IMG/VR virus record: IMGVR_UViG_3300036853_000162
Location: 1-58,911 of that record
DNA length: 58,911 bases
Direction: 5' to 3' (one strand)
From: a virus
Taxonomy: Duplodnaviria > Caudoviricetes
The notes below the pieces were generated by a model. It worked only from the letters and a program-made list of their open reading frames with translations. It searched no databases and had not been told where the DNA came from. Made by a program: the position numbers and the translations under genes. Below are positions 1-58,911 of the stretch, one piece after another (positions within the stretch are counted from its first letter, which is position 1; every line of letters starts with the position of its first letter).

Positions 1-259
1 CAGCATCTCCGACCTGATGGGCTGCACCGTAGAGGCGCTGGCCAATGATACGTTTCATGCGCCCCTGTATCAGAGCGAGCCGCAGCAACGTCTGGCGGCG
101 TCGTATTGCCGCAAGTGCCAGGAGGTCGTGCTCGAGATCGGCGTGTTCTGCACGGACTGCTTTGCAGTGGTGATGGAGCAAGAGCGAGAATACGACTTCG
201 GGACGACGTGGTATGGGCGCGAATGGGCGATAAGCCTGCGTGAGTGGGAGCAGCGGAAG
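1..259 (+). repeat. Terminal direct repeat, left copy (circular overlap)
   Basis: nt 1-259 match 58653-58911 except T here vs C there at positions 23, 126, 129 and 132. Confidence 0.95.
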
Positions 260-350
260 GCAGGGGCAGGGAAGCCTGAGCAGATTGAGGCGGAATGGCA
301 GGATGTAGTGGCGATGATTGCCGGGCATGTGGAAGATGCGGGGGTGAGTT

Positions 351-632
351 ATGCGGCAGATTAGCACCAATCAGACCCTCGGCCGCCTGCTCCGGGAGGC
401 GTTTGATGCCGAGCAGATCCAACACTTCCTCGAAACCGTCTATAACTTCCCGGAGTATGGGGCTTGCCCGCTCTGTGGGACTGAAGACATCCCTGTGGAC
501 TCGCGGGGCAACCCACTGCCTGAAAATGCAACCCCGGAAGAGGGGAATAACGCGAGTTGGCGCGAGCAGCACGATGAGGATTGTCTGGTGACGTGGCTCT
601 CTCAGCAGGCAGAGGGTGAGGTGGCGAAATGA
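351..632 (+). CDS. Hypothetical protein, possible Zn-binding (CPLC...HDEDC)
   Basis: Overlaps both neighbours in operon fashion; the HxxDC motif is also present in 32714..32935. Confidence 0.6.
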   Translation: MRQISTNQTLGRLLREAFDAEQIQHFLETVYNFPEYGACPLCGTEDIPVDSRGNPLPENATPEEGNNASWREQHDEDCLVTWLSQQAEGEVAK

Positions 633-1132
633 CCACATTCTACGGCTTCGACCAACTCGTGTACCTCCGCCGTGACACGAGCCAGTATGGGCGCATCGGG
701 GGCGCGTACGATGTGGAGAGCGGAAAGCAACTCGTATTCTGGGAGCACCCAGGAGCGGATATCGTCACGAGCGAGCTGGTGGCGGATCTCATGGGCGAGG
801 TGGAGTATCACGAGCGGCGGGTGCTGTTCATTCACGCCATGCGGCAGCCTGAGATGAAGATGGTGCGGATGGCACTGTGGGCGATGCGGGATCATGGCGT
901 GGATTGGCGCGGGATCAAGGAGTGTCAGATCGTTCAGTGGGGGATTGTGAATGATTGCTGGGCGCTGCTCACGGACAAGTGGCAGGCATGGACGCTGTTG
1001 GCTGGTGCTGCCAACATCACACCGAATTGGTTCCAGGTCATGTGTGTGGGCGGAGATCGTCGGACCTGCACATGCGAATGGTGCCGTGATGAGCGGCGCA
1101 TGGGTCTTGTCGAGGGGGTGAGCCATGAATAA
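629..1132 (+). CDS. Hypothetical protein with C-terminal CTCEWC
   Basis: GAGG RBS and ATGA overlap with the upstream stop. Confidence 0.65.
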   Translation: MTTFYGFDQLVYLRRDTSQYGRIGGAYDVESGKQLVFWEHPGADIVTSELVADLMGEVEYHERRVLFIHAMRQPEMKMVRMALWAMRDHGVDWRGIKECQIVQWGIVNDCWALLTDKWQAWTLLAGAANITPNWFQVMCVGGDRRTCTCEWCRDERRMGLVEGVSHE

Positions 1133-1406
1133 GCCATTCACTGAACTGCCAGCGCCCAAACGCACGCACCGGCTGGCCCTCGTGGCGATGTGGAACCCGA
1201 TTGAGACGGGCGATCTGCGGTGCGAGCGTGTCGGCTGCTCAGAACCCTACCTGACCGACGAGATCACCGAATGCCCGTGTTGTGGCCGGTGGATGTGCAT
1301 GGCGTGCTTCGCCCCGTTTGCTCCGCTCTGCGCTGAGTGCGGCAAACTGAGCGGGTACGAGCGGGATGCCATTGTGGAGCTGCGGGCGAAGTTAGCCCAA
1401 TCCTGA
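1125..1406 (+). CDS. Cys-rich Zn-finger hypothetical protein
   Basis: Multiple CxxC motifs; coupled to the upstream gene. Confidence 0.6.
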   Translation: MNKPFTELPAPKRTHRLALVAMWNPIETGDLRCERVGCSEPYLTDEITECPCCGRWMCMACFAPFAPLCAECGKLSGYERDAIVELRAKLAQS

Positions 1407-1492
1407 TTTATCTGGCCAGGGCGGGAGTTCTGCCCTGGCACCTGACATGATCGCCGGAGTATTCCGGCTTGACGATATATGAGGTAACGCCC

Positions 1493-2446
1493 ATGACTAC
1501 GATGATCTGGGGAGAATTGTTTGGCGGCGGAGGCGGTGTCGGCACTGGCCTCGCCATGGCAGGGGCACATGCGTCCTGGTCAATCGAGATTGACCAGGAC
1601 GCAGCCCGGACCTATCAGCGCAATCACCCTGAGACCCACGTGATCCACGCCGATGTCCGCGATGTTGATCCTAAAAGCCTGCCACCCGTTCAAGGGATTT
1701 GGCTTTCTCCTGTGTGCAAGCAAGACAGCAAGGCCCGCCTTAGCGGATTGCCACCACGAGAAGATGCATCGATCGGCCTGGCCGCCATCCCGTTCATTGA
1801 GCACCTGAAACCAGAGCTGGTTATCCTGGAGAATGTAGCCCGGTATCAGGACAACCCCGCCTACAAGGAGATCTTCAGGGTGCTGGTGAAGATGGGGTAT
1901 GCCATTGAGGTGCGCGTGCTCAACGCGGCTGATTATGGCGTGCCGCAATTCCGCGAGCGCCTTATCCTACAGGCCCGGCGCGGACCGATCGCGTGGCCCG
2001 ACAAGGAGCCAAAGCACGGGTGGTACGCCGCGATGGAGGATCTTATCCCGTCCATGCAGAGGATCGAGCTTGCTCTCTGGCAAAAGAAGCTGTGGGAGCC
2101 GCGTTACAACGAGATGATCCCCCTGATGGTACATGGCCATTATCACTATAAGCACAAAGCGAGCGATGCTCGAATGCTCGATATCCTCCCGGCAAACGCG
2201 CCTGGCCGGGCTGTGACCACAAGCCACAATGTCTTACAGCGCTACATTGTCCTGCCTGACCGTGTACTCAAGCCGAGCATCCAGGCTATTGCCCGCCTGC
2301 AAACGTTCCCCGATAGCTATGAATGGCCAGAGATTGCGTCGAGGGCTGTCAATGTGATTGGGAACGCCGTCCCCTGCGCCCTGGTACAGCGGCTGGTGGC
2401 ACCATACGTGGCCGTTGAGGCAGAGAGGGCGGTGTGCCATGTTTGA
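1493..2446 (+). CDS. DNA (cytosine-5) methyltransferase
   Basis: ELFGGGGG (motif I), SPVCK (variant of catalytic PC), ENV, GVPQxRER, ARLQTFPD, IGNAVP. Confidence 0.92.
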   Translation: MTTMIWGELFGGGGGVGTGLAMAGAHASWSIEIDQDAARTYQRNHPETHVIHADVRDVDPKSLPPVQGIWLSPVCKQDSKARLSGLPPREDASIGLAAIPFIEHLKPELVILENVARYQDNPAYKEIFRVLVKMGYAIEVRVLNAADYGVPQFRERLILQARRGPIAWPDKEPKHGWYAAMEDLIPSMQRIELALWQKKLWEPRYNEMIPLMVHGHYHYKHKASDARMLDILPANAPGRAVTTSHNVLQRYIVLPDRVLKPSIQAIARLQTFPDSYEWPEIASRAVNVIGNAVPCALVQRLVAPYVAVEAERAVCHV

Positions 2447-3689
2447 TGGATTCCCAACACCGACGAAAAACTTCTTCTCGATGCCTAACAACATTACGGA
2501 CATCATCGCAGAGATCACCAACATGGCGGAGCTCAAGGTGATTATCTACGTCATCCGGCATACGTGGGGCTTTCACGAGTTCGGCAAGCCGAAGGCCATC
2601 AGCGTCGATGAGTTCATGAACGGACGCAGGCGCGATCATGGCAAGTCCCGTATGGACAATGGCACCGGGATGAGCAATCACAGCGTGATCGATGGACTCA
2701 AGAAAGCCGTTGAGCATGGGTACCTCCTCTGCGAGATCGACACCTCGGATATGGCCCGCGTGAAGAAGTCCTATTCCTTAAAGATGGCGGGTGAACAAGT
2801 TGCACCCAGTGAAGATGCTTCACCCCCTGCAAATGTTTCACCGGGTGAAGAAAGTACATCCAGCAGTGAAGCATCTTCACCCAGCTATGAAGAATCTGCA
2901 CATCCGGGTGAAGAACCTGCATACCGATCAGAGAAAGACACTAGTAGAAAGACACTTCAGAAAGACACTGTAGAAAGACAGAGGGACGTATCGGGCGAAA
3001 TTGTCGAACCCGCAGCCTCTGACGCTACCGCGTCACCCGCGCCTCTCTCTTCTCAGGATGTTGCTTATAGCCTGGATGCCCCACAAGCACAGGAAGAACA
3101 GGGTGAGCCAGGGCGGGCGCATGACTATACGCAACCTGAAGATGCGCCGTCCGAAGAGAAGCCTGCCGAGAAGCCGAAGAAGCGCACGCGCACCCCGAAA
3201 GCGCCGAAAGTGGACCCTGCGACGCTCCAACTCTACCGGGATGTTTTCGATGATTGCCGCCGGGAGGCGCTCGCGGATGAAAGTGAGGGGTACGCCCATA
3301 CCGGGGCCAGCGACAAAGAGATCGAGACGTTGCTTGAGGCGAATCGGTCACGTCCTGGCTTCGTGACCCCTCAGCGTCTGCACAAGGTGTATGTTCGCCT
3401 GTGGAACCTCCCACGCGACGAACGCACAGGGTATTACTGGCGTGAGCATATGTCCATCAGGGCCATCTGCCACAACTACGAGGCGCAGCTCACGATCCTC
3501 AAGGTTGAGGCGCAAACGAAGCAGCAGCAGGCGCAAACGACTGAGGCGGATATGAAACGGCAGGTTGCCGAGCGTGTCGCATCGGGCGAGTTGCTCGGTG
3601 GGCGGTATCAGATCAGGTCTGGCGCTGGCCAGCCGCCCATTCACTACATGACTGCCGACGACCGTGCGGCGATTTTCGGAGGAAAGTAA
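2439..3689 (+). CDS. Phage replication initiator (lambda O-like, N-terminal wHTH)
   Basis: AELKVIIYVIRHTWGF N-terminus, low-complexity repeat centre, directly upstream of DnaB. Confidence 0.8.
   Translation: MFDGFPTPTKNFFSMPNNITDIIAEITNMAELKVIIYVIRHTWGFHEFGKPKAISVDEFMNGRRRDHGKSRMDNGTGMSNHSVIDGLKKAVEHGYLLCEIDTSDMARVKKSYSLKMAGEQVAPSEDASPPANVSPGEESTSSSEASSPSYEESAHPGEEPAYRSEKDTSRKTLQKDTVERQRDVSGEIVEPAASDATASPAPLSSQDVAYSLDAPQAQEEQGEPGRAHDYTQPEDAPSEEKPAEKPKKRTRTPKAPKVDPATLQLYRDVFDDCRREALADESEGYAHTGASDKEIETLLEANRSRPGFVTPQRLHKVYVRLWNLPRDERTGYYWREHMSIRAICHNYEAQLTILKVEAQTKQQQAQTTEADMKRQVAERVASGELLGGRYQIRSGAGQPPIHYMTADDRAAIFGGK
2790..2925. repeat. Putative replication-origin iterons within the initiator gene
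   Basis: About 7 degenerate 18-21 bp repeats of GTGAAGA..(T/G)CAC/CAT, some palindromic (GTGAAGATGCTTCAC, GTGAAGCATCTTCAC). Confidence 0.55.
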
Positions 3690-3690
3690 C

Positions 3691-5151
3691 ATGGCTATCG
3701 AGAAAACATTGCCCCATAGCATTGACACCGAACAGTACCTGATTGGGAGCATTCTGTACGACCCCGCATCAGTTGCAGAAGTGGCCGGGATGATCCAACC
3801 GGAAGATTTCTACCGCGATGCTCACCGGACCATTTTTGAGGGCATTCTCGCAATCGATGCGGATCATCAGCCGGTTGATACTCCGGTTCTGTCGGCGTGG
3901 CTGGAAGAGCGCGGCAAACTCGAAGAGATTGGGGGGAGCTTTTATCTGGGTAGTCTTGTGCGCCGGGTTCTCGACGAGTATCTCAATCCGATGCCTGCTG
4001 ACTATGCGCGGATTGTCGTGAACCTCTCGCGAAAGCGCAAGCTGACCCGCATCGCTGGCGAGATTGCGCAACTGGCCATGGATGAGAAAGACAGCGATGC
4101 GGCTATCGCACAAGCAGAGGCGCTCCTGCGTGCCCTGGCACTCGGCAAACGAAGCGGGTACGCCGAGGACATCACCTCAATCACTGAGGAGTATCTCAGC
4201 CGCCTGGAGCGCCTTCAGAAACAGCGCAAACAAGGTCTGGTGGTTGGTGTACCGACGGGATTCGCGGATCTGGATCGGATGACCGGGGGATTGCAGAAAT
4301 CCGATCTGATCACCCTGGCAGCTCGCCCTGGACGCGGCAAAACCGCTCTGGCGCTGACGATTGCCCGCCAGGTAATGCACTTCTGTGGGGAGCTCGGCTA
4401 TCGTACGCTGCTCTTTAGTCTGGAGATGAGCAAGTGGCAACTTGCGCAGCGCCTGCTGTCCCAGGAGAGTGGTGTCAACCAGTCGCAGTTGCGGATGGCG
4501 TGGCTGGAGCAAGACGAGTGGGATGAGGTCGTCCATGCGCAGGATCGGCTCCCCGCTGACCGCCTCTGGGTGGACGATGAGCCAGGGCTGACCGTTGAAG
4601 CGGTGCGCAGCCGGGCTAGACAACACCAAAGCAAGCATGGCCTGGATTTCGTGATTGTGGACTACATGCAGTTGATGACGGCACGGAAAGACGATGGGAG
4701 TGACTATAAAAGCCGCGTGGAGGAAGTCGATCACATCAGCCGCCAGTTGAAGGGGCTGGCACGCGAGCTGGATATCCCGGTCCTGGCATTGGCGCAATTA
4801 TCGCGCGCGGTTGAGCAGCGCGCAGAGAAGATGCCCCAACTTTCGGATTTGCGCGAGAGCGGCGGCATCGAGCAGAACAGCGATATCGTGATGTTTCTCT
4901 ACGAGAATCCAACAGCCGTCCCTAACTACCAGGGGCGCGTCATCGATCTGGTCATTGCGAAGCACCGCAATGGCCCCGAGGGCACCGTACCGCTCTTCTT
5001 CCGCCCGCACCTGACGCGTTTCGAGTCGGTGGATGTCACGATCGCTGAGGAGCCGCCTATGCCACCGAAGCCAGCGCCAACGAGGACCGTACCCGCGCGA
5101 GCAGCGTCCCGCGGCCAACGAGCCTGGAATAGCGACAAGGAGGAAGCATGA
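3691..5151 (+). CDS. dnaB: Replicative DNA helicase
   Basis: LPHS..E N-terminus, GVPTGF.DLD, ARPGRGKT, FSLEM, VDYMQL, LAQLSR, LSDLRESGGIEQ, AKHRNGP. Confidence 0.97.
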   Translation: MAIEKTLPHSIDTEQYLIGSILYDPASVAEVAGMIQPEDFYRDAHRTIFEGILAIDADHQPVDTPVLSAWLEERGKLEEIGGSFYLGSLVRRVLDEYLNPMPADYARIVVNLSRKRKLTRIAGEIAQLAMDEKDSDAAIAQAEALLRALALGKRSGYAEDITSITEEYLSRLERLQKQRKQGLVVGVPTGFADLDRMTGGLQKSDLITLAARPGRGKTALALTIARQVMHFCGELGYRTLLFSLEMSKWQLAQRLLSQESGVNQSQLRMAWLEQDEWDEVVHAQDRLPADRLWVDDEPGLTVEAVRSRARQHQSKHGLDFVIVDYMQLMTARKDDGSDYKSRVEEVDHISRQLKGLARELDIPVLALAQLSRAVEQRAEKMPQLSDLRESGGIEQNSDIVMFLYENPTAVPNYQGRVIDLVIAKHRNGPEGTVPLFFRPHLTRFESVDVTIAEEPPMPPKPAPTRTVPARAASRGQRAWNSDKEEA

Positions 5152-5462
5152 ACCAGCCATCTCAAGACCGACGCCTGAGCATCGATGAGCGTGTCGATCA
5201 GGTTCTTCAAGCGTATGCGCCATTGCAGGAAGCAGCTATGGCGGACTCACGGATCACTTTTCTGCTGAAGACGGCGGCTGGGCAGGAGCGGGGTGATATC
5301 CGGTGGCGTCTCTACGAGCACATGAAGCAGGTCGGGGTCAATCTCGTTGGATTGGGTTCGCCTGCACAGTATGAGGCGTTTTGCAAAGCGCTTGATGACC
5401 TGTTGCCACTTCCGCCGTCCGACCTAGACCGGGCGCATGTCCGGAGAGAGTATGAGGATTAG
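5148..5462 (+). CDS. Hypothetical protein
   Basis: AGGAGG RBS and ATGA overlap with dnaB. Confidence 0.65.
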   Translation: MNQPSQDRRLSIDERVDQVLQAYAPLQEAAMADSRITFLLKTAAGQERGDIRWRLYEHMKQVGVNLVGLGSPAQYEAFCKALDDLLPLPPSDLDRAHVRREYED

Positions 5463-5471
5463 GAAAAAATC

Positions 5472-5732
5472 ATGACAACGATAGCACCCACGCATAGCCC
5501 GATCATCGATCGTATGCGCAAAATCCATGAGCGTATGCAGGTTGAACGCCGCTCCGGGATCTCGCCCTCAAACAAGACGCTCTTCCTGGCTACGTGCCGG
5601 GATCTGGAACTGAGCGAGATCGCATCTTCATGGAAAGCAGAGGAGGAGTCCACCGATCGCGACGAGCTCTGCTGGGAACCCTTTGATAACTGGAATAATG
5701 GACCAGCATTGCTGGTAAATCGAGAAAGATAG
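5472..5732 (+). CDS. Hypothetical protein
   Basis: AGGA RBS; fills the operon gap. Confidence 0.55.
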   Translation: MTTIAPTHSPIIDRMRKIHERMQVERRSGISPSNKTLFLATCRDLELSEIASSWKAEEESTDRDELCWEPFDNWNNGPALLVNRER

Positions 5733-5738
5733 GGCACC

Positions 5739-6086
5739 ATGTTAAAAATGACCGAACCGCTGGTGCGGACGGAGCCATTCCCGCCCCCGCTGGCCGAGGA
5801 AGAGGCGAAGAAACAGGCTCGCCTGCTCAAGGCTCTGGCTGATCCGACACGCCTGCGTATTCTGAGCCTGCTTAGCCGATACGAGGGGGAAGCGTGTGTT
5901 TTCGAGATTGTCGAGAGCTTCACCCTGGAGCAGCCGACCATATCGCATCACCTGCGTATTTTGCGCGATGCGGGCTTGGTAGACTGCCGAAAAAAAGGCC
6001 TGTGGGTCTACTACTACGTGTGCGGAGATGCTCTCCGCCAGGCTTGCCGGGAATTGGCCGCAGTCGTGGATGGCAGCGATGGATGA
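5739..6086 (+). CDS. ArsR/SmtB-family transcriptional regulator
   Basis: KALADPTRLRIL...EACVFEI...QPTISHHLRILRDAGLV...GLWVYY. Confidence 0.92.
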   Translation: MLKMTEPLVRTEPFPPPLAEEEAKKQARLLKALADPTRLRILSLLSRYEGEACVFEIVESFTLEQPTISHHLRILRDAGLVDCRKKGLWVYYYVCGDALRQACRELAAVVDGSDG

Positions 6087-6444
6087 TGATATGGGTTGGT
6101 TCTGGGCGCTCATGGTGATGATCTCGATTGTCGTCCTGATCCTGGTTGGTTGCGCCATCGTGAGCTGGCGACGGGAGCGAGCGGCCCCGGTGGACACGGA
6201 GCCGGATCAACGACACGATCACGCCGCCAGTCTCATGGAGCAGTCTCCGGTGACGATAGCGCAGATTCAGCAGCAACTGACTGATGTGATAGCGCAAATC
6301 GACCGGCGAGCCGCCGAGCAGAACGGGGAGAAGCCGCTGATCCCTGCTGAGAGGGCGCGGTTGGAGGCATGGATGGCCACACACCGCCTGACGAGCGAGG
6401 ATTGGGCAAGTTACGACGACAGCCAGGACCACCGCTTCTGGTGA
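6079..6444 (+). CDS. Single-TM membrane protein
   Basis: Hydrophobic WFWALMVMISIVVLILVGCAIV; overlaps the ArsR stop. Confidence 0.6.
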   Translation: MDDDMGWFWALMVMISIVVLILVGCAIVSWRRERAAPVDTEPDQRHDHAASLMEQSPVTIAQIQQQLTDVIAQIDRRAAEQNGEKPLIPAERARLEAWMATHRLTSEDWASYDDSQDHRFW

Positions 6445-6505
6445 GAGGAGGCAAGAGGAGAGATGAGCCATTTTGATCATATATTTCGGAGGAAGGAGAA
6501 CTATT

Positions 6506-6994
6506 TTGAACGATGACGAGATTGATAAATTGCTGGCAACCATTTCGGCTATGCAAGAATTTCAGTCTGAATTGGAGAAGGTGCCAGTGGAGCAACAAAT
6601 CCGGGATCTGCTTGGGCGGGAGTCCGGCGCGGCGTGGTATGGCTGCCAGATCGCATCCTACGAGCTTCCTGATGGGCAGGTCGCGCATAACGCGTTCATG
6701 ATGACCGGGCGCGGTCTGGCGCTGCAAGTGGTCCATGAGGCCAGCGATGGGTCCCTGGTGCGTGTACAGCCGCTGGTCCCGGTGGGTGCGCTTGAGTCGG
6801 CTCCTGATGGCTCAATGGCTGCCATTCAGGAGCCGTACAGCGATGGAAACTCGTGCCTGGACAAGATTCTGCCAGCCCTGAAATCCGTCGCGAAGATCAT
6901 CGAGCAATCTGACCAGGTCAAGCCACGGCGGAAAACGCTGCTGTTGCGTCAGATTGCGCACGCTGTCAGGCATCTGACAGATATGTTGCCGTAA
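6506..6994 (+). CDS. Hypothetical protein
   Basis: AAGGAG RBS before TTG at 6506. Confidence 0.65.
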   Translation: MNDDEIDKLLATISAMQEFQSELEKVPVEQQIRDLLGRESGAAWYGCQIASYELPDGQVAHNAFMMTGRGLALQVVHEASDGSLVRVQPLVPVGALESAPDGSMAAIQEPYSDGNSCLDKILPALKSVAKIIEQSDQVKPRRKTLLLRQIAHAVRHLTDMLP

Positions 6995-7024
6995 CAATCA
7001 CCAGTCGAATGAGAGGAGAAAGCA

Positions 7025-7741
7025 ATGTGGCCATTCGATTTACTCAGTCGCAAGGAGGAAAAAAAACGTAAGGATGCACAAAACAGCGGCCAATTTCGCG
7101 TGATTCACCAACGCGAGACGCCAATCTACGCCCCCGCGCCCGAGGTGCGCCTGCTCGGTCCTCGTCAGCGGGCGTGGCTCCGCGAGTTGGGTATCTCGCT
7201 TCCCGTGGCTGCTTATGCATCGGTTCCGCATGCGCAGGCTCTGCGATTGGCGTCTGCGCCAATCCCTGATATCTCGGATCGCAATAACGCCAGGAAACTC
7301 TCGCCTGATGATCTCCTCCCGGAGATGGGACGGAAGAGTGAGACTGGCGCGGGGGCGGTTGTGGCTCCGATAGTCGAAGAGGATTATCGAAATTTGGCCT
7401 ACGAGAATGAGCCAACCTGGAAAAGTCAAAAGACGCTGGAGCGGGAAGAGCGGGATGCGTTGACGCTTTCTGGAAACCTGCTCACGATTGGCGGCCTCGG
7501 GCCTCCTCGCGAGGACTTCCCTGGATGGCTCAACGACGAGCCGATCAAACAGGCCGACGAGGTGTACCATGCGTGCGTCTTGACGGATCAGGCGGCCATC
7601 GTGGAGTACTGGGAAGAGCCAGGGGCAACGAGCGCAGTGGAGCAACTCGCGAAGCTGGCAGAGGAGCCAATGAATGATGCAACCGTGGAGGTGCCTGCCA
7701 TCATCCGAAGCAGGCACCTCGTTACAGAAAGCGAGGACTAA
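7025..7741 (+). CDS. Hypothetical, largely disordered protein
   Basis: GAGGAG RBS; 238 aa. Confidence 0.7.
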   Translation: MWPFDLLSRKEEKKRKDAQNSGQFRVIHQRETPIYAPAPEVRLLGPRQRAWLRELGISLPVAAYASVPHAQALRLASAPIPDISDRNNARKLSPDDLLPEMGRKSETGAGAVVAPIVEEDYRNLAYENEPTWKSQKTLEREERDALTLSGNLLTIGGLGPPREDFPGWLNDEPIKQADEVYHACVLTDQAAIVEYWEEPGATSAVEQLAKLAEEPMNDATVEVPAIIRSRHLVTESED

Positions 7742-7742
7742 C

Positions 7743-8273
7743 ATGAAAACACAGCTTTCGCGCTTGTGGAACTGGCTGTTTCAGCGCCACAAGCGCGAAG
7801 CAGAGGCAGGCCCCGAGCCTGTTTTGATTGCCGCTCAGATGACCCCAATCCACCTGAGCGGCGAGGATCTTTTGGCTGTGCGGGATCTGCTGGCTCGCCG
7901 ACGGCTGGCTGAAGATATCGCGCTTCTTGATACCATGCCGCTGCCTGTGGTGGCCAAACACGATCCACACAAGACGCTCAAGCTGCCTGTGATTGCGGCG
8001 CCAGATGATGGTTTTCCACCGGCATCACACGAGCAATTTCACGGATCTGACACAGAACTCGTTCCCGCGTACGAGCCGTGGCCACACCTGGGTGATACAC
8101 GGTTCGCGGTTCCAGCGACGCCGATCGACCTGCCACGATTGCGGCTCCCGGCGCGTCATCCGCCGCACTTCCGTTTCGGCGAATCAGAGGCGGCTACGAC
8201 GGCTATGCGTGTGATCTTGCCATGGCGCAGACGGGATGCGAATGCCACCCGCGAGATGCCGGTAAAACGATAG
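7743..8273 (+). CDS. Hypothetical protein with repeated T-x-x-hydrophobic-P motifs
   Basis: GAGG RBS; DTMPLP, KTLKLP, DTELVP, ATREMP. Confidence 0.7.
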   Translation: MKTQLSRLWNWLFQRHKREAEAGPEPVLIAAQMTPIHLSGEDLLAVRDLLARRRLAEDIALLDTMPLPVVAKHDPHKTLKLPVIAAPDDGFPPASHEQFHGSDTELVPAYEPWPHLGDTRFAVPATPIDLPRLRLPARHPPHFRFGESEAATTAMRVILPWRRRDANATREMPVKR

Positions 8274-8322
8274 TAAGGAGGCGAGACAGGGCAAGGATGC
8301 CGTCCTCGTAAAGCAACAAAAA

Positions 8323-8414
8323 AGGAGTCTGGCGGGACTCCGAATTCGCAAAATCAGCCCGCCTATCCCCTAATCTTTCAACGGATGGGGGATCACTTTG
8401 AAAGGAAGACTCCT
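8323..8414 (+). promoter_or_regulatory. Structured 5' leader with alternative pairings next to the RBS
   Basis: AGGAGTCT 8323-30 pairs with AGACTCCT 8407-14 or with GACTCC 8336-41; also GGCGGG/CCCGCC, ATCCCC/GGGGAT and CTTTCAA/TTGAAAG. Confidence 0.55.
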
Positions 8415-9365
8415 ATGTGGAAATTCTTGGCAAATCTTTTGCTGGCCGGGCTCGCTATCGGCCTAACATTCTTCACGGGATCGCGAACGCTGGACCTGCT
8501 GGCCCAATGGCTCCCCGCCAATCAGCAAATCATGCAATACCTCGGGCTGGCCGCGTTTGAGGGAGGGCTCTACTTCTGGGCCCTTTTCTTCGTCACCGCT
8601 GCCAAAGGTGCGGCGCAGCGCGGCATCGCAGTGGGAATGATTGTGGTTTGCTTCATTGCGGTTGCAACCGCAACAGTGGCCGATTTGCTCCTAGTCGGGT
8701 CAGAGTCAGGCAAGCTTCCGAGCATTCAGGGTGAGCAAAAACAGGCCATCGTCGTCTTCGTCGGCATTGTCATCGTGCTCAACGTCGCTGCGTTCCTGGG
8801 CGCCAAACTCTCTCACCCCGACAAGCTCAAGGAAATAGCTATCCAGGATGCTGAGGACCACATCAGCGATATGGAACTGAAGCTCATTAGGCGGCTGGCT
8901 CCTGGCGTCGCTACTCAGATGGCTCCCCTCAAGGCAGAGCAGTGGGTCAATGAGACGTGGGAGCGTATGTTCCCCGGAAGCGAGCAAGCACGTACGATCG
9001 AGGGCAGCATACAGCGTGCCTCTCTCTCATCATCCGCCACTGCGTCTACGCCAACTCCTCCACCCACTCAGCCTAAAAAACGCTGGAATCCATTTAGTCG
9101 CCAGCCAGAGAACGCAGCATCCGCTCCTGTGCAGCAGTCACCAGATCTAAATACGATTTTCCAGGCTTTTCAGGCATGGCAAGCGCAACAGATCTCAGGC
9201 CCGACTATGGCCCCCCGCGCATCGGCCACCGATGAGACGCTTCCGCCGCGCCCTGCCCCTGCTCCAACCACCGAGGACCTCAGCCCTTTGCCAGTGGCCC
9301 CGACCCAGATGGGCAACGGGGCGAGCCAGAATGGGCACCGTCGGAACCCGGACCAGATAGATTAA
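8415..9365 (+). CDS. Four-TM membrane protein with Pro/Ser/Gln-rich tail (short form, 316 aa)
   Basis: AAAGGA RBS and four hydrophobic segments in the first ~130 aa. Confidence 0.8.
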   Translation: MWKFLANLLLAGLAIGLTFFTGSRTLDLLAQWLPANQQIMQYLGLAAFEGGLYFWALFFVTAAKGAAQRGIAVGMIVVCFIAVATATVADLLLVGSESGKLPSIQGEQKQAIVVFVGIVIVLNVAAFLGAKLSHPDKLKEIAIQDAEDHISDMELKLIRRLAPGVATQMAPLKAEQWVNETWERMFPGSEQARTIEGSIQRASLSSSATASTPTPPPTQPKKRWNPFSRQPENAASAPVQQSPDLNTIFQAFQAWQAQQISGPTMAPRASATDETLPPRPAPAPTTEDLSPLPVAPTQMGNGASQNGHRRNPDQID

Positions 9366-9811
9366 GCGACACCAGAGAAGAGAGGAAAAAATTAACGCCC
9401 GCCCCGGAAAAAATTAACGAAAACCCTATCGCCACGTTAATTTTTTCCGGCGGTCAGCCCTCTCCACAGGCGGATTCATCGGAAAAAATGGATTACGACG
9501 GGAGAGACAAGGGAAGACAGCGGAAATTCTACGAGACGATAGCATTATTGGAGATGATGTATGCAGGAGACCCCCGAATCTGGGACCGACTCGACGGACA
9601 GATGCAGCGCTATTATCGACGTGAGTATCCTGAGTACTTCGGGAGAACATCAAAAGCAAAACAAGAGGCAAGGACAGAAAACAGGGTCAAAGCGAGCAGA
9701 ATCAGGCACGAGCGTTTCCAGCGCGAAGCGCGAGCCACCACCACGCTTCCTGGTGACAGACCTGAACCGATTAACCTTTCGGATTGGCGAGAGCGCCTAT
9801 CAGGCGGATGA
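9284..9811 (+). CDS. Predicted -1 frameshift extension of the 8415 protein (includes ORF 9488..9811)
   Basis: In-frame slippery C CCT TTG at 9284-90, hairpin 6 nt downstream, -1 frame stop-free from 9284 to 9811. Confidence 0.65.
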   Translation, partial: PFASGPDPDGQRGEPEWAPSEPGPDRLSDTREERKKLTPAPEKINENPIATLIFSGGQPSPQADSSEKMDYDGRDKGRQRKFYETIALLEMMYAGDPRIWDRLDGQMQRYYRREYPEYFGRTSKAKQEARTENRVKASRIRHERFQREARATTTLPGDRPEPINLSDWRERLSGG

Positions 9812-10015
9812 CACCGATCATACACCCGAGTGGGCGCAGTTCGTCGGAGAACACGCAAACGTGGCGCGGGTCATTGATTGGAGCGACCTCGAAGAGCGGG
9901 TTCACTTCCTGAACATGCTCTTCGCCTATTGCTCTGCTAAGGGGAAGCCGTTTCCTTTGGCTGCTCTGCCAGGGGAAAAATTTAACGAAAAAGCTTAATG
10001 GGCGTTAATTTTTTC
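9385..10015. repeat. Five copies of GAAAAAATTAACG; four form two 13-N15-13 inverted dyads
   Basis: Copies at 9385-97(+), 9407-19(+), 9435-47(-), 9975-87(+, 1 mismatch), 10003-15(-). Confidence 0.9.
9561..9998 (+). CDS. Hypothetical protein (start uncertain, possibly GTG ~9753)
   Basis: Protein-like C-terminal half; the 5' part overlaps the frameshift extension. Confidence 0.45.
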   Translation: MQETPESGTDSTDRCSAIIDVSILSTSGEHQKQNKRQGQKTGSKRAESGTSVSSAKREPPPRFLVTDLNRLTFRIGESAYQADDTDHTPEWAQFVGEHANVARVIDWSDLEERVHFLNMLFAYCSAKGKPFPLAALPGEKFNEKA

Positions 10016-10086
10016 TGGCTTGCAAAGTGGCCTGAGAAGCCGTGCAAGCCAGAAAAAATGTTATCGAAATAAGGGAGAAGGAACCC

Positions 10087-10272
10087 ATGCAGGATCAACA
10101 ACCAGCCCAATCATCAACGAAATGTGACAAATGTGGATCATCCATTTTCAGGATTGGCGAGACCAGGACGGACATCATCTACCAATGCTTTTCCCGACAT
10201 ACGATCTATGTCCAGAAGCAAGGCCAGCATATCCCTGTGCAGGGGACCAAGCCGCCGAATGACGCCGCCTGA
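10087..10272 (+). CDS. Small Zn-ribbon protein
   Basis: CDKCG...YQC...H; AAGGA RBS. Confidence 0.55.
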   Translation: MQDQQPAQSSTKCDKCGSSIFRIGETRTDIIYQCFSRHTIYVQKQGQHIPVQGTKPPNDAA

Positions 10273-10279
10273 GCAACAG

Positions 10280-10318
10280 CAGAACCTCCGCTTGCTAATA
10301 ACGCAGCGGAGGTTCTTC
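10280..10318. terminator. Stem-loop closing the rightward early operon
   Basis: AGAACCTCCGCT...AGCGGAGGTTCT inverted repeat. Confidence 0.6.
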
Positions 10319-10406
10319 GCATAGGGATGCCCACTATTGTGACGAGCGCGGGAGGACAGCCTTAAAAAGAGATGGGAGAGCGGGAGAAAATTGGTGGCAA
10401 AAGGGG

Positions 10407-10435
10407 TTGACTTTTCTACCGTTGTAGAATATACT
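10407..10435 (+). promoter_or_regulatory. Sigma70-type promoter with operator-like inverted repeat
   Basis: TTGACT-N17-TATACT; TCTAC-N4-GTAGA in the spacer. Confidence 0.75.
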
Positions 10436-10479
10436 AGAAGAGTACCAGATGGGTACGACAAAGTGAAAGGGTACCGAGA

Positions 10480-10995
10480 ATGATTACCCCAACCGAGACA
10501 GTAACCTGGGATAAGAACGGGCACACGGTCGAAATCGTCGTGTCACCCCGCTCTCTGGACATCTCTCTGGATGGCAAGCGCCTTTGCACGACTGGCATGT
10601 TCCAGCCTGCCCCCGCGCATATGAAGGCACAGGGCGCAGTTGCGGTCGCTGGCCCACTCGCTCTGACTCAGGAGCGTCATGATCAGCTTCAGGCAGTGTG
10701 GAATCGCGTGAAGGCGCAACCAGCGCAGTCTGAGCCTATCGACGAATTCTTTAAGCTTGAGGGTGCGTTGATTACAGCACGCGAAGGTGTGCGCACGCAC
10801 ATGGATCGCTCCCACGGCAATCCTGCTCAGGCTTACGCACAAGAGGCCAAGGCCGAGAAAGACCTTCAGGCGTGGATTGATGCTCACCAGGATGATGAGT
10901 CCTACCGCAGTGAGATCGCCCGCCGCAAACGTACTGCGGTGACTTATCAAGAAGCCTATAACTTGTCCCAGGATGGTCGCGGTCAGGATTATTAA
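10480..10995 (+). CDS. Moron hypothetical protein
   Basis: First ORF after the promoter; 171 aa. Confidence 0.75.
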   Translation: MITPTETVTWDKNGHTVEIVVSPRSLDISLDGKRLCTTGMFQPAPAHMKAQGAVAVAGPLALTQERHDQLQAVWNRVKAQPAQSEPIDEFFKLEGALITAREGVRTHMDRSHGNPAQAYAQEAKAEKDLQAWIDAHQDDESYRSEIARRKRTAVTYQEAYNLSQDGRGQDY

Positions 10996-10996
10996 C

Positions 10997-11218
10997 ATGA
11001 AAACCATCGCAGAGTTGGCCCTTGAGTGTGGTGTTCATCGCACCACACTCAATAAATGGGCCGATAAGACCCGCAAGACCAACCCATCAGTCGAGATCGT
11101 GCGTCAATCCGGGCACATCATCCTCATCGATGAGGAATCAGAACAATTCAAACTCTGGCTCGCGGGCACAAAATCCGGTAGACCGCGCAAATCATCTCTC
11201 CCAGCCGCCTCTGAGTAG
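10997..11218 (+). CDS. Small HTH DNA-binding protein
   Basis: TIAELALECGVHRTTLNKWA HTH and C-terminal GRPRK. Confidence 0.75.
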   Translation: MKTIAELALECGVHRTTLNKWADKTRKTNPSVEIVRQSGHIILIDEESEQFKLWLAGTKSGRPRKSSLPAASE

Positions 11219-11232
11219 GCGGCATTTTTGTG

Positions 11233-11505
11233 CTATCCCTGCGGATCCTGCCCCGCGCTCGTCCTCGGTGGTACGGGCGAGCTTCCCGGCGGAGGGAACC
11301 CGATCGCAGTTGGCACACGTACAGGATTCGGATTGGCTGGTGGAGGCGGATCGAACGGCGAGGGCACATCCGCGAAGAAGGCGCTGAGCACGCCAAGCGG
11401 GCCGCGCATGAGCAGCACGATGTAGGCCATGACGAGCAGGACGGACGCCTGGGCATCGCCGGGGACGAACGCGCCACTGAGCCAAATGCAGAGCAGAGAG
11501 GTGAT
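11233..11505 (-). pseudogene. Possible 3' remnant of a membrane protein gene
   Basis: GC-rich TM plus Pro-rich reading frame whose 5' end runs into an AT-richer plus-strand gene. Confidence 0.35.
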
Positions 11506-11545
11506 CGAAGAAGCGTTGATTGACTTGAAAGGAAAAACAGCGAAC

Positions 11546-11794
11546 ATGAACCCATTTTTTGTTCTTTATCCAGTTACGACGAAAAACGGCGCAATTTGGA
11601 GCGTTGTTGACGGTTATCTCACCCGTGAAGCTGCTTTGGAGGATATCAGCACCTTTGATGGGCCACAGAAAGATCAATGTGTTGTAGCTACTATGGAGGA
11701 ATGCCGGGAGCACTACAAGATTGATGCCTCCTGGTGGAACCTGAATTTTGAAGAAAGTGCTGTTCGTGAAAAGCTTGAGCGCGAGAAGCTGTAG
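11546..11794 (+). CDS. Hypothetical protein (AT-richer moron)
   Basis: AAAGGA upstream of ATG 11546; followed by a hairpin. Confidence 0.55.
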   Translation: MNPFFVLYPVTTKNGAIWSVVDGYLTREAALEDISTFDGPQKDQCVVATMEECREHYKIDASWWNLNFEESAVREKLEREKL

Positions 11795-11828
11795 TCGCTA
11801 TGTCAGATTGCCAGTCCTGCGGTAGTCG

Positions 11829-11882
11829 ACACAAAGAGGAGCGGGCTTGAGCGAAAATGCTCAGGCCCGCTCCTCTTTGTGT
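11829..11882. terminator. Bidirectional terminator
   Basis: ACAAAGAGGAGCGGGC...GCCCGCTCCTCTTTGT between convergent genes. Confidence 0.75.
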
Positions 11883-11906
11883 TCTCCGGCTGCCTCTGCC
11901 ATCGTA

Positions 11907-12392
11907 TCACAGGTATGGCCACAACCGGAGCGGATCGATGCCCCAGCGCCAATTGCTCACGCCGTACGCCCAATCTGGCGTCAGGCCGAACTCGATGAAG
12001 CTGGACGAGCCCCCGAGATATTGCCAATCCACCACATGCGAGCCCACATGCAAGCCTCGTGCCACACTGGCAATCTGCACATACATGTACCGGCTGCCCC
12101 CTGCGTGGCTCGGGTAGTCCAGCTTCCAGGTGATATCCCAGATACATGGCCATTCCCAACACTCGCGCCCGATGAAGGTGATGTAGCCGCTTCTCCAGGC
12201 CGTGATGGGGAGCCCGTGCGTGGCCAAATCGACGCCGTGTTCCTGATTGACGCCGTAGCGTTGTGTCACCGGGCAATGGTACCAGACCGTGCAGGCAGCG
12301 GCATGGGTGCTCTGGTATGCCACACCAATGCCTGCGAACAGGGCGCATACGAGCAGGAATAGTGCGATTAATCTCAACAGTTGACTCTTCAT
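11907..12392 (-). CDS. Secreted M23-peptidase-like protein, probably non-catalytic
   Basis: Signal peptide; VTQRYG, EHGVDL, PITA..G, G.HV..Q.LG, IDP; Zn-ligand His residues absent. Confidence 0.65.
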   Translation of the reverse strand: MKSQLLRLIALFLLVCALFAGIGVAYQSTHAAACTVWYHCPVTQRYGVNQEHGVDLATHGLPITAWRSGYITFIGRECWEWPCIWDITWKLDYPSHAGGSRYMYVQIASVARGLHVGSHVVDWQYLGGSSSFIEFGLTPDWAYGVSNWRWGIDPLRLWPYL

Positions 12393-12561
12393 TCGTGAGC
12401 GACTCCTTTGTGAAATATCTGTACATCCAAATCAATAATGCACGGAAGCAGGTGAGCGGGTCAAGCAGGCGGTACTTTCTGGCAAATGGGTCTTGACAAA
12501 TAAAAATATTTCAGGTATCTATGATAAATAGATGCGTAAGTGTTATTGATTGGAGAATGAC

Positions 12562-13395
12562 ATGCAAGAAGTCGAAATCATCGAAGAAGCCACCGTAGTC
12601 CCTGTAATTCCTGTTCTGGAGATGCCTGTAGCGCGTTTGCAGATTGTCCAGACGAGCGAGATCGTCCAGGAAGGTTGGCCTGGTCGCCCTGATGTAGAGC
12701 CTGTGCTGAGCCAGAACCGTGATGGCCTGTGGATGCTGACCATCCGCAGACAGGGTGAGCACGGCAAGTTCGATGTGCCGTATATTGGCACGGAGATCCT
12801 GCTGGCGGATGCTGAAATGGGACTAATCGTGGCCCTGATCGGATATCATGGCACCGAGACATGGGGCCGGAGCCGGGATAAGCGCGTGCCGAAGGGGCAA
12901 TTCTACCGTTTCTACCAGCAGGAGGAGACGGGCGACTGGCAGCAGGTGGTCTGGCGGCAACTGGACGACGCCACACGCCAGCTCGTGCTTGATCTCGAAA
13001 AGCCCACATGGGCGCGCCAGCCGGGGAAGTTGTCTACTGAGCGCAAGCTGCCAGCAAAGCGGGTCGAGATGATCTCGTACAAGGTGGTACGTGTGATTGA
13101 TGGCCGCTATTACTCGCTCTACCGGCCCGATGTCGAGTATGTTCTGGGGGAGCGTCTGAAACAGCCAGCAAAACCGGGCCATGAGGGCGGCTACTTCTCC
13201 TATCCGACCACTGAGATGGGAGAGAACTATCTGGCCAGTTGCGTGCAGTCCATTCCGTTTCACCCGGAGATCCTGACCCCTGCGCTGGCCTTGCTTGAAT
13301 GCGAGATCGGGGGACGTGTGATTTCGTATGGCCACAAAATGGCGTCTACCTACCTCCGTCCGTTGCGAGTACTGGAGATACGCAACCTCAATTAG
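12562..13395 (+). CDS. Moron hypothetical protein
   Basis: GGAG RBS, TTGACA at 12493 upstream, terminator downstream. Confidence 0.75.
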   Translation: MQEVEIIEEATVVPVIPVLEMPVARLQIVQTSEIVQEGWPGRPDVEPVLSQNRDGLWMLTIRRQGEHGKFDVPYIGTEILLADAEMGLIVALIGYHGTETWGRSRDKRVPKGQFYRFYQQEETGDWQQVVWRQLDDATRQLVLDLEKPTWARQPGKLSTERKLPAKRVEMISYKVVRVIDGRYYSLYRPDVEYVLGERLKQPAKPGHEGGYFSYPTTEMGENYLASCVQSIPFHPEILTPALALLECEIGGRVISYGHKMASTYLRPLRVLEIRNLN

Positions 13396-13400
13396 CGCAA

Positions 13401-13444
13401 AGCAAAGAGGGGGCAGATCGTGATTGATCTGCCCGCCCTTTGCT
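13401..13444. terminator. Intrinsic terminator
   Basis: AGCAAAGAGGGGGCAGATC...GATCTGCCCGCCCTTTGCT. Confidence 0.7.
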
Positions 13445-13493
13445 GTGTCTGGGGTGACTTTTGGCGGGATGGAGAAACTCATGGCAAAACCCC

Positions 13494-13531
13494 TTGCAAT
13501 TTCTAATTAGATACCGTATAATCTAATTAGA
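13494..13531 (+). promoter_or_regulatory. Sigma70-type promoter with two palindromic operators
   Basis: TTGCAA-N17-TATAAT; TCTAATTAGA at 13502-11 and 13522-31. Confidence 0.8.
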
Positions 13532-13567
13532 TAAAGAAGCGTTGCTTAGCAAAAGGAGAAACCAATC

Positions 13568-13876
13568 ATGACTACCTACGAAATTGAGATCCGCTCGTTC
13601 AGCATCCAGGCTGTCACCACTGAGGGCCAGCGCGCCGAGATGGACGGTTTGCGCGTGTTGCTCGCAGACCTGATCGATGGTATTGATCAGGATAAGCTGG
13701 AGCGCGGGCCGGGGTATGGCGAGGATGGTATGGACCACCACAGCGTTTTCGTTGAGCCGAAGAATGTTGGCGAGGCCGTCCGCCGCCTCAACGAGGCTGG
13801 CTATGCCACCGATGAGGATGATGATGGTGAGGAGATTGACGATACCCCAGTCCTGACCGACGACATGTATGCTTAG
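13568..13876 (+). CDS. Small, highly acidic protein
   Basis: AAGGAG RBS; D/E-rich 102 aa. Confidence 0.8.
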   Translation: MTTYEIEIRSFSIQAVTTEGQRAEMDGLRVLLADLIDGIDQDKLERGPGYGEDGMDHHSVFVEPKNVGEAVRRLNEAGYATDEDDDGEEIDDTPVLTDDMYA

Positions 13877-13926
13877 GTTACGCACAGTGGTCTCGCGGCT
13901 CTCACCTCAAGAGCCGCCCCTTTATT

Positions 13927-14388
13927 ATGGACAAACAGAAATCCTCCAACATGACCATCTATTTCCCATTCGACTCGGAGGGCGTAATTGCTCTTCGCAA
14001 GAGGCTGAATGAGATTGCTTCTCGCTACGGCTACAAGGCCACGCGCGGGGGTACAACGGGGCAAGGCAACCTCTCCGAGTTGCTTTTAGCCATTGACGCC
14101 GGAGAGATCGCCACGGTGTTCATGAGCGATGAGGCGAAAGCGCTCATTCCGTGGCTGGATGAGCAACAGTCTGCCGTGCTCCTGACTGGCCACACGATGG
14201 CTGATCAGAATATCTATGATGCCATTGGTGCGCTGAGGGAGCAACTGGCTGAGGCTGCCGACAGAGAAGCGCAGGCGGACGCTGAGGAAGTCGTCGAGTA
14301 CTTCTCGCCTCCGAGTAAACGACAGGTGGGCATGAAGATGATTGAGAATGGACTGCGCTTGCTAAAAGAGGCGGAAGAGGAGAACTAG
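13927..14388 (+). CDS. Putative ribbon-helix-helix-like regulator
   Basis: MTIYF strand followed by LRKRLNEIA...GNLSELL helices. Confidence 0.55.
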   Translation: MDKQKSSNMTIYFPFDSEGVIALRKRLNEIASRYGYKATRGGTTGQGNLSELLLAIDAGEIATVFMSDEAKALIPWLDEQQSAVLLTGHTMADQNIYDAIGALREQLAEAADREAQADAEEVVEYFSPPSKRQVGMKMIENGLRLLKEAEEEN

Positions 14389-14610
14389 ATGATCTGGCTC
14401 ATTGTTGCCGCTGTTTTTGCCGCCATTGCGGTCTATGCACAGCTTTACTTCCAGGGTGTAGGTCGCCTCTATGATGCGGTAAAGAAAGACGGCTTTCAAG
14501 ATGACCCGATGGCTGAGATGCGAAAGCGCGTTTGGACTTGGCGCTGGCTTTTTCTGATGCCGGGGCTCATGCTTGTGCGTGTTTACCATCTCTGGAGAAA
14601 GATCCCCTAA
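14389..14610 (+). CDS. Small two-TM membrane protein
   Basis: GAGGAG RBS; two hydrophobic segments. Confidence 0.65.
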   Translation: MIWLIVAAVFAAIAVYAQLYFQGVGRLYDAVKKDGFQDDPMAEMRKRVWTWRWLFLMPGLMLVRVYHLWRKIP

Positions 14611-14612
14611 AG

Positions 14613-14661
14613 CAAAAAGAGGGGGCAAGTTTGATATTATCAAACTTGCCCCCTCTTTTTG
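14613..14661. terminator. Bidirectional terminator ending the late operon
   Basis: CAAAAAGAGGGGGCAAGTTTGATA-T-TATCAAACTTGCCCCCTCTTTTTG. Confidence 0.85.
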
Positions 14662-14663
14662 TG

Positions 14664-15170
14664 CTACCCACGAGGCGGTACATTCGGCGGCAACATGACC
14701 CCCGCAGGTGGCACGATAGTCCCGCGTGCATCAGGCACGGCCATCAGCTTTGGCGGGATGTACGCGTTCGTGGTCGTCGTGGTGACGGTCGTTGGCTGCA
14801 ATGCCGCCGTGACCGCCGCCGAGAGTGCCTGATCCTGTGGTGTGAGCGCAGCAGGTGGTACCCGGCTCAGCATCTCTTGTCGGCCTGCTTCGACCAATGA
14901 GGAGAGCAATGGCTCATTTTTGGCACTGAAGTATTTTTCCAACACGTTGCCCAACGCGAGCGCTCCCTGAGCCAGAGCAGCGACGATGACGATTGTCCAG
15001 TTGATTTGCGTCCCGGCGGCATTGGCTGAGATAATCGTGTAGCCAGCGAGTACCGCATTGAATACGAAGACCGCCGCCAATTGCTCGTAGAACTTGATCT
15101 GAGCGCGTTGGATGGGCGTCTTGTCCACCGGCATAGGCGTGGGTATAGGTGTGGGCGGTTGTGGTTGCAT
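14664..15170 (-). CDS. Holin-like two-TM protein
   Basis: AGGAG RBS; two TM segments with INWTIVIVAAL; last gene of the late operon. Confidence 0.6.
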   Translation of the reverse strand: MQPQPPTPIPTPMPVDKTPIQRAQIKFYEQLAAVFVFNAVLAGYTIISANAAGTQINWTIVIVAALAQGALALGNVLEKYFSAKNEPLLSSLVEAGRQEMLSRVPPAALTPQDQALSAAVTAALQPTTVTTTTTNAYIPPKLMAVPDARGTIVPPAGVMLPPNVPPRG

Positions 15171-15184
15171 GATGGGCTCCTGTC

Positions 15185-15499
15185 TCACAGCGGCGCAACG
15201 ATCTGCATGAGTCTCGTGTCCGTATGTTGCACCTTCCCGGCCACCGTCCTGCTCGCCTGAAGTGACCATGTACCTGGTGTGGCCACGTCCGCATCCGAGA
15301 ATGTGTACGTGGCATGGCCAGCTGCTCCATCCGTGATGTTCCACGTGCCGGTGCCGACGTGCCGGGTAGCTCCATTGGTCATGACCAGGGAGAGCGCATT
15401 CCCTGTAATCGGGAGCTCGCCATTGCGGGTGTCGAATTGCACGATGAGCGGCATGAGCGTGTCGCCTTGTACCCATGGGTTGAAGTCGTCGTCTGCCAT
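15185..15499 (-). CDS. BppU N-terminal-like Ig domain protein
   Basis: VQGDT..P, ITDGAAG..TY...DV.TPGTW pattern. Confidence 0.65.
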   Translation of the reverse strand: MADDDFNPWVQGDTLMPLIVQFDTRNGELPITGNALSLVMTNGATRHVGTGTWNITDGAAGHATYTFSDADVATPGTWSLQASRTVAGKVQHTDTRLMQIVAPL

Positions 15500-15510
15500 C
15501 GGTAAGCCTC

Positions 15511-15888
15511 CTATACCGCCTGTAGGTCGCTGGATAAGAGCGTGCTCCCATCCTCGCGAACGAAGAGATACACCGCCTGCTCGCCCTGCTTCCACCCGAT
15601 GCAGTGGACGGTTGGGCGTAGTTCGCGGTTGCCATCAAGCGGATTGAGCGACACGCTTCGGCGGCGGAAGAAGACAGGATGAGCTCCTGGCGGGACAGCC
15701 ACCGTATGAACGGAGACCGTCTCCATGTAGAGCAGCGTCAGGGCTGTGCATCGCTCCAGATCCACACTGCCAAAGCCTCCAACGGCGTGCGTCTCGTCCA
15801 GGTGATCGCCATCCGAGTAGGTTGCACGCCATGAGTAGATATCTTGTATGTCAATGGTGACTTCCATTGTTGCTTGTGTGTTGTCCAT
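15511..15888 (-). CDS. Hypothetical phage protein
   Basis: AAGGAG RBS; W.A.Y.DG and P.FFRRR motifs. Confidence 0.7.
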   Translation of the reverse strand: MDNTQATMEVTIDIQDIYSWRATYSDGDHLDETHAVGGFGSVDLERCTALTLLYMETVSVHTVAVPPGAHPVFFRRRSVSLNPLDGNRELRPTVHCIGWKQGEQAVYLFVREDGSTLLSSDLQAV

Positions 15889-16940
15889 TAAGTCTCCTTA
15901 TTCATAGCCGCGTAATGCACTTCCGCAAAGATCCGCGCGGCTTCTAATCCCTCTTCGGTGTAGGGGAAGTACTTGGTTATCCTACATGCTTTGCATTGGC
16001 ATGTGAACTTGTACGTAGTGCTTTCTATGCGATTGTTGCGCTTCTTTTTGTAAATTGTTATTCCCCTAAAGCCTGTTGAGGAAATGCCGAGGGCTGACAG
16101 GTGGCTGTGATTATTCCTCAAGCACAGGTTTTCGCGCCGGTTATCAAGAGTGTTGAGATTGAGATGGTCAATCCACTCGCCCTCTTTTGCTCTGGTGAGA
16201 TACCGATTAAGGAACATGATCTCCCCATGAAACGATCCTTGTGCGCGGTAGTTTCCTGTTCTCCGATCATATGCCGCCCGCCACCTCACTTTCAGCGCGT
16301 TCTCTAAGTCAAGAGTATCGATTATCGCTTCTTGCCCGAGGGTCAGGGTGATGTAGCTGACGCCCCCATCAGTTCGGTATGCATTCGGCTTCACAGCACG
16401 GGGAAGCATCTTCTGATTGGCGCGTGCTCGTTTCAGCTTCTCCCGTGCTTCGGGAGTGTGTTTTTTGCCTTTAAATGTACTGGGTTTGCCGCGATGGGAA
16501 GCACTCTGTCTCTCAAGAGTTTCAGTCGATCTCTCCCGGCCAGTATTGGCTTTGCTGATCCTGGCAATCGCTTCTGATGTATGCCGGTATCCTAGTGCCG
16601 ATCCTGCCTTTATGAGGATGTTAAAGCCACGCTTGCCGAATGGCTTGAGTTTATCAAGCCAGCATTGCTCTCTGGCTGTTAGCATCTCTGGAAGAAGCAC
16701 CAATTCCAGTACCTCGAACGTGAATGCTTCCTGTCCATATTTATTGAAAGCCCGTTGCAAGTAGGAATTTACATGTCGGTTTTTGCGGAGATCCCGAAGG
16801 TGATCCGCTCTCCGTCGCTGTAGATCCAAAGCGCTACCAATATAAATCTTTTCGTTAGCGGCGCAGGCGATCTTGTAGATTCCAGGAGCTTTAGGCAACG
16901 AAACATTGTCGTTGTGCTCACGGGGTGGTAAGGTATCCAA
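15888..16940 (-). CDS. GIY-YIG homing endonuclease with NUMOD3 repeats and an HNH-like C-terminus
   Basis: GIYKI...YIGSA, LQRAFNKYG, FKGKKHTPE, IDHLNLNTLDNRRENL; lower GC; AGGAGG before TTG 16940. Confidence 0.9.
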   Translation of the reverse strand: MDTLPPREHNDNVSLPKAPGIYKIACAANEKIYIGSALDLQRRRADHLRDLRKNRHVNSYLQRAFNKYGQEAFTFEVLELVLLPEMLTAREQCWLDKLKPFGKRGFNILIKAGSALGYRHTSEAIARISKANTGRERSTETLERQSASHRGKPSTFKGKKHTPEAREKLKRARANQKMLPRAVKPNAYRTDGGVSYITLTLGQEAIIDTLDLENALKVRWRAAYDRRTGNYRAQGSFHGEIMFLNRYLTRAKEGEWIDHLNLNTLDNRRENLCLRNNHSHLSALGISSTGFRGITIYKKKRNNRIESTTYKFTCQCKACRITKYFPYTEEGLEAARIFAEVHYAAMNKET

Positions 16941-17067
16941 GACGAACCTCCTAATTGGGTTTGTCCACGCCTGGGGATGTTTGCGGCATCGCTCAGGCTT
17001 TGCATTGTTTAGGGCTTTATTATACCATAAATTGGCGTAGAACACCATACTGACCACCCTTCAGGGC

Positions 17068-17592
17068 TCACGCTTCGTCGTATGCCATAATAATCGAAGG
17101 AAGCGCAATTGAAGTTCCTGGACCACCAACATAACTGTTGTCCACCGAAAGCACCACGACCACGAGATCGCCGTTCGCGCCTGTGCTGCTCGTTACGTGG
17201 CTCGTGTTGTCCCACTGCTGAGCGCTTGTGGTCATGGCAGTATATCCCGCTGGGGTCGCACCATTCGACCCGCTAGACGCTGGACGGTTGCCGGAAGCGG
17301 CCTGCGCATAGCTCGCCTGCGCCACGTCTTTGAAGAAGAGGCCAAGGCCGGTTGAGGGCGAGCTGCCCATTTTGATGGTGCGGTTTGTCATGGCCGTCGT
17401 CCCGGTCGCGGTGACGTTCAGGACAAGGTTTTTGATCCACGAGAAGACGGTTCCTGTTGCGGTAGGAACGGCGATAGGGGTCGTGGTATCAGAACCCGAA
17501 TCCGCCAAATTGAAAACGATCCCACCTTCCGCATTTGCATAAGAAACCGATGCTCCGGTTCCTAGCTGGGCTTGTACCGTGGCCGCAGACAT
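17068..17592 (-). CDS. Putative virion structural protein
   Basis: AAGGAG RBS; T/S/A/G-rich beta-type composition, C-terminal YDEA. Confidence 0.65.
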   Translation of the reverse strand: MSAATVQAQLGTGASVSYANAEGGIVFNLADSGSDTTTPIAVPTATGTVFSWIKNLVLNVTATGTTAMTNRTIKMGSSPSTGLGLFFKDVAQASYAQAASGNRPASSGSNGATPAGYTAMTTSAQQWDNTSHVTSSTGANGDLVVVVLSVDNSYVGGPGTSIALPSIIMAYDEA

Positions 17593-17612
17593 GTTGTTAC
17601 TCCTTTATTGAT

Positions 17613-19661
17613 CTACTCGAAAAACGTGATATCTCCATTGCGAGCAGTGAGCGTGATCTCACCGCTGCGCATGACAAAGGTGATCCTCCCGCTACGTGCG
17701 GAAAGTGTGATATGGTCGCCTTGCAGAGCAGGTGCCGAGATGGCCGCCGTACAGGGGACGATACGGATGGCTTGCAGGGCCACGACTGCCGTGACCGTGC
17801 GTCTGCTGGTCGTGAGAAGAGCCACTGATGCCGGGACAGTCCGATGGGCCGACTGCAACAGCGCTACGCTGGCCCCGATTGAGCGAACCTCCGTGACCCG
17901 GATAGCGGCGGATTCCGTGACTGTGCGGGTGGATGTAACCAGGAGGCAGGCTGACGTGGCTACGGTCCGGCTCGTGGTCGTTCGCAGCGCAGCGGATTGG
18001 GTCACGGTGCGGGATGCGACTACACGCAGGGCAGCGGTCGCGAGGACCGTGTGTGCAGGCGTTATTTTGATGGCCGCTGTTGCGGTGATGGTTCGCGCGC
18101 TGCTCTCCAGGAGAGCAGCCGACGCCGTGACGGTCCTGGCTTGCGCCACCAGGAGAGCGGCGCTGGTCGAGACGGTGCGGATAGTGGCATTGCTGCTCAA
18201 GGCCACGGTCGCGGGGACGGTTCTCGATTTCGTGACCAGCAATGCTGCTGACGCCGTGACGGTTCTGGTTGCCGTGACCCTCAGCACTGCTGTTGCTCCC
18301 ACCGTACGCGCCTGTGTGGTTAGGAGGGCTACGGTATCGTTCACGGTGAGCTTCGATGTCACGAGCAGCGCCGTTGCCGTCGTGATCGTCCTCGTTGACG
18401 ATGTGGACAGTGCGGCTGATGGGCTCACCGTACGGGGAGTTTGCGTCACCAGCAAGGCGGCGGTAGAGATCACTGTTCGCGCCGATGTGACCCGCAACGC
18501 CGCCGTTGCTGAGGCCGTTCGCGAGGCCGTAACCTTGAGTGCAGTGGTATCGCTGACCGCCCTGGAACTGGTGACGCGCAAAGCCGTAGTAGCCGTGACC
18601 GATCGCGCGGGGGTCGTCAGGAGAGCGGCACTGGCTCCGACCGTGCGGCTCCCGATGATCTTGATGGCAGCGGTATCCGTCACGGTCCTGCTCTTTGTTT
18701 GCAGGAGAGCAGCGGTTGCGCTGACCGTACGCGCCGCAGTTACTCGCAATGCCGTCGTGTCGGCGACAGTCCTTGTGCTGGTGGTCTTGAGTGCTGCTGT
18801 CGCGCTTACCGTACGTGATTTCGTGACCTTGATGGCAGCGGTATCCGTCACCGTACGTGATTTGGTCACGAGGAGAGCTACTGTCGCGCTGGCCGTCCGG
18901 GATGATGTGACCTTGAGAGCGGATGTGGTTGTAACCGTGCGTGAAGCGGTCACACGAAGCGCCGCTGTTGCGGTGACGGTGCGTGTTTTTGTGGTGAGCA
19001 GAGCTGCCGTGGCTGTCACTGTCCGAGTGCTGGTCGTCACACTCGGCGCATAGCCGGGAGTCACCACCTGCGCATTGGGATCGCCTGTAAGCCCGCTCGT
19101 GTCGGTGCTGAAACGGTTGATGCGGACGGCATTCGCGCCGCCCGTGACACTCGTGATATTGAGCCATACATCAATGTACAGCTTATCGCCACTGGCGAAG
19201 CTGGTTGCAGAGCCAGATGTGGCTGGCAAGTTGAATGTCGTGGCCGTCGAAGTGATCGTCTGCGCGGTCGCCGTCGCCGTCATGATGGTCGTGTAGACGC
19301 CCCCGCTGGTCCGCTTTGATGCCCGGCAGATGATGTCACAGACAATGGTCCCGGCAGGGCTCCCGCCGAGCATACTCGTGAAGCGCACGCTCGGCGTCCA
19401 GTTCCCCGCAGCGATCGTTTGTGCCTCAAGCGTCGTCACGTCCCAGAGGAAACCATTGCCTGATTGCGCGCCAATAGAACCGCCAGCAGCCCATCCGGTA
19501 TGATTGGTATTGTAGACTTCGCCAAACCCGGTTGAGGTGCTAAAAGTGGTGGCGTAGAACGGATAGCCCGAGTTCGCTGATCCCACAATGGAATACAGCT
19601 TCTTTGCGGTGCCAAGCGTGGTGCTTGCCGCGTCTGCGAGTAATACCGTCAACGCTGTCAT
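17613..19661 (-). CDS. Repeat-rich putative fibre or appendage protein (about 31 x 14-aa repeats)
   Basis: Repeat [KAS]SRTV[TS][AD]TAAL[KLR]VT after an N-terminal globular domain. Confidence 0.8.
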   Translation of the reverse strand: MTALTVLLADAASTTLGTAKKLYSIVGSANSGYPFYATTFSTSTGFGEVYNTNHTGWAAGGSIGAQSGNGFLWDVTTLEAQTIAAGNWTPSVRFTSMLGGSPAGTIVCDIICRASKRTSGGVYTTIMTATATAQTITSTATTFNLPATSGSATSFASGDKLYIDVWLNITSVTGGANAVRINRFSTDTSGLTGDPNAQVVTPGYAPSVTTSTRTVTATAALLTTKTRTVTATAALRVTASRTVTTTSALKVTSSRTASATVALLVTKSRTVTDTAAIKVTKSRTVSATAALKTTSTRTVADTTALRVTAARTVSATAALLQTKSRTVTDTAAIKIIGSRTVGASAALLTTPARSVTATTALRVTSSRAVSDTTALKVTASRTASATAALRVTSARTVISTAALLVTQTPRTVSPSAALSTSSTRTITTATALLVTSKLTVNDTVALLTTQARTVGATAVLRVTATRTVTASAALLVTKSRTVPATVALSSNATIRTVSTSAALLVAQARTVTASAALLESSARTITATAAIKITPAHTVLATAALRVVASRTVTQSAALRTTTSRTVATSACLLVTSTRTVTESAAIRVTEVRSIGASVALLQSAHRTVPASVALLTTSRRTVTAVVALQAIRIVPCTAAISAPALQGDHITLSARSGRITFVMRSGEITLTARNGDITFFE

Positions 19662-19669
19662 TCAATCAC

Positions 19670-20707
19670 CTAAAGTTTCTTCACCGCCGCGACCGCCTGC
19701 GCTGTTGCGAGAGCCACCGCTTTGGCCACCGCATCAGGGATGGCATCGATGGCGGCGAGCAGCGCTGTGGTGTCCACGGGGCCGGGAGTTGGTAATGCTG
19801 CTAATTTTGCCTTCAAATCGGCGATCTCCGCGCGTGCCTTGGCGAGCTCCTGACCGACCCAGGCATCAAAGACGCCGCGATCCTTCGTGTATTCGAGGAG
19901 CGCCCATCGGAAAAGCTGGAACGAGCCGCCGCCCAAGCCAGGATTGGCGTCCTCCAATGGCGTACGCATCGCTTCTTTTGCGAGCGGCCAATTGCCTGCT
20001 GGCCATCCGCCGGGGAAGTTGAGTACGTGATCACGAAAGCCGTGTACGACAGGGACACCATTGGGTGCGGTAAGGGTTGAGTTGGCGTCATGCCAGCCAG
20101 ATGGGATAATCATAGAGCCTACTCCTGGGAGCCATTGGCCGAAGTCGACCTTTAGCGAGCGATTATAATCGACATCAGCGCCCGCCAGCGTGACGCCGTT
20201 TTGGTATTGCTGGATGTGGGCACGAGGCTCCCATGCACCGCCGGACCACGCATAGGTCTGCCACCCCCACGAGATCGCGCCAGCGTCAAACAAGCCCTTG
20301 ATCAGCGCATACGAGCCGTACGCGCCGACGCGATGCGAACCCAGGACCGAAGCGACACCATGGAAGTAGTCGATGATGGCCGGTGTCGCGCCCGTGTCGA
20401 AATCTACACTGAAGTAGATCGGGCGATCCGCCGGTCCTCCGGCTGCGGCATGTTGCGCGGTGGCTATCTTCGCGTCCTGAATGCCGGATGCTGCGCCCTC
20501 GTTCGCCCGGTCTGCGTACCACTCGTAATTCGAGACAATGGCGAGACCTGCCTTGCCGAGCGCCATTGCCTCCAATGGCTGAAGCAACTTCACCTGGGTC
20601 AGATCGTTGACGAAGCTCAGGTAGCGGCATACGAATGAGACCGGCGGATTGTGCGCCAGCATGGCGGCGATAGGTGGCCCGGTGACGTAGTCGAGACCAA
20701 AGGTCAT
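19670..20707 (-). CDS. Endolysin, DUF1906/GH25-like glycoside hydrolase with C-terminal domain
   Basis: FVCRYLS, PIYFSVDFD, VGAYG, WQTYAWSGG, QYQNG, DVDYN. Confidence 0.88.
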   Translation of the reverse strand: MTFGLDYVTGPPIAAMLAHNPPVSFVCRYLSFVNDLTQVKLLQPLEAMALGKAGLAIVSNYEWYADRANEGAASGIQDAKIATAQHAAAGGPADRPIYFSVDFDTGATPAIIDYFHGVASVLGSHRVGAYGSYALIKGLFDAGAISWGWQTYAWSGGAWEPRAHIQQYQNGVTLAGADVDYNRSLKVDFGQWLPGVGSMIIPSGWHDANSTLTAPNGVPVVHGFRDHVLNFPGGWPAGNWPLAKEAMRTPLEDANPGLGGGSFQLFRWALLEYTKDRGVFDAWVGQELAKARAEIADLKAKLAALPTPGPVDTTALLAAIDAIPDAVAKAVALATAQAVAAVKKL

Positions 20708-20716
20708 ATAATCCTC

Positions 20717-20896
20717 CTATCCGTGAATGAGCATCTGTGCAAGAAACACGATATCCAGCACCACGGCAATGATGGTCAGAATGATCATGATCACCCGGAA
20801 CACGCTGCTCCTCGTGCCGGTGTACGTGCCCGTGGCTGGCCAGAGGATGATGATCATAAGGTTGAGTATAGCCAGAAAGTTAAAGTTGAGTAGCAT
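20717..20896 (-). CDS. Small two-TM holin-like protein (59 aa, below the ORF-track cutoff)
   Basis: AAGGAGG RBS; MLLNFNFLAILNLMIIILWP...VIMIILTIIAVVLDIVFLAQM; directly upstream of the endolysin. Confidence 0.7.
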   Translation of the reverse strand: MLLNFNFLAILNLMIIILWPATGTYTGTRSSVFRVIMIILTIIAVVLDIVFLAQMLIHG

Positions 20897-20905
20897 AATG
20901 CCTCC

Positions 20906-21508
20906 TTATTTGACGAAATGAAAGACCAGAGCAAGCGCCAGACCAGCCGCCGCCACGAAGTAGCCCCACAGATCACGAGTGCCTGTTTTTGTGCCACCTG
21001 CTTCGCTACGTGACTCACGTAGGCTAACCACCTGTGTTGTCAGTGATTCGATATCCTTTTCAAGAGCGGCTTTCTGACTATCCAATCTATTTTCATAGTT
21101 GGTCTGCATAGCGAGGAATCTCTGATTCACCGCCTCGAATAACCCCAGCGTTTCTGGTCTGGGCATTGTCTCTTTGCCCTGTAGTTCCATTTTTCGACTG
21201 AGATCATTGTGTACGACGTTATATGCCCGTTGTGCCTCCTCGGCTTTGCCGATAGCTTCTTTCGATGCGGCAAAAGCAGCCTCCATTGCTGCCTTCTGCG
21301 CGTCAAATGCGGCTCCTACGGCAACCTCGGCAGCCCGAAACTGGATTCCATATTGCCTATCTCGCTCATCAATGACGATGCGCAATTGATCAATGCGCTG
21401 ATTGGTGTTGCTGTCAGAGAGCGTCATCTGCATGGTGACGTACTCCTGCAACTGTGCGGTGCTCGTTTCCTGGTGCGGCGGTGACCGCTGTGGTCTGAAT
21501 ACGCTCAT
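20906..21508 (-). CDS. Coiled-coil protein with C-terminal TM anchor (lysis cassette)
   Basis: Helical coiled coil ending in YFVAAAGLALALVFHF. Confidence 0.7.
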   Translation of the reverse strand: MSVFRPQRSPPHQETSTAQLQEYVTMQMTLSDSNTNQRIDQLRIVIDERDRQYGIQFRAAEVAVGAAFDAQKAAMEAAFAASKEAIGKAEEAQRAYNVVHNDLSRKMELQGKETMPRPETLGLFEAVNQRFLAMQTNYENRLDSQKAALEKDIESLTTQVVSLRESRSEAGGTKTGTRDLWGYFVAAAGLALALVFHFVK

Positions 21509-21534
21509 ATTGACACCCCTAGAGCCTGCATGTA

Positions 21535-22119
21535 CTAAATCCCCACAAGCTCGAAGAAGCCCGTGTGTCCTGCCGTCCCGCCGCTCGTCCATTGGACCGT
21601 GTCGAACGCGGTCGGGCATTCCCCAAACGAATAGGATTTGAGGTATGACGAGCTGGACACGGTGCCTGCGCTGACTGACAATGCGGTGATAATATTGAGA
21701 GCCTGCGTAATTCCGCCTGCCAGGAGTGAGATCCCATCTCCTGCGTCATTGACGTTGCCGCTACGAATGAGTGCGCCAGCAGTAAACGGGACAGGGATCG
21801 CAATACTTTGGTTCGATCCGCCTGTACGAAAATTCGAACAATAGACCAGTACATGTTTATATGTGCCTTGCATAACCTGATAGAGCTTTGCCGTTCCACT
21901 TGTGCCGCCGTTAATTGAGTGACTCGCCGGGTTGGGTGCAATAGGGCCGTTGACAATAAGACCGAGTGCGGTGATGGTGCCACCCACCGCACTGATATTC
22001 GCGTCTGTAACGATCGGGCTGTCAATCTGATCGAGAAAGCTCTCGATATTGTTCAGGAAGGTACTGCTGATCCCCGGCGAATTATTATTCGTGAAGGGAC
22101 CGACGTTGCTGTAAGTCAC
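21535..22119 (-). CDS. Minor tail or receptor-binding protein (start approximate)
   Basis: PGISSTFLNNIE N-terminal motif; follows the tail gene. Confidence 0.6.
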   Translation of the reverse strand: MTYSNVGPFTNNNSPGISSTFLNNIESFLDQIDSPIVTDANISAVGGTITALGLIVNGPIAPNPASHSINGGTSGTAKLYQVMQGTYKHVLVYCSNFRTGGSNQSIAIPVPFTAGALIRSGNVNDAGDGISLLAGGITQALNIITALSVSAGTVSSSSYLKSYSFGECPTAFDTVQWTSGGTAGHTGFFELVGI

Positions 22120-22150
22120 AAAAACGATAGCACACCTCTCATTCTCTGTA

Positions 22151-23566
22151 TCATCCAGGAAAAAGCGTGGTTGACGGGTATAGCGTGGTTGACGGATACA
22201 ACGGCACATCCAGCGATATGCCTAAATTGATTGAGTTCGCAACAGTAGCAGGTGCCAGGATATTACCAAAGTAGTCCGTCCAGTTGGTATCGTAAGGTCC
22301 GGTGACGGCATAGATGGTAAACCACAGGCCGAGGCTCCCCTGCTGATCAGTTGCGTCCACCTCCGAAATGAGCATCTGCGTAGATGAGAAGCCATGCGGC
22401 GCGTATGTGACCGGGATAAGCTGGCCTGCCTGGTAACTAGGATCTTGTGTCGCGAACTTGAAAAGCGAGCCAGACATACTGTACTGGGTCAACTGCTGAT
22501 GGACCTTAGCCAGTCCATCAGCCGCTGTCGCAATCGTGTTATCAGTCAGCACCGATTCCACAATCCCACTCGTGCCATCAATAGCCGCCTGCGCGGTGAT
22601 CTGGGCCGCATTGGACGCGCTAAAGATCGCGGGTGTCTGTCCGGTATACACTACTTTTAACAGATCGTTGCTCGGCGCCCCCCGTAGTTTGGTCCCACTG
22701 CTGTCCTGCGTCACGACCGGATCGCCTTGCGCCCAATACCATTGATAGCCAGTTTGGCCCTTCAGTCCTACCGTTTGAGAGACATAGCCAGAGCCGATGT
22801 TAATCGTGATCGTGGGAGCTAGAGCCAGAGGGAAGCCCATCGAGAACGATTGCGTGTTGCCATCCCCTACGTGTATTTCAGTTAATACACTCGTTTGCTG
22901 CACCCCACCGATCGCGTACTGTGTATTGCGGTAGAGCGGATTGGCGCGGGTCACGCTCGGGATAACGCCGGACAGACGCCCATCGTCTATCATGGTGCCG
23001 TCAACCGCCGCGCCCGGAATGGCCGTATAGGGCACAAACCAGATGGCCTTGTTGCAGTCGATCATCCAGTAATACAGCGTGCCACTTGAGGAAGCCGCCG
23101 CCACGATCGCATCCAAGGCAGAGGCCACGGTGGTATACCCAAAGTTGGCAAACGGCACGACAGGGCCAGGGGCAACGGTCCCGATGGTCACGCCTTCAGC
23201 AGCCAGGATGGTGGTCACGATGTCCTGGACCATGTAGCCACAGGTCCGGTTGCGATAGACCGCCGCGATCACCCGCTTATCCGCAAGATAATGCTGATCG
23301 GTCGCGGTCAGCGAGGTTTCAAGCGTCGCGCTAAAGCCGGGCTTACTCTCAACCGGGCTGGTGAGATAGCCCGACCAGATGAGCGTCGCCGCCTGATCGA
23401 AAATCGCACATTGCTGATACTGTTGCCAGTGATTCGTCCCCAACGGATCGACCACACGTGCCCTGAGTTCCCCGCGCCTGCCGATGGTGCTCTTCGCACT
23501 CATAGAAGTCGATTCCACCGTGACGGGATTCCCGCCGATTGTCATGGAATAGGAAGTAAATGTCAT
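22151..23566 (-). CDS. Tail tip/hub protein
   Basis: GGAGG RBS; directly after the tape measure gene; beta-rich. Confidence 0.7.
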   Translation of the reverse strand: MTFTSYSMTIGGNPVTVESTSMSAKSTIGRRGELRARVVDPLGTNHWQQYQQCAIFDQAATLIWSGYLTSPVESKPGFSATLETSLTATDQHYLADKRVIAAVYRNRTCGYMVQDIVTTILAAEGVTIGTVAPGPVVPFANFGYTTVASALDAIVAAASSSGTLYYWMIDCNKAIWFVPYTAIPGAAVDGTMIDDGRLSGVIPSVTRANPLYRNTQYAIGGVQQTSVLTEIHVGDGNTQSFSMGFPLALAPTITINIGSGYVSQTVGLKGQTGYQWYWAQGDPVVTQDSSGTKLRGAPSNDLLKVVYTGQTPAIFSASNAAQITAQAAIDGTSGIVESVLTDNTIATAADGLAKVHQQLTQYSMSGSLFKFATQDPSYQAGQLIPVTYAPHGFSSTQMLISEVDATDQQGSLGLWFTIYAVTGPYDTNWTDYFGNILAPATVANSINLGISLDVPLYPSTTLYPSTTLFPG

Positions 23567-23567
23567 A

Positions 23568-25976
23568 TTACCTCCCAAACCCGCCAGAAACGTTGTAAAC
23601 CAACGCATCAGTGATATAGGGCAACAGTCCCCGTGACAGCCGCACACCGTCAAGGCTGATGTCGTTTGGCTGCACGTTGATCACAATCGTCGGGCTCGCC
23701 CCTGCTGAGGGCGCAAGAGAGCCGCCGAAAGGCATGGTCAGGCCACCCGATGGCAGGACCGGCGTGAGCATCATGTTCAGGCTCGATTGTAGTTTCGGTA
23801 TCCCGGCGGTCATGCCCTTTGCGATCTCTCCTGGGATATTGGCTCCGGCCTGAGCCAGTGTTACCAGCGGCCCTATCTTCGCCGGGCTATGGGGCAAGTG
23901 GTCTGAGATGAATTGCCCCACCTGCCCCATAGCATTTCCGATGGCCGATTCGATCGTGTTGAGGATGCCATTCGCGATCGCGGTCACGATATTGGCTCCA
24001 GCCTGGGCTGCATCACTGATCATCCCCCCGAGCACGTCCAGTATCTTGGTTGTCGCGTTCTGCATAGCCGTCCCGGCTCGGCTGGCCAGATTATTGAGCG
24101 AGTTAAACAGGCCAGACACAAAATTTCCTGCCCACGTCAGCCCTTGCGCCGCCAATCCGCCGAGTTTGGTGAGCACCGACGTGACCATATTGACGATGGC
24201 CGCGCCCGCACGCCCTGGTAGTTGCTGGAACCACGTTACTATCCCGTTGATCATATCTGGCACGATAGAGCCGCCCACGAGCCGGTGATAGAGGCCCGTG
24301 AAAAAGCCGACGATGCCCTGCACGAATCCCCCGACGATACCCGATATCAGCCCCCATGCGGCCTGGAATATGCCAGAAATGACCTTCCATGCCCCGGAAA
24401 AAATGTTAATGATGCCCTGCCAGATCAGGCCCAGATCCGAGCTCAGTTTGTTAAAGCGTCCGTGTATCAGGTCGTCAATAAACTGAACAACCCCTGAAAC
24501 CACCTGAGTTATCCCGGTGAACATCTGTATCACGCCTGAGATCACGCGCGCCAGGCCCTCAATAAAGTAACCCAGGCCCTTTGCGACCCCGGAAATAACC
24601 CCAATGAGCACACCGAGCGCGACGACTACGACCCCGCCGACGATGATGCCAAGCAGTTGGAAAAGCGGTGTCAGCTGCTGGAGGGCAGGCTGGAGCTGCT
24701 TGAAGATGGGCAAGAGTTCTGAGTTCCACAGGTCCACGAGTTGCGCCCACACCGGCACGAACACGCTCGCGATAAACGCGCCGAGTTGTTGCAGGACCGG
24801 CCACACATAGGCTTTGATCCAATCCCCAATCATTTTCATGGCTGGCAGAAAATTGGCATTGATAAAACCCGCAGCCGCCTTGAATCCACCAACAACCCCA
24901 TCAATAAATGAGCGAAAACCGGCATTGTTGTTGTAGAGGGCCATGAATCCAGCCGTGAGCAGGCCGACCGCGAGTGCAATCCCCGCGATAATGAGCACGA
25001 TGGGATTAGCCAGCAACGCCGCCGTGAAGGACCAGACCGCGCCAACCAGGAGCGTCCCGATCACCACGCTCAGGCCAGCCAGGATGGGAATGGCATTCGC
25101 CCGGATAAAGCTCCCGAACTGCATAAGCGCGGGAAGACCGGTTGAGGTGAACCACGCGCTGAATCGGCTGAAGGCAGGGACCAGATTGGCCGAGACCCAC
25201 GAGGTGAGTTGCTTCATCACAGGCATGAGCGCGTCACCGATGGATTGTCTGATATCATCCAGACTCTGCCCTAAAATCTTGAGTTGGCCGGGGAAGGTGC
25301 GGCCAGCGGCGGCGGCTGACCCGCCAAATTCGGTTTGGAGCTCCTTCAAGATGACCTTTTGTGCCCCGGCGACGTTGCCACTATCCACCAGCGACTTGAT
25401 CAGGTCTTTCTGTGCCTGCGTGAAGGTCACACCAACGCGTTGGAGGGCGGTCACACCCTTGATCGGATCGTTTAACGCCTTGCCGAGTTGGATGGCAGAG
25501 CTTTTTGTATCCTGACCCAATGCCTGCGACATGTCCAAAACCGTCTTTGTGGCCTGCGGGAAGACGTTCTTGCCAATGTTTGTAAAGGTCAACAACATGT
25601 TTTCAGCGGCCTGGACAGTATCATCACTGAACAGGGTTAGATGGCTCATTTGTGTTGCCAGATCAGCCACCGCTTGCGCAGTCATGCCAGAGGCGTCATG
25701 TGTGGAGTGAAGTACAGATACGGTTTGGGCCATGCCTGCCGCCGCGCTCAGGCTTTCAGTGAAAATCTTGCCGACCTGATCTTTGAGGAAGCCAAACGCA
25801 TCTGAGGCGAGGTTCGCAATGCCGATTGCCCCGGCGAAGGACATAGCACCGCCGAGCATCCCTTTAAAGCCACCTTTGGTCTCTTCTGTGGCCTTATTGA
25901 CGCCTTGCAGTTGGCTCTGTGCGGTTGATGCACCAACTATTCTTACCTCACCAACCAGTGAGCTTATCGTCGGCAA
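23568..25976 (-). CDS. Tape measure protein
   Basis: 802 aa; AIQLGKALNDPIKGVTALQRVGV, W/F-periodic repeats, PHSPAKIGPL. Confidence 0.92.
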   Translation of the reverse strand: MPTISSLVGEVRIVGASTAQSQLQGVNKATEETKGGFKGMLGGAMSFAGAIGIANLASDAFGFLKDQVGKIFTESLSAAAGMAQTVSVLHSTHDASGMTAQAVADLATQMSHLTLFSDDTVQAAENMLLTFTNIGKNVFPQATKTVLDMSQALGQDTKSSAIQLGKALNDPIKGVTALQRVGVTFTQAQKDLIKSLVDSGNVAGAQKVILKELQTEFGGSAAAAGRTFPGQLKILGQSLDDIRQSIGDALMPVMKQLTSWVSANLVPAFSRFSAWFTSTGLPALMQFGSFIRANAIPILAGLSVVIGTLLVGAVWSFTAALLANPIVLIIAGIALAVGLLTAGFMALYNNNAGFRSFIDGVVGGFKAAAGFINANFLPAMKMIGDWIKAYVWPVLQQLGAFIASVFVPVWAQLVDLWNSELLPIFKQLQPALQQLTPLFQLLGIIVGGVVVVALGVLIGVISGVAKGLGYFIEGLARVISGVIQMFTGITQVVSGVVQFIDDLIHGRFNKLSSDLGLIWQGIINIFSGAWKVISGIFQAAWGLISGIVGGFVQGIVGFFTGLYHRLVGGSIVPDMINGIVTWFQQLPGRAGAAIVNMVTSVLTKLGGLAAQGLTWAGNFVSGLFNSLNNLASRAGTAMQNATTKILDVLGGMISDAAQAGANIVTAIANGILNTIESAIGNAMGQVGQFISDHLPHSPAKIGPLVTLAQAGANIPGEIAKGMTAGIPKLQSSLNMMLTPVLPSGGLTMPFGGSLAPSAGASPTIVINVQPNDISLDGVRLSRGLLPYITDALVYNVSGGFGR

Positions 25977-25979
25977 TGG

Positions 25980-26183
25980 CTATTTCCTCTGAGAATCCCT
26001 GATTTTCTGTGCCTTGTTTTCGGCCACAATGGCCTTGAGCGCCTTATCCTGATACCAGATCGAATGCCCTAGCACCTCCCATGGAGCCACCCCTAGATAC
26101 TTCGCTGCCTGAAACACTGCGTACCAGTCCGGGCAAACGCCGGTAAATCCGTCCGTTGCGAGATAGCGCCTCAGCCCCTTTTC
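25980..26183 (-). CDS. Tail assembly chaperone -1 frameshift extension (GT)
   Basis: -1 frame after GAAAAGGGG is open (GLRRYLATDG...AAKYLGVAPWE...QRK) to the TAG just before the tape measure start; no own RBS/start evident. Confidence 0.7.
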   Translation of the reverse strand, partial: EKGLRRYLATDGFTGVCPDWYAVFQAAKYLGVAPWEVLGHSIWYQDKALKAIVAENKAQKIRDSQRK

Positions 26184-26509
26184 TTCGTCTTCGTCTGAGG
26201 CGCTTCCGCTTCCGGGCGCATATCGTTGACCATGGCGTAAAACACGCCCATCAGGAACGGCAGGCCGATTTCCCCGAAGCGCTCAACCTCCAGTGGGAAC
26301 ATGGTCACGTCGTCGTCTTCGGTCAGATCCCAGGAGGCCAGGACGCCGACGAGAAAGCGGCCCATGGTCTCCATGTCTTCGTTGGCTTCCACCTCCGCAA
26401 TGAGGTTTCCGGTCATCTTGCCGGGATAGTATTCGATGTGGAACGTCAGGTCTCCCCACGCGAAGGTGATAGAGGCTTTGTTCGCGGCAACTTGGCTCAG
26501 TGTTGGCAT
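26171..26509 (-). CDS. Tail assembly chaperone (G)
   Basis: Between the tail tube and tape measure genes; VLASWDLT motif. Confidence 0.8.
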   Translation of the reverse strand: MPTLSQVAANKASITFAWGDLTFHIEYYPGKMTGNLIAEVEANEDMETMGRFLVGVLASWDLTEDDDVTMFPLEVERFGEIGLPFLMGVFYAMVNDMRPEAEAPQTKTKKRG

Positions 26510-26516
26510 ACGACTC

Positions 26517-27509
26517 CTATAAAGCGGTCAATTTATTGGTGACGGTCAATTTTTGTGATTGCCCGGACGCCCACGCAGCATCCTCGATGATCTCGCCCGT
26601 GTACTCGATCGCAAAGATGCCGCCCTCGTCTTTGAACTCACTTACGGAGAGGAGTTTGATGGCCATGTCGTGCTGGATAGCGTAGGTGATGGCCAACTCG
26701 ATGATGGGCCCTACAGCGTCGAAGCGGACGTACACGGTATCCCCGGCACGCAGATGGGTGTACACACCCATGCCCGCTGCATCGGCCTCAAGCAGGAACT
26801 TGCAGGTGTTCTTTGGCGTGGTGTCCACGTGCCCGGCATACGAGACATTCGCGCGGTTGAGCGGCCAGAACCCATCGAAACCCGATGAGTACTCATACTC
26901 GAAGGTAAAAGCGCGGAGGAATTGCGTGGTACCGAGCGCCGCGCTGGTTGGATCGATGTAGATGTTGACGTTGGCACCGGGACAGGGGGCAAGCGCGACC
27001 GCTGTGGGTGTGGCGGTCATGGTCACAGCATCAACAAACGCCTGCGCAAGCATATCGCCAGTGACGGTGAACCCATCCTTGCGGCTGCCCTTGTAGCCGA
27101 AGCCCTGAATCACGCCATAGGCGACACGATGGGCGCGTGTTGCGTCGCCTTGCTCGACCGTATACGTTTTTGGGGTAATTGAGCCGCTCACGGGAGGCGT
27201 CCAGATCCAATCTTTGGACAGTGTACCGCCCGTGTGTGTCGCGGGCGTGGGCGCGCCCCATGCGCCGCTGGCCAGATAGATGAAATCTTGATAGTCGAGA
27301 TCACCACTGAGTTTGACATCCGTCCATTCCCGGTTGAGGGCGGAACTCGACGCCCAACGCCTGCCGGTCCCTCGGTAAGTTTTGACATCGGGATTCGGCG
27401 TCATGGCGACGGTAAGGTTTTCCAGGAGCTTCGTTGCAGGTACTGCGGTACCGGGCGTCGTTTCGGCTCCCAGTTGCACCTGTTGATTTACTGTAGATAT
27501 TTCGGGCAC
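26517..27509 (-). CDS. Major tail tube protein
   Basis: QLGAETTPGTAVPAT N-terminus, YTVEQG; position. Confidence 0.82.
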   Translation of the reverse strand: MPEISTVNQQVQLGAETTPGTAVPATKLLENLTVAMTPNPDVKTYRGTGRRWASSSALNREWTDVKLSGDLDYQDFIYLASGAWGAPTPATHTGGTLSKDWIWTPPVSGSITPKTYTVEQGDATRAHRVAYGVIQGFGYKGSRKDGFTVTGDMLAQAFVDAVTMTATPTAVALAPCPGANVNIYIDPTSAALGTTQFLRAFTFEYEYSSGFDGFWPLNRANVSYAGHVDTTPKNTCKFLLEADAAGMGVYTHLRAGDTVYVRFDAVGPIIELAITYAIQHDMAIKLLSVSEFKDEGGIFAIEYTGEIIEDAAWASGQSQKLTVTNKLTAL

Positions 27510-27520
27510 TTATGCACCTC

Positions 27521-27967
27521 CTACGTCTTTTCTATGAGAAGCTCATAAATCCCGCCGAAGTGCGTGAAATATTTTCCTGCAATCGCGGGCTCATCGTACT
27601 GGAGTGGCGTTTCTCCGATGCATGAGTCAATCCGGCCACCCGTGACCGTGCCCTTGGTCGGACCGCCGAAGAGCTCATCGAGTCGCTCTGCCGCATTCGC
27701 CACGGCCACGGTATCTGATCCCAGGCCAGTGGCCTTAATCTGAAAGAGCGCTCGTGTGAGCACGCGGTAGCCGTTGAATGTCGTCTTGATGCTCCCGGCC
27801 TGAAACCCGAAGATCACGACCGGCATGGCCAGCGGATTACCGCTACTGTCCGTTGCCGGTGCTGCGCCGCGATAGATGCCACCGGGCGCAAGGCCCAACA
27901 GCGTGCTGTCACCCGCGCAGGTGCTATAAATCCAGGCCAGACCAGCGGCAATCTCATGAACACTCAT
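27521..27967 (-). CDS. Tail terminator/completion protein
   Basis: GGIYRGAAP...MPVVIF; position. Confidence 0.7.
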   Translation of the reverse strand: MSVHEIAAGLAWIYSTCAGDSTLLGLAPGGIYRGAAPATDSSGNPLAMPVVIFGFQAGSIKTTFNGYRVLTRALFQIKATGLGSDTVAVANAAERLDELFGGPTKGTVTGGRIDSCIGETPLQYDEPAIAGKYFTHFGGIYELLIEKT

Positions 27968-28317
27968 CCGACTGCCTCAGTGAGCTTTTCATCCAATCTG
28001 GACAGAGCCTCCTCAAAGACCGGGCGAGCCTCCTCGCATCCGGGTGCTACGAACGGGCGGGCGGGAAGGAATCTTGTGCCCTGGTCCTGATAGATCCAGT
28101 AAGGCACGTCAATATGGATCTCTTTGGTTAGCGGATCGCCGCTCTCCTCTTTGTGAACGCTGCCTACCATCGCGCCCGTATCGATCTGTCCATTGATATG
28201 GATGTGCTCCTGGATGCCCCACACGAAGGCGTCTGCGCCCTTCTCGACCATCTGAGCCAGGATGCGAGGAAGCGCGTCAGCAGCGGCCCCCCAATGGTTG
28301 AAGTCAATCGGCATCAC
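27964..28317 (-). CDS. HK97 gp10-like neck protein
   Basis: IDTG.M..S, Y..YQDQGTRFLPARPFVAP. Confidence 0.8.
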   Translation of the reverse strand: MMPIDFNHWGAAADALPRILAQMVEKGADAFVWGIQEHIHINGQIDTGAMVGSVHKEESGDPLTKEIHIDVPYWIYQDQGTRFLPARPFVAPGCEEARPVFEEALSRLDEKLTEAVG

Positions 28318-28338
28318 GCGCCTCCTTTCTCGCTGTGT

Positions 28339-28587
28339 TTAGCTCTGCGCGTGATCCCAGGTATGCGATCCGCCCATGGCGCTATGGGGCACGGCGGCAT
28401 AGGTGTGCTGGTCCTCGTCCTCAAGATCAGCGCGCCCATCGGGCTCCAGGGCTTTGATGGTTGCCTTGCGCGGGATACCGCTAGTCGGGCTATAGTGAAC
28501 AGCGTCGCCCACTTTGGTCGGCCTGCCGTTGATGGTGTGTACTTCGGGCTCAGGCGCGCCGTGTGCGGCCTTATCGTGATATGCCAT
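28339..28587 (-). CDS. Small hypothetical protein (SH3-like)
   Basis: AAGGAG RBS; PTKVGDAVHY...ATI. Confidence 0.65.
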   Translation of the reverse strand: MAYHDKAAHGAPEPEVHTINGRPTKVGDAVHYSPTSGIPRKATIKALEPDGRADLEDEDQHTYAAVPHSAMGGSHTWDHAQS

Positions 28588-28611
28588 GATGGCTCTCCTT
28601 TTGTGTGTTTA

Positions 28612-28980
28612 TCAAACAATTTCGCTTGCCAAAACCTGGGTAAACGCCTCATAACTGTCAGGATCAAGCGTGGCCTGTACAGTCATCTTGCGCCCCTTGA
28701 CGCTCAGGACATCGTTTTTCCTGATATCCGTCCCGTAAGGGAAGGACACCAGCCACGTGAGCAGATCGCCGATCTGGCTGGCGTACTCCGCGATCTCCCC
28801 GGCGGTTGGCAGGGTTACGTCAACTTTGTAGGTGCCGACCGTGCTACTGCTCCCGCCTGGGCTGCCCAATCCGTCAGGATTGCCCACCGACACGCGGTCT
28901 ACCTGGCAATTATCCCGACAGGCCAGACCGGCAAAGAGCGCACGCATCTCCGTCATTTGTGCGTCACCGAACAACGCCAT
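28612..28980 (-). CDS. Head closure/stopper protein
   Basis: FPYGTDIRKNDVL.V.GR; coupled to the upstream stop. Confidence 0.72.
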   Translation of the reverse strand: MALFGDAQMTEMRALFAGLACRDNCQVDRVSVGNPDGLGSPGGSSSTVGTYKVDVTLPTAGEIAEYASQIGDLLTWLVSFPYGTDIRKNDVLSVKGRKMTVQATLDPDSYEAFTQVLASEIV

Positions 28981-29450
28981 CACCAGCCTCCATAGGCGTC
29001 GGGCCACCGCTGCGCAGAGAACTCGCCTTGCGCGGACGGCTCCAAGAAATCCAGATTGAGCCTGCCCAACTGGAAGGATTTCGCACCAGCGAGATCCACG
29101 CCCAGCGCCACCAGATCCTGCTCCGCTTGCGCGAGCAAGGCGCTCACCTGCTGAAATGCCTGATTGCGCATGGCCTGGACGCTACCTGAGAGCGTGACCG
29201 TGAATTGCACGCTGAGCAGGCGTGCAAAGCGCCTGAGCGCGTGATAGGTCAGCAGCGCGAGGTATGACATGACCTGAGCCTGCGGAACAACCGTCGTCGC
29301 CAGCACATCCTCGGGATAGCCCAACTGCCGAAGGGCCATGTCGGTAGCCGTGCTGTACGCGGTCGCGATCTGGCTCACGTCGAATTGTGCATACGTGGCC
29401 AACTCCGCGAATTCAGTGGTCAGATACGTCACTGCTGAGGCCCTATCCAT
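28980..29450 (-). CDS. Head-tail adaptor protein
   Basis: Helical 156 aa protein downstream of the capsid gene. Confidence 0.65.
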   Translation of the reverse strand: MDRASAVTYLTTEFAELATYAQFDVSQIATAYSTATDMALRQLGYPEDVLATTVVPQAQVMSYLALLTYHALRRFARLLSVQFTVTLSGSVQAMRNQAFQQVSALLAQAEQDLVALGVDLAGAKSFQLGRLNLDFLEPSAQGEFSAQRWPDAYGGW

Positions 29451-29452
29451 AA

Positions 29453-29701
29453 TTAGCTCCCGTTGGGCGGGCTAGCGGGCGGAGCGTCGGACGGAGCATC
29501 TTTGCCCTTCTTTGCGGGCGTCGTACCTGGCCCTACCGCAACGCCGTTTTTCACCGTCCATCCCTCTTTGGGTATGCCGTTCGCGTCGACTACGCGGTCG
29601 CCCATGACATAACACCCGCCTGGTACGGTGACATCCAGACGTGGCGTGGGCTCTTCAACTGTGTCCGCTCCTTCAGGCTTCGCTTTCTCCTTGTCAGCCA
29701 T
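29453..29701 (-). CDS. Small hypothetical protein
   Basis: GGAG RBS; VPGG.Y.....VDANG motif. Confidence 0.65.
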   Translation of the reverse strand: MADKEKAKPEGADTVEEPTPRLDVTVPGGCYVMGDRVVDANGIPKEGWTVKNGVAVGPGTTPAKKGKDAPSDAPPASPPNGS

Positions 29702-29727
29702 AGTCGCGCGTCTCCTCTTCTGCCTGA

Positions 29728-30813
29728 TTAATAGGCGAATGTTGGCTCGGCATAGGTGCCAGAACCGGTATACAAAACAGCCCCATTGCTGCGCTCGATC
29801 ACGGAGACCCCATACTCATGCTCCAGGAATTGCGCACGTAGGGGGAACGTCTCAAAGTCCGCTGCAATATGCAGACTCCCCATTTCTGCGTCACGGGTAC
29901 GCATGGCAAGCGGCTTGGGAGCGTCGGTATTGTAGGCAAACACATAGTTGGGTGGAACCCAGGGTTTGACCCACACTTGTGCGCCGCCGATCACATCAAA
30001 GATGCCAATAGCGCGGTTATAGGGGTCGCTCATGTCAAGAGCCTGCCCATTAGCCACAGTGATGTTGTTCGCCACGGTCAAGGCAGGGTTAAAGTACGGA
30101 TAGAAGCCCGTGAATCCGCGTACAGTGGTCTCCTGCGCGCTGTTGATGTAGACACGCATGGAACCGCGTGGGTAGTGCTCCATGACAGTGGTGACGAGCG
30201 AGGTCAGGTTCGCGGCAATAAAGGAGGCGGTAGCCAGGTAGTGGGTATGTGTTGCCGGGTTAAAGGTGTTGCCATACTGATCTGGCGGGATATAGGTGCT
30301 ATCCGCATTGAGCAGGGCTCGCAAGGTTAAAGCAGCGCTATCGACGCGGCGGTCCAGATAGGCTGTGTTGTTGGTGGGATGGAAGAGCGCGTACCCGATG
30401 CTATTGAGCATGTCGCGTTTATCCGCGTCGGTTACGCCAAGAATGATGCGTTCCAGATCCCCGATGGTCTTGGTCTGCATGAAGAGGCGCGTCACACCCC
30501 AACCAACCTGATTGTTATAGAGGGGAATGCCCATCGTAACAGGCACGTTCAGGTTTTTTTGTACATCCGGTCGGCTGAACTCATCAGCACGAATCATGTT
30601 GATCTGGTCCGCGACACCAGTCCAGGTCATCAAGCGCTCGATCGTGGGGACGACGAGATCATTGACCATCTCTTGCATCAGAGCATTATGGATATTCAGG
30701 TAGCGCTGAACTTCAGCGGTTAATTGCTGCTCATCATACGTCTTGAGCAGGTCTCCCGCCGCGATCTGGCGCGCGCCAATCGTATCAAAGACGCTTAAAG
30801 TTCCGAAAGCCAT
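29728..30813 (-). CDS. Major capsid protein
   Basis: 361 aa after scaffold and decoration genes; C-terminal G..Y..PT. Confidence 0.8.
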   Translation of the reverse strand: MAFGTLSVFDTIGARQIAAGDLLKTYDEQQLTAEVQRYLNIHNALMQEMVNDLVVPTIERLMTWTGVADQINMIRADEFSRPDVQKNLNVPVTMGIPLYNNQVGWGVTRLFMQTKTIGDLERIILGVTDADKRDMLNSIGYALFHPTNNTAYLDRRVDSAALTLRALLNADSTYIPPDQYGNTFNPATHTHYLATASFIAANLTSLVTTVMEHYPRGSMRVYINSAQETTVRGFTGFYPYFNPALTVANNITVANGQALDMSDPYNRAIGIFDVIGGAQVWVKPWVPPNYVFAYNTDAPKPLAMRTRDAEMGSLHIAADFETFPLRAQFLEHEYGVSVIERSNGAVLYTGSGTYAEPTFAY

Positions 30814-30834
30814 CTCGGCTCCTTTCTCAGAAGC

Positions 30835-31230
30835 CTAATAGCTTTTGAACAGATAGATGCGCGTGGCATCGATAACGCGACCAATGGGAACCAGCCCGCC
30901 AGTTGTGGCAGCAGTATCTAGCAGTCCTGCTGTGGCACTCAGGTAGGCAAAAGAGCCTGGAGAGAGAGCTGCGCCATAGCGAAAGTTCACATCCCAGTAG
31001 AGAGACGTGGCTTCGCCGATCGGGCAATCATCCGGCGCGAAGCCATCAACCACCGCCGCTGCGTTGGCAGCCGCCCCGGTAGACTTGTAGACTTTGCCAT
31101 CACTCGTTTTGATGTAGCAAGCGTCAGCGGCGCTCAGTGCTTCTCCGGCAATCAGACCAGAGACAGAGCAAGAGGTATCGGGAGCGCCGGTTGAGATACT
31201 CGGCTTCCCGCTTTTTGCGATCGTAGTCAT
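30835..31230 (-). CDS. Head decoration/cement protein
   Basis: AGEALSAADACYI..DGKVYK, PG...YLS.TAG. Confidence 0.72.
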   Translation of the reverse strand: MTTIAKSGKPSISTGAPDTSCSVSGLIAGEALSAADACYIKTSDGKVYKSTGAAANAAAVVDGFAPDDCPIGEATSLYWDVNFRYGAALSPGSFAYLSATAGLLDTAATTGGLVPIGRVIDATRIYLFKSY

Positions 31231-31275
31231 ACTCATCCCTTCCCGCTTGTAAAGAGCGGTCAAAAGGCTTGTGTA

Positions 31276-31866
31276 CTAGAGAGAAGAGTAGCGGCGGCTT
31301 GCGCGAATACGCTCCTCCATTTTTTGCGTTGCGAGTTCCGGGTTATTCGGGTTAATAGGCGGCGGATTCGGTCCGTTGCCAGGTCGCCCGGCCTGTTGCG
31401 TTTGCTCAACAACAAACTTCTTCAGTTCTTTGGCATCCGTTTCTAGCTCAGATTCTGTCTGGCCTCGCAGGCGTGCCGCAAGTGCGGGCGCAAGGCCATG
31501 CTTTGCTGCGACGGTAGCACGGAGCGCTTCATAATCACGCTGTGCTATTTCTCGGTCGCGCTCGGCTATCTGGAGTTTGAGTTCAGTTACCGTCGCCTGA
31601 AGCTGCTCAGCAAGCGCTTTGTGTTCGCCTTGCTCTTTGAGTTGCTTCTGTCGCTCGGCTTCTGCTGCCTCATCCTGTTGCTTCTTGATACGGGCTTTCT
31701 CGCGGTTCTTAAACGCTTCGTCTTCGAGTGCCACAAGTTTGCGCTGTAACGCTTCGAGGTTGCTCGGCTCTCCTTGAGAGTTCGAGGCGGCGACATTCGC
31801 CGGAGGACTACCACTCTCGCCCCCATGGGGTGGGTTGGTAGGATTTTGTGAAGGGTCGTTAGCCAT
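31276..31866 (-). CDS. Scaffold protein
   Basis: Coiled coil, LAARLRGQTESELETDAK, Pro-rich tail. Confidence 0.8.
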   Translation of the reverse strand: MANDPSQNPTNPPHGGESGSPPANVAASNSQGEPSNLEALQRKLVALEDEAFKNREKARIKKQQDEAAEAERQKQLKEQGEHKALAEQLQATVTELKLQIAERDREIAQRDYEALRATVAAKHGLAPALAARLRGQTESELETDAKELKKFVVEQTQQAGRPGNGPNPPPINPNNPELATQKMEERIRASRRYSSL

Positions 31867-31917
31867 AGTGTAATCTACTTTCTCATAATAGTCAAGGTGG
31901 TTAACCGTCAAGAGGCT

Positions 31918-33156
31918 TCACTGGTTATCCACATGCTGCATCTCTGCCACATACTGCCAATTCCATGCGTCGTCTCTGCCTCGCGCCTGCATATCTCTGC
32001 CATCATCATGCGGGTCAGGATGGCCATGGGCATAGCAGAATGGCTTGTCCGGCCACGGCAATCGTTCAAAGAAATCCAGGAGAAAGCCGTGAGGGACAAC
32101 GCGGGCATGTTCGTTCACTTCTTCTCCTCTGATGTCTTCGGCGTGATGGTGTACTGCCACGCTTCGCCAACTTGCTTTACCTCAACATGCGAGAGGGCCA
32201 GCAATGCTTTGAGGAGCAGTTCATTCTCTTCATGCGAGCGGGTCTCTACGTAGAGTATTCGCTCACTATCCTGTGTTTCTCGGATTTCCATCACGGTTCA
32301 CCCCTCGGTTATTCGTTCGATTACCCATTCAATACCTCGTGTCACCCACTCACCCATGCGCGTCAATATCTGCACAAACGGCTCTATAAGCCGCATCCAT
32401 GCATCATGCAGTTCTTGTACTTCCTCTGCGAATGTCTTTTGTTCGCTCATTGCCGCTCGATCTCCTCTCGCTCTTCACTCATCGTCTTCCTCGTTGATGA
32501 AATTGTGCCAACAATCCTGGCAATAGGCGTTTCGTGCTAAAATCCGCTCACCATCGTCTTCGCGCCCCACCTCTCGCAATGACAGGATCACCGCCAATGC
32601 GCCACAGGTGTCACACTCCAATCGTTGCTCTATATAGAGCACGACAGGCTGTAACTTGTAGTTGGGCTTTACATCGCCTATCTCACTCATCCCCTGGTCC
32701 CTTTCCGTCCCACTCAATCGCCCTCCTTTATCGTCGCCTGGAGCCGTGCATTCAGGGCAAGCAGGCAATCATCCGTGTGGTCATACCTGACACGCTCACC
32801 CTCTTTCTGCCCAATCGCACCACAATGCTGACAATGGCTCACCAGTATGCCCTGCAAGCCGCTGGCCACAATAGGATTGGCGTTGCTGATCTGGTCCAAC
32901 ATCCTCGCTATCAGGTGGAGCTGCTCATCGGTCACTGTTTGGTCTCCTTTGCCAGTTGTTGCAGCGTTGCCTCTTCCTGCTTGAGCCACGCGAGAAGAAC
33001 GAGCGACTCATCGGCATCTAATGTGATGTCAGGATGCCGCTTGCCGCCAATCCCGACACGCTTCTGTGTGGGTGTTGTGTTGGTTGCGCCCTGGACATCG
33101 ACATAGTAGACACCGCCATGTTGGCCGAGCCTAGAATATCCTTCAGGTTCATTCAT
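31918..33156 (-). other. Cluster of about six tiny hypothetical ORFs inside the head module
   Basis: Includes 32932..33156, 32714..32935, 32475..32690 and shorter coupled ORFs, several with CxxC motifs. Confidence 0.55.
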
Positions 33157-33791
33157 TCTTGCGTACTCCCGCGAAACTCAAGGCCACAATGACAGTTGGC
33201 TCCGCATTTCCTATCACCTATTGGCACAACATCATTTATATCCTGCCAGCCTAAAGACGCCTGTTCCACGCAATCCCCGCAATGGTCTGCCAATCCGAGC
33301 ACGCTTCTGGCCTCAGTCATGCCACCGTCTACAGCGGATTGTGTCACGACGGCTTCGTACGTGCCTCTGCTGGCCTGCGTGTAGAGCGCCGATCTGCTCA
33401 CCAGCGTGCCGTCAAGTGCCTGTGTGCCGTTCCTGATTTGCAGTGCAAATTGTTTCAGGAACGCGTACTGCTTCTTGACCAGTGAGCCGAGGAAGCCGAG
33501 CGCTGAATTGCTCGTGTTCTCCAATCCGCCGTTGGCTGCCAGCCCCATGGCCACGTGCAGGCTCTTGATCAATGATGCGCTCTGTACCTGCCAGTCGGAT
33601 AGCGCAATCTTGCCATCAACCAGCGATTGCGCAAGGTCACGCATCTTGAGCGTCTCGATATCGATGATGGTATCGACCGCTGAGCGCACCTCTTTGGCTG
33701 AGAGATACTGGCCATTGGACCGGTTACGATAGCGCCTTGAAGACGGATCGTATTGATATTGGCTGAGTTGGGACGTATTAGGGCTGGCCAC
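33153..33791 (-). CDS. Minor capsid/head morphogenesis protein (Mu gpF-like)
   Basis: HCGDC...PIGDRKCGANCHC. Confidence 0.75.
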   Translation of the reverse strand: MASPNTSQLSQYQYDPSSRRYRNRSNGQYLSAKEVRSAVDTIIDIETLKMRDLAQSLVDGKIALSDWQVQSASLIKSLHVAMGLAANGGLENTSNSALGFLGSLVKKQYAFLKQFALQIRNGTQALDGTLVSRSALYTQASRGTYEAVVTQSAVDGGMTEARSVLGLADHCGDCVEQASLGWQDINDVVPIGDRKCGANCHCGLEFRGSTQE

Positions 33792-34221
33792 TAATCATCT
33801 CCGAGTTCTCGTAAATGTTGCCAATGACCTCAAGAGATTGGTTCGTCCTGCTCAGGACACCGCCCGTATAGAGCGGCGGACAATCCTTCACATCACGATC
33901 ATCTTTGAGAATCCACATGCCCTCAAACTCTGAAAACATCACTGCGTACACACCTATTTTTTGCCCTGGTTTCGGCCAGCCATAGGGGTACGCCTTAACG
34001 ATATCGCCCTCGTAGATCTCGTGTTTGTTTCGGTCTGTGAAACCAGTGAATTGCATGAGAGTACCGTTCTCGCCATGGACGAGCGGATTATAGATGATAC
34101 CCTTTGGCGCTGATTCGGCGATGACGGTTCTTGCGCTTCCATCGTCGCCAAAACTGAGACTGGCAACAAGACTCATTTTTCGGTCGTAGGTATCCCACAC
34201 GCGATACTTGATCGCTCTCAT
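33778..34221 (-). CDS. YopX-family protein
   Basis: IKYRVWD, MQFTG..D.N..EIYEGDI, EVIGNIYEN. Confidence 0.9.
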   Translation of the reverse strand: MRAIKYRVWDTYDRKMSLVASLSFGDDGSARTVIAESAPKGIIYNPLVHGENGTLMQFTGFTDRNKHEIYEGDIVKAYPYGWPKPGQKIGVYAVMFSEFEGMWILKDDRDVKDCPPLYTGGVLSRTNQSLEVIGNIYENSEMISGQP

Positions 34222-34418
34222 TGCTTCTTCTCACCTTTCAAGACTGACGCCCTCAAGAGAGATCGATACTTCGTCGGCGCGTCCCGTTCCCAGAGCGCCT
34301 CTGCCGCCTTGAGATCCCCCAGGTGTACATCTGCCATATCGGCCATGTCCTCATCGGTCCAATCAATGGGCTTCCCGAGCGGAACGCGCTTCGGCTTCTT
34401 CGCTGGCTGAGCCATCAC
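34218..34418 (-). CDS. Hypothetical protein
   Basis: GGAGG RBS; coupled to the YopX gene. Confidence 0.6.
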   Translation of the reverse strand: MMAQPAKKPKRVPLGKPIDWTDEDMADMADVHLGDLKAAEALWERDAPTKYRSLLRASVLKGEKKQ

Positions 34419-34561
34419 TTCATGCCTCCCATCTTCTTCATGGGCATAGAATACGATCCCGACGTAGCCGCTGGCTTTGCTTTATTGCCCTTGAGTCGCT
34501 TGTCCTTTTTGGTTCCTTTGCTCGGTTTGCCGCCCATCTGCTCGTTCTCCTCTCTCTCGTA

Positions 34562-36112
34562 TCATTGCCCGATTGCGGGCACGACATCTTCGTTCAAGGC
34601 CATCTGGTCCTGCTGGATCTTTGCCGCCAGATCCTCGTTCATCGACCCTATCTCCTCGTCTGTGTAGCCCTCTTCTCGCATGGCAAACGCGAGCGGTACG
34701 CCTGCCGTGACCGCAAGCCCAATGCCCGTCCACTGCGCTTGTTTCTCCTGTGCTCCCTCAAGTCTGGTCGGGTTGATCAGCGGGCGCGGCATGATGGCCA
34801 TGTCGAGCACACCATTCGCATAAGAATCCAGCCCAAATGGCTTGAATTTCGCCTGCTGCCTGTTGAGTGGCCCCCACGCGCCAGAGTTGGCACGCATGCC
34901 GCCGATCGCAACCGCCATACGAAACAGGCTCATACTCGACTGGTCATAGGAGGCTTGCGCCCGCAGCACACGGCTCTCAACGTCGCCAGAGAGGCGCTGA
35001 GCCGCCGGGCCGGTGACCTGAGACATGGAACGAAGTTGTTCGTAGAACGTGATTTCAGGATGCCGCCGTTCGATCTCGCTATACAGGCGCGCGACGGAGA
35101 GATCAGCGCCCGCCAGGTCCAGGTTGCCAGCGAGCGGAGAGAATGATCCTCCACTTGATCCTTGCAGCAGGAGCAAACTCTGATCGTCATTTGTGCGATC
35201 GCGATCAGTGTCGCCCTCCGCCGCGAGATCGATCCTGTTGTCACTCCACACGATCCCGGGCGACTCGATCACCTTGCGAATGTGGTTGTGGACCTGCGAA
35301 ATAAGCGCGTTTAATTCATCGATCGCGGGCACAATGCCACCGATCACCGATGCGCCGAAGTAGCCCGGACCTGGCTTGTGCCGGACCCAGACGGCAGGTA
35401 CGAATGTATACATGTTGGGGGCAACTGCCCCAGAGCCGTAGTCATACGGCTCCCCATCGCGGTAGTAGCGAAACGCTTGTTGGTCCACCTCCTTGCGGTA
35501 AGTGTAAAAACCGGCACGGTCATGTGCCGGATACTCAACGGTATAGCTCTTCAGGTTGCCAGCGCTGTCCAGAACAATATCATGAAGATAGCCAGGCCAG
35601 ATGAAGTCCACACAGACCTTGCCCCGCTCCATATCATCGATGATCTCTATGAGCGTGTTTCCAAGAGTCGCCGCCTCTTCGATCATTCGATACATGTTGG
35701 CCTGCCACCCGGACCATTGCCAGAATTGCGCGATTGCATCTTTGAGATTTGGCTGAGTATCCCGAGAAAACGGAATGGCGATAGAGACTCCATCAGGCAG
35801 GTTGCGCCCATCCTCACTCAACACGCCCGGGTAGATGGCGTCGGTGTAAAATTCCACCAGGCGCTCAACGGGATTATAGAGATAGCGTGTGCGCGGGAAG
35901 AGACGATAGTCCGCGAGATATTTTCGCATCCAAGGATGGGCTAACTGGTCGAACATCGAATTATTATAATAGGCCCAGAGACGGTTATACCGCGCCGGAT
36001 GATGATCATAGTCTCCCTGGTTGCGTATCTCACGCGCCGGATCATCCCAGGTGCGCCTGGCTTCGCTCCAGCCTGCCCGTGTTGCTTGCATAAGTCTCCC
36101 CCAGAATGCCAT
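34562..36112 (-). CDS. Portal protein
   Basis: 516 aa immediately after the terminase large subunit. Confidence 0.82.
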   Translation of the reverse strand: MAFWGRLMQATRAGWSEARRTWDDPAREIRNQGDYDHHPARYNRLWAYYNNSMFDQLAHPWMRKYLADYRLFPRTRYLYNPVERLVEFYTDAIYPGVLSEDGRNLPDGVSIAIPFSRDTQPNLKDAIAQFWQWSGWQANMYRMIEEAATLGNTLIEIIDDMERGKVCVDFIWPGYLHDIVLDSAGNLKSYTVEYPAHDRAGFYTYRKEVDQQAFRYYRDGEPYDYGSGAVAPNMYTFVPAVWVRHKPGPGYFGASVIGGIVPAIDELNALISQVHNHIRKVIESPGIVWSDNRIDLAAEGDTDRDRTNDDQSLLLLQGSSGGSFSPLAGNLDLAGADLSVARLYSEIERRHPEITFYEQLRSMSQVTGPAAQRLSGDVESRVLRAQASYDQSSMSLFRMAVAIGGMRANSGAWGPLNRQQAKFKPFGLDSYANGVLDMAIMPRPLINPTRLEGAQEKQAQWTGIGLAVTAGVPLAFAMREEGYTDEEIGSMNEDLAAKIQQDQMALNEDVVPAIGQ

Positions 36113-36113
36113 A

Positions 36114-37514
36114 TCAGTAGCCTCTTAGCCTGGTTGTGATACGATCCTCGACACGCCGGATCGTGCGGGACCCGGCGTCCAGGCCCGCAACAGCATAGCG
36201 AGCTGCGTCTTCCGCATGATTGTTTTCGTCCACCGGGATCTCCTTCACCGGCCTCCCGTCTTTCGACAGCGGCCATATATAGGTGTCCATCTCGCCCTCG
36301 ATGCCTAATGGTTTATGCGCACTTGCCAGGCTCTCATCCCGATCTTTGAGCGCGTACTCATAGACAAAGTAACGCGGCCTGCCATCACCAGCCGGAGCCA
36401 GGCGCTGCTGCAAGAAGCTGATGCCCGGCGCAATATCGTTGAATGCACCGGTTGCGTGCATCCCACGCCCCTGAAACTGCGCGATATAGGCGGGTTCTGA
36501 CGGGTCGCAATGCCATCTTTCGATAGAGAACTCTTGTTGAAGTTGGGCAGCTCGCTCTAGCCACCAATCAATGGTCTTACGTGTTTGGTAGACCTCTCGC
36601 ATGAGGTACATCCGCTCGTCGTTGTCTACCGCGTACACATGAATGACCCCTGGATTGGTGAAACCCCAGTCTACTGAGGCGATAAACTTCCTGACCTTCC
36701 ATTGGTTGATAGTGCCATCGATATTGAGGATGGACCACTCGACCAACGTCGCCTTGCTCACCACATGAACGGCGCTATCCCACTGCTCATAGACCACGCC
36801 CTCTGCTGCCTGCCATTTGCCGTCTACAAACCGCGCCTTGAGGACGCCGGTCAGCCCGCCCAGGATACCGAAGATGTATTCTCTGCCCTCCGATGTCCAG
36901 TCCTGTGTTCTCAGATCGAAGTAGCGTGGATTGTCACGGTGATAACTCTTGAGTCGCCTCGTGGTGCCCTTGAGCATTCGCTGATTGAGCCAGTGTGACG
37001 GTGGACCAGGATTGCAGTCCATAATGAGTTGCCGATAGGGCACATCAGGCCCGCCAGTACGCCCACGTAACCGCATACGCACGAAATCAGCATTCTCCTG
37101 ACTGCATTCCGTGGCCTCATTGATATACGCCCAGTCAAATTCTGCTGAGAGTACTTTCTCTGGCTTGTCCAGACCGTTCACGATCATCTCTGAGCCATTG
37201 GGATAGCGAAAGGCGGCGGGTTCTACTTTGTTGCCCCCAAACCACTTGATGTCCGTCCGTTGCCTGCGCACATTATCCCGATACGTGACCATCGCAGCGC
37301 CCGCCAGTGCAGTGCTGGTCTTCCTGGCAACGAGCGCCCGAGCGCCTGCGTATTTATCGAGCAGGCGGTGGATCTTATAAAGAGCGCCAATGGTCTTGCC
37401 TGTCCCTGCTGGCCCATCAAGACAGACCTCCCGATCAGTGCATGATCCCAGGTAGAGCGAAGCACCGCGCAACTCAAGCGCCTTGATGCGATAGGAGACA
37501 GAGGCGTTACTCAT
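36114..37514 (-). CDS. terL: Terminase large subunit
   Basis: GPAGTGKT, YINEATE, DCNP...HWL, SVDWGFTNP, CDPS, NHAEDAARYA. Confidence 0.95.
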   Translation of the reverse strand: MSNASVSYRIKALELRGASLYLGSCTDREVCLDGPAGTGKTIGALYKIHRLLDKYAGARALVARKTSTALAGAAMVTYRDNVRRQRTDIKWFGGNKVEPAAFRYPNGSEMIVNGLDKPEKVLSAEFDWAYINEATECSQENADFVRMRLRGRTGGPDVPYRQLIMDCNPGPPSHWLNQRMLKGTTRRLKSYHRDNPRYFDLRTQDWTSEGREYIFGILGGLTGVLKARFVDGKWQAAEGVVYEQWDSAVHVVSKATLVEWSILNIDGTINQWKVRKFIASVDWGFTNPGVIHVYAVDNDERMYLMREVYQTRKTIDWWLERAAQLQQEFSIERWHCDPSEPAYIAQFQGRGMHATGAFNDIAPGISFLQQRLAPAGDGRPRYFVYEYALKDRDESLASAHKPLGIEGEMDTYIWPLSKDGRPVKEIPVDENNHAEDAARYAVAGLDAGSRTIRRVEDRITTRLRGY

Positions 37515-37935
37515 TCCGTGGCCCCTCTAAGTAGCCAGCAGGCACCTCTTCGATGATCACTTGTGGACCCACAAACCCATCCACTTTGACATCAAGGCCA
37601 AAGAGCTTTGCCCTGCGCTCCATTACCGCCAGTATCCGGTCAGCCGCGAACAGGCGTATTTTGTTGTTCCTGTCCAGAAACAGCTTCATGCATTCCGATT
37701 GCAGCAAATCCAGCGTGACCGCCTCCTCCTGACGCAATTCTTCCACATTGGCAACCACCACCCGCTGCATCTCGCGTTGAATAGCATGATGCGCCGCGCC
37801 ACGATCCGCATACCCGCATTGCTCAGCAATCTTCGCATAACTCGTTTTAGCGGCCCTCAACTGGAGCGCAAGAGCTGCCCGCTGTGCTGCATTTATATCC
37901 CGCGTTGTAGTCTTTGCGTTGTGCCGTTCAGCCAC
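37507..37935 (-). CDS. terS: Terminase small subunit
   Basis: HTH SYAKIAEQCGY, ERRAKLFGLD; directly upstream of terL. Confidence 0.82.
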   Translation of the reverse strand: MAERHNAKTTTRDINAAQRAALALQLRAAKTSYAKIAEQCGYADRGAAHHAIQREMQRVVVANVEELRQEEAVTLDLLQSECMKLFLDRNNKIRLFAADRILAVMERRAKLFGLDVKVDGFVGPQVIIEEVPAGYLEGPRNE

Positions 37936-39364
37936 GAGCTACCTCCTCAATGTGTTCCAGTAATGTGGCGGTCTGGCCTGTATGCTTCTCCCACCTGGCG
38001 ATCACAACATCACAGTATTCTGGGCTGAGTTCACACCCATAGACCACACGGTTGTCATTTAGCATTTCGGCCCCGATAATGCTGATTCCCGATCCTAAAA
38101 AAGGGTCAAAAATAACATCTCCAGGTTTTCCATATTTTTCAGCACACCAGCAAAACAAAGCACATGGCTTCTGCGTGGGATGTACGCGCCGCTGGCCATG
38201 CTCGCTATCTTTGAGCATCCCATTCCACATGTGCTTGAAGATACGCACCGCGCTCTTGTCGCTACACCACGCTAACTCGGCATCGGCAAAGTTGCCGGTA
38301 TTCTCCTTGTCCCACACAATCCAGCAGGGCGACGGCGGCAGAGCATACGCATAATAGTTCGCGCCCCACCAGATCTGTACAGCGGTAGACCAATACTGAG
38401 AACAGAGATTATAGGCCGCGATGGCAGTAGCGGTGCTATCGTCCCCAATGACGGGGAAGTACTTGCCTACCTCGACCACGTTCGTGGCTCCGTCGGAGCC
38501 ACGAACGGCTTTGCTTCCGAAGGGCTTAGAGGCTCCGTCGGAGCCTCTAAGCCCTTGCTGCTGCTCCGCAAGGTATGATTTGCCTGTCTTGCGCATGTGG
38601 GCGGCGGTGCCGCCCACATCGCCCTTGCGATGCTTCACACCACCGAAGGGAATATCGTAGGCTTCACCGCCACCAACGTATCCGTTGGTGGCGACTATAT
38701 CAAGGCCGTAGGGAGGATCGGCCCATATCATGTGCGGAATGGCGTCAGTGAACAGACGTTTTACCTGACTGATATCAAGGCTGTTGATACAGGCTATCCG
38801 ATGCCTACCCAGTTGCCAGATATCACCGACCTTCGCCCGCGTCTCTACCTCTTCGGGTATCTCGTCCTCTTCCCCGTCACCCTCGCCTTCCCCGCCACTG
38901 CCCACATACTCATCCCCGAGCGCCTCTAGTATCTGCCGCAGCGCCTCCTCATCCGTTCCCAACGACGCCAGATCGTAGCCCGCGTCGGCCTGCTCCTGGA
39001 GCAATGCAACCAGGAGCTGATCATCATCCTCTGCGTTCAGGGCAATGTTGTTATCAGCCACGAGGATACCGTCTATCGTCTCCTGTGATGTTGAGGCAGG
39101 CAAGATATCAGCGCGTACCTCATGCTCGCCACGCTGTTTCATGGCCTCCACGATGCCATGGCCAGCCACCTGCACATACCCACCGCCAGGACGTTCCCAG
39201 AGCACCACAGAGCGATACTGAGAGAAACGCTCATGTGACGCCTTGAGTTGTCTCATCTGCTCATCGGGATGAGTCCGAGGATTGCGCGGGTGTGGCGTGA
39301 TCCGGTCAATCGAAACCATCCGATTCACAATTGACCACTCTGTGGGCGCGGTGGTTTTTCTCAT
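37928..39364 (-). CDS. ParB-N domain fused to an N6A/N4C DNA methyltransferase
   Basis: HPRNPRTH, AGHG, ADN; DPPY, HPTQKP, DPFLGSG, ELSPEYCDV..RW. Confidence 0.92.
   Translation of the reverse strand: MRKTTAPTEWSIVNRMVSIDRITPHPRNPRTHPDEQMRQLKASHERFSQYRSVVLWERPGGGYVQVAGHGIVEAMKQRGEHEVRADILPASTSQETIDGILVADNNIALNAEDDDQLLVALLQEQADAGYDLASLGTDEEALRQILEALGDEYVGSGGEGEGDGEEDEIPEEVETRAKVGDIWQLGRHRIACINSLDISQVKRLFTDAIPHMIWADPPYGLDIVATNGYVGGGEAYDIPFGGVKHRKGDVGGTAAHMRKTGKSYLAEQQQGLRGSDGASKPFGSKAVRGSDGATNVVEVGKYFPVIGDDSTATAIAAYNLCSQYWSTAVQIWWGANYYAYALPPSPCWIVWDKENTGNFADAELAWCSDKSAVRIFKHMWNGMLKDSEHGQRRVHPTQKPCALFCWCAEKYGKPGDVIFDPFLGSGISIIGAEMLNDNRVVYGCELSPEYCDVVIARWEKHTGQTATLLEHIEEVARG
38479..38556. repeat. 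Two perfect palindromes inside the MTase CDS
   Basis: 38479-38507 (14-bp arms) and 38520-38556 (18-bp arms), shared core GGCTCCG-T-CGGAGCC. Confidence 0.95.
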
Positions 39365-39473
39365 GCTCTCCCCCTGCTTCGTCGTTGTGCAACCTTACCC
39401 CATCCTCTGCGTACTCTCTTTATGCGGCTTTCTCGCCAACGTCGTCGAGAGAGCCATACCATCAGCTTCTGCC

Positions 39474-40302
39474 TCATGCCTCACGCTCTCCTGACGCGTA
39501 GATCATTCCTCGCCAGACCGTGCCATCGTCCGCCACAAGCATCACGTGTGCTGATGGGCGCGTGCCCGCCGCCTTCCCCTCCAAAGGGGGATGCAGCGCC
39601 TTATGGACCTCTTCAGCCACGATAGCACGGACCAGAGCAGGTGTCAGCGTATATCCTTTCTCGCTCGGGTCAAGCGGATAGAAAGGCGGCGTCTTTTCAT
39701 TTTGCTTCATAATCGCTCGCTCGCATCGCTTCCCGGATAAACCACAGAAACGCGCCACCAAACAACACCAGGGCGGCAATGCCGCCAACAAACCACCAGA
39801 CCATTGTCTCCCTCGCTTTCATCGCATCGGTATCCCCAGCCCGATCACCAGCGCCAGGCTCGCGGCCAGCACCAGCGTCACGAACGCCATACCCGCAATC
39901 ATCCCGGCCAGCTCACGCCTGCTCACCGTGCCGGAGCCAGGGCCATCCACACAGCCAGCGCCATGCCAGCCAGGATGGCCAGTGCTATCAGCGCTCGGAG
40001 CCATCGGACGCGCATCACTCCCGGCCATCGTCCCACTTGATCTCGTAGTCGCCGCCACGGGCCAGCAGTCCCTCTAGCTCTTCTAGCGTCGTGCACACCA
40101 CGCCATTGCTCAACGCGATCTGCACGCGCGCATCGTGGGCGGTAAAGCGCACTCCCTGAACCTCCTGCCACTCGTCGGAGCGGCGGCGGCTATCTGGCTC
40201 CTTCCGGCTATTCCAGCGCAGGCGAAAGGGGCGCGGTGGTTCTTGCCTGCGTGGTATCGGCGGGCAGCCTGCCCGCTTATACGCCTCTGCTTGTGTCGTC
40301 AT
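39474..40302 (-). other. Several small hypothetical ORFs at the start of the late operon
   Basis: About 40015..40302, a TM-containing ORF around 39820-40030, and about 39474..39710. Confidence 0.45.
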
Positions 40303-40381
40303 CGTGCCCTCCCCCGTCGTGCCTGAGCCAGGAAGAGGGGTCTGACTCAGGCTGGTGACAGCGAGCTCAGGAATTTGCAAT

Positions 40382-40421
40382 AAAAAAACGGACATCAGCT
40401 CTTAGAAAGAGCCAACGTCCG
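40382..40421 (-). terminator. Intrinsic terminator ahead of the late genes
   Basis: Minus strand CGGACGTTGGCTCT-TTCTA-AGAGCTGATGTCCG-TTTTTTT. Confidence 0.8.
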
Positions 40422-40450
40422 GGATCATGCCTCGTTACGTTGCCAATTAT

Positions 40451-40666
40451 TCAATTCTTCTGGCCACGATCTCGGTTAAAGATCTGGCTCGTGGTGCATT
40501 CGATCAAGAAGACGAAGCCGCGTTTCAGTTCGATGAAGACTTTTCCAAATCCGCCATTTTCGGCTTTGATCCGCCCGACAGTTCGTTCTAGGTACAGGAT
40601 CTCGTCTGAATGGACATTTTCTAACTGAATGGCTTCAAGTTCTCCTGTGCGGATAAACTTCGCCAT
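40451..40666 (-). CDS. Small protein, DUF2292-like
   Basis: GFGKVFIELKRG.V..IE; GAGG RBS; lies between a promoter and a terminator. Confidence 0.55.
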   Translation of the reverse strand: MAKFIRTGELEAIQLENVHSDEILYLERTVGRIKAENGGFGKVFIELKRGFVFLIECTTSQIFNRDRGQKN

Positions 40667-40693
40667 AGCGCACCTCAGATACGCTTTAAGGCA

Positions 40694-40722
40694 AGTATAC
40701 ACTCACGCGAACGCATATGCAA
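40694..40722 (-). promoter_or_regulatory. Sigma70-type promoter (candidate late promoter)
   Basis: TTGCAT-N17-TATACT on the minus strand. Confidence 0.65.
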
Positions 40723-40733
40723 GGGGAGCACTG

Positions 40734-41138
40734 TCAGACACAGATAATCATTTGAGGATGCTCGTAAATGTTGCCGATAACCTGATAGTGCTTCATATCC
40801 ATCTCACACAGAAAGCAGATCCCGTTCTGTGGCTTACCCATCCATGCTAAGCGCTCCTCATCCCACATGACCTGATACGGCATGTTGACGCCCGCGTCCA
40901 GGATATCACCCTCGTAAACATCCACCCCATCACAATCCTCAAGGCCAGTGAATTGCATCAAGTATTCGTCAATGTTGCCACCATTGGGCAGATAGCTTTC
41001 ATGTTCACGCCATTCTTCAATCCCGTGATCTCGCATGATCATTGGTATGGCACGCCGGATGAACGATGCAAGATATTGCTTATCTTGATAAAACATCTCT
41101 TTGCCTGTCCAGGCCCGAAATTTGATCACTCTGCTCAC
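40734..41138 (-). CDS. YopX-family protein
   Basis: IKFRAW, MQFTGL, YEGDI, VIGNIYE. Confidence 0.9.
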   Translation of the reverse strand: MSRVIKFRAWTGKEMFYQDKQYLASFIRRAIPMIMRDHGIEEWREHESYLPNGGNIDEYLMQFTGLEDCDGVDVYEGDILDAGVNMPYQVMWDEERLAWMGKPQNGICFLCEMDMKHYQVIGNIYEHPQMIICV

Positions 41139-41653
41139 CCTTCATGCTCCCCTCCGCTCAAAAGCACATCAGGATAGAGTGTATTCGGATCGGGGGCAAG
41201 CCGCTCAGGAGCATACTGCTGGACAGTATTCTTGATAACCTCGAAGAGCTGGTCACTAATCCCGAAGCGCGCTTTGTTGATCTCCAGGCCGTGCGTGAAA
41301 TCCGTCTTGCTTCGTGCAGACGCAGCCAGCCAGTCAAACACCATCTCCATGATCTGAACGAGGTTCATGCCATTGATGCCATCACCAAAGTATTCAGGAT
41401 GATGGTCATTGACGCTGTAATGGTGCCGGATGGCAGGCTCAATCTTCTTGAGTTCTGCCTTGAATTCGTCCGTTCCATAGGCGTACCTCTGGAGTCCAGG
41501 AAACGCCTCCTCATATGCCTCAAACTCTTCTGGCGAAAACTTCGAGTTATCATGGACAGTGGCGCGTCTGAACAGGTCACCTGCCGCAATTTGCAAATAC
41601 CACGCCACTCGTCTCTTGTGATCAACAAGGTCTTTTACATAGTCACTTGGCAT
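41135..41653 (-). CDS. DUF5662-like HD-type protein
   Basis: H...HDNSKFS.EE, HHY..NDHHPEY, EMVFDWLAA; AGGAGG RBS. Confidence 0.75.
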   Translation of the reverse strand: MPSDYVKDLVDHKRRVAWYLQIAAGDLFRRATVHDNSKFSPEEFEAYEEAFPGLQRYAYGTDEFKAELKKIEPAIRHHYSVNDHHPEYFGDGINGMNLVQIMEMVFDWLAASARSKTDFTHGLEINKARFGISDQLFEVIKNTVQQYAPERLAPDPNTLYPDVLLSGGEHEG

Positions 41654-41888
41654 TGAATGCCCTCCTTTGCTTCGCCTCATTATAGCGCAAGATAAGCGGC
41701 AAGAGAACAACAAAAAGCACCGCTCTTTACCGGGAGCAGTGCCAGGACCGGGATGTTGTTTATGACCATCGTAACCTAACCCGGCCTCAGTATAGCACAT
41801 TCGTCCATTGCAAACTCAGCATCAAAATGGCATACTTATCTCAGCTTCTGGGGAGAATTGCGCGCGATGCGCAGGAAGGTGATTCCCC

Positions 41889-42911
41889 GTGGCATCTCCC
41901 CAAAAAACTGAGCCTACATTCAAGCACCCTGGTTGGAGGCGCTGTATACGTGATTTCCTGGCAGATATCCGGGCACGCAATCCGAAAGCGACCACACACA
42001 CGACCTACGTCGGCCATCTACGGCGTTTCTTCCTCGATCCCGGCAAACGGCCCGACACCTATACCAAGGGCGATGTCGAGCAGTACCTTATCGCCTCATT
42101 CGATGATCCGTCAACTCCTGTCGGCCCACACACTCGCAATGGCCGCCTGATCGCCCTCGGGGCTTTCTTCAGGTATGCCAAGACCTACCGCGTCCCGAAT
42201 GGCAACGGTGATACGCGTCCTCTGGTGCGCAAGAACTGGACGCCTCCAACCGAAGGCGTGGCCTGGGGTAAGACCACCACGAAACGCCGCCAACTCTCCC
42301 CGTCTCAGGTCAAAGCATTCTTTCAGGCGATCGAGGAGCACACACGCAATCCTGTCCGGCGGGCACGCGACCGAGCGCTTTTCATGCTCTATTTGCGGAC
42401 AGGACGCCGCCTGCGTGAGATCGCGGGCCTGCTCTGGGGGGACATCGAGATCCAGGAGATGCGAGGCAAAAATGGTCAGAAGTATGAGGGCTGGGTATAC
42501 CACTGGCGAGGCAAGGGGCACGTCGAGAAGGATGACTGCGCGGAGATTCCGCAGGGCGCGGTGGTCGCGCTCAAAGCCTATCTGGTCCTCAGCGAGCGAT
42601 GGGGCCATCTCACGGCCACCGATCCGCTTTTCCCCGGTTGGCGCAACCAGCCTATGAGCTGGTCCAACATCGTCTCTCTCTTCCGCCAGTACCGTGAACT
42701 GGCCGGGATCGATGCGGAGAAAGGCGGGACACACAGCCTGCGCAGGCGGGCGGCCCGTGATCGCTACGAAGTCTCAGGGCATGATCTTCTGGAGGTGCAG
42801 CAGTTCCTGCGCCACAAGGACATCCATACCACGATGATCTATGTGCAAGGCCCGCCAGAGGAGGCCGACGCATTTGCCGCCGAATTGGATGGTCGCTACA
42901 GCAATTTATAA
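41889..42911 (+). CDS. int: Tyrosine recombinase/integrase
   Basis: RDRAL, TGRRLRE, GKG, HSLRR, LRH...TTMIY. Confidence 0.93.
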   Translation: MASPQKTEPTFKHPGWRRCIRDFLADIRARNPKATTHTTYVGHLRRFFLDPGKRPDTYTKGDVEQYLIASFDDPSTPVGPHTRNGRLIALGAFFRYAKTYRVPNGNGDTRPLVRKNWTPPTEGVAWGKTTTKRRQLSPSQVKAFFQAIEEHTRNPVRRARDRALFMLYLRTGRRLREIAGLLWGDIEIQEMRGKNGQKYEGWVYHWRGKGHVEKDDCAEIPQGAVVALKAYLVLSERWGHLTATDPLFPGWRNQPMSWSNIVSLFRQYRELAGIDAEKGGTHSLRRRAARDRYEVSGHDLLEVQQFLRHKDIHTTMIYVQGPPEEADAFAAELDGRYSNL

Positions 42912-43078
42912 TCTGAGCAGTCCGGACAATTCTGAACTTGCACGGGACTCTCCGGTACTGCAATGACAGACAATAGGAGCACGAGCGTGTTTTGCGCGAT
43001 AAGTGGGTCGCATGGGTGTCACATAGTATGCATTCCGATCCATACGACCGCAGGCCATGATGCCTGGATGACGGCAAC

Positions 43079-43124
43079 ACAAAGCGAGCGAGATACCGTA
43101 GCTACGGTATCTCGCTCGCTTTGT
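43079..43124. terminator. Perfect 46-bp palindrome, probably a bidirectional terminator
   Basis: ACAAAGCGAGCGAGATACCGTAG|CTACGGTATCTCGCTCGCTTTGT between convergent genes. Confidence 0.7.
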
Positions 43125-43133
43125 CGGACCGGA

Positions 43134-43760
43134 TTAGCGGCGTTCTAGCCAGTCGATCACGTCGCCGTAATCCAGGAGCAGCGCTTCCAATCCGGGGAAC
43201 CAGGTTAACGGCGCGGCTCTGAGGGTATCCAGCCGCAGGTTCGCCGCCCGCCAGACCTGATCGTTGAACCAGATGGTGAGCCGCTTTTGCTCGCTGAGCT
43301 CACCCGCGCTCTTGACGAGTTGAGAGTAAGCAGCATCACCGCGAACGCGGGCTACACACTTCAATTCACGCAAGCTCTGGAGCTTATCGGCCACGCTAAT
43401 GAGTAGCGCGTGCGGTGTGACCTGGCTCAGATGCGTAATATAGGCGTCTTTCCTCTCCTGCCATGGTGCCTTGCGCGGGCTACTGGTACCGACCTCCGTG
43501 CATTCCAATACCAGATCTACCACACGCGACGGCATGATCTGGCGCAACTGGGTCGCCGTATACGAGGTGTCCTCAAGAACATCGTGTAAGAGCGCCGCGG
43601 CCACGACCTCATCGTCGCCGCCAGCAGCCTGTACCATCCCTGCTACCTCCATCAGATGCGAGTAGTACGGCACTCCCCGCACCAGGGACGCCTTACGTAA
43701 TTGCCCATCGTGTAGATCGCCCGCCAACGCGGCGGCACGTAGAATAAGATCTCGGCTCAC
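43134..43760 (-). CDS. RelA/SpoT-type HD hydrolase (small alarmone hydrolase/Mesh1-like)
   Basis: H.GQ.RK, PY..HL.EV, AALLHDVLEDT, WQERK, ADKL; GTG overlaps the upstream TGA. Confidence 0.88.
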   Translation of the reverse strand: MSRDLILRAAALAGDLHDGQLRKASLVRGVPYYSHLMEVAGMVQAAGGDDEVVAAALLHDVLEDTSYTATQLRQIMPSRVVDLVLECTEVGTSSPRKAPWQERKDAYITHLSQVTPHALLISVADKLQSLRELKCVARVRGDAAYSQLVKSAGELSEQKRLTIWFNDQVWRAANLRLDTLRAAPLTWFPGLEALLLDYGDVIDWLERR

Positions 43761-43954
43761 TCGCCCTCTCCTTTCGCTTTCGCCTCTGCCCGTTCCCACT
43801 CCGCGAAGAGCAGGGCGGCGGCTTCGGGCGCGACGAGATGCAGCAGATTGATCGCCATGCCGCAGAATTCCTCCAGCAGCGCGACCCGTTCGCGTAACGT
43901 GGCCAACTCCTGTAACGGCCACATGATTTCATCGACCTGCTCTTGTGTGCTCAT
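43757..43954 (-). CDS. Hypothetical protein
   Basis: GGAGG RBS; coupled to the HD gene. Confidence 0.6.
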   Translation of the reverse strand: MSTQEQVDEIMWPLQELATLRERVALLEEFCGMAINLLHLVAPEAAALLFAEWERAEAKAKGEGE

Positions 43955-44007
43955 CTCTTCCTCCAATCCGCGAGCCGCCAGCCTCAGCCAACGGCCCGCA
44001 CATGTGC

Positions 44008-44919
44008 TTACTTCGTCGCCAGTTCGCGGGCCGGATCTGGCGGAATCTCGCTGGCTTCCTGCTGGGCGAGGGCCTCCTTGAGTTTCGGGATAGCCGACTC
44101 GGCCTGTGCGTGGGTGAATGGCCGATCGGGCATCTTCCTATGTAAGTCCTGATAGAGTTGCCGCATGAGGGCCAATTGCTCCTCATTGGCAGGCGCGTCT
44201 TCGCTGGTGTTGGTTGTCCGTGGAGCGCCCTGCATCCATTTTCTCAAGATGCTAACCAGCCGATTCGCCTCGTTCGTGTCTGCCATCGACACCACTTTTT
44301 TGTCGAGTTCGGCGCACATGGACTTGTAAAAAGTTGCCCGATGCTCATGGTCCATCTCCAGATAGACCGGGAACTCATACTCAAAGTTTTCCTTGAATAT
44401 TGGCGCGAGTCCTGAGCGCCGATACAGGAGTTTACCATCTTTGTTCGTATCAGTCGAATAGTCAATCTTCGACCGCAAAGTGCAGATGATATGCATCTTT
44501 GAGTCGAGCAGCATTTTGATGAAATCAGCGAGCAGGTTGTTCACCTGCTGCCATGCAGAGAACGTAGTGATGCGGTCACGCCGGGCAATCTGCTCTGCCA
44601 GGTCTTTCAGTCCGTTTTTTCCTTCCCACAATTGGGACAGGCCATCTATTACCAGAATATGATAACCTGCTGTCTCTGCCTCCTTAAAAGCCTTTGTGTA
44701 GGCTCCCAGAGAAAACACGTCAAGATCAAGAACGTCAAACTGGAAGAGGTCGGCATACATTCGCGCCTTGCGGGATTCAGTATCGATGACAGCAAACCGC
44801 TCGCCGTTGGCCAGCAGGCTCGCGAGTTGAAAACTGGTGAACGTCTTACCAGCACCGGCTATCCCTGCGACAGCCAGCTTGAGCGCAAAGGCTTCCTTAA
44901 CCGCCTGGGTAAATGGCAT
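44008..44919 (-). CDS. AAA_24/Sak4-like ATPase (recombination)
   Basis: GIAGAGKT, VIDTE, VIDGLSQLWEG, HIICTLRSK, FEYEF. Confidence 0.88.
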   Translation of the reverse strand: MPFTQAVKEAFALKLAVAGIAGAGKTFTSFQLASLLANGERFAVIDTESRKARMYADLFQFDVLDLDVFSLGAYTKAFKEAETAGYHILVIDGLSQLWEGKNGLKDLAEQIARRDRITTFSAWQQVNNLLADFIKMLLDSKMHIICTLRSKIDYSTDTNKDGKLLYRRSGLAPIFKENFEYEFPVYLEMDHEHRATFYKSMCAELDKKVVSMADTNEANRLVSILRKWMQGAPRTTNTSEDAPANEEQLALMRQLYQDLHRKMPDRPFTHAQAESAIPKLKEALAQQEASEIPPDPARELATK

Positions 44920-44973
44920 ATTCATATCCTCAATCAGAACGGGGACCACGTTGCCGCGATCCCCCACTACGCG

Positions 44974-45156
44974 CTATGCTTCGTACGAGCCGTTGATATA
45001 GGCTTCGTACAGGATCAGGCTGGCCGCTTCGGCCTCGCTGATCTCGTCCCTGGCCCACGCTTCCCACACCTCGGACTTATATGCCGCCATCTCCTCGTCG
45101 GTGAGCGGCACGAACTCCTCATCCTCCATGGTATAATTCCTTCCGGGTTGGGCCAT
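44974..45156 (-). CDS. Small acidic hypothetical protein
   Basis: GAGG RBS. Confidence 0.5.
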   Translation of the reverse strand: MAQPGRNYTMEDEEFVPLTDEEMAAYKSEVWEAWARDEISEAEAASLILYEAYINGSYEA

Positions 45157-45240
45157 GCGCGTCCTCGTCGTTAGTGGCCTGCGCAGGCCCGCTGAACGCC
45201 GCTGCCGTCCTCGCCTGGATAGCAGCGGCCAACACACGCG

Positions 45241-45666
45241 CTACGGGTTATCTTCGCCGGTCGAGCCAGCCGCATTCTCGCGGGTCTGAACGGCATTCTC
45301 GCGGGCAATCAGGGCCATCTGGCCCTGGGCAATCTGCTCTTGACGAGCAAGTTCTTCTTCCCAGTCCTCCTCAGCAGATTGCCGCTTGAATGTCTCGTAG
45401 TCAGGCATCGAGGCCAGCACTTCCTCTGCTACTTGCCGCGCCTCCGCCACGTGGTCACGCACCGTCACCAGCAGCGTGACCCAGAATTTCTCTTCTGGGT
45501 AATCGCCACCGGTATCAGTGTAGGTGGACTGCTGCATCTGGACGCTCACTACCTCTTTATCCCGGTTGGCGGCCAGCCACTCATTCAGCGATGACGCCGC
45601 CGACTGCGCAGCCCATCCGGCAATGCGGTCCGTGTGGGCAAACGCATGTACGCTTATCTCTGCCAT
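45241..45666 (-). CDS. Hypothetical protein
   Basis: GAGGA RBS. Confidence 0.6.
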   Translation of the reverse strand: MAEISVHAFAHTDRIAGWAAQSAASSLNEWLAANRDKEVVSVQMQQSTYTDTGGDYPEEKFWVTLLVTVRDHVAEARQVAEEVLASMPDYETFKRQSAEEDWEEELARQEQIAQGQMALIARENAVQTRENAAGSTGEDNP

Positions 45667-45771
45667 ATCTCTTCCTCGCTTTCTCTCACGCCAGCTCACC
45701 GCCAGCGCCTTGCCGATTCAGCAAGCCAGGATCAGCCAGTCGCCCGACTGAGCCCGGTTCACCGACCCGCA

Positions 45772-46696
45772 TTACAAGTAGGTGTGCCGCTGTACGCGCC
45801 AGTGGCAACCGCACGGAGCAAACGGCTTCTCCATGGCTGCAGCCAAATCATCTGCAGACCAGACCTTGCGCGCATCGCACACCGAGCAGGTGGTTACGAA
45901 GATCTCGGTCCCCTGCTCCTGTGGATCGAGGGAGCTGTTATAGCCCTCCTCGTCGCATTGGTAGTATTCCTGGCTCATCTCATTGCTCCTTCCGCCGGGC
46001 AGCCCGGCCTATTGCTCCCCTACCTTGAGGCTTATCACCGCATACACCACCGGATACCGGTCGATGGGTGAATCCACCAACGCCACGATCAGCCCATGAG
46101 GGCGCAGGTACTCATTGAGTTGCGCCTGTTCAGGCGCAATCCGATCATCCTGCCCCGTCCGCTTCCACTCGTTCAGGTCATCCAGTGTCCGCGCCAGCTC
46201 CATGTAATCCACGCTCATTGCTCCTCTGCCGGGATACGCCCGGCGCTCACTTTCAGGCGTCGATTTCCGCCTGCCGTTTTGCTTTCTCGTACATGTCCTT
46301 CAGTCGTTCCCAGAGCAACGGCGCGGGGTTCTCTGCCCTGACGGCCACCACCGCCTGTTCTGGCGTCAGCCAGTCCACTCGCTCGACACGAGCAGACGAC
46401 GGGAGCCCATAACAAAACGCATTGATGGCCCGCACCACTGCCGCCGTCGCTCCGGCAAAGAGATACACCTGCATCGTCTAGTCCCTCCTGCTCAGGTACC
46501 CCTCAAGCCATTCTTCCATGCCATCGGGAGCGGGTTTGCCGTCCCGCACGTCCTGCAATGCGCGATAGGCTTGGTTGGCCTGCTGCTCCAACCACTCACG
46601 CCCTTCGGCTCCTCCTGCCCGCCTTGTGTTCTCTTCCTCGGCCATCCGTGCTCCACGCTCACGGTAATCCATCGTTCTTGCTCCTCTCAGGGGCAA
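45772..46696 (-). other. Four small hypothetical ORFs (45772..45978, 46009..46218, 46253..46474, 46478..46672)
   Basis: Each has a GGAG/GAGG-type RBS; co-oriented early block. Confidence 0.55.
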
Positions 46697-46796
46697 CCAG
46701 CCTCAGCCAGTTCCCCATGCTCTCGTTCTCGTCTTATCCCCTTTTCTCCTGCCCGGAGGCCCGCTTGCCCGCTTGCCCTCCTGCCCTGTCATCATA

Positions 46797-47288
46797 CTAT
46801 GCCGCGCTGTAGAAATCATCCGGGTACATCTCGCGGTACACCTCCGCACTGACCGGCGCGAACTCGTCAGCCACATGCTGCTGCACATCCTCGGCCATCT
46901 GTCCCAGGACCATCGGCGCAACCACGCGGGCCTCGTCCAGCTCGTTCTGGCGCTGTGCATCCTCGTAGCGAGCAATGGCGCGGGCCGATGCATTGCGACT
47001 GTGAACGCATGCATGACGGAAACCATAGCCATCGCAGGTGCATACGTAGCCCTCAGCCGCCCACGTGACGACGTAGCCATAGCCATTGTAGGTGTCCGAG
47101 GCGTACACGTCCAGATGCTCACCATTGCGCACGAACGAGGCGCGTTTGACGCCCGCAATCATGCGCACCAGACGGCCCTCACGGACCATTACCGCCTGCT
47201 TCAGGTACTTCTCTGCCTTGCGCTCCTCAGCGGTCTTGCGGGCCTTGCGAGGTGCCTCTATGGCCATGGGTGCGATTGCTGGTGTCAT
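46797..47288 (-). CDS. SWIM zinc-finger protein
   Basis: CTCDGY...ACVH; AAGGAG RBS. Confidence 0.75.
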   Translation of the reverse strand: MTPAIAPMAIEAPRKARKTAEERKAEKYLKQAVMVREGRLVRMIAGVKRASFVRNGEHLDVYASDTYNGYGYVVTWAAEGYVCTCDGYGFRHACVHSRNASARAIARYEDAQRQNELDEARVVAPMVLGQMAEDVQQHVADEFAPVSAEVYREMYPDDFYSAA

Positions 47289-47372
47289 GCTCCTTCTGCG
47301 CGGGCTCAATTGGATGTTGTCATCCCGCGCCTTTGCCGCTCCGAGTCATCTCCCGGAGCGGCGTTTTTTCTC

Positions 47373-47722
47373 TTAGCTGGCTTTCTTCGCGCCTGCCAGC
47401 GTCTTGTACCCGCGATACTCCGGCTGATAGTACCAGCCCAGACCATCGGTCCCGATGATGTGGCGCTGTGGGTAGTGCTTGCCATCGTGGCGGATGACGC
47501 GCTGTTCGCCAGTGGTGCTGGTCCAGATCACATTCTCGATGGTTGTCTTCATGTTCGTTCTCCTTCTTGCTGCTACTTGCTGCGTGCGTCGAGCACTGCC
47601 TGATAGGTGCGCCCCCAGCGACGGCTCGGGAGCGCGTCCATGATGCGGGCGAACACATCCTTGTCGCTCAGGTCCGATGCGGCCAGCTCGTTCACCAGCG
47701 CCGCGATCTGCTTCTTGCTCAT
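47373..47722 (-). other. Two small ORFs opening the leftward early operon (47573..47722, 47373..47552)
   Basis: AAGGAG RBS before each. Confidence 0.55.
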
Positions 47723-47810
47723 TGCCGTCTCCTTCGTGCTCGTTCATCGGTAATCGTGGGCGGGAGTGAGCTCCCTTGACCATTGACTCACTCTCTCACC
47801 TCACAATCTA

Positions 47811-47928
47811 AGTATACACTCAATTTAAGCCGATTGCAAGGGATTTAAGCCACAAATTGACTGAAATTGGCGGGCATGGATAAAACTCGTTTGCGGGCCT
47901 TGACAATCTGCCCATAATAGTTTACTAT
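47811..47928. promoter_or_regulatory. Divergent promoter pair with repeated operator-like ATTTAAGCC
   Basis: Minus TTGCAA-N18-TATACT; plus TTGACA(47900)-N17-TACTAT; ATTTAAGCC at 47823 and 47843. Confidence 0.7.
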
Positions 47929-47962
47929 TGGCTTATCAAGTTCCAAAGGGGAGGTACCTCAA

Positions 47963-48247
47963 GTGTTAGATAAGCCCCAATATACCCTGCGGGAACTTTT
48001 TGACAACCTGCCTTGTACTCTCGTTGAACTGGGAGACAAGGCAGGATTGAATGAAGTTACCGTAGCGCGTATCAGAGATGGGAAGTCGGCAAGACGTGCA
48101 ACTGTTAACAAGTTGCTGATCGCTCTGTCGAAAATTTACGGACGACCGCTTTCACTGGGAAATGTTACTGGCGTGAGTATCACTGGTGATATGAGATCAG
48201 GGGGAGTTGATGCCGAGGATGATGTGGAGTATCCTCCGGCGGCTTAG
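47963..48247 (+). CDS. Cro/CI-type HTH regulator
   Basis: LVELGDKAGLNEVTVARIRDGK; GGAGG RBS. Confidence 0.8.
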   Translation: MLDKPQYTLRELFDNLPCTLVELGDKAGLNEVTVARIRDGKSARRATVNKLLIALSKIYGRPLSLGNVTGVSITGDMRSGGVDAEDDVEYPPAA

Positions 48248-48361
48248 GCCAGACCGCTGGCTTCATCCGGTTGGTCGCCTCGATCGGCCAGCGGTCTGTA
48301 GCTACACTCCAATTATAGCGAAGCTAAGATTATTCCCAAAATATCAGCAAGGAGGGCGTTC

Positions 48362-48847
48362 GTGAAGCTTACAGAAAAACAGCGAGTTAGCATGGAGAAC
48401 GTTCGGGCAAGAAGGTTGGACGCACCCTCCACGCTAACCGAGATTGAATGGGTGCAGACACTAGCGGATTTCAATGGGCTATGCGCTTACTGTCTGTACG
48501 AACCATTCACTGTGATGGAACACTTTCTACCTGTTCATATTGGCGGAACAAGCGTCAAGAATTGTATCCCTGCATGTCGCTCTTGCAACAATAAGAAAGG
48601 CGACGCAGTTGACGAACGACTGGTAGAGAAATTTGGAGAAGATGTTATCACGCGTATCCGGGCGTATCTCTACAACGGGCGGAAACCAGATATCCCATCG
48701 CCTGAAGCACTAAGCGAGCGGATAGAGCGGCACAAGAGACAGAAGCGCCATTTGCCTCCAAGAAAGACGCTTTATTATGCCGTATCAGAGGCACATGCCG
48801 CAAAACTAAGGAGCGAGGGTAAAGAGCACGTTGAGATATCGCAATAG
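48362..48847 (+). CDS. HNH endonuclease
   Basis: CAYC...EHFLP...GG....N..PACRSCNNKKG. Confidence 0.9.
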   Translation: MKLTEKQRVSMENVRARRLDAPSTLTEIEWVQTLADFNGLCAYCLYEPFTVMEHFLPVHIGGTSVKNCIPACRSCNNKKGDAVDERLVEKFGEDVITRIRAYLYNGRKPDIPSPEALSERIERHKRQKRHLPPRKTLYYAVSEAHAAKLRSEGKEHVEISQ

Positions 48848-48939
48848 CCCGCGCCAGAACCGTTATCGGGTCGAAGATATTTTCGGATTGAAGCTGGCCC
48901 CCAAACGAGGATTGCAGGAGACAGCAGCATAGGAGAGAC

Positions 48940-49263
48940 ATGGACGAGTTAGTTCTGAGCAAGACATGGCGACGCAAAATATACCTCATCGGTATCATCG
49001 GCGGGATCGGTGCGAACCTGATCATCCAGCCCATTCTTGTCCTGACGGGCGTCTATCCGGCCACGTGGCGGGTGATGCTCGCGATAAGCGGGGGAATGGC
49101 CGTCGGCGTGGCGATTGCTCTGGCGATCGTCTGGTGTGTCTTTCGTCTCTGGACGATCCGCATCTTGCTGAGAATCTCTTTGTCGGATGCACAGGAGCGC
49201 GTACGGGCGATAAGCGAGGGTCGGATTTACGGCTACAACCGTGATGGTTCGCCCCGACCATAG
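48940..49263 (+). CDS. Two-TM membrane protein
   Basis: AGGAG RBS; two hydrophobic segments. Confidence 0.7.
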   Translation: MDELVLSKTWRRKIYLIGIIGGIGANLIIQPILVLTGVYPATWRVMLAISGGMAVGVAIALAIVWCVFRLWTIRILLRISLSDAQERVRAISEGRIYGYNRDGSPRP

Positions 49264-49381
49264 CGAAAATGCCCCAAAATACGGGGTTTTGCCTTTTCGA
49301 TGGGTCAGATCGATGGCCTTGAGCTCAGGAGGGCGAAAGTGACGCGATTTACGGGGTTTTGCCAAAAAGGAGAGAGTATAG

Positions 49382-49921
49382 ATGGCAGAGGATTTGCCGG
49401 TACAGCTTCATCTGAGTAGCGAGGACGCCATGAGAGCAGAGGTCATACCGGCAACAAATGCCGATGGGAGTGGCATCCCATTCTGCAAGCCCTGTGGGGG
49501 AATGTGGACATCGACATGGGACCAAGAGACCCGGATATCGGGATGGGTGGAATGGTGTCAGGGTGAGTTTCAGACACCGTTGGTCGAGAAGTACTGGCAC
49601 TTGCTCACTCCGCAACCTGGGATCAGAGTCTATACGATAGACACGTACGATGATCTGACAAGGTTGTTGGGGCGATATGAGCGCCGCTTCACCGGCAAAT
49701 TTGCGAGTCTGGGATTTCGGCAGAACTATCTCGATTTTGAGCGTCTAGCTCAGGATTATGATGCCATCCATATGACCGATGATGGCCAGTGGGCAACGCG
49801 CCTGACCTACCCGGCGAATTTATACGGATGGGATTGCGAATGTACGCTCTGGTTTCGCTGGTGCTTCACGGAAGTGCAGAGAATCGAGCCGACAGTCACC
49901 GTAGAGGATATGGCCAGCTAA
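49382..49921 (+). CDS. Hypothetical phage protein (KPxGGxWTS...GWDCE motifs)
   Basis: AAGGAG RBS; enzyme-like motif pattern, function not assigned. Confidence 0.75.
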   Translation: MAEDLPVQLHLSSEDAMRAEVIPATNADGSGIPFCKPCGGMWTSTWDQETRISGWVEWCQGEFQTPLVEKYWHLLTPQPGIRVYTIDTYDDLTRLLGRYERRFTGKFASLGFRQNYLDFERLAQDYDAIHMTDDGQWATRLTYPANLYGWDCECTLWFRWCFTEVQRIEPTVTVEDMAS

Positions 49922-49971
49922 CAAAAGTGGCGCGATTTGCGGGGTTCAGACAGAAAAAGGCAGGTACAGGC

Positions 49972-50343
49972 ATGGGAGTCTACGCAAACGGGCGGCTCAT
50001 TTACGGGTTCGTCCACAATGATGAGACGAGCGATCTCTTTGAGGCCATCACCGATGCCTATCATGGGGACGAGGAAGAAGAGGTCTCAATCGAGGAGATG
50101 CACACGGACCTTCAGGAGAAGCATCAGATCGAAATCTATTCGGTGGGATACGCTGGCGTAGATATCCTCAGCGCGTTCTCAGCCTCCGCCAGTTCCAAGG
50201 GGTTTGATGATCAGGGGATCGAGGCGAAAGACATCAGCCAGACAGAGGAGTATGACAGGCGGATAGCAGCGTTCCTGACCGCGCTGGAGATTGATCCTGC
50301 CGGGTACAAGCCGGGATGGCGCATACTCGGATACATGGATTAG
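49972..50343 (+). CDS. Acidic hypothetical protein
   Basis: MGVYANGRLIYGF start just after a repeat copy. Confidence 0.7.
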   Translation: MGVYANGRLIYGFVHNDETSDLFEAITDAYHGDEEEEVSIEEMHTDLQEKHQIEIYSVGYAGVDILSAFSASASSKGFDDQGIEAKDISQTEEYDRRIAAFLTALEIDPAGYKPGWRILGYMD

Positions 50344-50353
50344 GAGGACAGGC

Positions 50354-50728
50354 ATGGCACAGGATCAGGAGCAGCGGCTTGCGGACATGCAGTCTCAGAT
50401 TGACGATCTGATCACGCAGGTTGCGGAGCTGCAGCGCCAGCGCCGTGAGGCAGAGGCGCGGGAGGTAACGCTGAGGTTGGAGGAACTGCGCTCGATGCAA
50501 CTCACCCTGCGCGGGGAACTCCACGGGACGCAGGACGCCATTCAGACTGAGATGCGGGCGTGGACGCGGGTGATGCGGAAAGAGGCGAATGGCTTTCAGG
50601 AGTATGTTCGGGAGAGGATGACCGGGCAGGATGCAGCGATTGCCCGGATAGAGGCGGGCCAACAAGAGCAGACGGTCACGCTGAAGCAGATCCTGGCTCT
50701 TCTGACGGCAGGGCCGGGACAGAACTGA
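50354..50728 (+). CDS. Coiled-coil hypothetical protein
   Basis: AGGAGG RBS; heptad pattern ending LKQILALL. Confidence 0.72.
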   Translation: MAQDQEQRLADMQSQIDDLITQVAELQRQRREAEAREVTLRLEELRSMQLTLRGELHGTQDAIQTEMRAWTRVMRKEANGFQEYVRERMTGQDAAIARIEAGQQEQTVTLKQILALLTAGPGQN

Positions 50729-50778
50729 CCATATAAAATGCCTCGATTTGCGGGGTTGAGACAAAAAGGGGAACGCGA

Positions 50779-50991
50779 GTGGACGACATATTCTTGCAAC
50801 TGACTAGCGCTGAGTCACTGGCGCTCATGCAAACCATCCTTTTCCGTATGGAGTACCTGAAGACACAGGCCAGGACAGCGGAGATGGTGAAAGAAATAAC
50901 CGCGCCAGGCTCGATATTGAAAAAAGCAGGCCCACAAATAGAACGAAGAGGCGAAGAGGCAGGGCGAAGCACCAAAGATCAGCAACAATAG
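50779..50991 (+). CDS. Hypothetical protein
   Basis: GTG start after a repeat copy and AAGGGG RBS. Confidence 0.55.
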   Translation: MDDIFLQLTSAESLALMQTILFRMEYLKTQARTAEMVKEITAPGSILKKAGPQIERRGEEAGRSTKDQQQ

Positions 50992-51084
50992 CGCCTCGCT
51001 GTCGGGCAAAGTCCCAAAACACAGTATCGAGACATGGCTCGCCCTACGCGAGCAGGACGAGCCGGGGACAGGAACAACTGATGA

Positions 51085-51735
51085 CTATGCTGGCAAGGTG
51101 GCGTCGATGGACTTCTGGTCGTATTTCGTCCAGAGATCGCCGGGGTTGTTCCAATCGATAGCGCTTGCGGTCGCATACTTCAGCACACACGATCCAATCT
51201 TGAGATCGGAACCGGATTGCTGAAACTGGACGACGTTGAGGGTGAGCGAGGAGAAATACCAGCCCTTTTGCCAGAAGGCGGTCTGAGTGTCCTGCATCGC
51301 ACCTTTGACTGCGGATTGCGTCACAGCAACCTTGTAGCCGAAGCCAGTGGAGAGCACGAGAGTAGCGGTTCCCTGGTTGTAGGATGTGACGGTTGCCTCT
51401 AGAGCGCTGGTGTTCAGAAAATCGTCGATCTGTGAGCGGGTAGGGCCGGATCGCTTCGGTGTCGCGGTTGGCGGTTTTGTGGCAGCGGGCGGCAATGTCG
51501 CGGCGGTCGTGGGTGAGACGTTGGTGACGGGCTGGCTGGTCGAAGTCGGCTGGAAGAGCGGATTGTGGCCGGTGGCCGCCAGAACGCCGCTACAAGTAGC
51601 ACAGGCGAGCAGGGCGACAATGATGGTCGCGCAGCCGATACCAATCTGAGCAAAGCGGCCACGACCACGATACCAGCGCCAGAGGTTACGGCGCGCCGGT
51701 TGCGGTGGCTGGTAGGGATACTGAGGTGGTTGCAT
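51085..51735 (-). CDS. Membrane-anchored surface protein with Thr/Pro linker (superinfection-exclusion candidate)
   Basis: AAGGA RBS; one TM segment, PTATP linker, globular C-terminus; oriented against its neighbours. Confidence 0.75.
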   Translation of the reverse strand: MQPPQYPYQPPQPARRNLWRWYRGRGRFAQIGIGCATIIVALLACATCSGVLAATGHNPLFQPTSTSQPVTNVSPTTAATLPPAATKPPTATPKRSGPTRSQIDDFLNTSALEATVTSYNQGTATLVLSTGFGYKVAVTQSAVKGAMQDTQTAFWQKGWYFSSLTLNVVQFQQSGSDLKIGSCVLKYATASAIDWNNPGDLWTKYDQKSIDATLPA

Positions 51736-51846
51736 GAGTAAGTGATCCTTTCTGCTAGAGATGAAATATCGAATCGATGATAGCAGATGGGGCAAGGCAC
51801 AAGAGTTCGTGTGACAAGCGCACACAGGGGCATGGAGGAATAGCAC

Positions 51847-52041
51847 ATGGACAAACAAGCGATCAAGAACCTGCTGACGCGGGTTGAGATGGACCTACAA
51901 TCCATTCAAGCCAATCTTTCCGGGGATGCGGAGAACGCCCCCACAAGCGTTCTCAAGAATAGCGTGTTGATCTCGCTGGCGCATCTGGAAGCCGACCAGC
52001 GACGGCTCCAGGAAGCGAAAGATCTCCTGAAGCAAGACTAA
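51847..52041 (+). CDS. Small helical protein
   Basis: GGAGG RBS; directly upstream of the structured RNA. Confidence 0.65.
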   Translation: MDKQAIKNLLTRVEMDLQSIQANLSGDAENAPTSVLKNSVLISLAHLEADQRRLQEAKDLLKQD

Positions 52042-52046
52042 TCCCT

Positions 52047-52428
52047 GAGCCATCCCGCTGGTGCGGATTAGCCGGTTCGATCCCGGCGATGGCGATTCCC
52101 CTTTAGTGGGGATACTGAATACCGTTCAACCGCACATCCGTGCGTGTTTAAAGGATGGCTTTATCGAGTAGCAAAACGAAGCGACAAAGCGGGGCGTGCC
52201 TCCAGCATTGACTGAGAGGTCGTGAAAAGCGTGGCGAATTCGCCGGAAGGGTCATAACCTCTCCCGTTACAGTGCTTGGCAGGCACAACAGGCAACAATG
52301 AGACGGTCATTCACAGCGGTGCGTTCAGTCCGCTGGTTGCCGAATTCTGTCGCGATTGATAGACTCTGGCGCTCGTCTTCTCTGGTTATGAGACGGGGCA
52401 ATGAGGGGCGCTAGCAATGTGTCAATCG
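52047..52428 (+). ncRNA. Putative large structured ncRNA containing a tRNA T-arm
   Basis: No ORF of 60 aa or more; over 12 nested helices; GCCGG-TTCGATC-CCGGC at 52071-87. Confidence 0.65.
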
Positions 52429-52619
52429 GGCTTCGATTGCTTCTTCCGGGCTTTCCGGGTGCAGGTCGCGCACACGTAGGTATGCTGATCTAGCCGATGC
52501 AGGGGCCGATCTGGCGTCCCGCATCGAGGGCACCGCCCGCGCATCTGGTTCACACCGCGCACCGTCGTCAGGTGCATTCCACGCTCATCGAGAATAGGTT
52601 TTTTCTTCTTTTGAGGCAT
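52422..52619 (-). CDS. Small basic Zn-ribbon protein
   Basis: CPRC...CATC. Confidence 0.5.
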   Translation of the reverse strand: MPQKKKKPILDERGMHLTTVRGVNQMRGRCPRCGTPDRPLHRLDQHTYVCATCTRKARKKQSKPD

Positions 52620-52649
52620 ATCATCACTCTATCATAAGGAGGTTCTCCT

Positions 52650-52979
52650 ATGCCACGACGAGGAGGAAGCGGACACTATTTTTCCATGTCAGGCCATCAA
52701 GAAGCCCTTCACGGATATTGTGTCTGCTGCTCTAACTACCGACGCCTACAATCCTATTTCGATGGCCAATATTACTGCTCATCCTGTCGGCGGAAACTCA
52801 CTGCTGGCCTGCGAAAAGCAAAACTGCTCCCCGAGCAAACCACCACGGAGCAGGAGGCTGCGGCCAGACTGGCAACCATCGAGGAGATGGCAACGAAGAT
52901 CCAGGCATCTCTGGCCAACGAGATCAAAACGACTAAGTGGTCTCCCAAGGGCAAATGGAGTCCGAAGCGCAGGAGGTAA
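52650..52979 (+). CDS. Zn-finger hypothetical protein
   Basis: AAGGAGG RBS; CVCC...CSSC. Confidence 0.65.
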   Translation: MPRRGGSGHYFSMSGHQEALHGYCVCCSNYRRLQSYFDGQYYCSSCRRKLTAGLRKAKLLPEQTTTEQEAAARLATIEEMATKIQASLANEIKTTKWSPKGKWSPKRRR

Positions 52980-53536
52980 GGCTGCGCGAGCGGTATGGAC
53001 CACTAGGCACAATTACCTATCCAGGAGGATACGAAATTCGTGGTGTTATCATGCGTAAACGGGGGGGGATTTCGTATCGCGGTTGAGAAGGGGCATTACG
53101 ATTTTCGCGGGGCGTGTAAAAATAGTAGATAGTTTGACTGGCTTTACACAAGAGAACATAGACAGTGTACCCATTGTGCGACAAATGGGGGATTGGGTAC
53201 CATTTCATTGGAGAAATGTCCCCATTGTGACGCCCCACGGTACAGACGCCACTCCTGCCGCATCTCCGACCCAATCCGATCCTGTGGAGGATCACCATGG
53301 CCATTTTCTTGCGGCATTATGCTGCATCCCAAATAATCCGATGTCGGCGAGGGGGTGAAAGCACACAGGGAACCGGCACCATCCAGTTATGAGCTGGCGG
53401 CGGTGCAACAACGAGAGACAATCATGTACCGTATAGAACGTCTCTCCCCAGAAGAATAACCTGACCGGTCAGGCTTCTCTCTTATCGGTATTGTAGCATG
53501 GACGAAATAGGATGGCTACCGCATTTCTGACGGTTT

Positions 53537-53770
53537 TTATTTGAGAGATGGTGGCTCGGGATCGGGCGCAAGCTCGATGAGTTCGCCGACCTCCACCTGG
53601 AGCGCTCTGGCCAGGCGCTCTAAGACAATGAGTGTGAGATTGCTATGTTCGGAGTCGCCATAGCGCCAGATACGACGCATCCGATCGACATCGATCAGTG
53701 CGAGTTGGCCCAGCCGAGTCTGGCTGATGCCCTTGCGTTGGGCAATCTCCTTCACTTTCAAGCGTATCAT
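53537..53770 (-). CDS. XRE/HTH_26 repressor candidate
   Basis: IRLKVKEIAQRKGISQTRL...LERLARALQVEVGELIE. Confidence 0.85.
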   Translation of the reverse strand: MIRLKVKEIAQRKGISQTRLGQLALIDVDRMRRIWRYGDSEHSNLTLIVLERLARALQVEVGELIELAPDPEPPSLK

Positions 53771-53871
53771 ATGTGCTCCCGTTTCTCTAGTGTAGTCTCG
53801 TCGGGGGCGCTTGTAGAGAGGCGTTCTGGCAGGGGAGAAGAACTGATAGAGCACATCAGGGCATAGTCATG

Positions 53872-53895
53872 GCAGGGGGGTTATAACCCCCCTGC
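53872..53895. promoter_or_regulatory. Perfect 24-bp palindrome upstream of the repressor candidate
   Basis: GCAGGGGGGTTA|TAACCCCCCTGC. Confidence 0.6.
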
Positions 53896-54127
53896 AAAAA
53901 TGAGGATCAGGCATTGACGAGCGGCATAGCCCGATTGGGAAAAGGGCGAGCTGCCCGCAGTGGTTGTTGGTCTGGGCTATGATGAGCAGCTCGCCTATGG
54001 TGGATAACCATCCTGCGAACAGGATCGGACAAGAATAGCCCGAATGGGTGATCACGGCTCATTGACGGCCTATCCTGACGGGATGATAGACTATGGAAAC
54101 GAGTTTCCTGGGATGGGCGGGAATGGC

Positions 54128-54156
54128 TTGACAGTGGGACTTCGGGGGCGTATACT
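54128..54156 (+). promoter_or_regulatory. Sigma70-type promoter
   Basis: TTGACA-N17-TATACT. Confidence 0.75.
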
Positions 54157-54234
54157 TGATATACGTACCTGTACATTGTTACACGCGCATATCACAAAGA
54201 CAGGAGGCGCTCCGACTGGGGGCGAGCAACGCTC

Positions 54235-54462
54235 ATGCAAGAGAGGAAGCTCAGCGTTCGGGACGTAGCCAACGAATTGCGGCGGCGCGGTTTTCCAACC
54301 ACAGAACGCACGGTTCGCGAGGAGATCAAAGCCAAGCGATTGCGAGCGTATGAGATTCGCAGAGTCTACTACATAGACAGAAGGGATCTCGACGCTTACA
54401 TTAAAGCCAGCGAGACCAAACCAGCGGATGGGGATCGGGAAGTAGAGAGCATCGGAGCCTGA
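54235..54462 (+). CDS. HTH_17 excisionase-like DNA-binding protein
   Basis: LSVRDVA...TERTV..I....LRAY......I...DLDAYI. Confidence 0.82.
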   Translation: MQERKLSVRDVANELRRRGFPTTERTVREEIKAKRLRAYEIRRVYYIDRRDLDAYIKASETKPADGDREVESIGA

Positions 54463-54693
54463 CAGGGCGCACTTCTATCTGGGGAGATTGGGAGCGCCCT
54501 GCCGGGAACCATCGAGGCTGTGGAGCCAACGTAACACAAACAGTCGGGGAAGCCCGTCTGCTATCTCTGCATTACTGTTTCATTTTATCAGGATTCAGGC
54601 GTGCATGTCAACACCTGGGCACACCTGGACATCAAAATATATTTATGAACGTGTTAAAAGAAATGTCGTTCTATAACGAATTGGAGCTAAGCA

Positions 54694-54945
54694 ATGGCAA
54701 TAGAAATGACCGATACCCTGCTCAAGCAATTGCTGACAGGGGACGAGGATGCCCTGATGACGGTCAAGCAGGCGGCAAAATTTCTGGCCGTCTCTGAGCA
54801 TCAGGTGCGGCGATACTACGAGGGCGGGCAACTGGAAATCGTCCCACTGGGGTCGAAAGCCATTCGCGTTCGACTGGGGGCGCTCAGGGCATTTGTTACG
54901 AAACGACGAGAGACCCGGATGCCGCTGAATGCGGTATCACACTGA
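54694..54945 (+). CDS. HTH_17 excisionase-like DNA-binding protein
   Basis: LMTVKQAAKFLAVSEHQVRR...IRVR...LRAFV. Confidence 0.82.
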   Translation: MAIEMTDTLLKQLLTGDEDALMTVKQAAKFLAVSEHQVRRYYEGGQLEIVPLGSKAIRVRLGALRAFVTKRRETRMPLNAVSH

Positions 54946-55268
54946 AAGGATAAACTCCTGCGAGTCAGTTCGGCTCGCAGGAGTTGGGGATTATCCGGCG
55001 CGACGAGGAGCGCCATTGGAGGTGGTCGATGGTTATGACACAGAATAGCACAAGTGAACGCACTTGTCACATGGGAGCGACTTCTGATGGGTCGAGAGGT
55101 GCTCGTCCCGCATCTCGGGAGTGTCCAATCTCACTTTGCAGTTATTCAATGGATAATAGCGCTCTTTACTCAGGTTGTCAAGGCAAGCGCCTGTACCGCA
55201 CAGGAGAGGGCGCGATTCTGAGGCAATTCGAGATGCCCCCCCTTTGCAGGCTCGCGGGAGGTGGCCGT

Positions 55269-55466
55269 ATGATTGCTCCTATTGTTCCAACCCGGCCAAC
55301 CAAATGCGATTGTGCAACGCCCGTCTTTCGCTTCCTCGATGGTCGCTGGCAATGTCTCAACTGCCAACTGTGGGCTGCTATCCACCTTACCCGAGACTGG
55401 GATGAGCAGCGCCGTATCCTCGCTCTGATGGCCACCATGAGGGCAGAGAGGCGGCCACACGCATGA
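55269..55466 (+). CDS. Small Zn-ribbon protein
   Basis: GGAGG RBS; CDC...WQCLNC. Confidence 0.55.
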   Translation: MIAPIVPTRPTKCDCATPVFRFLDGRWQCLNCQLWAAIHLTRDWDEQRRILALMATMRAERRPHA

Positions 55467-55651
55467 GCAAATGCCAGACCGTCTACCGTCTCCTGCGCCT
55501 GAGCCTGGCTCTTCGGCGGCGAAGGGAGGCCAGGCCGTGACCCGATCATTATTTTTCACCGGCATGATCGCCACCGGGATTCTGGTGGTCCTGGCCATCT
55601 GGTTCGGTGGCGCTTACAGCCAAATGTAGTTTCGCAAGAAAGAAGAGAGAT

Positions 55652-55918
55652 ATGCCCACACAAGCAATCGGCTCGCCCGTCATGGCAGAGCCGTCCTATC
55701 CCATCGCAGGCGAGCTGCATGGCCGGGCCGCTCGCCATATCCAGATGGCCATGGGGGCACTGAGCGTCCTCTACGCCTACAGGCAGCAGGGATGGCTGCC
55801 CTACGACACCGTAGCCTACGCGGACCCCGAGGCAGCATCCGACGTACTAGCTGTCCTGCGGAAACTCCGCGACGAGTTGACGGCGGCGCTGAATGAAGCA
55901 GAGGAGGTCACGCAATGA
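55652..55918 (+). CDS. Hypothetical protein
   Basis: Coupled to the next gene by an ATGA overlap. Confidence 0.6.
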   Translation: MPTQAIGSPVMAEPSYPIAGELHGRAARHIQMAMGALSVLYAYRQQGWLPYDTVAYADPEAASDVLAVLRKLRDELTAALNEAEEVTQ

Positions 55919-56211
55919 GCATCCTCCCTGAGCGCTTCCCGCAAGACTTCCGCAAGACGGACTCGGAAACCGCCGCATGGCTAGACACCATATCCAAGCC
56001 GACCACATATGCCACCCTGGAGCCCAGTACCAACGGCTGGCTTGCCCGCATCCTTGAGCCCGGCAAAGCACCCTGCTATTTCGTGCCCTCCAAACACGAC
56101 CGGATTGCCACCAAAGGCGGCCTCGTGCGTGCCGTCAACCGGGCACATCCCGGCGTGCTCTACCTCTCGGAGAGACTGTTCAATGCCCGCGTAGAGGAGG
56201 CTCAATCATGA
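55915..56211 (+). CDS. Hypothetical protein
   Basis: GGAGG RBS and ATGA overlaps. Confidence 0.65.
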   Translation: MSILPERFPQDFRKTDSETAAWLDTISKPTTYATLEPSTNGWLARILEPGKAPCYFVPSKHDRIATKGGLVRAVNRAHPGVLYLSERLFNARVEEAQS

Positions 56212-56651
56212 GCAGAGAGCAGATCGCCAACTGGTGCCGCCACTACAATGGCATATCTGGCTTTGTGTGCCGGGCAAACGTGCGCTACGACGATGTAAAA
56301 GGTGCTGGCCGTGGCATGGCGGCATATCCCTGCTTCAAGGATAGCAACTGTGCTGAGCGCTGCTCGTCTGTCTCATTCCTCTCAGAGCAGGAGGTTGACA
56401 AAGAGAACGCGAGACAGAACGCCCATGCCGCTGCTTTCATCCGTGAGTTGACCGAGGGCAAGACCTGCCCGCACTGTCACGCGCCAATTACAGAACTCTA
56501 TCAAGTCGGGCGCTGTGTCTACAATCGCGGTTGCCATTGTCGCCAGTATCAGGGCGTCGTACCTCGCGACAGGCGCACCGCAGCCGATCAGGAGCAGATT
56601 GACGAAGCATCGCTCTGGTCGCCACTGGAAGAAGAGGAGGCACAATCATGA
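56208..56651 (+). CDS. Cys-rich hypothetical protein
   Basis: WCRHYNG, CPHC, GRCVY..GCHCRQYQG. Confidence 0.7.
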   Translation: MSREQIANWCRHYNGISGFVCRANVRYDDVKGAGRGMAAYPCFKDSNCAERCSSVSFLSEQEVDKENARQNAHAAAFIRELTEGKTCPHCHAPITELYQVGRCVYNRGCHCRQYQGVVPRDRRTAADQEQIDEASLWSPLEEEEAQS

Positions 56652-56842
56652 GCCTGAAACTCCTGCTCTACGCCCTGGAACGCGCCGTCATGACCTACGC
56701 CGACACACTCGCGCCCGCTGCCCTCACCCGTGCCCGTGAGCATCTCGCCCACATGCGGGCCGGGCTCGACCACGTGGAGATACTGCTGGCGGAACTGGAA
56801 GCAGGACCACCAAAGAAACAGGAGGTTGGCCATGCCGAGTAA
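56648..56842 (+). CDS. Hypothetical protein
   Basis: GGAGG RBS and overlap. Confidence 0.6.
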   Translation: MSLKLLLYALERAVMTYADTLAPAALTRAREHLAHMRAGLDHVEILLAELEAGPPKKQEVGHAE

Positions 56843-57053
56843 CCACATGCACGCGCCCATCATTCTGACCCTGCTCTGCACGAAGCCGCCGCACACCGTC
56901 ACAGAGATCGCTCTGGCCACGGGACAGCATCGCACGTCAATCAGCCAGCGTCTCGCATCCATGCAGGCTCAGGGACTCGTACGGCGTGCTGGCAGATACA
57001 GAGTCACCCCGCAAGGACTAGCAACACTCGGAAGAGAGGCTCAGAAAAATTAG
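56832..57053 (+). CDS. Small winged-HTH protein
   Basis: TVTEIALATG.HRTSISQRL..M...GLV....RYRVTPQG. Confidence 0.75.
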   Translation: MPSNHMHAPIILTLLCTKPPHTVTEIALATGQHRTSISQRLASMQAQGLVRRAGRYRVTPQGLATLGREAQKN

Positions 57054-57065
57054 AGGAGTAACCAC

Positions 57066-57635
57066 ATGGATAAAATACCTACGCTGTTTATGCGTAATCC
57101 CGACAACATGCAGCGCGTCACCCGCGATATCAATCCCGATGCCGTATGGGCGCTCTCCGCCCTCGTAGTCCCGACCGTCAAGAAAGATGGCACGAACGTC
57201 CGGGTGACGGTCCTCTCCGGCCTGTGCATCGAGGTGGAGAAACGCCGCAATCCGACCCGCGAAGAGAAAGCATCCGGTGCAGAGCCCGGTTATGTCCTTG
57301 CAAGCCGGGACGACCCATCTGACAAGCATCTCTTTGCCTCCGTCCTCGCCACCGACTTCAGCGCATGGCCCGATGGTGAATGGCCATGTGAGGCGCTTGG
57401 CCCGAAAATCCAGGGCGGCATCGAGAGCAGCATTCCCTGCCTCTATCCGTTCTCCTGGTCGCCTGAGCCCATCCTGTACACGATCCCGCTCACCTACGAT
57501 GACATAGCGGCCTATTTGGCCGCATACCGGATCGAGGGTATCGTCTGGCACGAGCAGGGCGGGTTGGGAAGAATGGTCAAAATCAAACGGCGCGATTTCG
57601 GCTTCCCATGGCCACCGAAGGAGACGACACCATGA
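57066..57635 (+). CDS. ATP-dependent RNA ligase-like protein (DUF5565-like)
   Basis: KIPTLF, KKDGTN (KxDG), EALGPKIQG, EGIVWH, KIKRRDFG. Confidence 0.8.
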   Translation: MDKIPTLFMRNPDNMQRVTRDINPDAVWALSALVVPTVKKDGTNVRVTVLSGLCIEVEKRRNPTREEKASGAEPGYVLASRDDPSDKHLFASVLATDFSAWPDGEWPCEALGPKIQGGIESSIPCLYPFSWSPEPILYTIPLTYDDIAAYLAAYRIEGIVWHEQGGLGRMVKIKRRDFGFPWPPKETTP

Positions 57636-58033
57636 GCAAAGCAATCAAGTTTCGCGCCTGGACTGGCCAGGAGATGATCTATCAGGAGAAGCAATATCTT
57701 GCGTCGTTCATCGGTCGCATCGTTCCGAAGATCATGCTACACCATGGCATCGACGACTTCAGACAGCACGAGAGCTATCTACCCAATGGCGGCGACATCA
57801 GCGAGTATCTGACGCAATTCACTGGCTTAACTGACATGGCAGGACGAGAGATCTACGAGGGCGACATCGTGACTCTTGCTCACAACGATGGCCAGTGGAT
57901 TATCGAATGGGACGAAGACGGCTATCACCGCGCCAATCCTGCACGTACCTACTTTCTGGCAGGTATCGATGCGGAGCAATGCACAGTGATCGGCAATATC
58001 TACGAGACATCATCAGAGGAGACGACACCATAG
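57632..58033 (+). CDS. YopX-family protein (close paralog of 40734..41138)
   Basis: IKFRAW, QFTGL, EIYEGDI, VIGNIYE. Confidence 0.9.
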   Translation: MSKAIKFRAWTGQEMIYQEKQYLASFIGRIVPKIMLHHGIDDFRQHESYLPNGGDISEYLTQFTGLTDMAGREIYEGDIVTLAHNDGQWIIEWDEDGYHRANPARTYFLAGIDAEQCTVIGNIYETSSEETTP

Positions 58034-58122
58034 CCACATAAAGGACAACGCCCATGCCCACATATTTTCAGAGCGAGAAGCACAGCTATAGCAGCAATAA
58101 TCGGCAGAGATCCGCAGAAAGC

Positions 58123-58151
58123 TTGACATCTGCGCAAGGATCGCATATACT
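58123..58151 (+). promoter_or_regulatory. Sigma70-type promoter
   Basis: TTGACA-N17-TATACT. Confidence 0.78.
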
Positions 58152-58192
58152 AAGCATGGGTCAGCAATGGCCCAAAGGAGGATGTCGTGATA

Positions 58193-58399
58193 ATGTCAGA
58201 AGTCGTGAAGTATCTCACGCAAGAGGAGGTAGCAGAAGAACTCAGAGTTTCCGTAGACACAGTGACCCGCTGGATCAAATCGGGTCAACTGGTCGGCTAC
58301 CGAATCTCCAGGAACGCTTACCGCATCAAGCGGCAAGACCTGGATGCCTTTATGGAGGCTCGGAAAAGCACGAAACCACCGTTGGCAGAGGAGAGCTAA
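58193..58399 (+). CDS. HTH_17 excisionase-like DNA-binding protein
   Basis: YLTQEEVAEELRVSVDTVTRWIKSGQL...YRIK..DLDAF; AGGAGG RBS. Confidence 0.88.
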   Translation: MSEVVKYLTQEEVAEELRVSVDTVTRWIKSGQLVGYRISRNAYRIKRQDLDAFMEARKSTKPPLAEES

Positions 58400-58578
58400 G
58401 CGGAATATTTGGTTTCTCAGCAGCAACCCGGTCCAACACGCCCGTGACTTGGAACCTCCCAGGCGAGAAGGACCGTAGTAAGTCGCTGCCATGTACCCAT
58501 TTTAGCAGCAATGTACCACGGAATGCAACGATTCACCACGCATTGCAATGCTTCGATGGGTATGGGGTGGCGTGGAGG

Positions 58579-58911
58579 ATGAACCCCATCATGATCAAGA
58601 CTACCCCGGTGCAAGGCACCTATACGCTGATCACGCCCACGGGCGAGCAGATCAGCATCTCCGACCTGATGGGCCGCACCGTAGAGGCGCTGGCCAATGA
58701 TACGTTTCATGCGCCCCTGTATCAGAGCGAGCCGCAGCAACGTCTGGCGGCGTCGTATTGCCGCAAGTGCCAGGAGGCCGCGCCCGAGATCGGCGTGTTC
58801 TGCACGGACTGCTTTGCAGTGGTGATGGAGCAAGAGCGAGAATACGACTTCGGGACGACGTGGTATGGGCGCGAATGGGCGATAAGCCTGCGTGAGTGGG
58901 AGCAGCGGAAG
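58579..58911 (+). CDS. 5' part of a Zn-finger hypothetical protein that crosses the junction and ends at 364
   Basis: GGAGG plus ATG at 58579 (alternative ATG 58591); the frame continues into ORF 17..364 with CRKC...CTDC motifs. Confidence 0.7.
   Translation, partial: MNPIMIKTTPVQGTYTLITPTGEQISISDLMGRTVEALANDTFHAPLYQSEPQQRLAASYCRKCQEAAPEIGVFCTDCFAVVMEQEREYDFGTTWYGREWAISLREWEQRK
58653..58911 (+). repeat. Terminal direct repeat, right copy
   Basis: Matches nt 1-259 with 4 mismatches; indicates a circular or terminally redundant complete genome. Confidence 0.95.

Follow-up and report, generated by a model that had tools for sequence, protein, structure and literature searches.

The window analysed here is the whole viral record IMGVR_UViG_3300036853_000162 (58,911 nt), and we refer to its region 8415–9998 as the window locus. 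The gene that opens this locus lies among early/replication genes of the + strand, near DnaB (3664–5151) and a C5 methylase, and the large − strand ORFs begin at approximately 15.9 kb. Its start Met is shared by its homologues. In the AF2 model, the 316-residue product contains helices at residues 2–32, 38–62, 66–97, 106–132, 135–161 and 163–185, the first four of which are long and hydrophobic, and the chain ends in a disordered Pro-rich tail with the last residues ..ASQNGHRRNPDQID. The protein has 36 close homologues, and its relatives fall into 443 clusters at E ≤ 0.001.

The frame at −1 to this gene is open from 9236 (the previous stop is at 9233) to the stop at 9809–9811, and it contains no ATG, GTG or TTG before 9488. 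Two products are predicted, of 316 and 465 aa; the latter passes from ..EDLSPL to ASGPDPDG at the junction, the junction peptide being ..EDLSPLASGPDPDG... The extension opens with a Pro-rich, acidic linker (66 aa, pI 4.5), and a basic domain (107 aa, pI 9.8) makes up the rest. The corresponding AF2 model, which is of low confidence (mean pLDDT 60.6), shows residues 1–75 as disordered and places helices at 76–92, 97–102, 105–114, 124–153 and 165–173. Three database homologues of the tail (P0177, P0178 and P0179) all reach upstream of the Met at 9488. Taken together, these readings bear out an earlier note on this DNA, which had described an in-phase X XXY YYZ heptamer, a −1 frame free of stops and starts that joins the ORF 9488–9811, products of 316 and about 465 aa, a membrane protein with four transmembrane helices and a gene outside the tail module. 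The added part, which that note called Arg/Lys-rich, is however not basic throughout.

The zero and −1 frames overlap by 130 nt at the window locus, and C CCT TTG is the sole in-phase heptamer in this overlap. Across 14 genes of the window, the 8415 gene included, in-phase heptamers occupy 16 of 6,296 codon positions and those of the CCC type occupy 4. To our knowledge, C CCU UUG lies outside the classic high-efficiency bacterial heptamers. The candidate hairpin that follows has an energy of −17.6 kcal/mol (z −1.80), with 9 of 200 dinucleotide shuffles folding equally well, and among 755 other windows of the locus, 10 reach the energy of the 42-nt window past the heptamer (−18.5 kcal/mol). Taken alone, this hairpin is modest. 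The earlier note was right about its outer stem and 6-nt spacer; inside it, a CCC/GGG stem closes a loop of 4 nt, in place of the CCCA/TGGG stem and 2-nt loop then proposed. Given the frequency of in-phase heptamers and the GC-rich surroundings of the hairpin, a lone heptamer with a hairpin does not go beyond chance, and the significance of the pair comes from its conservation in other loci. The SD-like GAGG, placed about 8 nt upstream by the same note, is present with 7 nt between. It does not appear to be a conserved part of the site, since purine-rich motifs ahead of the heptamer were found by eye only in the related loci L025 (GGAGGT, 11 nt between) and L010 (GGGAGG), and in none of the others.

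The start-less part of the −1 frame also carries a repeated DNA motif, GGAAAAAATTAACG. Two of its three copies there, 9406+ and 9435−, form a 16-bp perfect dyad within the −1 reading frame. As RNA, the dyad in 9384–9448 would fold with −24.3 kcal/mol (z −5.3), and the second, imperfect dyad further downstream with −15.6 kcal/mol (z −2.7). The motif is kept at the DNA level in all six of the other tail-encoding loci described below. The small acidic gene that follows starts approximately 50 nt before the −1 frame ends, its ORF is open from ATG 9561, and the coding score prefers its frame from about 9710. A second frameshift into this gene was considered and set aside, because in six of seven loci a start codon lies one or two codons ahead of its conserved part, D/E-L-x-R-L-T/S-F.

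Table 1. Features of the window locus, with positions in the window.
Feature	Coordinates	Strand	Remarks
Zero-frame gene, short form (316 aa)	8415..9365	+	ORF; AAGGAAG upstream of ATG 8415
SD-like GAGG	9273..9276	+	7 nt from heptamer; read from sequence
Slippery heptamer C CCT TTG, in phase	9284..9290	+	AGC CCT TTG in the gene's frame (S290 P291 L292)
−1-frame extension, 173 codons + stop	9290..9811	+	Open frame; aligned with 3 database proteins and the −1 products of the 6 other loci
Candidate stimulatory hairpin, 6-nt spacer after heptamer	9297..9322	+	GCCCCG (9297–9302)/CGGGGC (9317–9322), inner CCC/GGG stem
GGAAAAAATTAACG, three copies	9384..9448	.	9384+, 9406+, 9435−; 5 matches in the window vs 0.10 expected
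Conserved basic C-terminal domain (GRQR..QMQRYYRREYPEYF..)	9488..9811	+	Homologues; ATG 9488 a possible secondary start
Small acidic gene, likely start GTG 9753	9753..9998	+	Conserved in 7/7 loci
Second GGAAAAAATTAACG dyad, one mismatch per arm	9974..10016	.	End of the next gene

Conservation of the probable shift site

Seven tail-encoding loci with DNA were compared (the window locus, L025, L021–L024 and L028). They were found via the tail domain and not via their frames; they also share descent and are not seven independent events. The earlier note had suggested homologues as a check on the heptamer and on the open −1 frame, and its frameshift reading passed this check. In every one of the seven loci a multi-helix membrane gene comes first and the tail is encoded in its −1 frame, which is open across the junction; the two frames overlap by 10–139 nt. 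An in-phase CCC-type heptamer is located within the overlap in six of them, specifically C CCT TTG, C CCT TTA, C CCT TTC, C CCT TTT and, twice, C CCA AAA. In L028 the heptamer is the whole overlap and the only possible shift site, because a −1 stop directly precedes it and a zero-frame stop directly follows it. The remaining locus, L021, is without a heptamer; T TTT is all that occupies the homologous position, and its −1 frame contains an ATG of its own.

An unusually stable hairpin stands 5–6 nt past the heptamer in five of the seven loci, where the 42-nt energies fall within the lowest 0–3.2% of locus windows. The equivalent window of L023 ranks at 15.5% among the windows of its locus, and L025 is without a hairpin, its window energy lying at 75% of background. 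Among L022, L028 and L024, three of ten stem pairs are altered on both sides (judged by eye), and the plasmid locus L005 carries an identical GCCCCG/CGGGGC stem 7 nt past A AAA AAG. The end of the zero frame is conserved as well: the motif S-[QS]-N-G-[HRN] is kept in all seven loci and in P0002, which suggests that zero-frame termination is itself under selection.

With respect to ancestry, hhalign linked the membrane proteins of L021–L024 and L028 to the membrane family of the window at 67% over only 23 columns, and BLAST and HMM comparisons of the two groups returned nothing; common descent of these proteins is not established. A search of 401 genomes of the phylum of L025's genome with the tail profile gave a single match, in L025's own genome. 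The probable shift site, the frame relation and the tail together represent a conserved module in uncultivated soil phages.

Probable frameshifting and its alternatives

The reading that the 8415 gene uses programmed −1 ribosomal frameshifting to make a second, longer form is very probable, at roughly 0.85 in our estimate. It is well supported, and the decisive evidence is comparative, with the −1 frame found in 7/7 loci, the heptamer in 6/7 and the hairpin in 5/7. Under this reading, the majority of ribosomes would stop at TAA 9363 and release the 316-aa protein with its four membrane helices. A fraction would shift one base backwards at C CCU UUG, where the hairpin 6 nt on would pause them, and would then read the −1 frame to 9811. 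In the resulting 465-aa product, the membrane domain would be followed by the acidic Pro-rich linker, which is predicted to be disordered, and by the basic, helical domain.

The same stretch could also be taken for two ordinary genes, in which case a 107-aa protein would start at ATG 9488 and the start-less −1 stretch would be non-coding regulatory DNA (the dyads), stop-free by chance. This we consider improbable, although several observations fit it. Nine of ten aligned sequences have Met at the 9488 position, a conserved DNA dyad in the stretch can mimic protein conservation, and the codon-usage score of the −1 frame reaches only 0 to 0.17 over 9320–9530. Between the window and L025, its closest locus (82% identity in the tail), the 107-aa domain has a dN/dS of 0.265, and the 111 nt before ATG 9488 have 0.54 vs approximately 1.5 in the other frames, with 7 of 17 changes at third positions; the coding signal of these 111 nt is weak in this comparison, and part of their conservation is that of the DNA dyad. 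Against two genes stand the −1 relation and the heptamers of the other loci, as well as the ATG itself, which is preceded by nothing SD-like beyond GGA and corresponds to Leu in L024. The first canonical −1 start past the slip site lies 68 codons on in the window, 55 in L025 and 26–94 in L022, L024, L028 and L023, and the open −1 stretches of diverged loci span 55–163 codons. The −1 linker gives pN/pS values of 0.37–0.47 (6 pairs), with pS of 0.46–0.48 vs pN of 0.22–0.28 in the start-less part of L024, and indels between loci leave the frame intact (39 nt in the comparison of the window with L025). By these measures the start-less −1 stretch is conserved as protein. A free 107-aa tail domain could be made from ATG 9488 alongside frameshifting.

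The absence of a start codon where the two frames meet is also what a 1-nt error in a once continuous gene would leave behind, whether the gene is broken or the assembly carries an indel. This explanation is scarcely credible in view of the same arrangement in six other diverged loci from different records, the conserved zero-frame end noted above, and the fact that none of 176 family proteins has the tail in frame. A public run assembled independently, which may be of the same sample, spans 8415–9998 with 0 differences and 0 gaps, and two short contigs of a second study show no differences either, so that a sequencing indel is unlikely. The frame change might alternatively occur through RNA polymerase slippage or through initiation at a non-canonical codon of the −1 frame, where ATT or ATC is found at 9413, 9428 and 9440. 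Transcriptional slippage does occur in phage and bacterial genes, according to a review (PMC5009743). The phage-type sites, however, lack homopolymers of more than 3–4 bases, their heptamer phase, 5–6-nt spacer and hairpin are the signature of ribosomal slippage, and the −1 frame of L028 opens exactly at the heptamer, all of which renders this route very improbable here. At the plasmid-type A AAA AAG/C sites described below, with their six A's, some transcriptional slippage is possible.

Relatives, known systems and possible role

Plasmid-type relatives of the membrane family comprise 13 complete genes on small rolling-circle plasmids, and they reach a tail by a −1 shift (six loci), in the +1 frame (four) or by in-frame fusion (three). 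The six −1 loci combine A AAA AAG/C (or C CCT TTA) with a hairpin and a conserved −1 tail, the conserved part of which begins before any start codon; this tail is of the G-R-x-G-R-K type. The other seven encode a zinc ribbon, four in the +1 frame, with NCC TTT C as candidate shift site, and three in frame. Because there are three routes to a tail, and the tail differs by lineage, we argue that selection maintains the proportion of subunits with a tail to subunits without one. In the circular relatives L004 (6 ORFs) and L010 (4 ORFs), Pfam identified Rep_1, Replic_Relax, HTH and primase domains; no FtsK-like TraB was found with Pfam among these six and four ORFs, which are part of the ORFs of the two relatives. 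Between plasmid-type and phage-type tails, hhalign aligned a G-x-x-G-R arm with a probability of 2.2% (P 0.021), and homology of the two is not established.

In terms of known systems, the arrangement is closest in form to the −1 frameshifting of bacterial dnaX and of IS3-family transposases, in which a heptamer, a 5–8-nt spacer and a hairpin yield two products at a set ratio. The window locus shares the in-phase X XXY YYZ heptamer, a spacer within that range and a downstream hairpin, and the plasmid-type relatives use A AAA AAG, the dnaX heptamer itself. It differs in that the shifted product of dnaX is the shorter one, whereas the shift here would add 173 residues; in that the gene encodes a membrane protein of an uncharacterised family, with phage-type heptamers of C CCU UUN or C CCA AAA; and in that the internal SD does not appear to be conserved. 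Among phage genes, the textbook cases of programmed frameshifting are those for tail chaperones and a small number for capsid proteins, and the −1 shift of the G/GT tail chaperone is kept across tailed phages that have diverged beyond recognition. Both cases would have in common that a −1 shift, conserved and close to the 3′ end of the gene, places a second domain on a minority of the product. The present gene, however, lies by DnaB and a methylase in the early/replication region and not between the tail tube and tape-measure genes, it encodes an integral membrane protein, and neither of its parts resembles G/GT in Pfam or PHROGs. Another point of comparison is p16.7 of phi29, a membrane protein with a single membrane helix and no frameshift that organises replicating DNA at the membrane. 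The likeness to p16.7 is a functional analogy for a membrane DNA tether, in that both would be small phage membrane proteins with a cytoplasmic DNA-binding part among early/replication genes.

SpdB2 of Streptomyces rolling-circle conjugative plasmids, also present in some actinophages, is reported to be an oligomer that binds dsDNA non-specifically (PMC4447253). It resembles the present family in its four membrane helices and in its occurrence on small rolling-circle plasmids and phages, and the tails here are basic or zinc-ribbon-like. Several features set the two apart. Frameshifting of spdB is not reported in the portion of that paper available to us, the two circular relatives gave no TraB among the ORFs scanned, and GC content and source point to non-actinobacterial hosts here. 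The comparison with DUF2637 drawn in the earlier note also fell away: PF10935 had no match in the window at E ≤ 10, and Pfam gave none for the window protein or for 134 family members. The nearest named neighbours in a language-model search were SpdB_N (PF27080) clusters, with a score of 0.79 that lies below the 0.9 mark.

Other searches placed neither part of the protein. The membrane protein, the tail and the neighbours had no match in Pfam or PHROGs, Pfam over 134 members of the membrane family gave 0 matches at E ≤ 0.001, and over the six plasmid-type tails it gave chance-level matches only. Foldseek against the PDB returned nothing at E ≤ 0.001 for either AF2 model, that of the tail having a pLDDT of 60.6. 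PDB sequence profiles yielded nothing for the phage-type tail and only ribosomal protein S15 (E 0.019) for the plasmid-type tail. A nucleic-acid-binding tail thus received no support from the family, fold or PDB searches. Neither the membrane protein nor the L022 tail had a match in INPHARED phages, and the membrane protein had none in PLSDB plasmids; an Atlas search with the tail gave no usable match, and first scans were negative both for viral contigs (queried with single sequences or alignment A1) and for genome contigs (queried with A1). No report of programmed frameshifting in a membrane protein was found in a full-text literature search or in the available part of the review PMC5009743.

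With regard to function, we infer, in line with the DNA-tether or Spd-like role put forward in the earlier note, a membrane oligomer, a set minority of whose subunits would bear a nucleic-acid-binding tail and may hold phage or plasmid DNA at the membrane. The tail would be cytoplasmic and would possibly bind the GGAAAAAATTAACG dyads of its own coding region. A more specific proposal is tentative and on balance unlikely: the tail would be a site-specific binder of the GGAAAAAATTAACG dyads in its own coding sequence and just past the next gene, and the oligomer would act in cis as a tether between phage genome and membrane, for replication, segregation or cell-to-cell passage, with the plasmid relatives acting likewise through other tails gained via −1, +1 or fusion.

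A further consequence concerns annotation. The 107-aa ORF has no self-match in the protein database searched, and gene callers therefore appear to miss the tail, which exposes a blind spot. If the specific proposal is true, this family would represent a general type of membrane anchor that carries its DNA hook in a controlled dose, common to phages and to rolling-circle plasmids outside the actinobacteria. Should the tail bind the conserved dyads, it would offer a model, open to test, of the way in which phage genomes and small replicons are kept at the membrane.

The probable shift site in the window

The earlier note had proposed that a -1 frameshift at C CCT TTG appends a basic tail to a four-helix membrane protein, and its sequence statements (the phase of the heptamer, the GAGG, the hairpin and the open, start-less -1 frame) were all confirmed on re-reading. 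Between 9236 and the stop at 9809 the -1 frame is uninterrupted, with ATG, GTG and TTG all absent before 9488, and the predicted products are 316 and 465 aa. The start Met of the zero-frame gene is the same Met as in homologues. The record itself is viral, 58.9 kb long, 56.6% GC, rated linear and about 71% complete.

Coordinates of features in the window and of putative shift sites in plasmid-type loci
Feature	Position	Strand	Remark
C5 cytosine methylase	1469-2446	+	early gene
DnaB helicase	3664-5151	+	early gene
Membrane-protein gene	ATG 8415 to TAA 9363-9365	+	AAGGAAG 5' of start
GAGG	9273-9276	+	
Slippery heptamer C CCT TTG	9284-9290	+	in phase via AGC CCT TTG
Hairpin GCCCCG/CGGGGC, inner stem CCC/GGG	9297-9322	+	6-nt spacer after heptamer
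Codons of S/A-[QS]-N-G-[HRN]	9342-9356		
GGAAAAAATTAACG dyad 1	9384-9448		inside -1 frame
Small acidic gene	about 9753-9998		ORF open from 9561; ..DLxRLTF..W.LE.R..F.N.L..C..G..FPL
GGAAAAAATTAACG dyad 2	9974-10016		after next gene
Large ORFs	about 15.9 to 39.4 kb	-	
-1 sites	L005:5588, L006:2796, L008:3513, L009:5075, L010:3554, L017:1022		
+1 sites	L003:1038, L004:3639, L007:6292, L015:1753		

Judged from its sequence, the window site by itself is not beyond chance, and the case is built on comparison with relatives. In-phase X XXY YYZ heptamers occur 16 times per 6,296 codon positions in 14 genes of the phage, four of them of the CCC type, and the hairpin (-17.6 kcal/mol, z -1.80) is embedded in GC-rich sequence and was equalled in stability by 9 of 200 shuffles. 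The -1 frame nevertheless stays open for 175 codons after the heptamer, versus at most 103 at the other in-phase heptamers.

As for a sequencing error or a broken gene, the stretch 8415-9998 is identical in an independent assembly made from a public run that may derive from the source sample, and two short contigs from a second study are identical in the overlap, which does not bridge the heptamer itself. The motif S/A-[QS]-N-G-[HRN] is found 2-8 residues before the zero-frame stop in all seven loci that encode the tail domain and in the database protein P0002; the three groups of membrane proteins concerned are otherwise unrelated to one another or related remotely. Selection also acts on the zero frame, and the conserved C-terminus argues against a broken gene. 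Of 176 proteins of the membrane-domain family, 8 have the same motif within 16 residues of their C-terminus.

Loci encoding the tail domain

Alignment-based scans yielded six further loci with DNA: L025, a 2-kb contig in a binned genome labelled Gemmatimonadaceae (82% identity to the window), and five viral contigs (L021-L024 and L028; about 40-47% identity). L026, L027, L029, L030 and L031 are the same contigs over again and were left out of the counts. At every one of the seven loci, a multi-helix membrane gene precedes the tail domain, which is encoded in the -1 frame of that gene with no stop across the junction, and an in-phase CCC-type heptamer falls within the overlap in six. In L028, a -1-frame TAG abuts the CCC on its 5' side and a zero-frame TAG abuts the AAAA on its 3' side, and the heptamer is therefore the entire overlap. 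The remaining locus, L021, has no heptamer; it carries GAT TTT C at the place homologous to the L023 site, and its -1 frame has an ATG of its own.

Heptamers, fold-energy ranks (42 nt 3' of the heptamer against windows of the same locus) and codons from slip site to first canonical -1 start
Locus	Heptamer	Directly after	Rank	Codons
Window	C CCT TTG		1.3%	
L025	C CCT TTA		75%	
L021			3.2%	
L022	C CCA AAA	TAG	1.5%	26
L023	C CCT TTC		15.5%	94
L024	C CCT TTT	TAG	0.6%	51
L028	C CCA AAA	TAG	0 of 708	28

The window's hairpin is formed by 30 nt that have no counterpart in L025, where GGAGGT stands upstream instead. Among the L022, L028 and L024 hairpins, 3 of 10 stem pairs have changed in both bases and all ten remain paired (by eye), and the stem GCCCCG/CGGGGC is identical in the window and in the plasmid-type locus L005.

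The -1 products can be aligned from the slip site on. Directly 3' of the hairpin, L022, L024 and L028 share ..EPIG.E.N.EPIEI.PP.PYEYP.., and in L024 this block lies 5' of every start codon; the equivalent of Met 9488 is a Leu in L024. The linker has a pN/pS of 0.37-0.47 in all six pairs tested, and the start-less part of L024 gives a pS of 0.46-0.48 versus a pN of 0.22-0.28. Between the window and L025, dN/dS is 0.265 for the tail domain and 0.54 for the 111 nt 5' of ATG 9488 (about 1.5 in the other frames), where 7 of 17 changes are at third positions; the coding signal in these 111 nt is weak and partly confounded by a conserved DNA dyad. Taking the comparison as a whole, we put the probability of a programmed -1 frameshift at 9284-9290 at roughly 0.85.

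The 107-aa ORF 9488-9811 has no self-match in the protein database, although the window's membrane protein is present there (P0001). Its only database relatives are three proteins of 150, 155 and 252 aa, all of which reach far upstream of the Met equivalent to 9488. Automated gene calling apparently passes over a tail that lacks a start and overlaps another frame, which leaves the family under-annotated.

Membrane-domain family and plasmid-type tails

The family of the membrane domain is large and uncharacterised, with 36 close proteins and, at E<=0.001, 443 clusters; none of 134 members tested matched a Pfam family. The AF2 model shows four long hydrophobic helices, followed by two others and a disordered tail, and an inspection by eye for the positive-inside rule would place both protein ends in the cytoplasm. 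The L025 membrane protein probably belongs to this family as a remote relative (hhalign 91%). Those of L021-L024 and L028 are related to one another, with no detectable relation to the window's family. The shift module thus accompanies more than one kind of membrane domain.

Family members are encoded at 19 metagenome loci, of which six are truncated and were left unscored (L002, L012, L016 and L018-L020), and 13 complete genes were classified. Terminal overlaps of 123-139 nt identify L003 (6,095 bp), L004 (6,143), L007 (6,581) and L010 (8,824) as small circular replicons. Of these, L004 and L010 were scanned; both encode HTH regulators and a Rep_1 rolling-circle initiator that is also a strong match to phrog_11698; L004 adds Replic_Relax and L010 an AEP-type primase.

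Six of the 13 genes have a -1 tail. Each contains an in-phase A AAA AAG or A AAA AAC (L017 also C CCT TTA) with a hairpin 3-8 nt downstream, and the tail is a conserved 48-61 aa, G-[RK]-x-G-R-[KR]..TG.RP..WT, whose beginning precedes every start codon of that frame. The G-x-x-G-R-K arm was found in frame in none of 179 proteins. Four genes have a zinc-ribbon tail in the +1 frame, in which a conserved, identically phased NCC TTT C is followed by EHRTCSECG..NAKQLTCS..CR; a canonical start is absent from the whole +1 ORF of L003 and L004, and these four are candidates for programmed +1 (or -2) frameshifting. The remaining three (L011, L013 and L014) carry the same zinc ribbon fused in frame, as do 9 of 176 family proteins.

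Tail function and setting

In the added part, a linker of 66 aa, acidic and rich in Pro (pI 4.5), leads into a basic domain of 107 aa (pI 9.8), for which family, fold and PDB-sequence searches gave no match. The basic domain is predicted, with low overall confidence, to comprise a G-R-Q-R arm, three short helices and one long helix. We infer that the tail binds nucleic acid from its charge, its arm and the zinc-ribbon or basic tails that replace it in relatives. A candidate target is the 14-nt motif GGAAAAAATTAACG, present in five copies in the window versus 0.10 expected; these make up two dyads, on either side of the tail domain and the next gene. All six other loci conserve the motif as DNA, and its half-sites are spaced 29 or 50 nt apart, a variation that keeps the frame; inside the reading frame it is read as ..EKIN.. 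and ..LIFS... The small acidic gene is conserved in all seven loci; it shares 50-53 nt with the end of the tail frame, and both frames are conserved across that stretch. Further downstream, the window encodes a 76-aa protein with a zinc-ribbon-like CDKCG.. motif (10042-10272) and an 81-aa HTH protein (10973-11218; sub-threshold Pfam HTH_3, E 3e-4).

The closest functional analogue is SpdB2 of Streptomyces plasmids, described in PMC4447253 as having four membrane helices, being oligomeric, binding dsDNA and occurring also on phages. Membership in the SpdB family is unsupported: a DUF2637 match is absent, and the sole link is a lead from the language-model search (0.79). A DNA-tether function for the membrane protein seems rather unlikely.

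Full-text literature searches and the accessible part of the main review (PMC5009743) yielded no report of such a membrane-protein frameshift. The mechanism would be a -1 frameshift cassette of canonical type; what is new is its setting in a phage and rolling-circle-plasmid membrane protein whose interchangeable tails are reached through the -1 frame, the +1 frame or fusion.

Follow-up and report, generated by a model that had tools for sequence, protein, structure and literature searches.

We found that a densely paired gap between two small convergent genes of an uncultured soil phage (52047-52428) holds a real, structured and probably functional element that matches no catalogued family, as judged from folding thermodynamics and from one diverged relative. 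The window analyzed here is the whole IMG/VR virus record (58,911 bp), which originates from soil metagenomes and is classed as linear and ~71% complete by CheckV estimate. In the reading that we prefer, to which we give a probability of about 0.4, the gap would encode a plus-strand non-coding RNA (ncRNA) that is cut at a tRNA-like head and whose core is functionally tied to the convergent zinc-ribbon gene; its transcription, its cleavage and this interaction are steps that we infer. The RNA would run out of the gene block at 48.3-52.0 kb as its tail (the block ends at 52041). Host RNase P, on the 5' side, and RNase Z or a similar enzyme, on the 3' side, would cut at the tRNA-like head, and this cutting would free a stable structured core RNA. 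The core could then act with or against the zinc-ribbon gene, by antisense regulation through overlapping 3' ends or by serving the encoded small basic protein as its RNA partner. The RNA is a candidate, and the features on which it is built are given in Table 1.

Table 1. Features of the candidate RNA region and of its gene neighborhood in the 58,911-bp window.
Feature	Position	Strand	Remarks
Tyrosine integrase gene	41889-42911		
HNH endonuclease gene	48362-48847		
64-aa ORF	51847-52041	plus	GGAGG ribosome-binding site; no family assigned
Domain 1	52047-52161		z plus -3.08, minus -3.69
Outer stem of domain 1	52047-55/52153-61	plus	
Anticodon-less tRNA look-alike (head)	52049-52094	plus	46 nt
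Variable linker	52097-52195	plus	small hairpins at 52097-112, 52116-28 and 52131-44; second GATGGC copy at 52154-59
Core	52196-52431	plus	three imperfect helical domains (2a, 2b, 3)
Domain 2a	52196-52286		z plus -4.74 (-44.2 kcal/mol), minus -4.23
Domain 2b	52291-52341		z plus -2.46, minus -2.02
Domain 3	52349-52431		plus -37.4 kcal/mol, z -4.31; minus -16.9 kcal/mol, z -1.24
Zinc-ribbon gene	52422-52619	minus	65-aa basic protein; convergent with the candidate RNA and apparently inherited with it
Repressor-like HTH gene	53537-53854	minus	
HTH_17 genes (n = 2)	54235-54462 and 54694-54945		

A structured gap between convergent genes

The gene content of the window supports its earlier assignment to a phage. 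In addition to the genes listed in Table 1, we recognized those coding for a tape-measure protein, a tail tube, a large terminase, a DnaB helicase, two DNA methylases and a GIY-YIG endonuclease, and the window is a tailed temperate phage. A tblastn search with the portal-sized protein against 50,697 phage records returned no match at 1e-10, and on this basis the phage represents a lineage without an isolated relative. The neighboring proteins encoded at 51085-51858 and 58054-58911 had no relatives in the viral contig collection. The feature sits in the lysogeny-control region, with the repressor-like HTH gene and the two HTH_17 genes within 3 kb. On one side of the gap, directly upstream of the RNA region, lies the 64-aa ORF that is the final gene of the plus-strand block; on the other side is the convergent 65-aa ORF. 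The first-pass annotation, which was made from the sequence without database searches, had described this gap as free of ORFs, and indeed no ORF of at least 50 aa is located within 52042-52421, the longest being one of 49 aa on the minus strand.

That annotation could not match the region to a named RNA family, and neither could we. Rfam at gathering thresholds identified no family in the window and none inside the feature at E ≤ 10; in 51800-52700, Rfam 15 at E ≤ 10 gave two weak hits, both at 51882-51953 in the upstream ORF. The covariance models of GOLLD, ROOL and other large ncRNAs in Rfam had no match. With default settings, ARAGORN predicted 0 tRNA and 0 tmRNA genes across the whole window, in agreement with the reported lack of a tRNA, and no tmRNA (tRNA-like domain and tag reading frame) was predicted by ARAGORN with the -m option. 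No paralogue of the region, or notable complementarity to it, was found within the window, where the best matches were 11-13 nt long (E > 0.2). A replication origin with iterons was also considered and rejected, the sole direct repeat being one 15-nt pair whose copies are 560 nt apart.

Every helix listed previously was recovered at its place, including the outer stem, the T-arm and those of domains 2 and 3. The folding check that had been proposed also came out in favor of structure: on the plus strand, the region 52040-52435 had a minimum free energy (MFE) of -164.6 kcal/mol against -139.5 ± 4.8 kcal/mol for its shuffles (z = -5.21), none of the 100 shuffles being as good. The minus strand reached -138.0 kcal/mol (z = -2.59), and the plus strand without the tRNA-like head (52096-52435) had a z-score of -5.42. 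Helices were imperfect in the MFE structure, which contained 13 G-U among 132 pairs. The suggestion that G-U pairs favor the plus strand held only for domain 3; in domains 1, 2a and 2b, neither strand folds markedly better than the other. As controls, ten arbitrarily placed windows of 396 nt gave z-scores of +0.81 to -4.28 (20 values, both strands), and two windows picked as outliers gave -5.5 to -7.4. We also scanned both strands of the genome (587 windows of 300 nt) and corrected the MFE for GC content by regression. The windows of the feature ranked 73-86 of 1,174 on the plus strand (top ~7% of the genome), and the region is clearly structured but not the extreme of this genome. The folding extremes are perfect DNA palindromes, namely one with 24-bp arms and A/T flanks at 14613-14661 and two more at 38479-38556, and a further palindrome (43081-43122) separates the integrase gene from its neighbor.

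Two of these perfect A/T-flanked palindromes (14613-14661 and 43081-43122) occupy the other convergent gene junctions of the phage. Within 51900-52700, no perfect inverted repeat of at least 12 nt was found. Since the helices of the gap are imperfect, include G-U pairs and contain no such repeat, the gap is not built like the terminators of this phage. Six sites resembling an intrinsic terminator (a G+C-rich hairpin followed by a T run) were found in 51000-53500, none of them in 52042-52421, and a classical terminator was rejected. We found no convincing promoter or terminator for a plus-strand RNA. These results bear on the idea that the gap is a structured spacer between convergent units, which would block transcription or stop exonucleases in cis on both strands, yield no RNA product and carry the tRNA-like piece incidentally. 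We hold this to be unlikely. Such a spacer would indeed be expected between convergent genes, its domains 1, 2a and 2b could serve on either strand, and the block shared with the diverged relative described below consists of a gene and its 3' flank. However, the phage uses a single perfect palindrome with A/T flanks at its other convergent junctions, no such hairpin with a T run is present inside the gap, 380 nt arranged in three multi-helix domains far exceed the needs of a terminator, and domain 3 folds on the plus strand only.

The tRNA-like head

The segment 52049-52094 resembles the upper half of a tRNA from which the anticodon arm is missing: it keeps an acceptor-like stem on a canonical T-arm, together with a D-like hairpin with GG in its loop. 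The acceptor-like stem consists of 6 bp (52049-54 with 52088-93, GCCATC pairing with GATGGC); a seventh pair would be A-G, and no CCA follows. It is followed by a 4-bp hairpin (52055-66) with a UGGU loop and by a 4-nt linker, the GCCATC strand being located 17 nt upstream of the T-stem. The T-arm (GCCGG-TTCGATC-CCGGC, 52071-87) is as perfect as first described and abuts the 3' acceptor strand with zero linker. The resulting stack of 6 + 5 bp, with a G53-C61-type closing pair and the TTCGATC loop, has the composition of a t-element, in which an acceptor-like stem stacks on a T-arm whose loop follows the T-loop consensus. In an isolated 50-nt piece, the tRNA-like fold is the MFE structure (-24.1 kcal/mol) and accounts for 87% of the ensemble. 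When the T-arm was defined as a TTCRANN loop closed by five Watson-Crick pairs, 59 of 300 dinucleotide-shuffled versions of the window contained one (22 of 300 with a G-C closing pair), and so the T-arm alone proves little. None of the 300 combined it with an acceptor-like stem directly adjoining. ARAGORN returned low-grade calls (e.g., 52063-52143 and 52061-52136), whose spacing is not tRNA-like, only when its thresholds were lowered to 70-80% or its mitochondrial mode was used. A cloverleaf that includes an anticodon arm (stem of 5 bp, loop of 7 nt) was detected neither by ARAGORN at default settings nor by Rfam at E ≤ 10. There is also a competing fold, in which the 5' strand (52049-54) pairs with the second GATGGC copy at 52154-59 to give the outer stem. 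In the MFE structure the tRNA-like pairing is favored, and in the centroid the outer stem.

Our preferred reading, with cleavage at the head, has its closest known parallels in tRNA-like processing signals. The mascRNA at the 3' end of MALAT1 is such a signal. The t-elements of plant mitochondrial mRNAs are described as tRNA-like cutting signals for RNase P and RNase Z (PMC1920247). As in the present case, these are non-decoding, tRNA-shaped modules that form part of a longer transcript and mark where an mRNA meets another RNA, and the acceptor/T-arm stack is the part recognized by RNase P and RNase Z. In contrast, the acceptor-like stem has 6 rather than 7 pairs here, the carrier is a phage and not an organelle, and the element is missing from the one relative.

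The closest described bacterial or phage RNAs with such a domain are the YrlA-type Y RNAs. These ncRNAs of bacteria and mycobacteriophages have a canonical T-arm, and their tRNA-like domain lacks the anticodon arm (PMC4201824). The same paper counts a 7-bp stem among the major determinants for RNase P; the stem counts 6 pairs here. By analogy, the head could bind host proteins that recognize tRNAs (Ro60/Rsr partners, modification enzymes or tRNA-cutting defense nucleases) and titrate or recruit them, acting as a Y-RNA-like molecule or a decoy. The head does retain the T-loop consensus and a GG-containing loop, but we regard this as extremely unlikely: the region has no Rfam match of any kind, no TROVE/Ro60 gene is present in the 58.9-kb record (~71% complete), and the diverged relative is devoid of the head. 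The Rfam collection presumably includes a YrlA model, to which the region had no match at E ≤ 10. A YrlA RNA would be expected to have a Ro60 gene on its own strand within ~4 kb; a search for PF05731 (TROVE) found nothing at E ≤ 1 in the same record, while the controls matched in 2 of 14 genomes. In the MFE structure, the D-like arm precedes the T-arm, as it does in tRNAs. The order given for YrlA (PMC4201824) is T, acceptor-hairpin and D, closed by a long Ro-binding stem, and the spacing of the arms differs too. The outer-stem fold does have the YrlA order (T, hairpin, D), but its T-arm is followed by a 9-nt linker and its last hairpin has a 3-nt loop without GG. Given that no model matches, that the record contains no Ro60 gene and that the arms of the MFE structure are ordered differently, the candidate cannot be counted as a YrlA member. 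The YrlA motif GNCGAA(N)G was not seen by eye in the candidate RNA.

A different origin for the head would be a tRNA-related relic, the T-arm and 3' acceptor strand being what is left of an old attP or of a decayed phage tRNA gene, with the rest of the region unconstrained and the block recently exchanged. The mycobacteriophage Ms6 reportedly has an attP site carrying a tRNA 3' fragment. A related phage (G001), which has structural genes (~50% identical proteins) and an HTH gene in common with the window but not the RNA region, contains a T-arm and 3' acceptor fragment ~100 nt from its tyrosine integrase gene, the classic attP layout. Such a site resembles the window in that a temperate phage contains a T-arm and 3' acceptor strand but lacks a complete tRNA; the nearby repressor-like HTH and HTH_17 genes and the break of homology with the diverged relative ~13 nt after the tRNA-like piece would also suit a relic. 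In the window, however, the integrase gene is 9.2 kb away and its flanks contain neither T-arm nor tRNA piece. An attP requires no matching 5' acceptor strand, the presence of which has a chance of ~0.01 by analytic estimate, and here both this strand and a D-like hairpin are present. No matching tRNA was found: an exact 21-mer over the T-loop and acceptor had nine matches in 185,579 species genomes (one per species), none of them a tRNA, and these fall in GC-rich DNA that looks coding by eye and have no common flanks. When up to 2 mismatches were allowed in 401 Actinomycetota genomes, only scattered, non-recurrent matches were obtained, a negative result that rests partly on the unpublished genomes G236, G249 and G092 included in this set. 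A relic also does not fit with a core that is less diverged than neutral sites. We consider a relic quite unlikely and keep it in view, as the host may be unsampled.

The core and its diverged relative

Downstream of the linker, domain 2a forms an irregular hairpin of 91 nt that is interrupted by a 6x6 internal loop and capped by GGCG-AATT-CGCC, while domain 2b is a Y-shaped three-way junction in which GGCAAC/GTTGCC surrounds two hairpins. Domain 3 is a long imperfect hairpin, rich in G-U pairs, the 3' side of which overlaps the last codons of the convergent ORF by 10 nt or less. The sole diverged relative of the region was a 3,088-nt contig of soil run X3 that is ~91% identical and shares exactly 52108-52619 (32 substitutions and 12 gap letters). 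Two further public runs contained the region, namely X1, the likely source of this DNA, and X2, which yielded identical 151-nt pieces only; there was no RNA run among the runs listed. A blastn search of the region against the 50,697 phage records found no usable homologue, sequence patterns searched in IMG/VR viral contigs had three matches that share only the 18-21 nt of the pattern itself, a 20-mer had no match in JGI metagenome contigs, and the RNA was present in none of the five records of portal relatives. The block shared with X3 starts ~13 nt past the tRNA-like piece and ends exactly at the zinc-ribbon start codon. It comprises the core and the convergent zinc-ribbon gene, it has no T-arm or tRNA-like head at this place, and both of its flanks are unlike the window. 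Because the flanks differ and the head is absent, the head and the core are separable and, to judge from X3, not obligatorily linked. The three domains had been presented as one unit, which was not borne out, since X3 has domains 2 and 3 with the zinc-ribbon gene but not the T-arm domain. As far as one relative can indicate, the core travels with the zinc-ribbon gene and not with the upstream operon or the downstream plus-strand ORF.

Between X3 and the window, the core (52196-52421) differs by 9 events in 226 nt (4.0%), compared with 12 in 88 nt (13.6%) for the poorly conserved linker (52108-52195) and 7 in 66 (10.6%) for the third codon positions of the zinc-ribbon ORF. The difference between the core and the other two classes taken together was significant (Fisher p = 0.004, or 0.019 when the clustered patch 52156-59 was counted once). 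In this one relative, the divergence of the core is lower by a factor of 2-3 than that of presumably neutral sites (10-14%), a difference that could partly reflect identity fading toward the recombination boundary, which would inflate the divergence of the linker. A coding region was rejected, as all ORFs in the gap have at most 49 aa and the indels of X3 in the gap are of 1 nt; the single indel in the zinc-ribbon ORF is of 9 nt and in frame. Within the small ORFs inside the core, the X3 changes were all non-synonymous.

The stem changes in 52196-52431 provide a view of the strand. Four of them yield G-U pairs on the plus strand only (52211, 52296, 52413 and 52416), including 52296 C>T, which gives a U-G pair in domain 2b. 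Two others convert G-U to A-U (52397 and 52430), and two more each disrupt a pair (52428, and 52209 next to a 1-nt insertion). In domain 3, plus-strand pairing is kept by 4 of the 5 changes. No two-sided compensatory change was observed between X3 and the window, and since X3 is a single homologue, these changes are not covariation evidence. When the window and an X3-like variant were folded jointly, domains 2a, 2b and 3 were all kept on the plus strand, with MFE values of -129/-123 kcal/mol on the plus strand and -100/-96 kcal/mol on the minus strand, the former being more stable by ~27-29 kcal/mol. The functional strand could nevertheless be the minus strand, in which case the core would be an extended, structured 3' UTR belonging to the zinc-ribbon mRNA. 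This would account for a core that is inherited with the zinc-ribbon gene and that follows its stop codon immediately, and domain 2a does fold well on the minus strand (Table 1). We judge it very unlikely, however, as domain 3, the one adjoining the stop codon, does not fold on that strand and the four G-U pairs above become C-A mismatches there. In addition, the z-score of the whole region on the minus strand is within the range of the control windows, and the T-arm can be read as a T-arm on the plus strand only. The description of the gap as a novel phage ncRNA stands in part: it matches no Rfam family, it folds better than chance with a bias for the plus strand and its core is less diverged, but it is not one conserved unit.

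The zinc-ribbon gene and a possible RNA-protein module

The 65-aa zinc-ribbon ORF is a real gene, judging by its relatives and its third-position bias. Among 1.84 billion representative proteins, seven relatives were detected at E ≤ 0.001, the best being 65% identical over 63 residues. In X3, 7 of the 12 substitutions in the ORF fall at third codon positions and the indel is an insertion that keeps the frame. In the predicted structure (pLDDT 76), a basic helix comes after a basic zinc ribbon. Pfam matches were below the cut-off, PHROGs had none, and the Atlas contained only unnamed viral clusters. Foldseek returned no hit at E ≤ 0.001, hence no RNA-binding relative, and a profile search of the PDB matched only the TPR tail of one relative (P0002). 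The protein also had no match by tblastn against phages, in viral contigs or in a homologous-protein search. An apparent match in a metagenome contig (L019) was false, being located inside a 1,069-aa ORF on the opposite strand. By eye, a TANNNT-type hexamer is seen 6 nt before the start codon, and a similar hexamer is found in the 30 letters upstream in X3. The zinc-ribbon mRNA may be leaderless, which the hexamer would fit, although we only infer this.

Several phage RNAs resemble parts of this arrangement. Convergent antisense RNAs that overlap at their 3' ends are known from prophages, such as OOP/cII of lambda and RatA/TxpA and SR4/BsrG of Bacillus prophage regions. As in the region analyzed here, a structured RNA of ~180-240 nt converges on a small gene, the 3' ends touch and the two are inherited as a pair. 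In the present case, by contrast, the RNA is a candidate, the protein is a basic zinc ribbon and not a hydrophobic toxin, and the overlap is ~10 nt. The pair does not have the makeup of a type I toxin-antitoxin system either, the protein being basic with no hydrophobic stretch and the overlap of fold and ORF being 10 nt. GOLLD and ROOL are large, phage-associated structured ncRNAs of unknown function. The candidate is also phage-borne and structured, but it has no Rfam match, is at most half their size and has no GNRA tetraloop among the listed hairpin loops. Phage T4 encodes the stable RNAs species 1 and 2 (rnaC and rnaD) in its tRNA gene cluster; these are small, have tRNA-like features and are of unknown function. 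The candidate is likewise a small phage RNA with tRNA-like features, in a window without a tRNA gene. Phage ncRNA arrays were set aside, since their description concerns reverse-transcriptase systems, which do not apply here (10.64898/2026.09.22.753630).

A bolder version, to which we give a very slim chance, is that the tRNA-headed RNA and the zinc-ribbon protein form a phage ribonucleoprotein of a new kind, in which the head would engage the host machinery that recognizes tRNAs and the core would bind the protein. The head could then be, for example, a decoy for tRNA-cutting defense nucleases or a handle for RNase P or CCA-adding enzymes. Returning to the preferred reading of a plus-strand ncRNA cut at its head, a phage ncRNA with a tRNA-mimic module is a known kind of molecule, of which the present RNA would be a new member and a near-singleton. 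If real, it would mean that a phage borders a non-coding RNA with a tRNA look-alike that lacks an anticodon, and it would add a new small module made of a structured RNA and a zinc-ribbon protein with only seven detectable relatives.

Palindromes of the phage genome

Several perfect palindromes were found in the genome, and their positions are given in the table together with those of the other features, including two endonuclease genes. One of them (24-nt arms) lies where gene orientation changes from plus to minus, within a region (14380-14700) with a folding z of -7.25 against shuffled sequences, and by its appearance it resembles a bidirectional intrinsic terminator. Another, flanked by the convergent ends of the integrase gene (42911) and an HD-domain gene (43134), is likely a bidirectional terminator. 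The remaining two share a GGCTCCG/CGGAGCC core and lie within a 478-aa ORF (37928-39364) with an N6/N4 methylase domain; among all folding outliers in the genome, this pair ranks first on the plus as well as the minus strand.

Features of the phage genome and of the related phage G001
Feature	Position	Strand	Description
Perfect palindrome	14613-14661		24-nt arms, 1-nt spacer, flanking A run and T run
GIY-YIG/NUMOD3 homing-endonuclease-like gene	15888-17057	-	amid structural genes
Two perfect palindromes	38479-38556		arms of 14 and 18 nt, 45 nt apart
Perfect palindrome	43081-43122		arms of ~21 nt, between integrase gene and convergent HD-domain gene
HNH endonuclease gene	48362-48847	+	early region
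ORF	51085-51858	-	proline-rich start, one hydrophobic segment, lipobox-like LLAC
109-aa ORF	52650-52979	+	strong AAGGAGG site, two CxxC pairs
tRNA 3' fragment (T-arm and acceptor strand)	L021 (stretch of G001 DNA) 7510-7560; G001 about 27510-27560	-	

A tRNA fragment beside the G001 integrase

In G001, whose genome measures 54,989 bp, the tyrosine integrase gene (L021 7628-8695) is located ~100 nt from a tRNA 3' fragment, at which no tRNA was called. This fragment is likely attP. About four copies of a CCTTGCAAGGG-type palindrome were also seen around it.

ORFs near the candidate RNA and zinc-ribbon relatives

The start of the 109-aa ORF is only 30 nt from that of the divergent 65-aa zinc-ribbon gene, and its product is a second small protein of zinc-ribbon-like type. 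Among relatives of the 65-aa protein, P0002 and P0007 are each fused to other parts, with P0002 carrying a TPR-like tail at its C-terminus (PDB profile matches). The N-terminal part of P0007 appeared hydrophobic by eye. The ORF at 51085-51858, encoded on the strand opposite to neighbouring genes, matched no family; its sequence has the look of a lipoprotein "moron", which could possibly play a role in superinfection exclusion.
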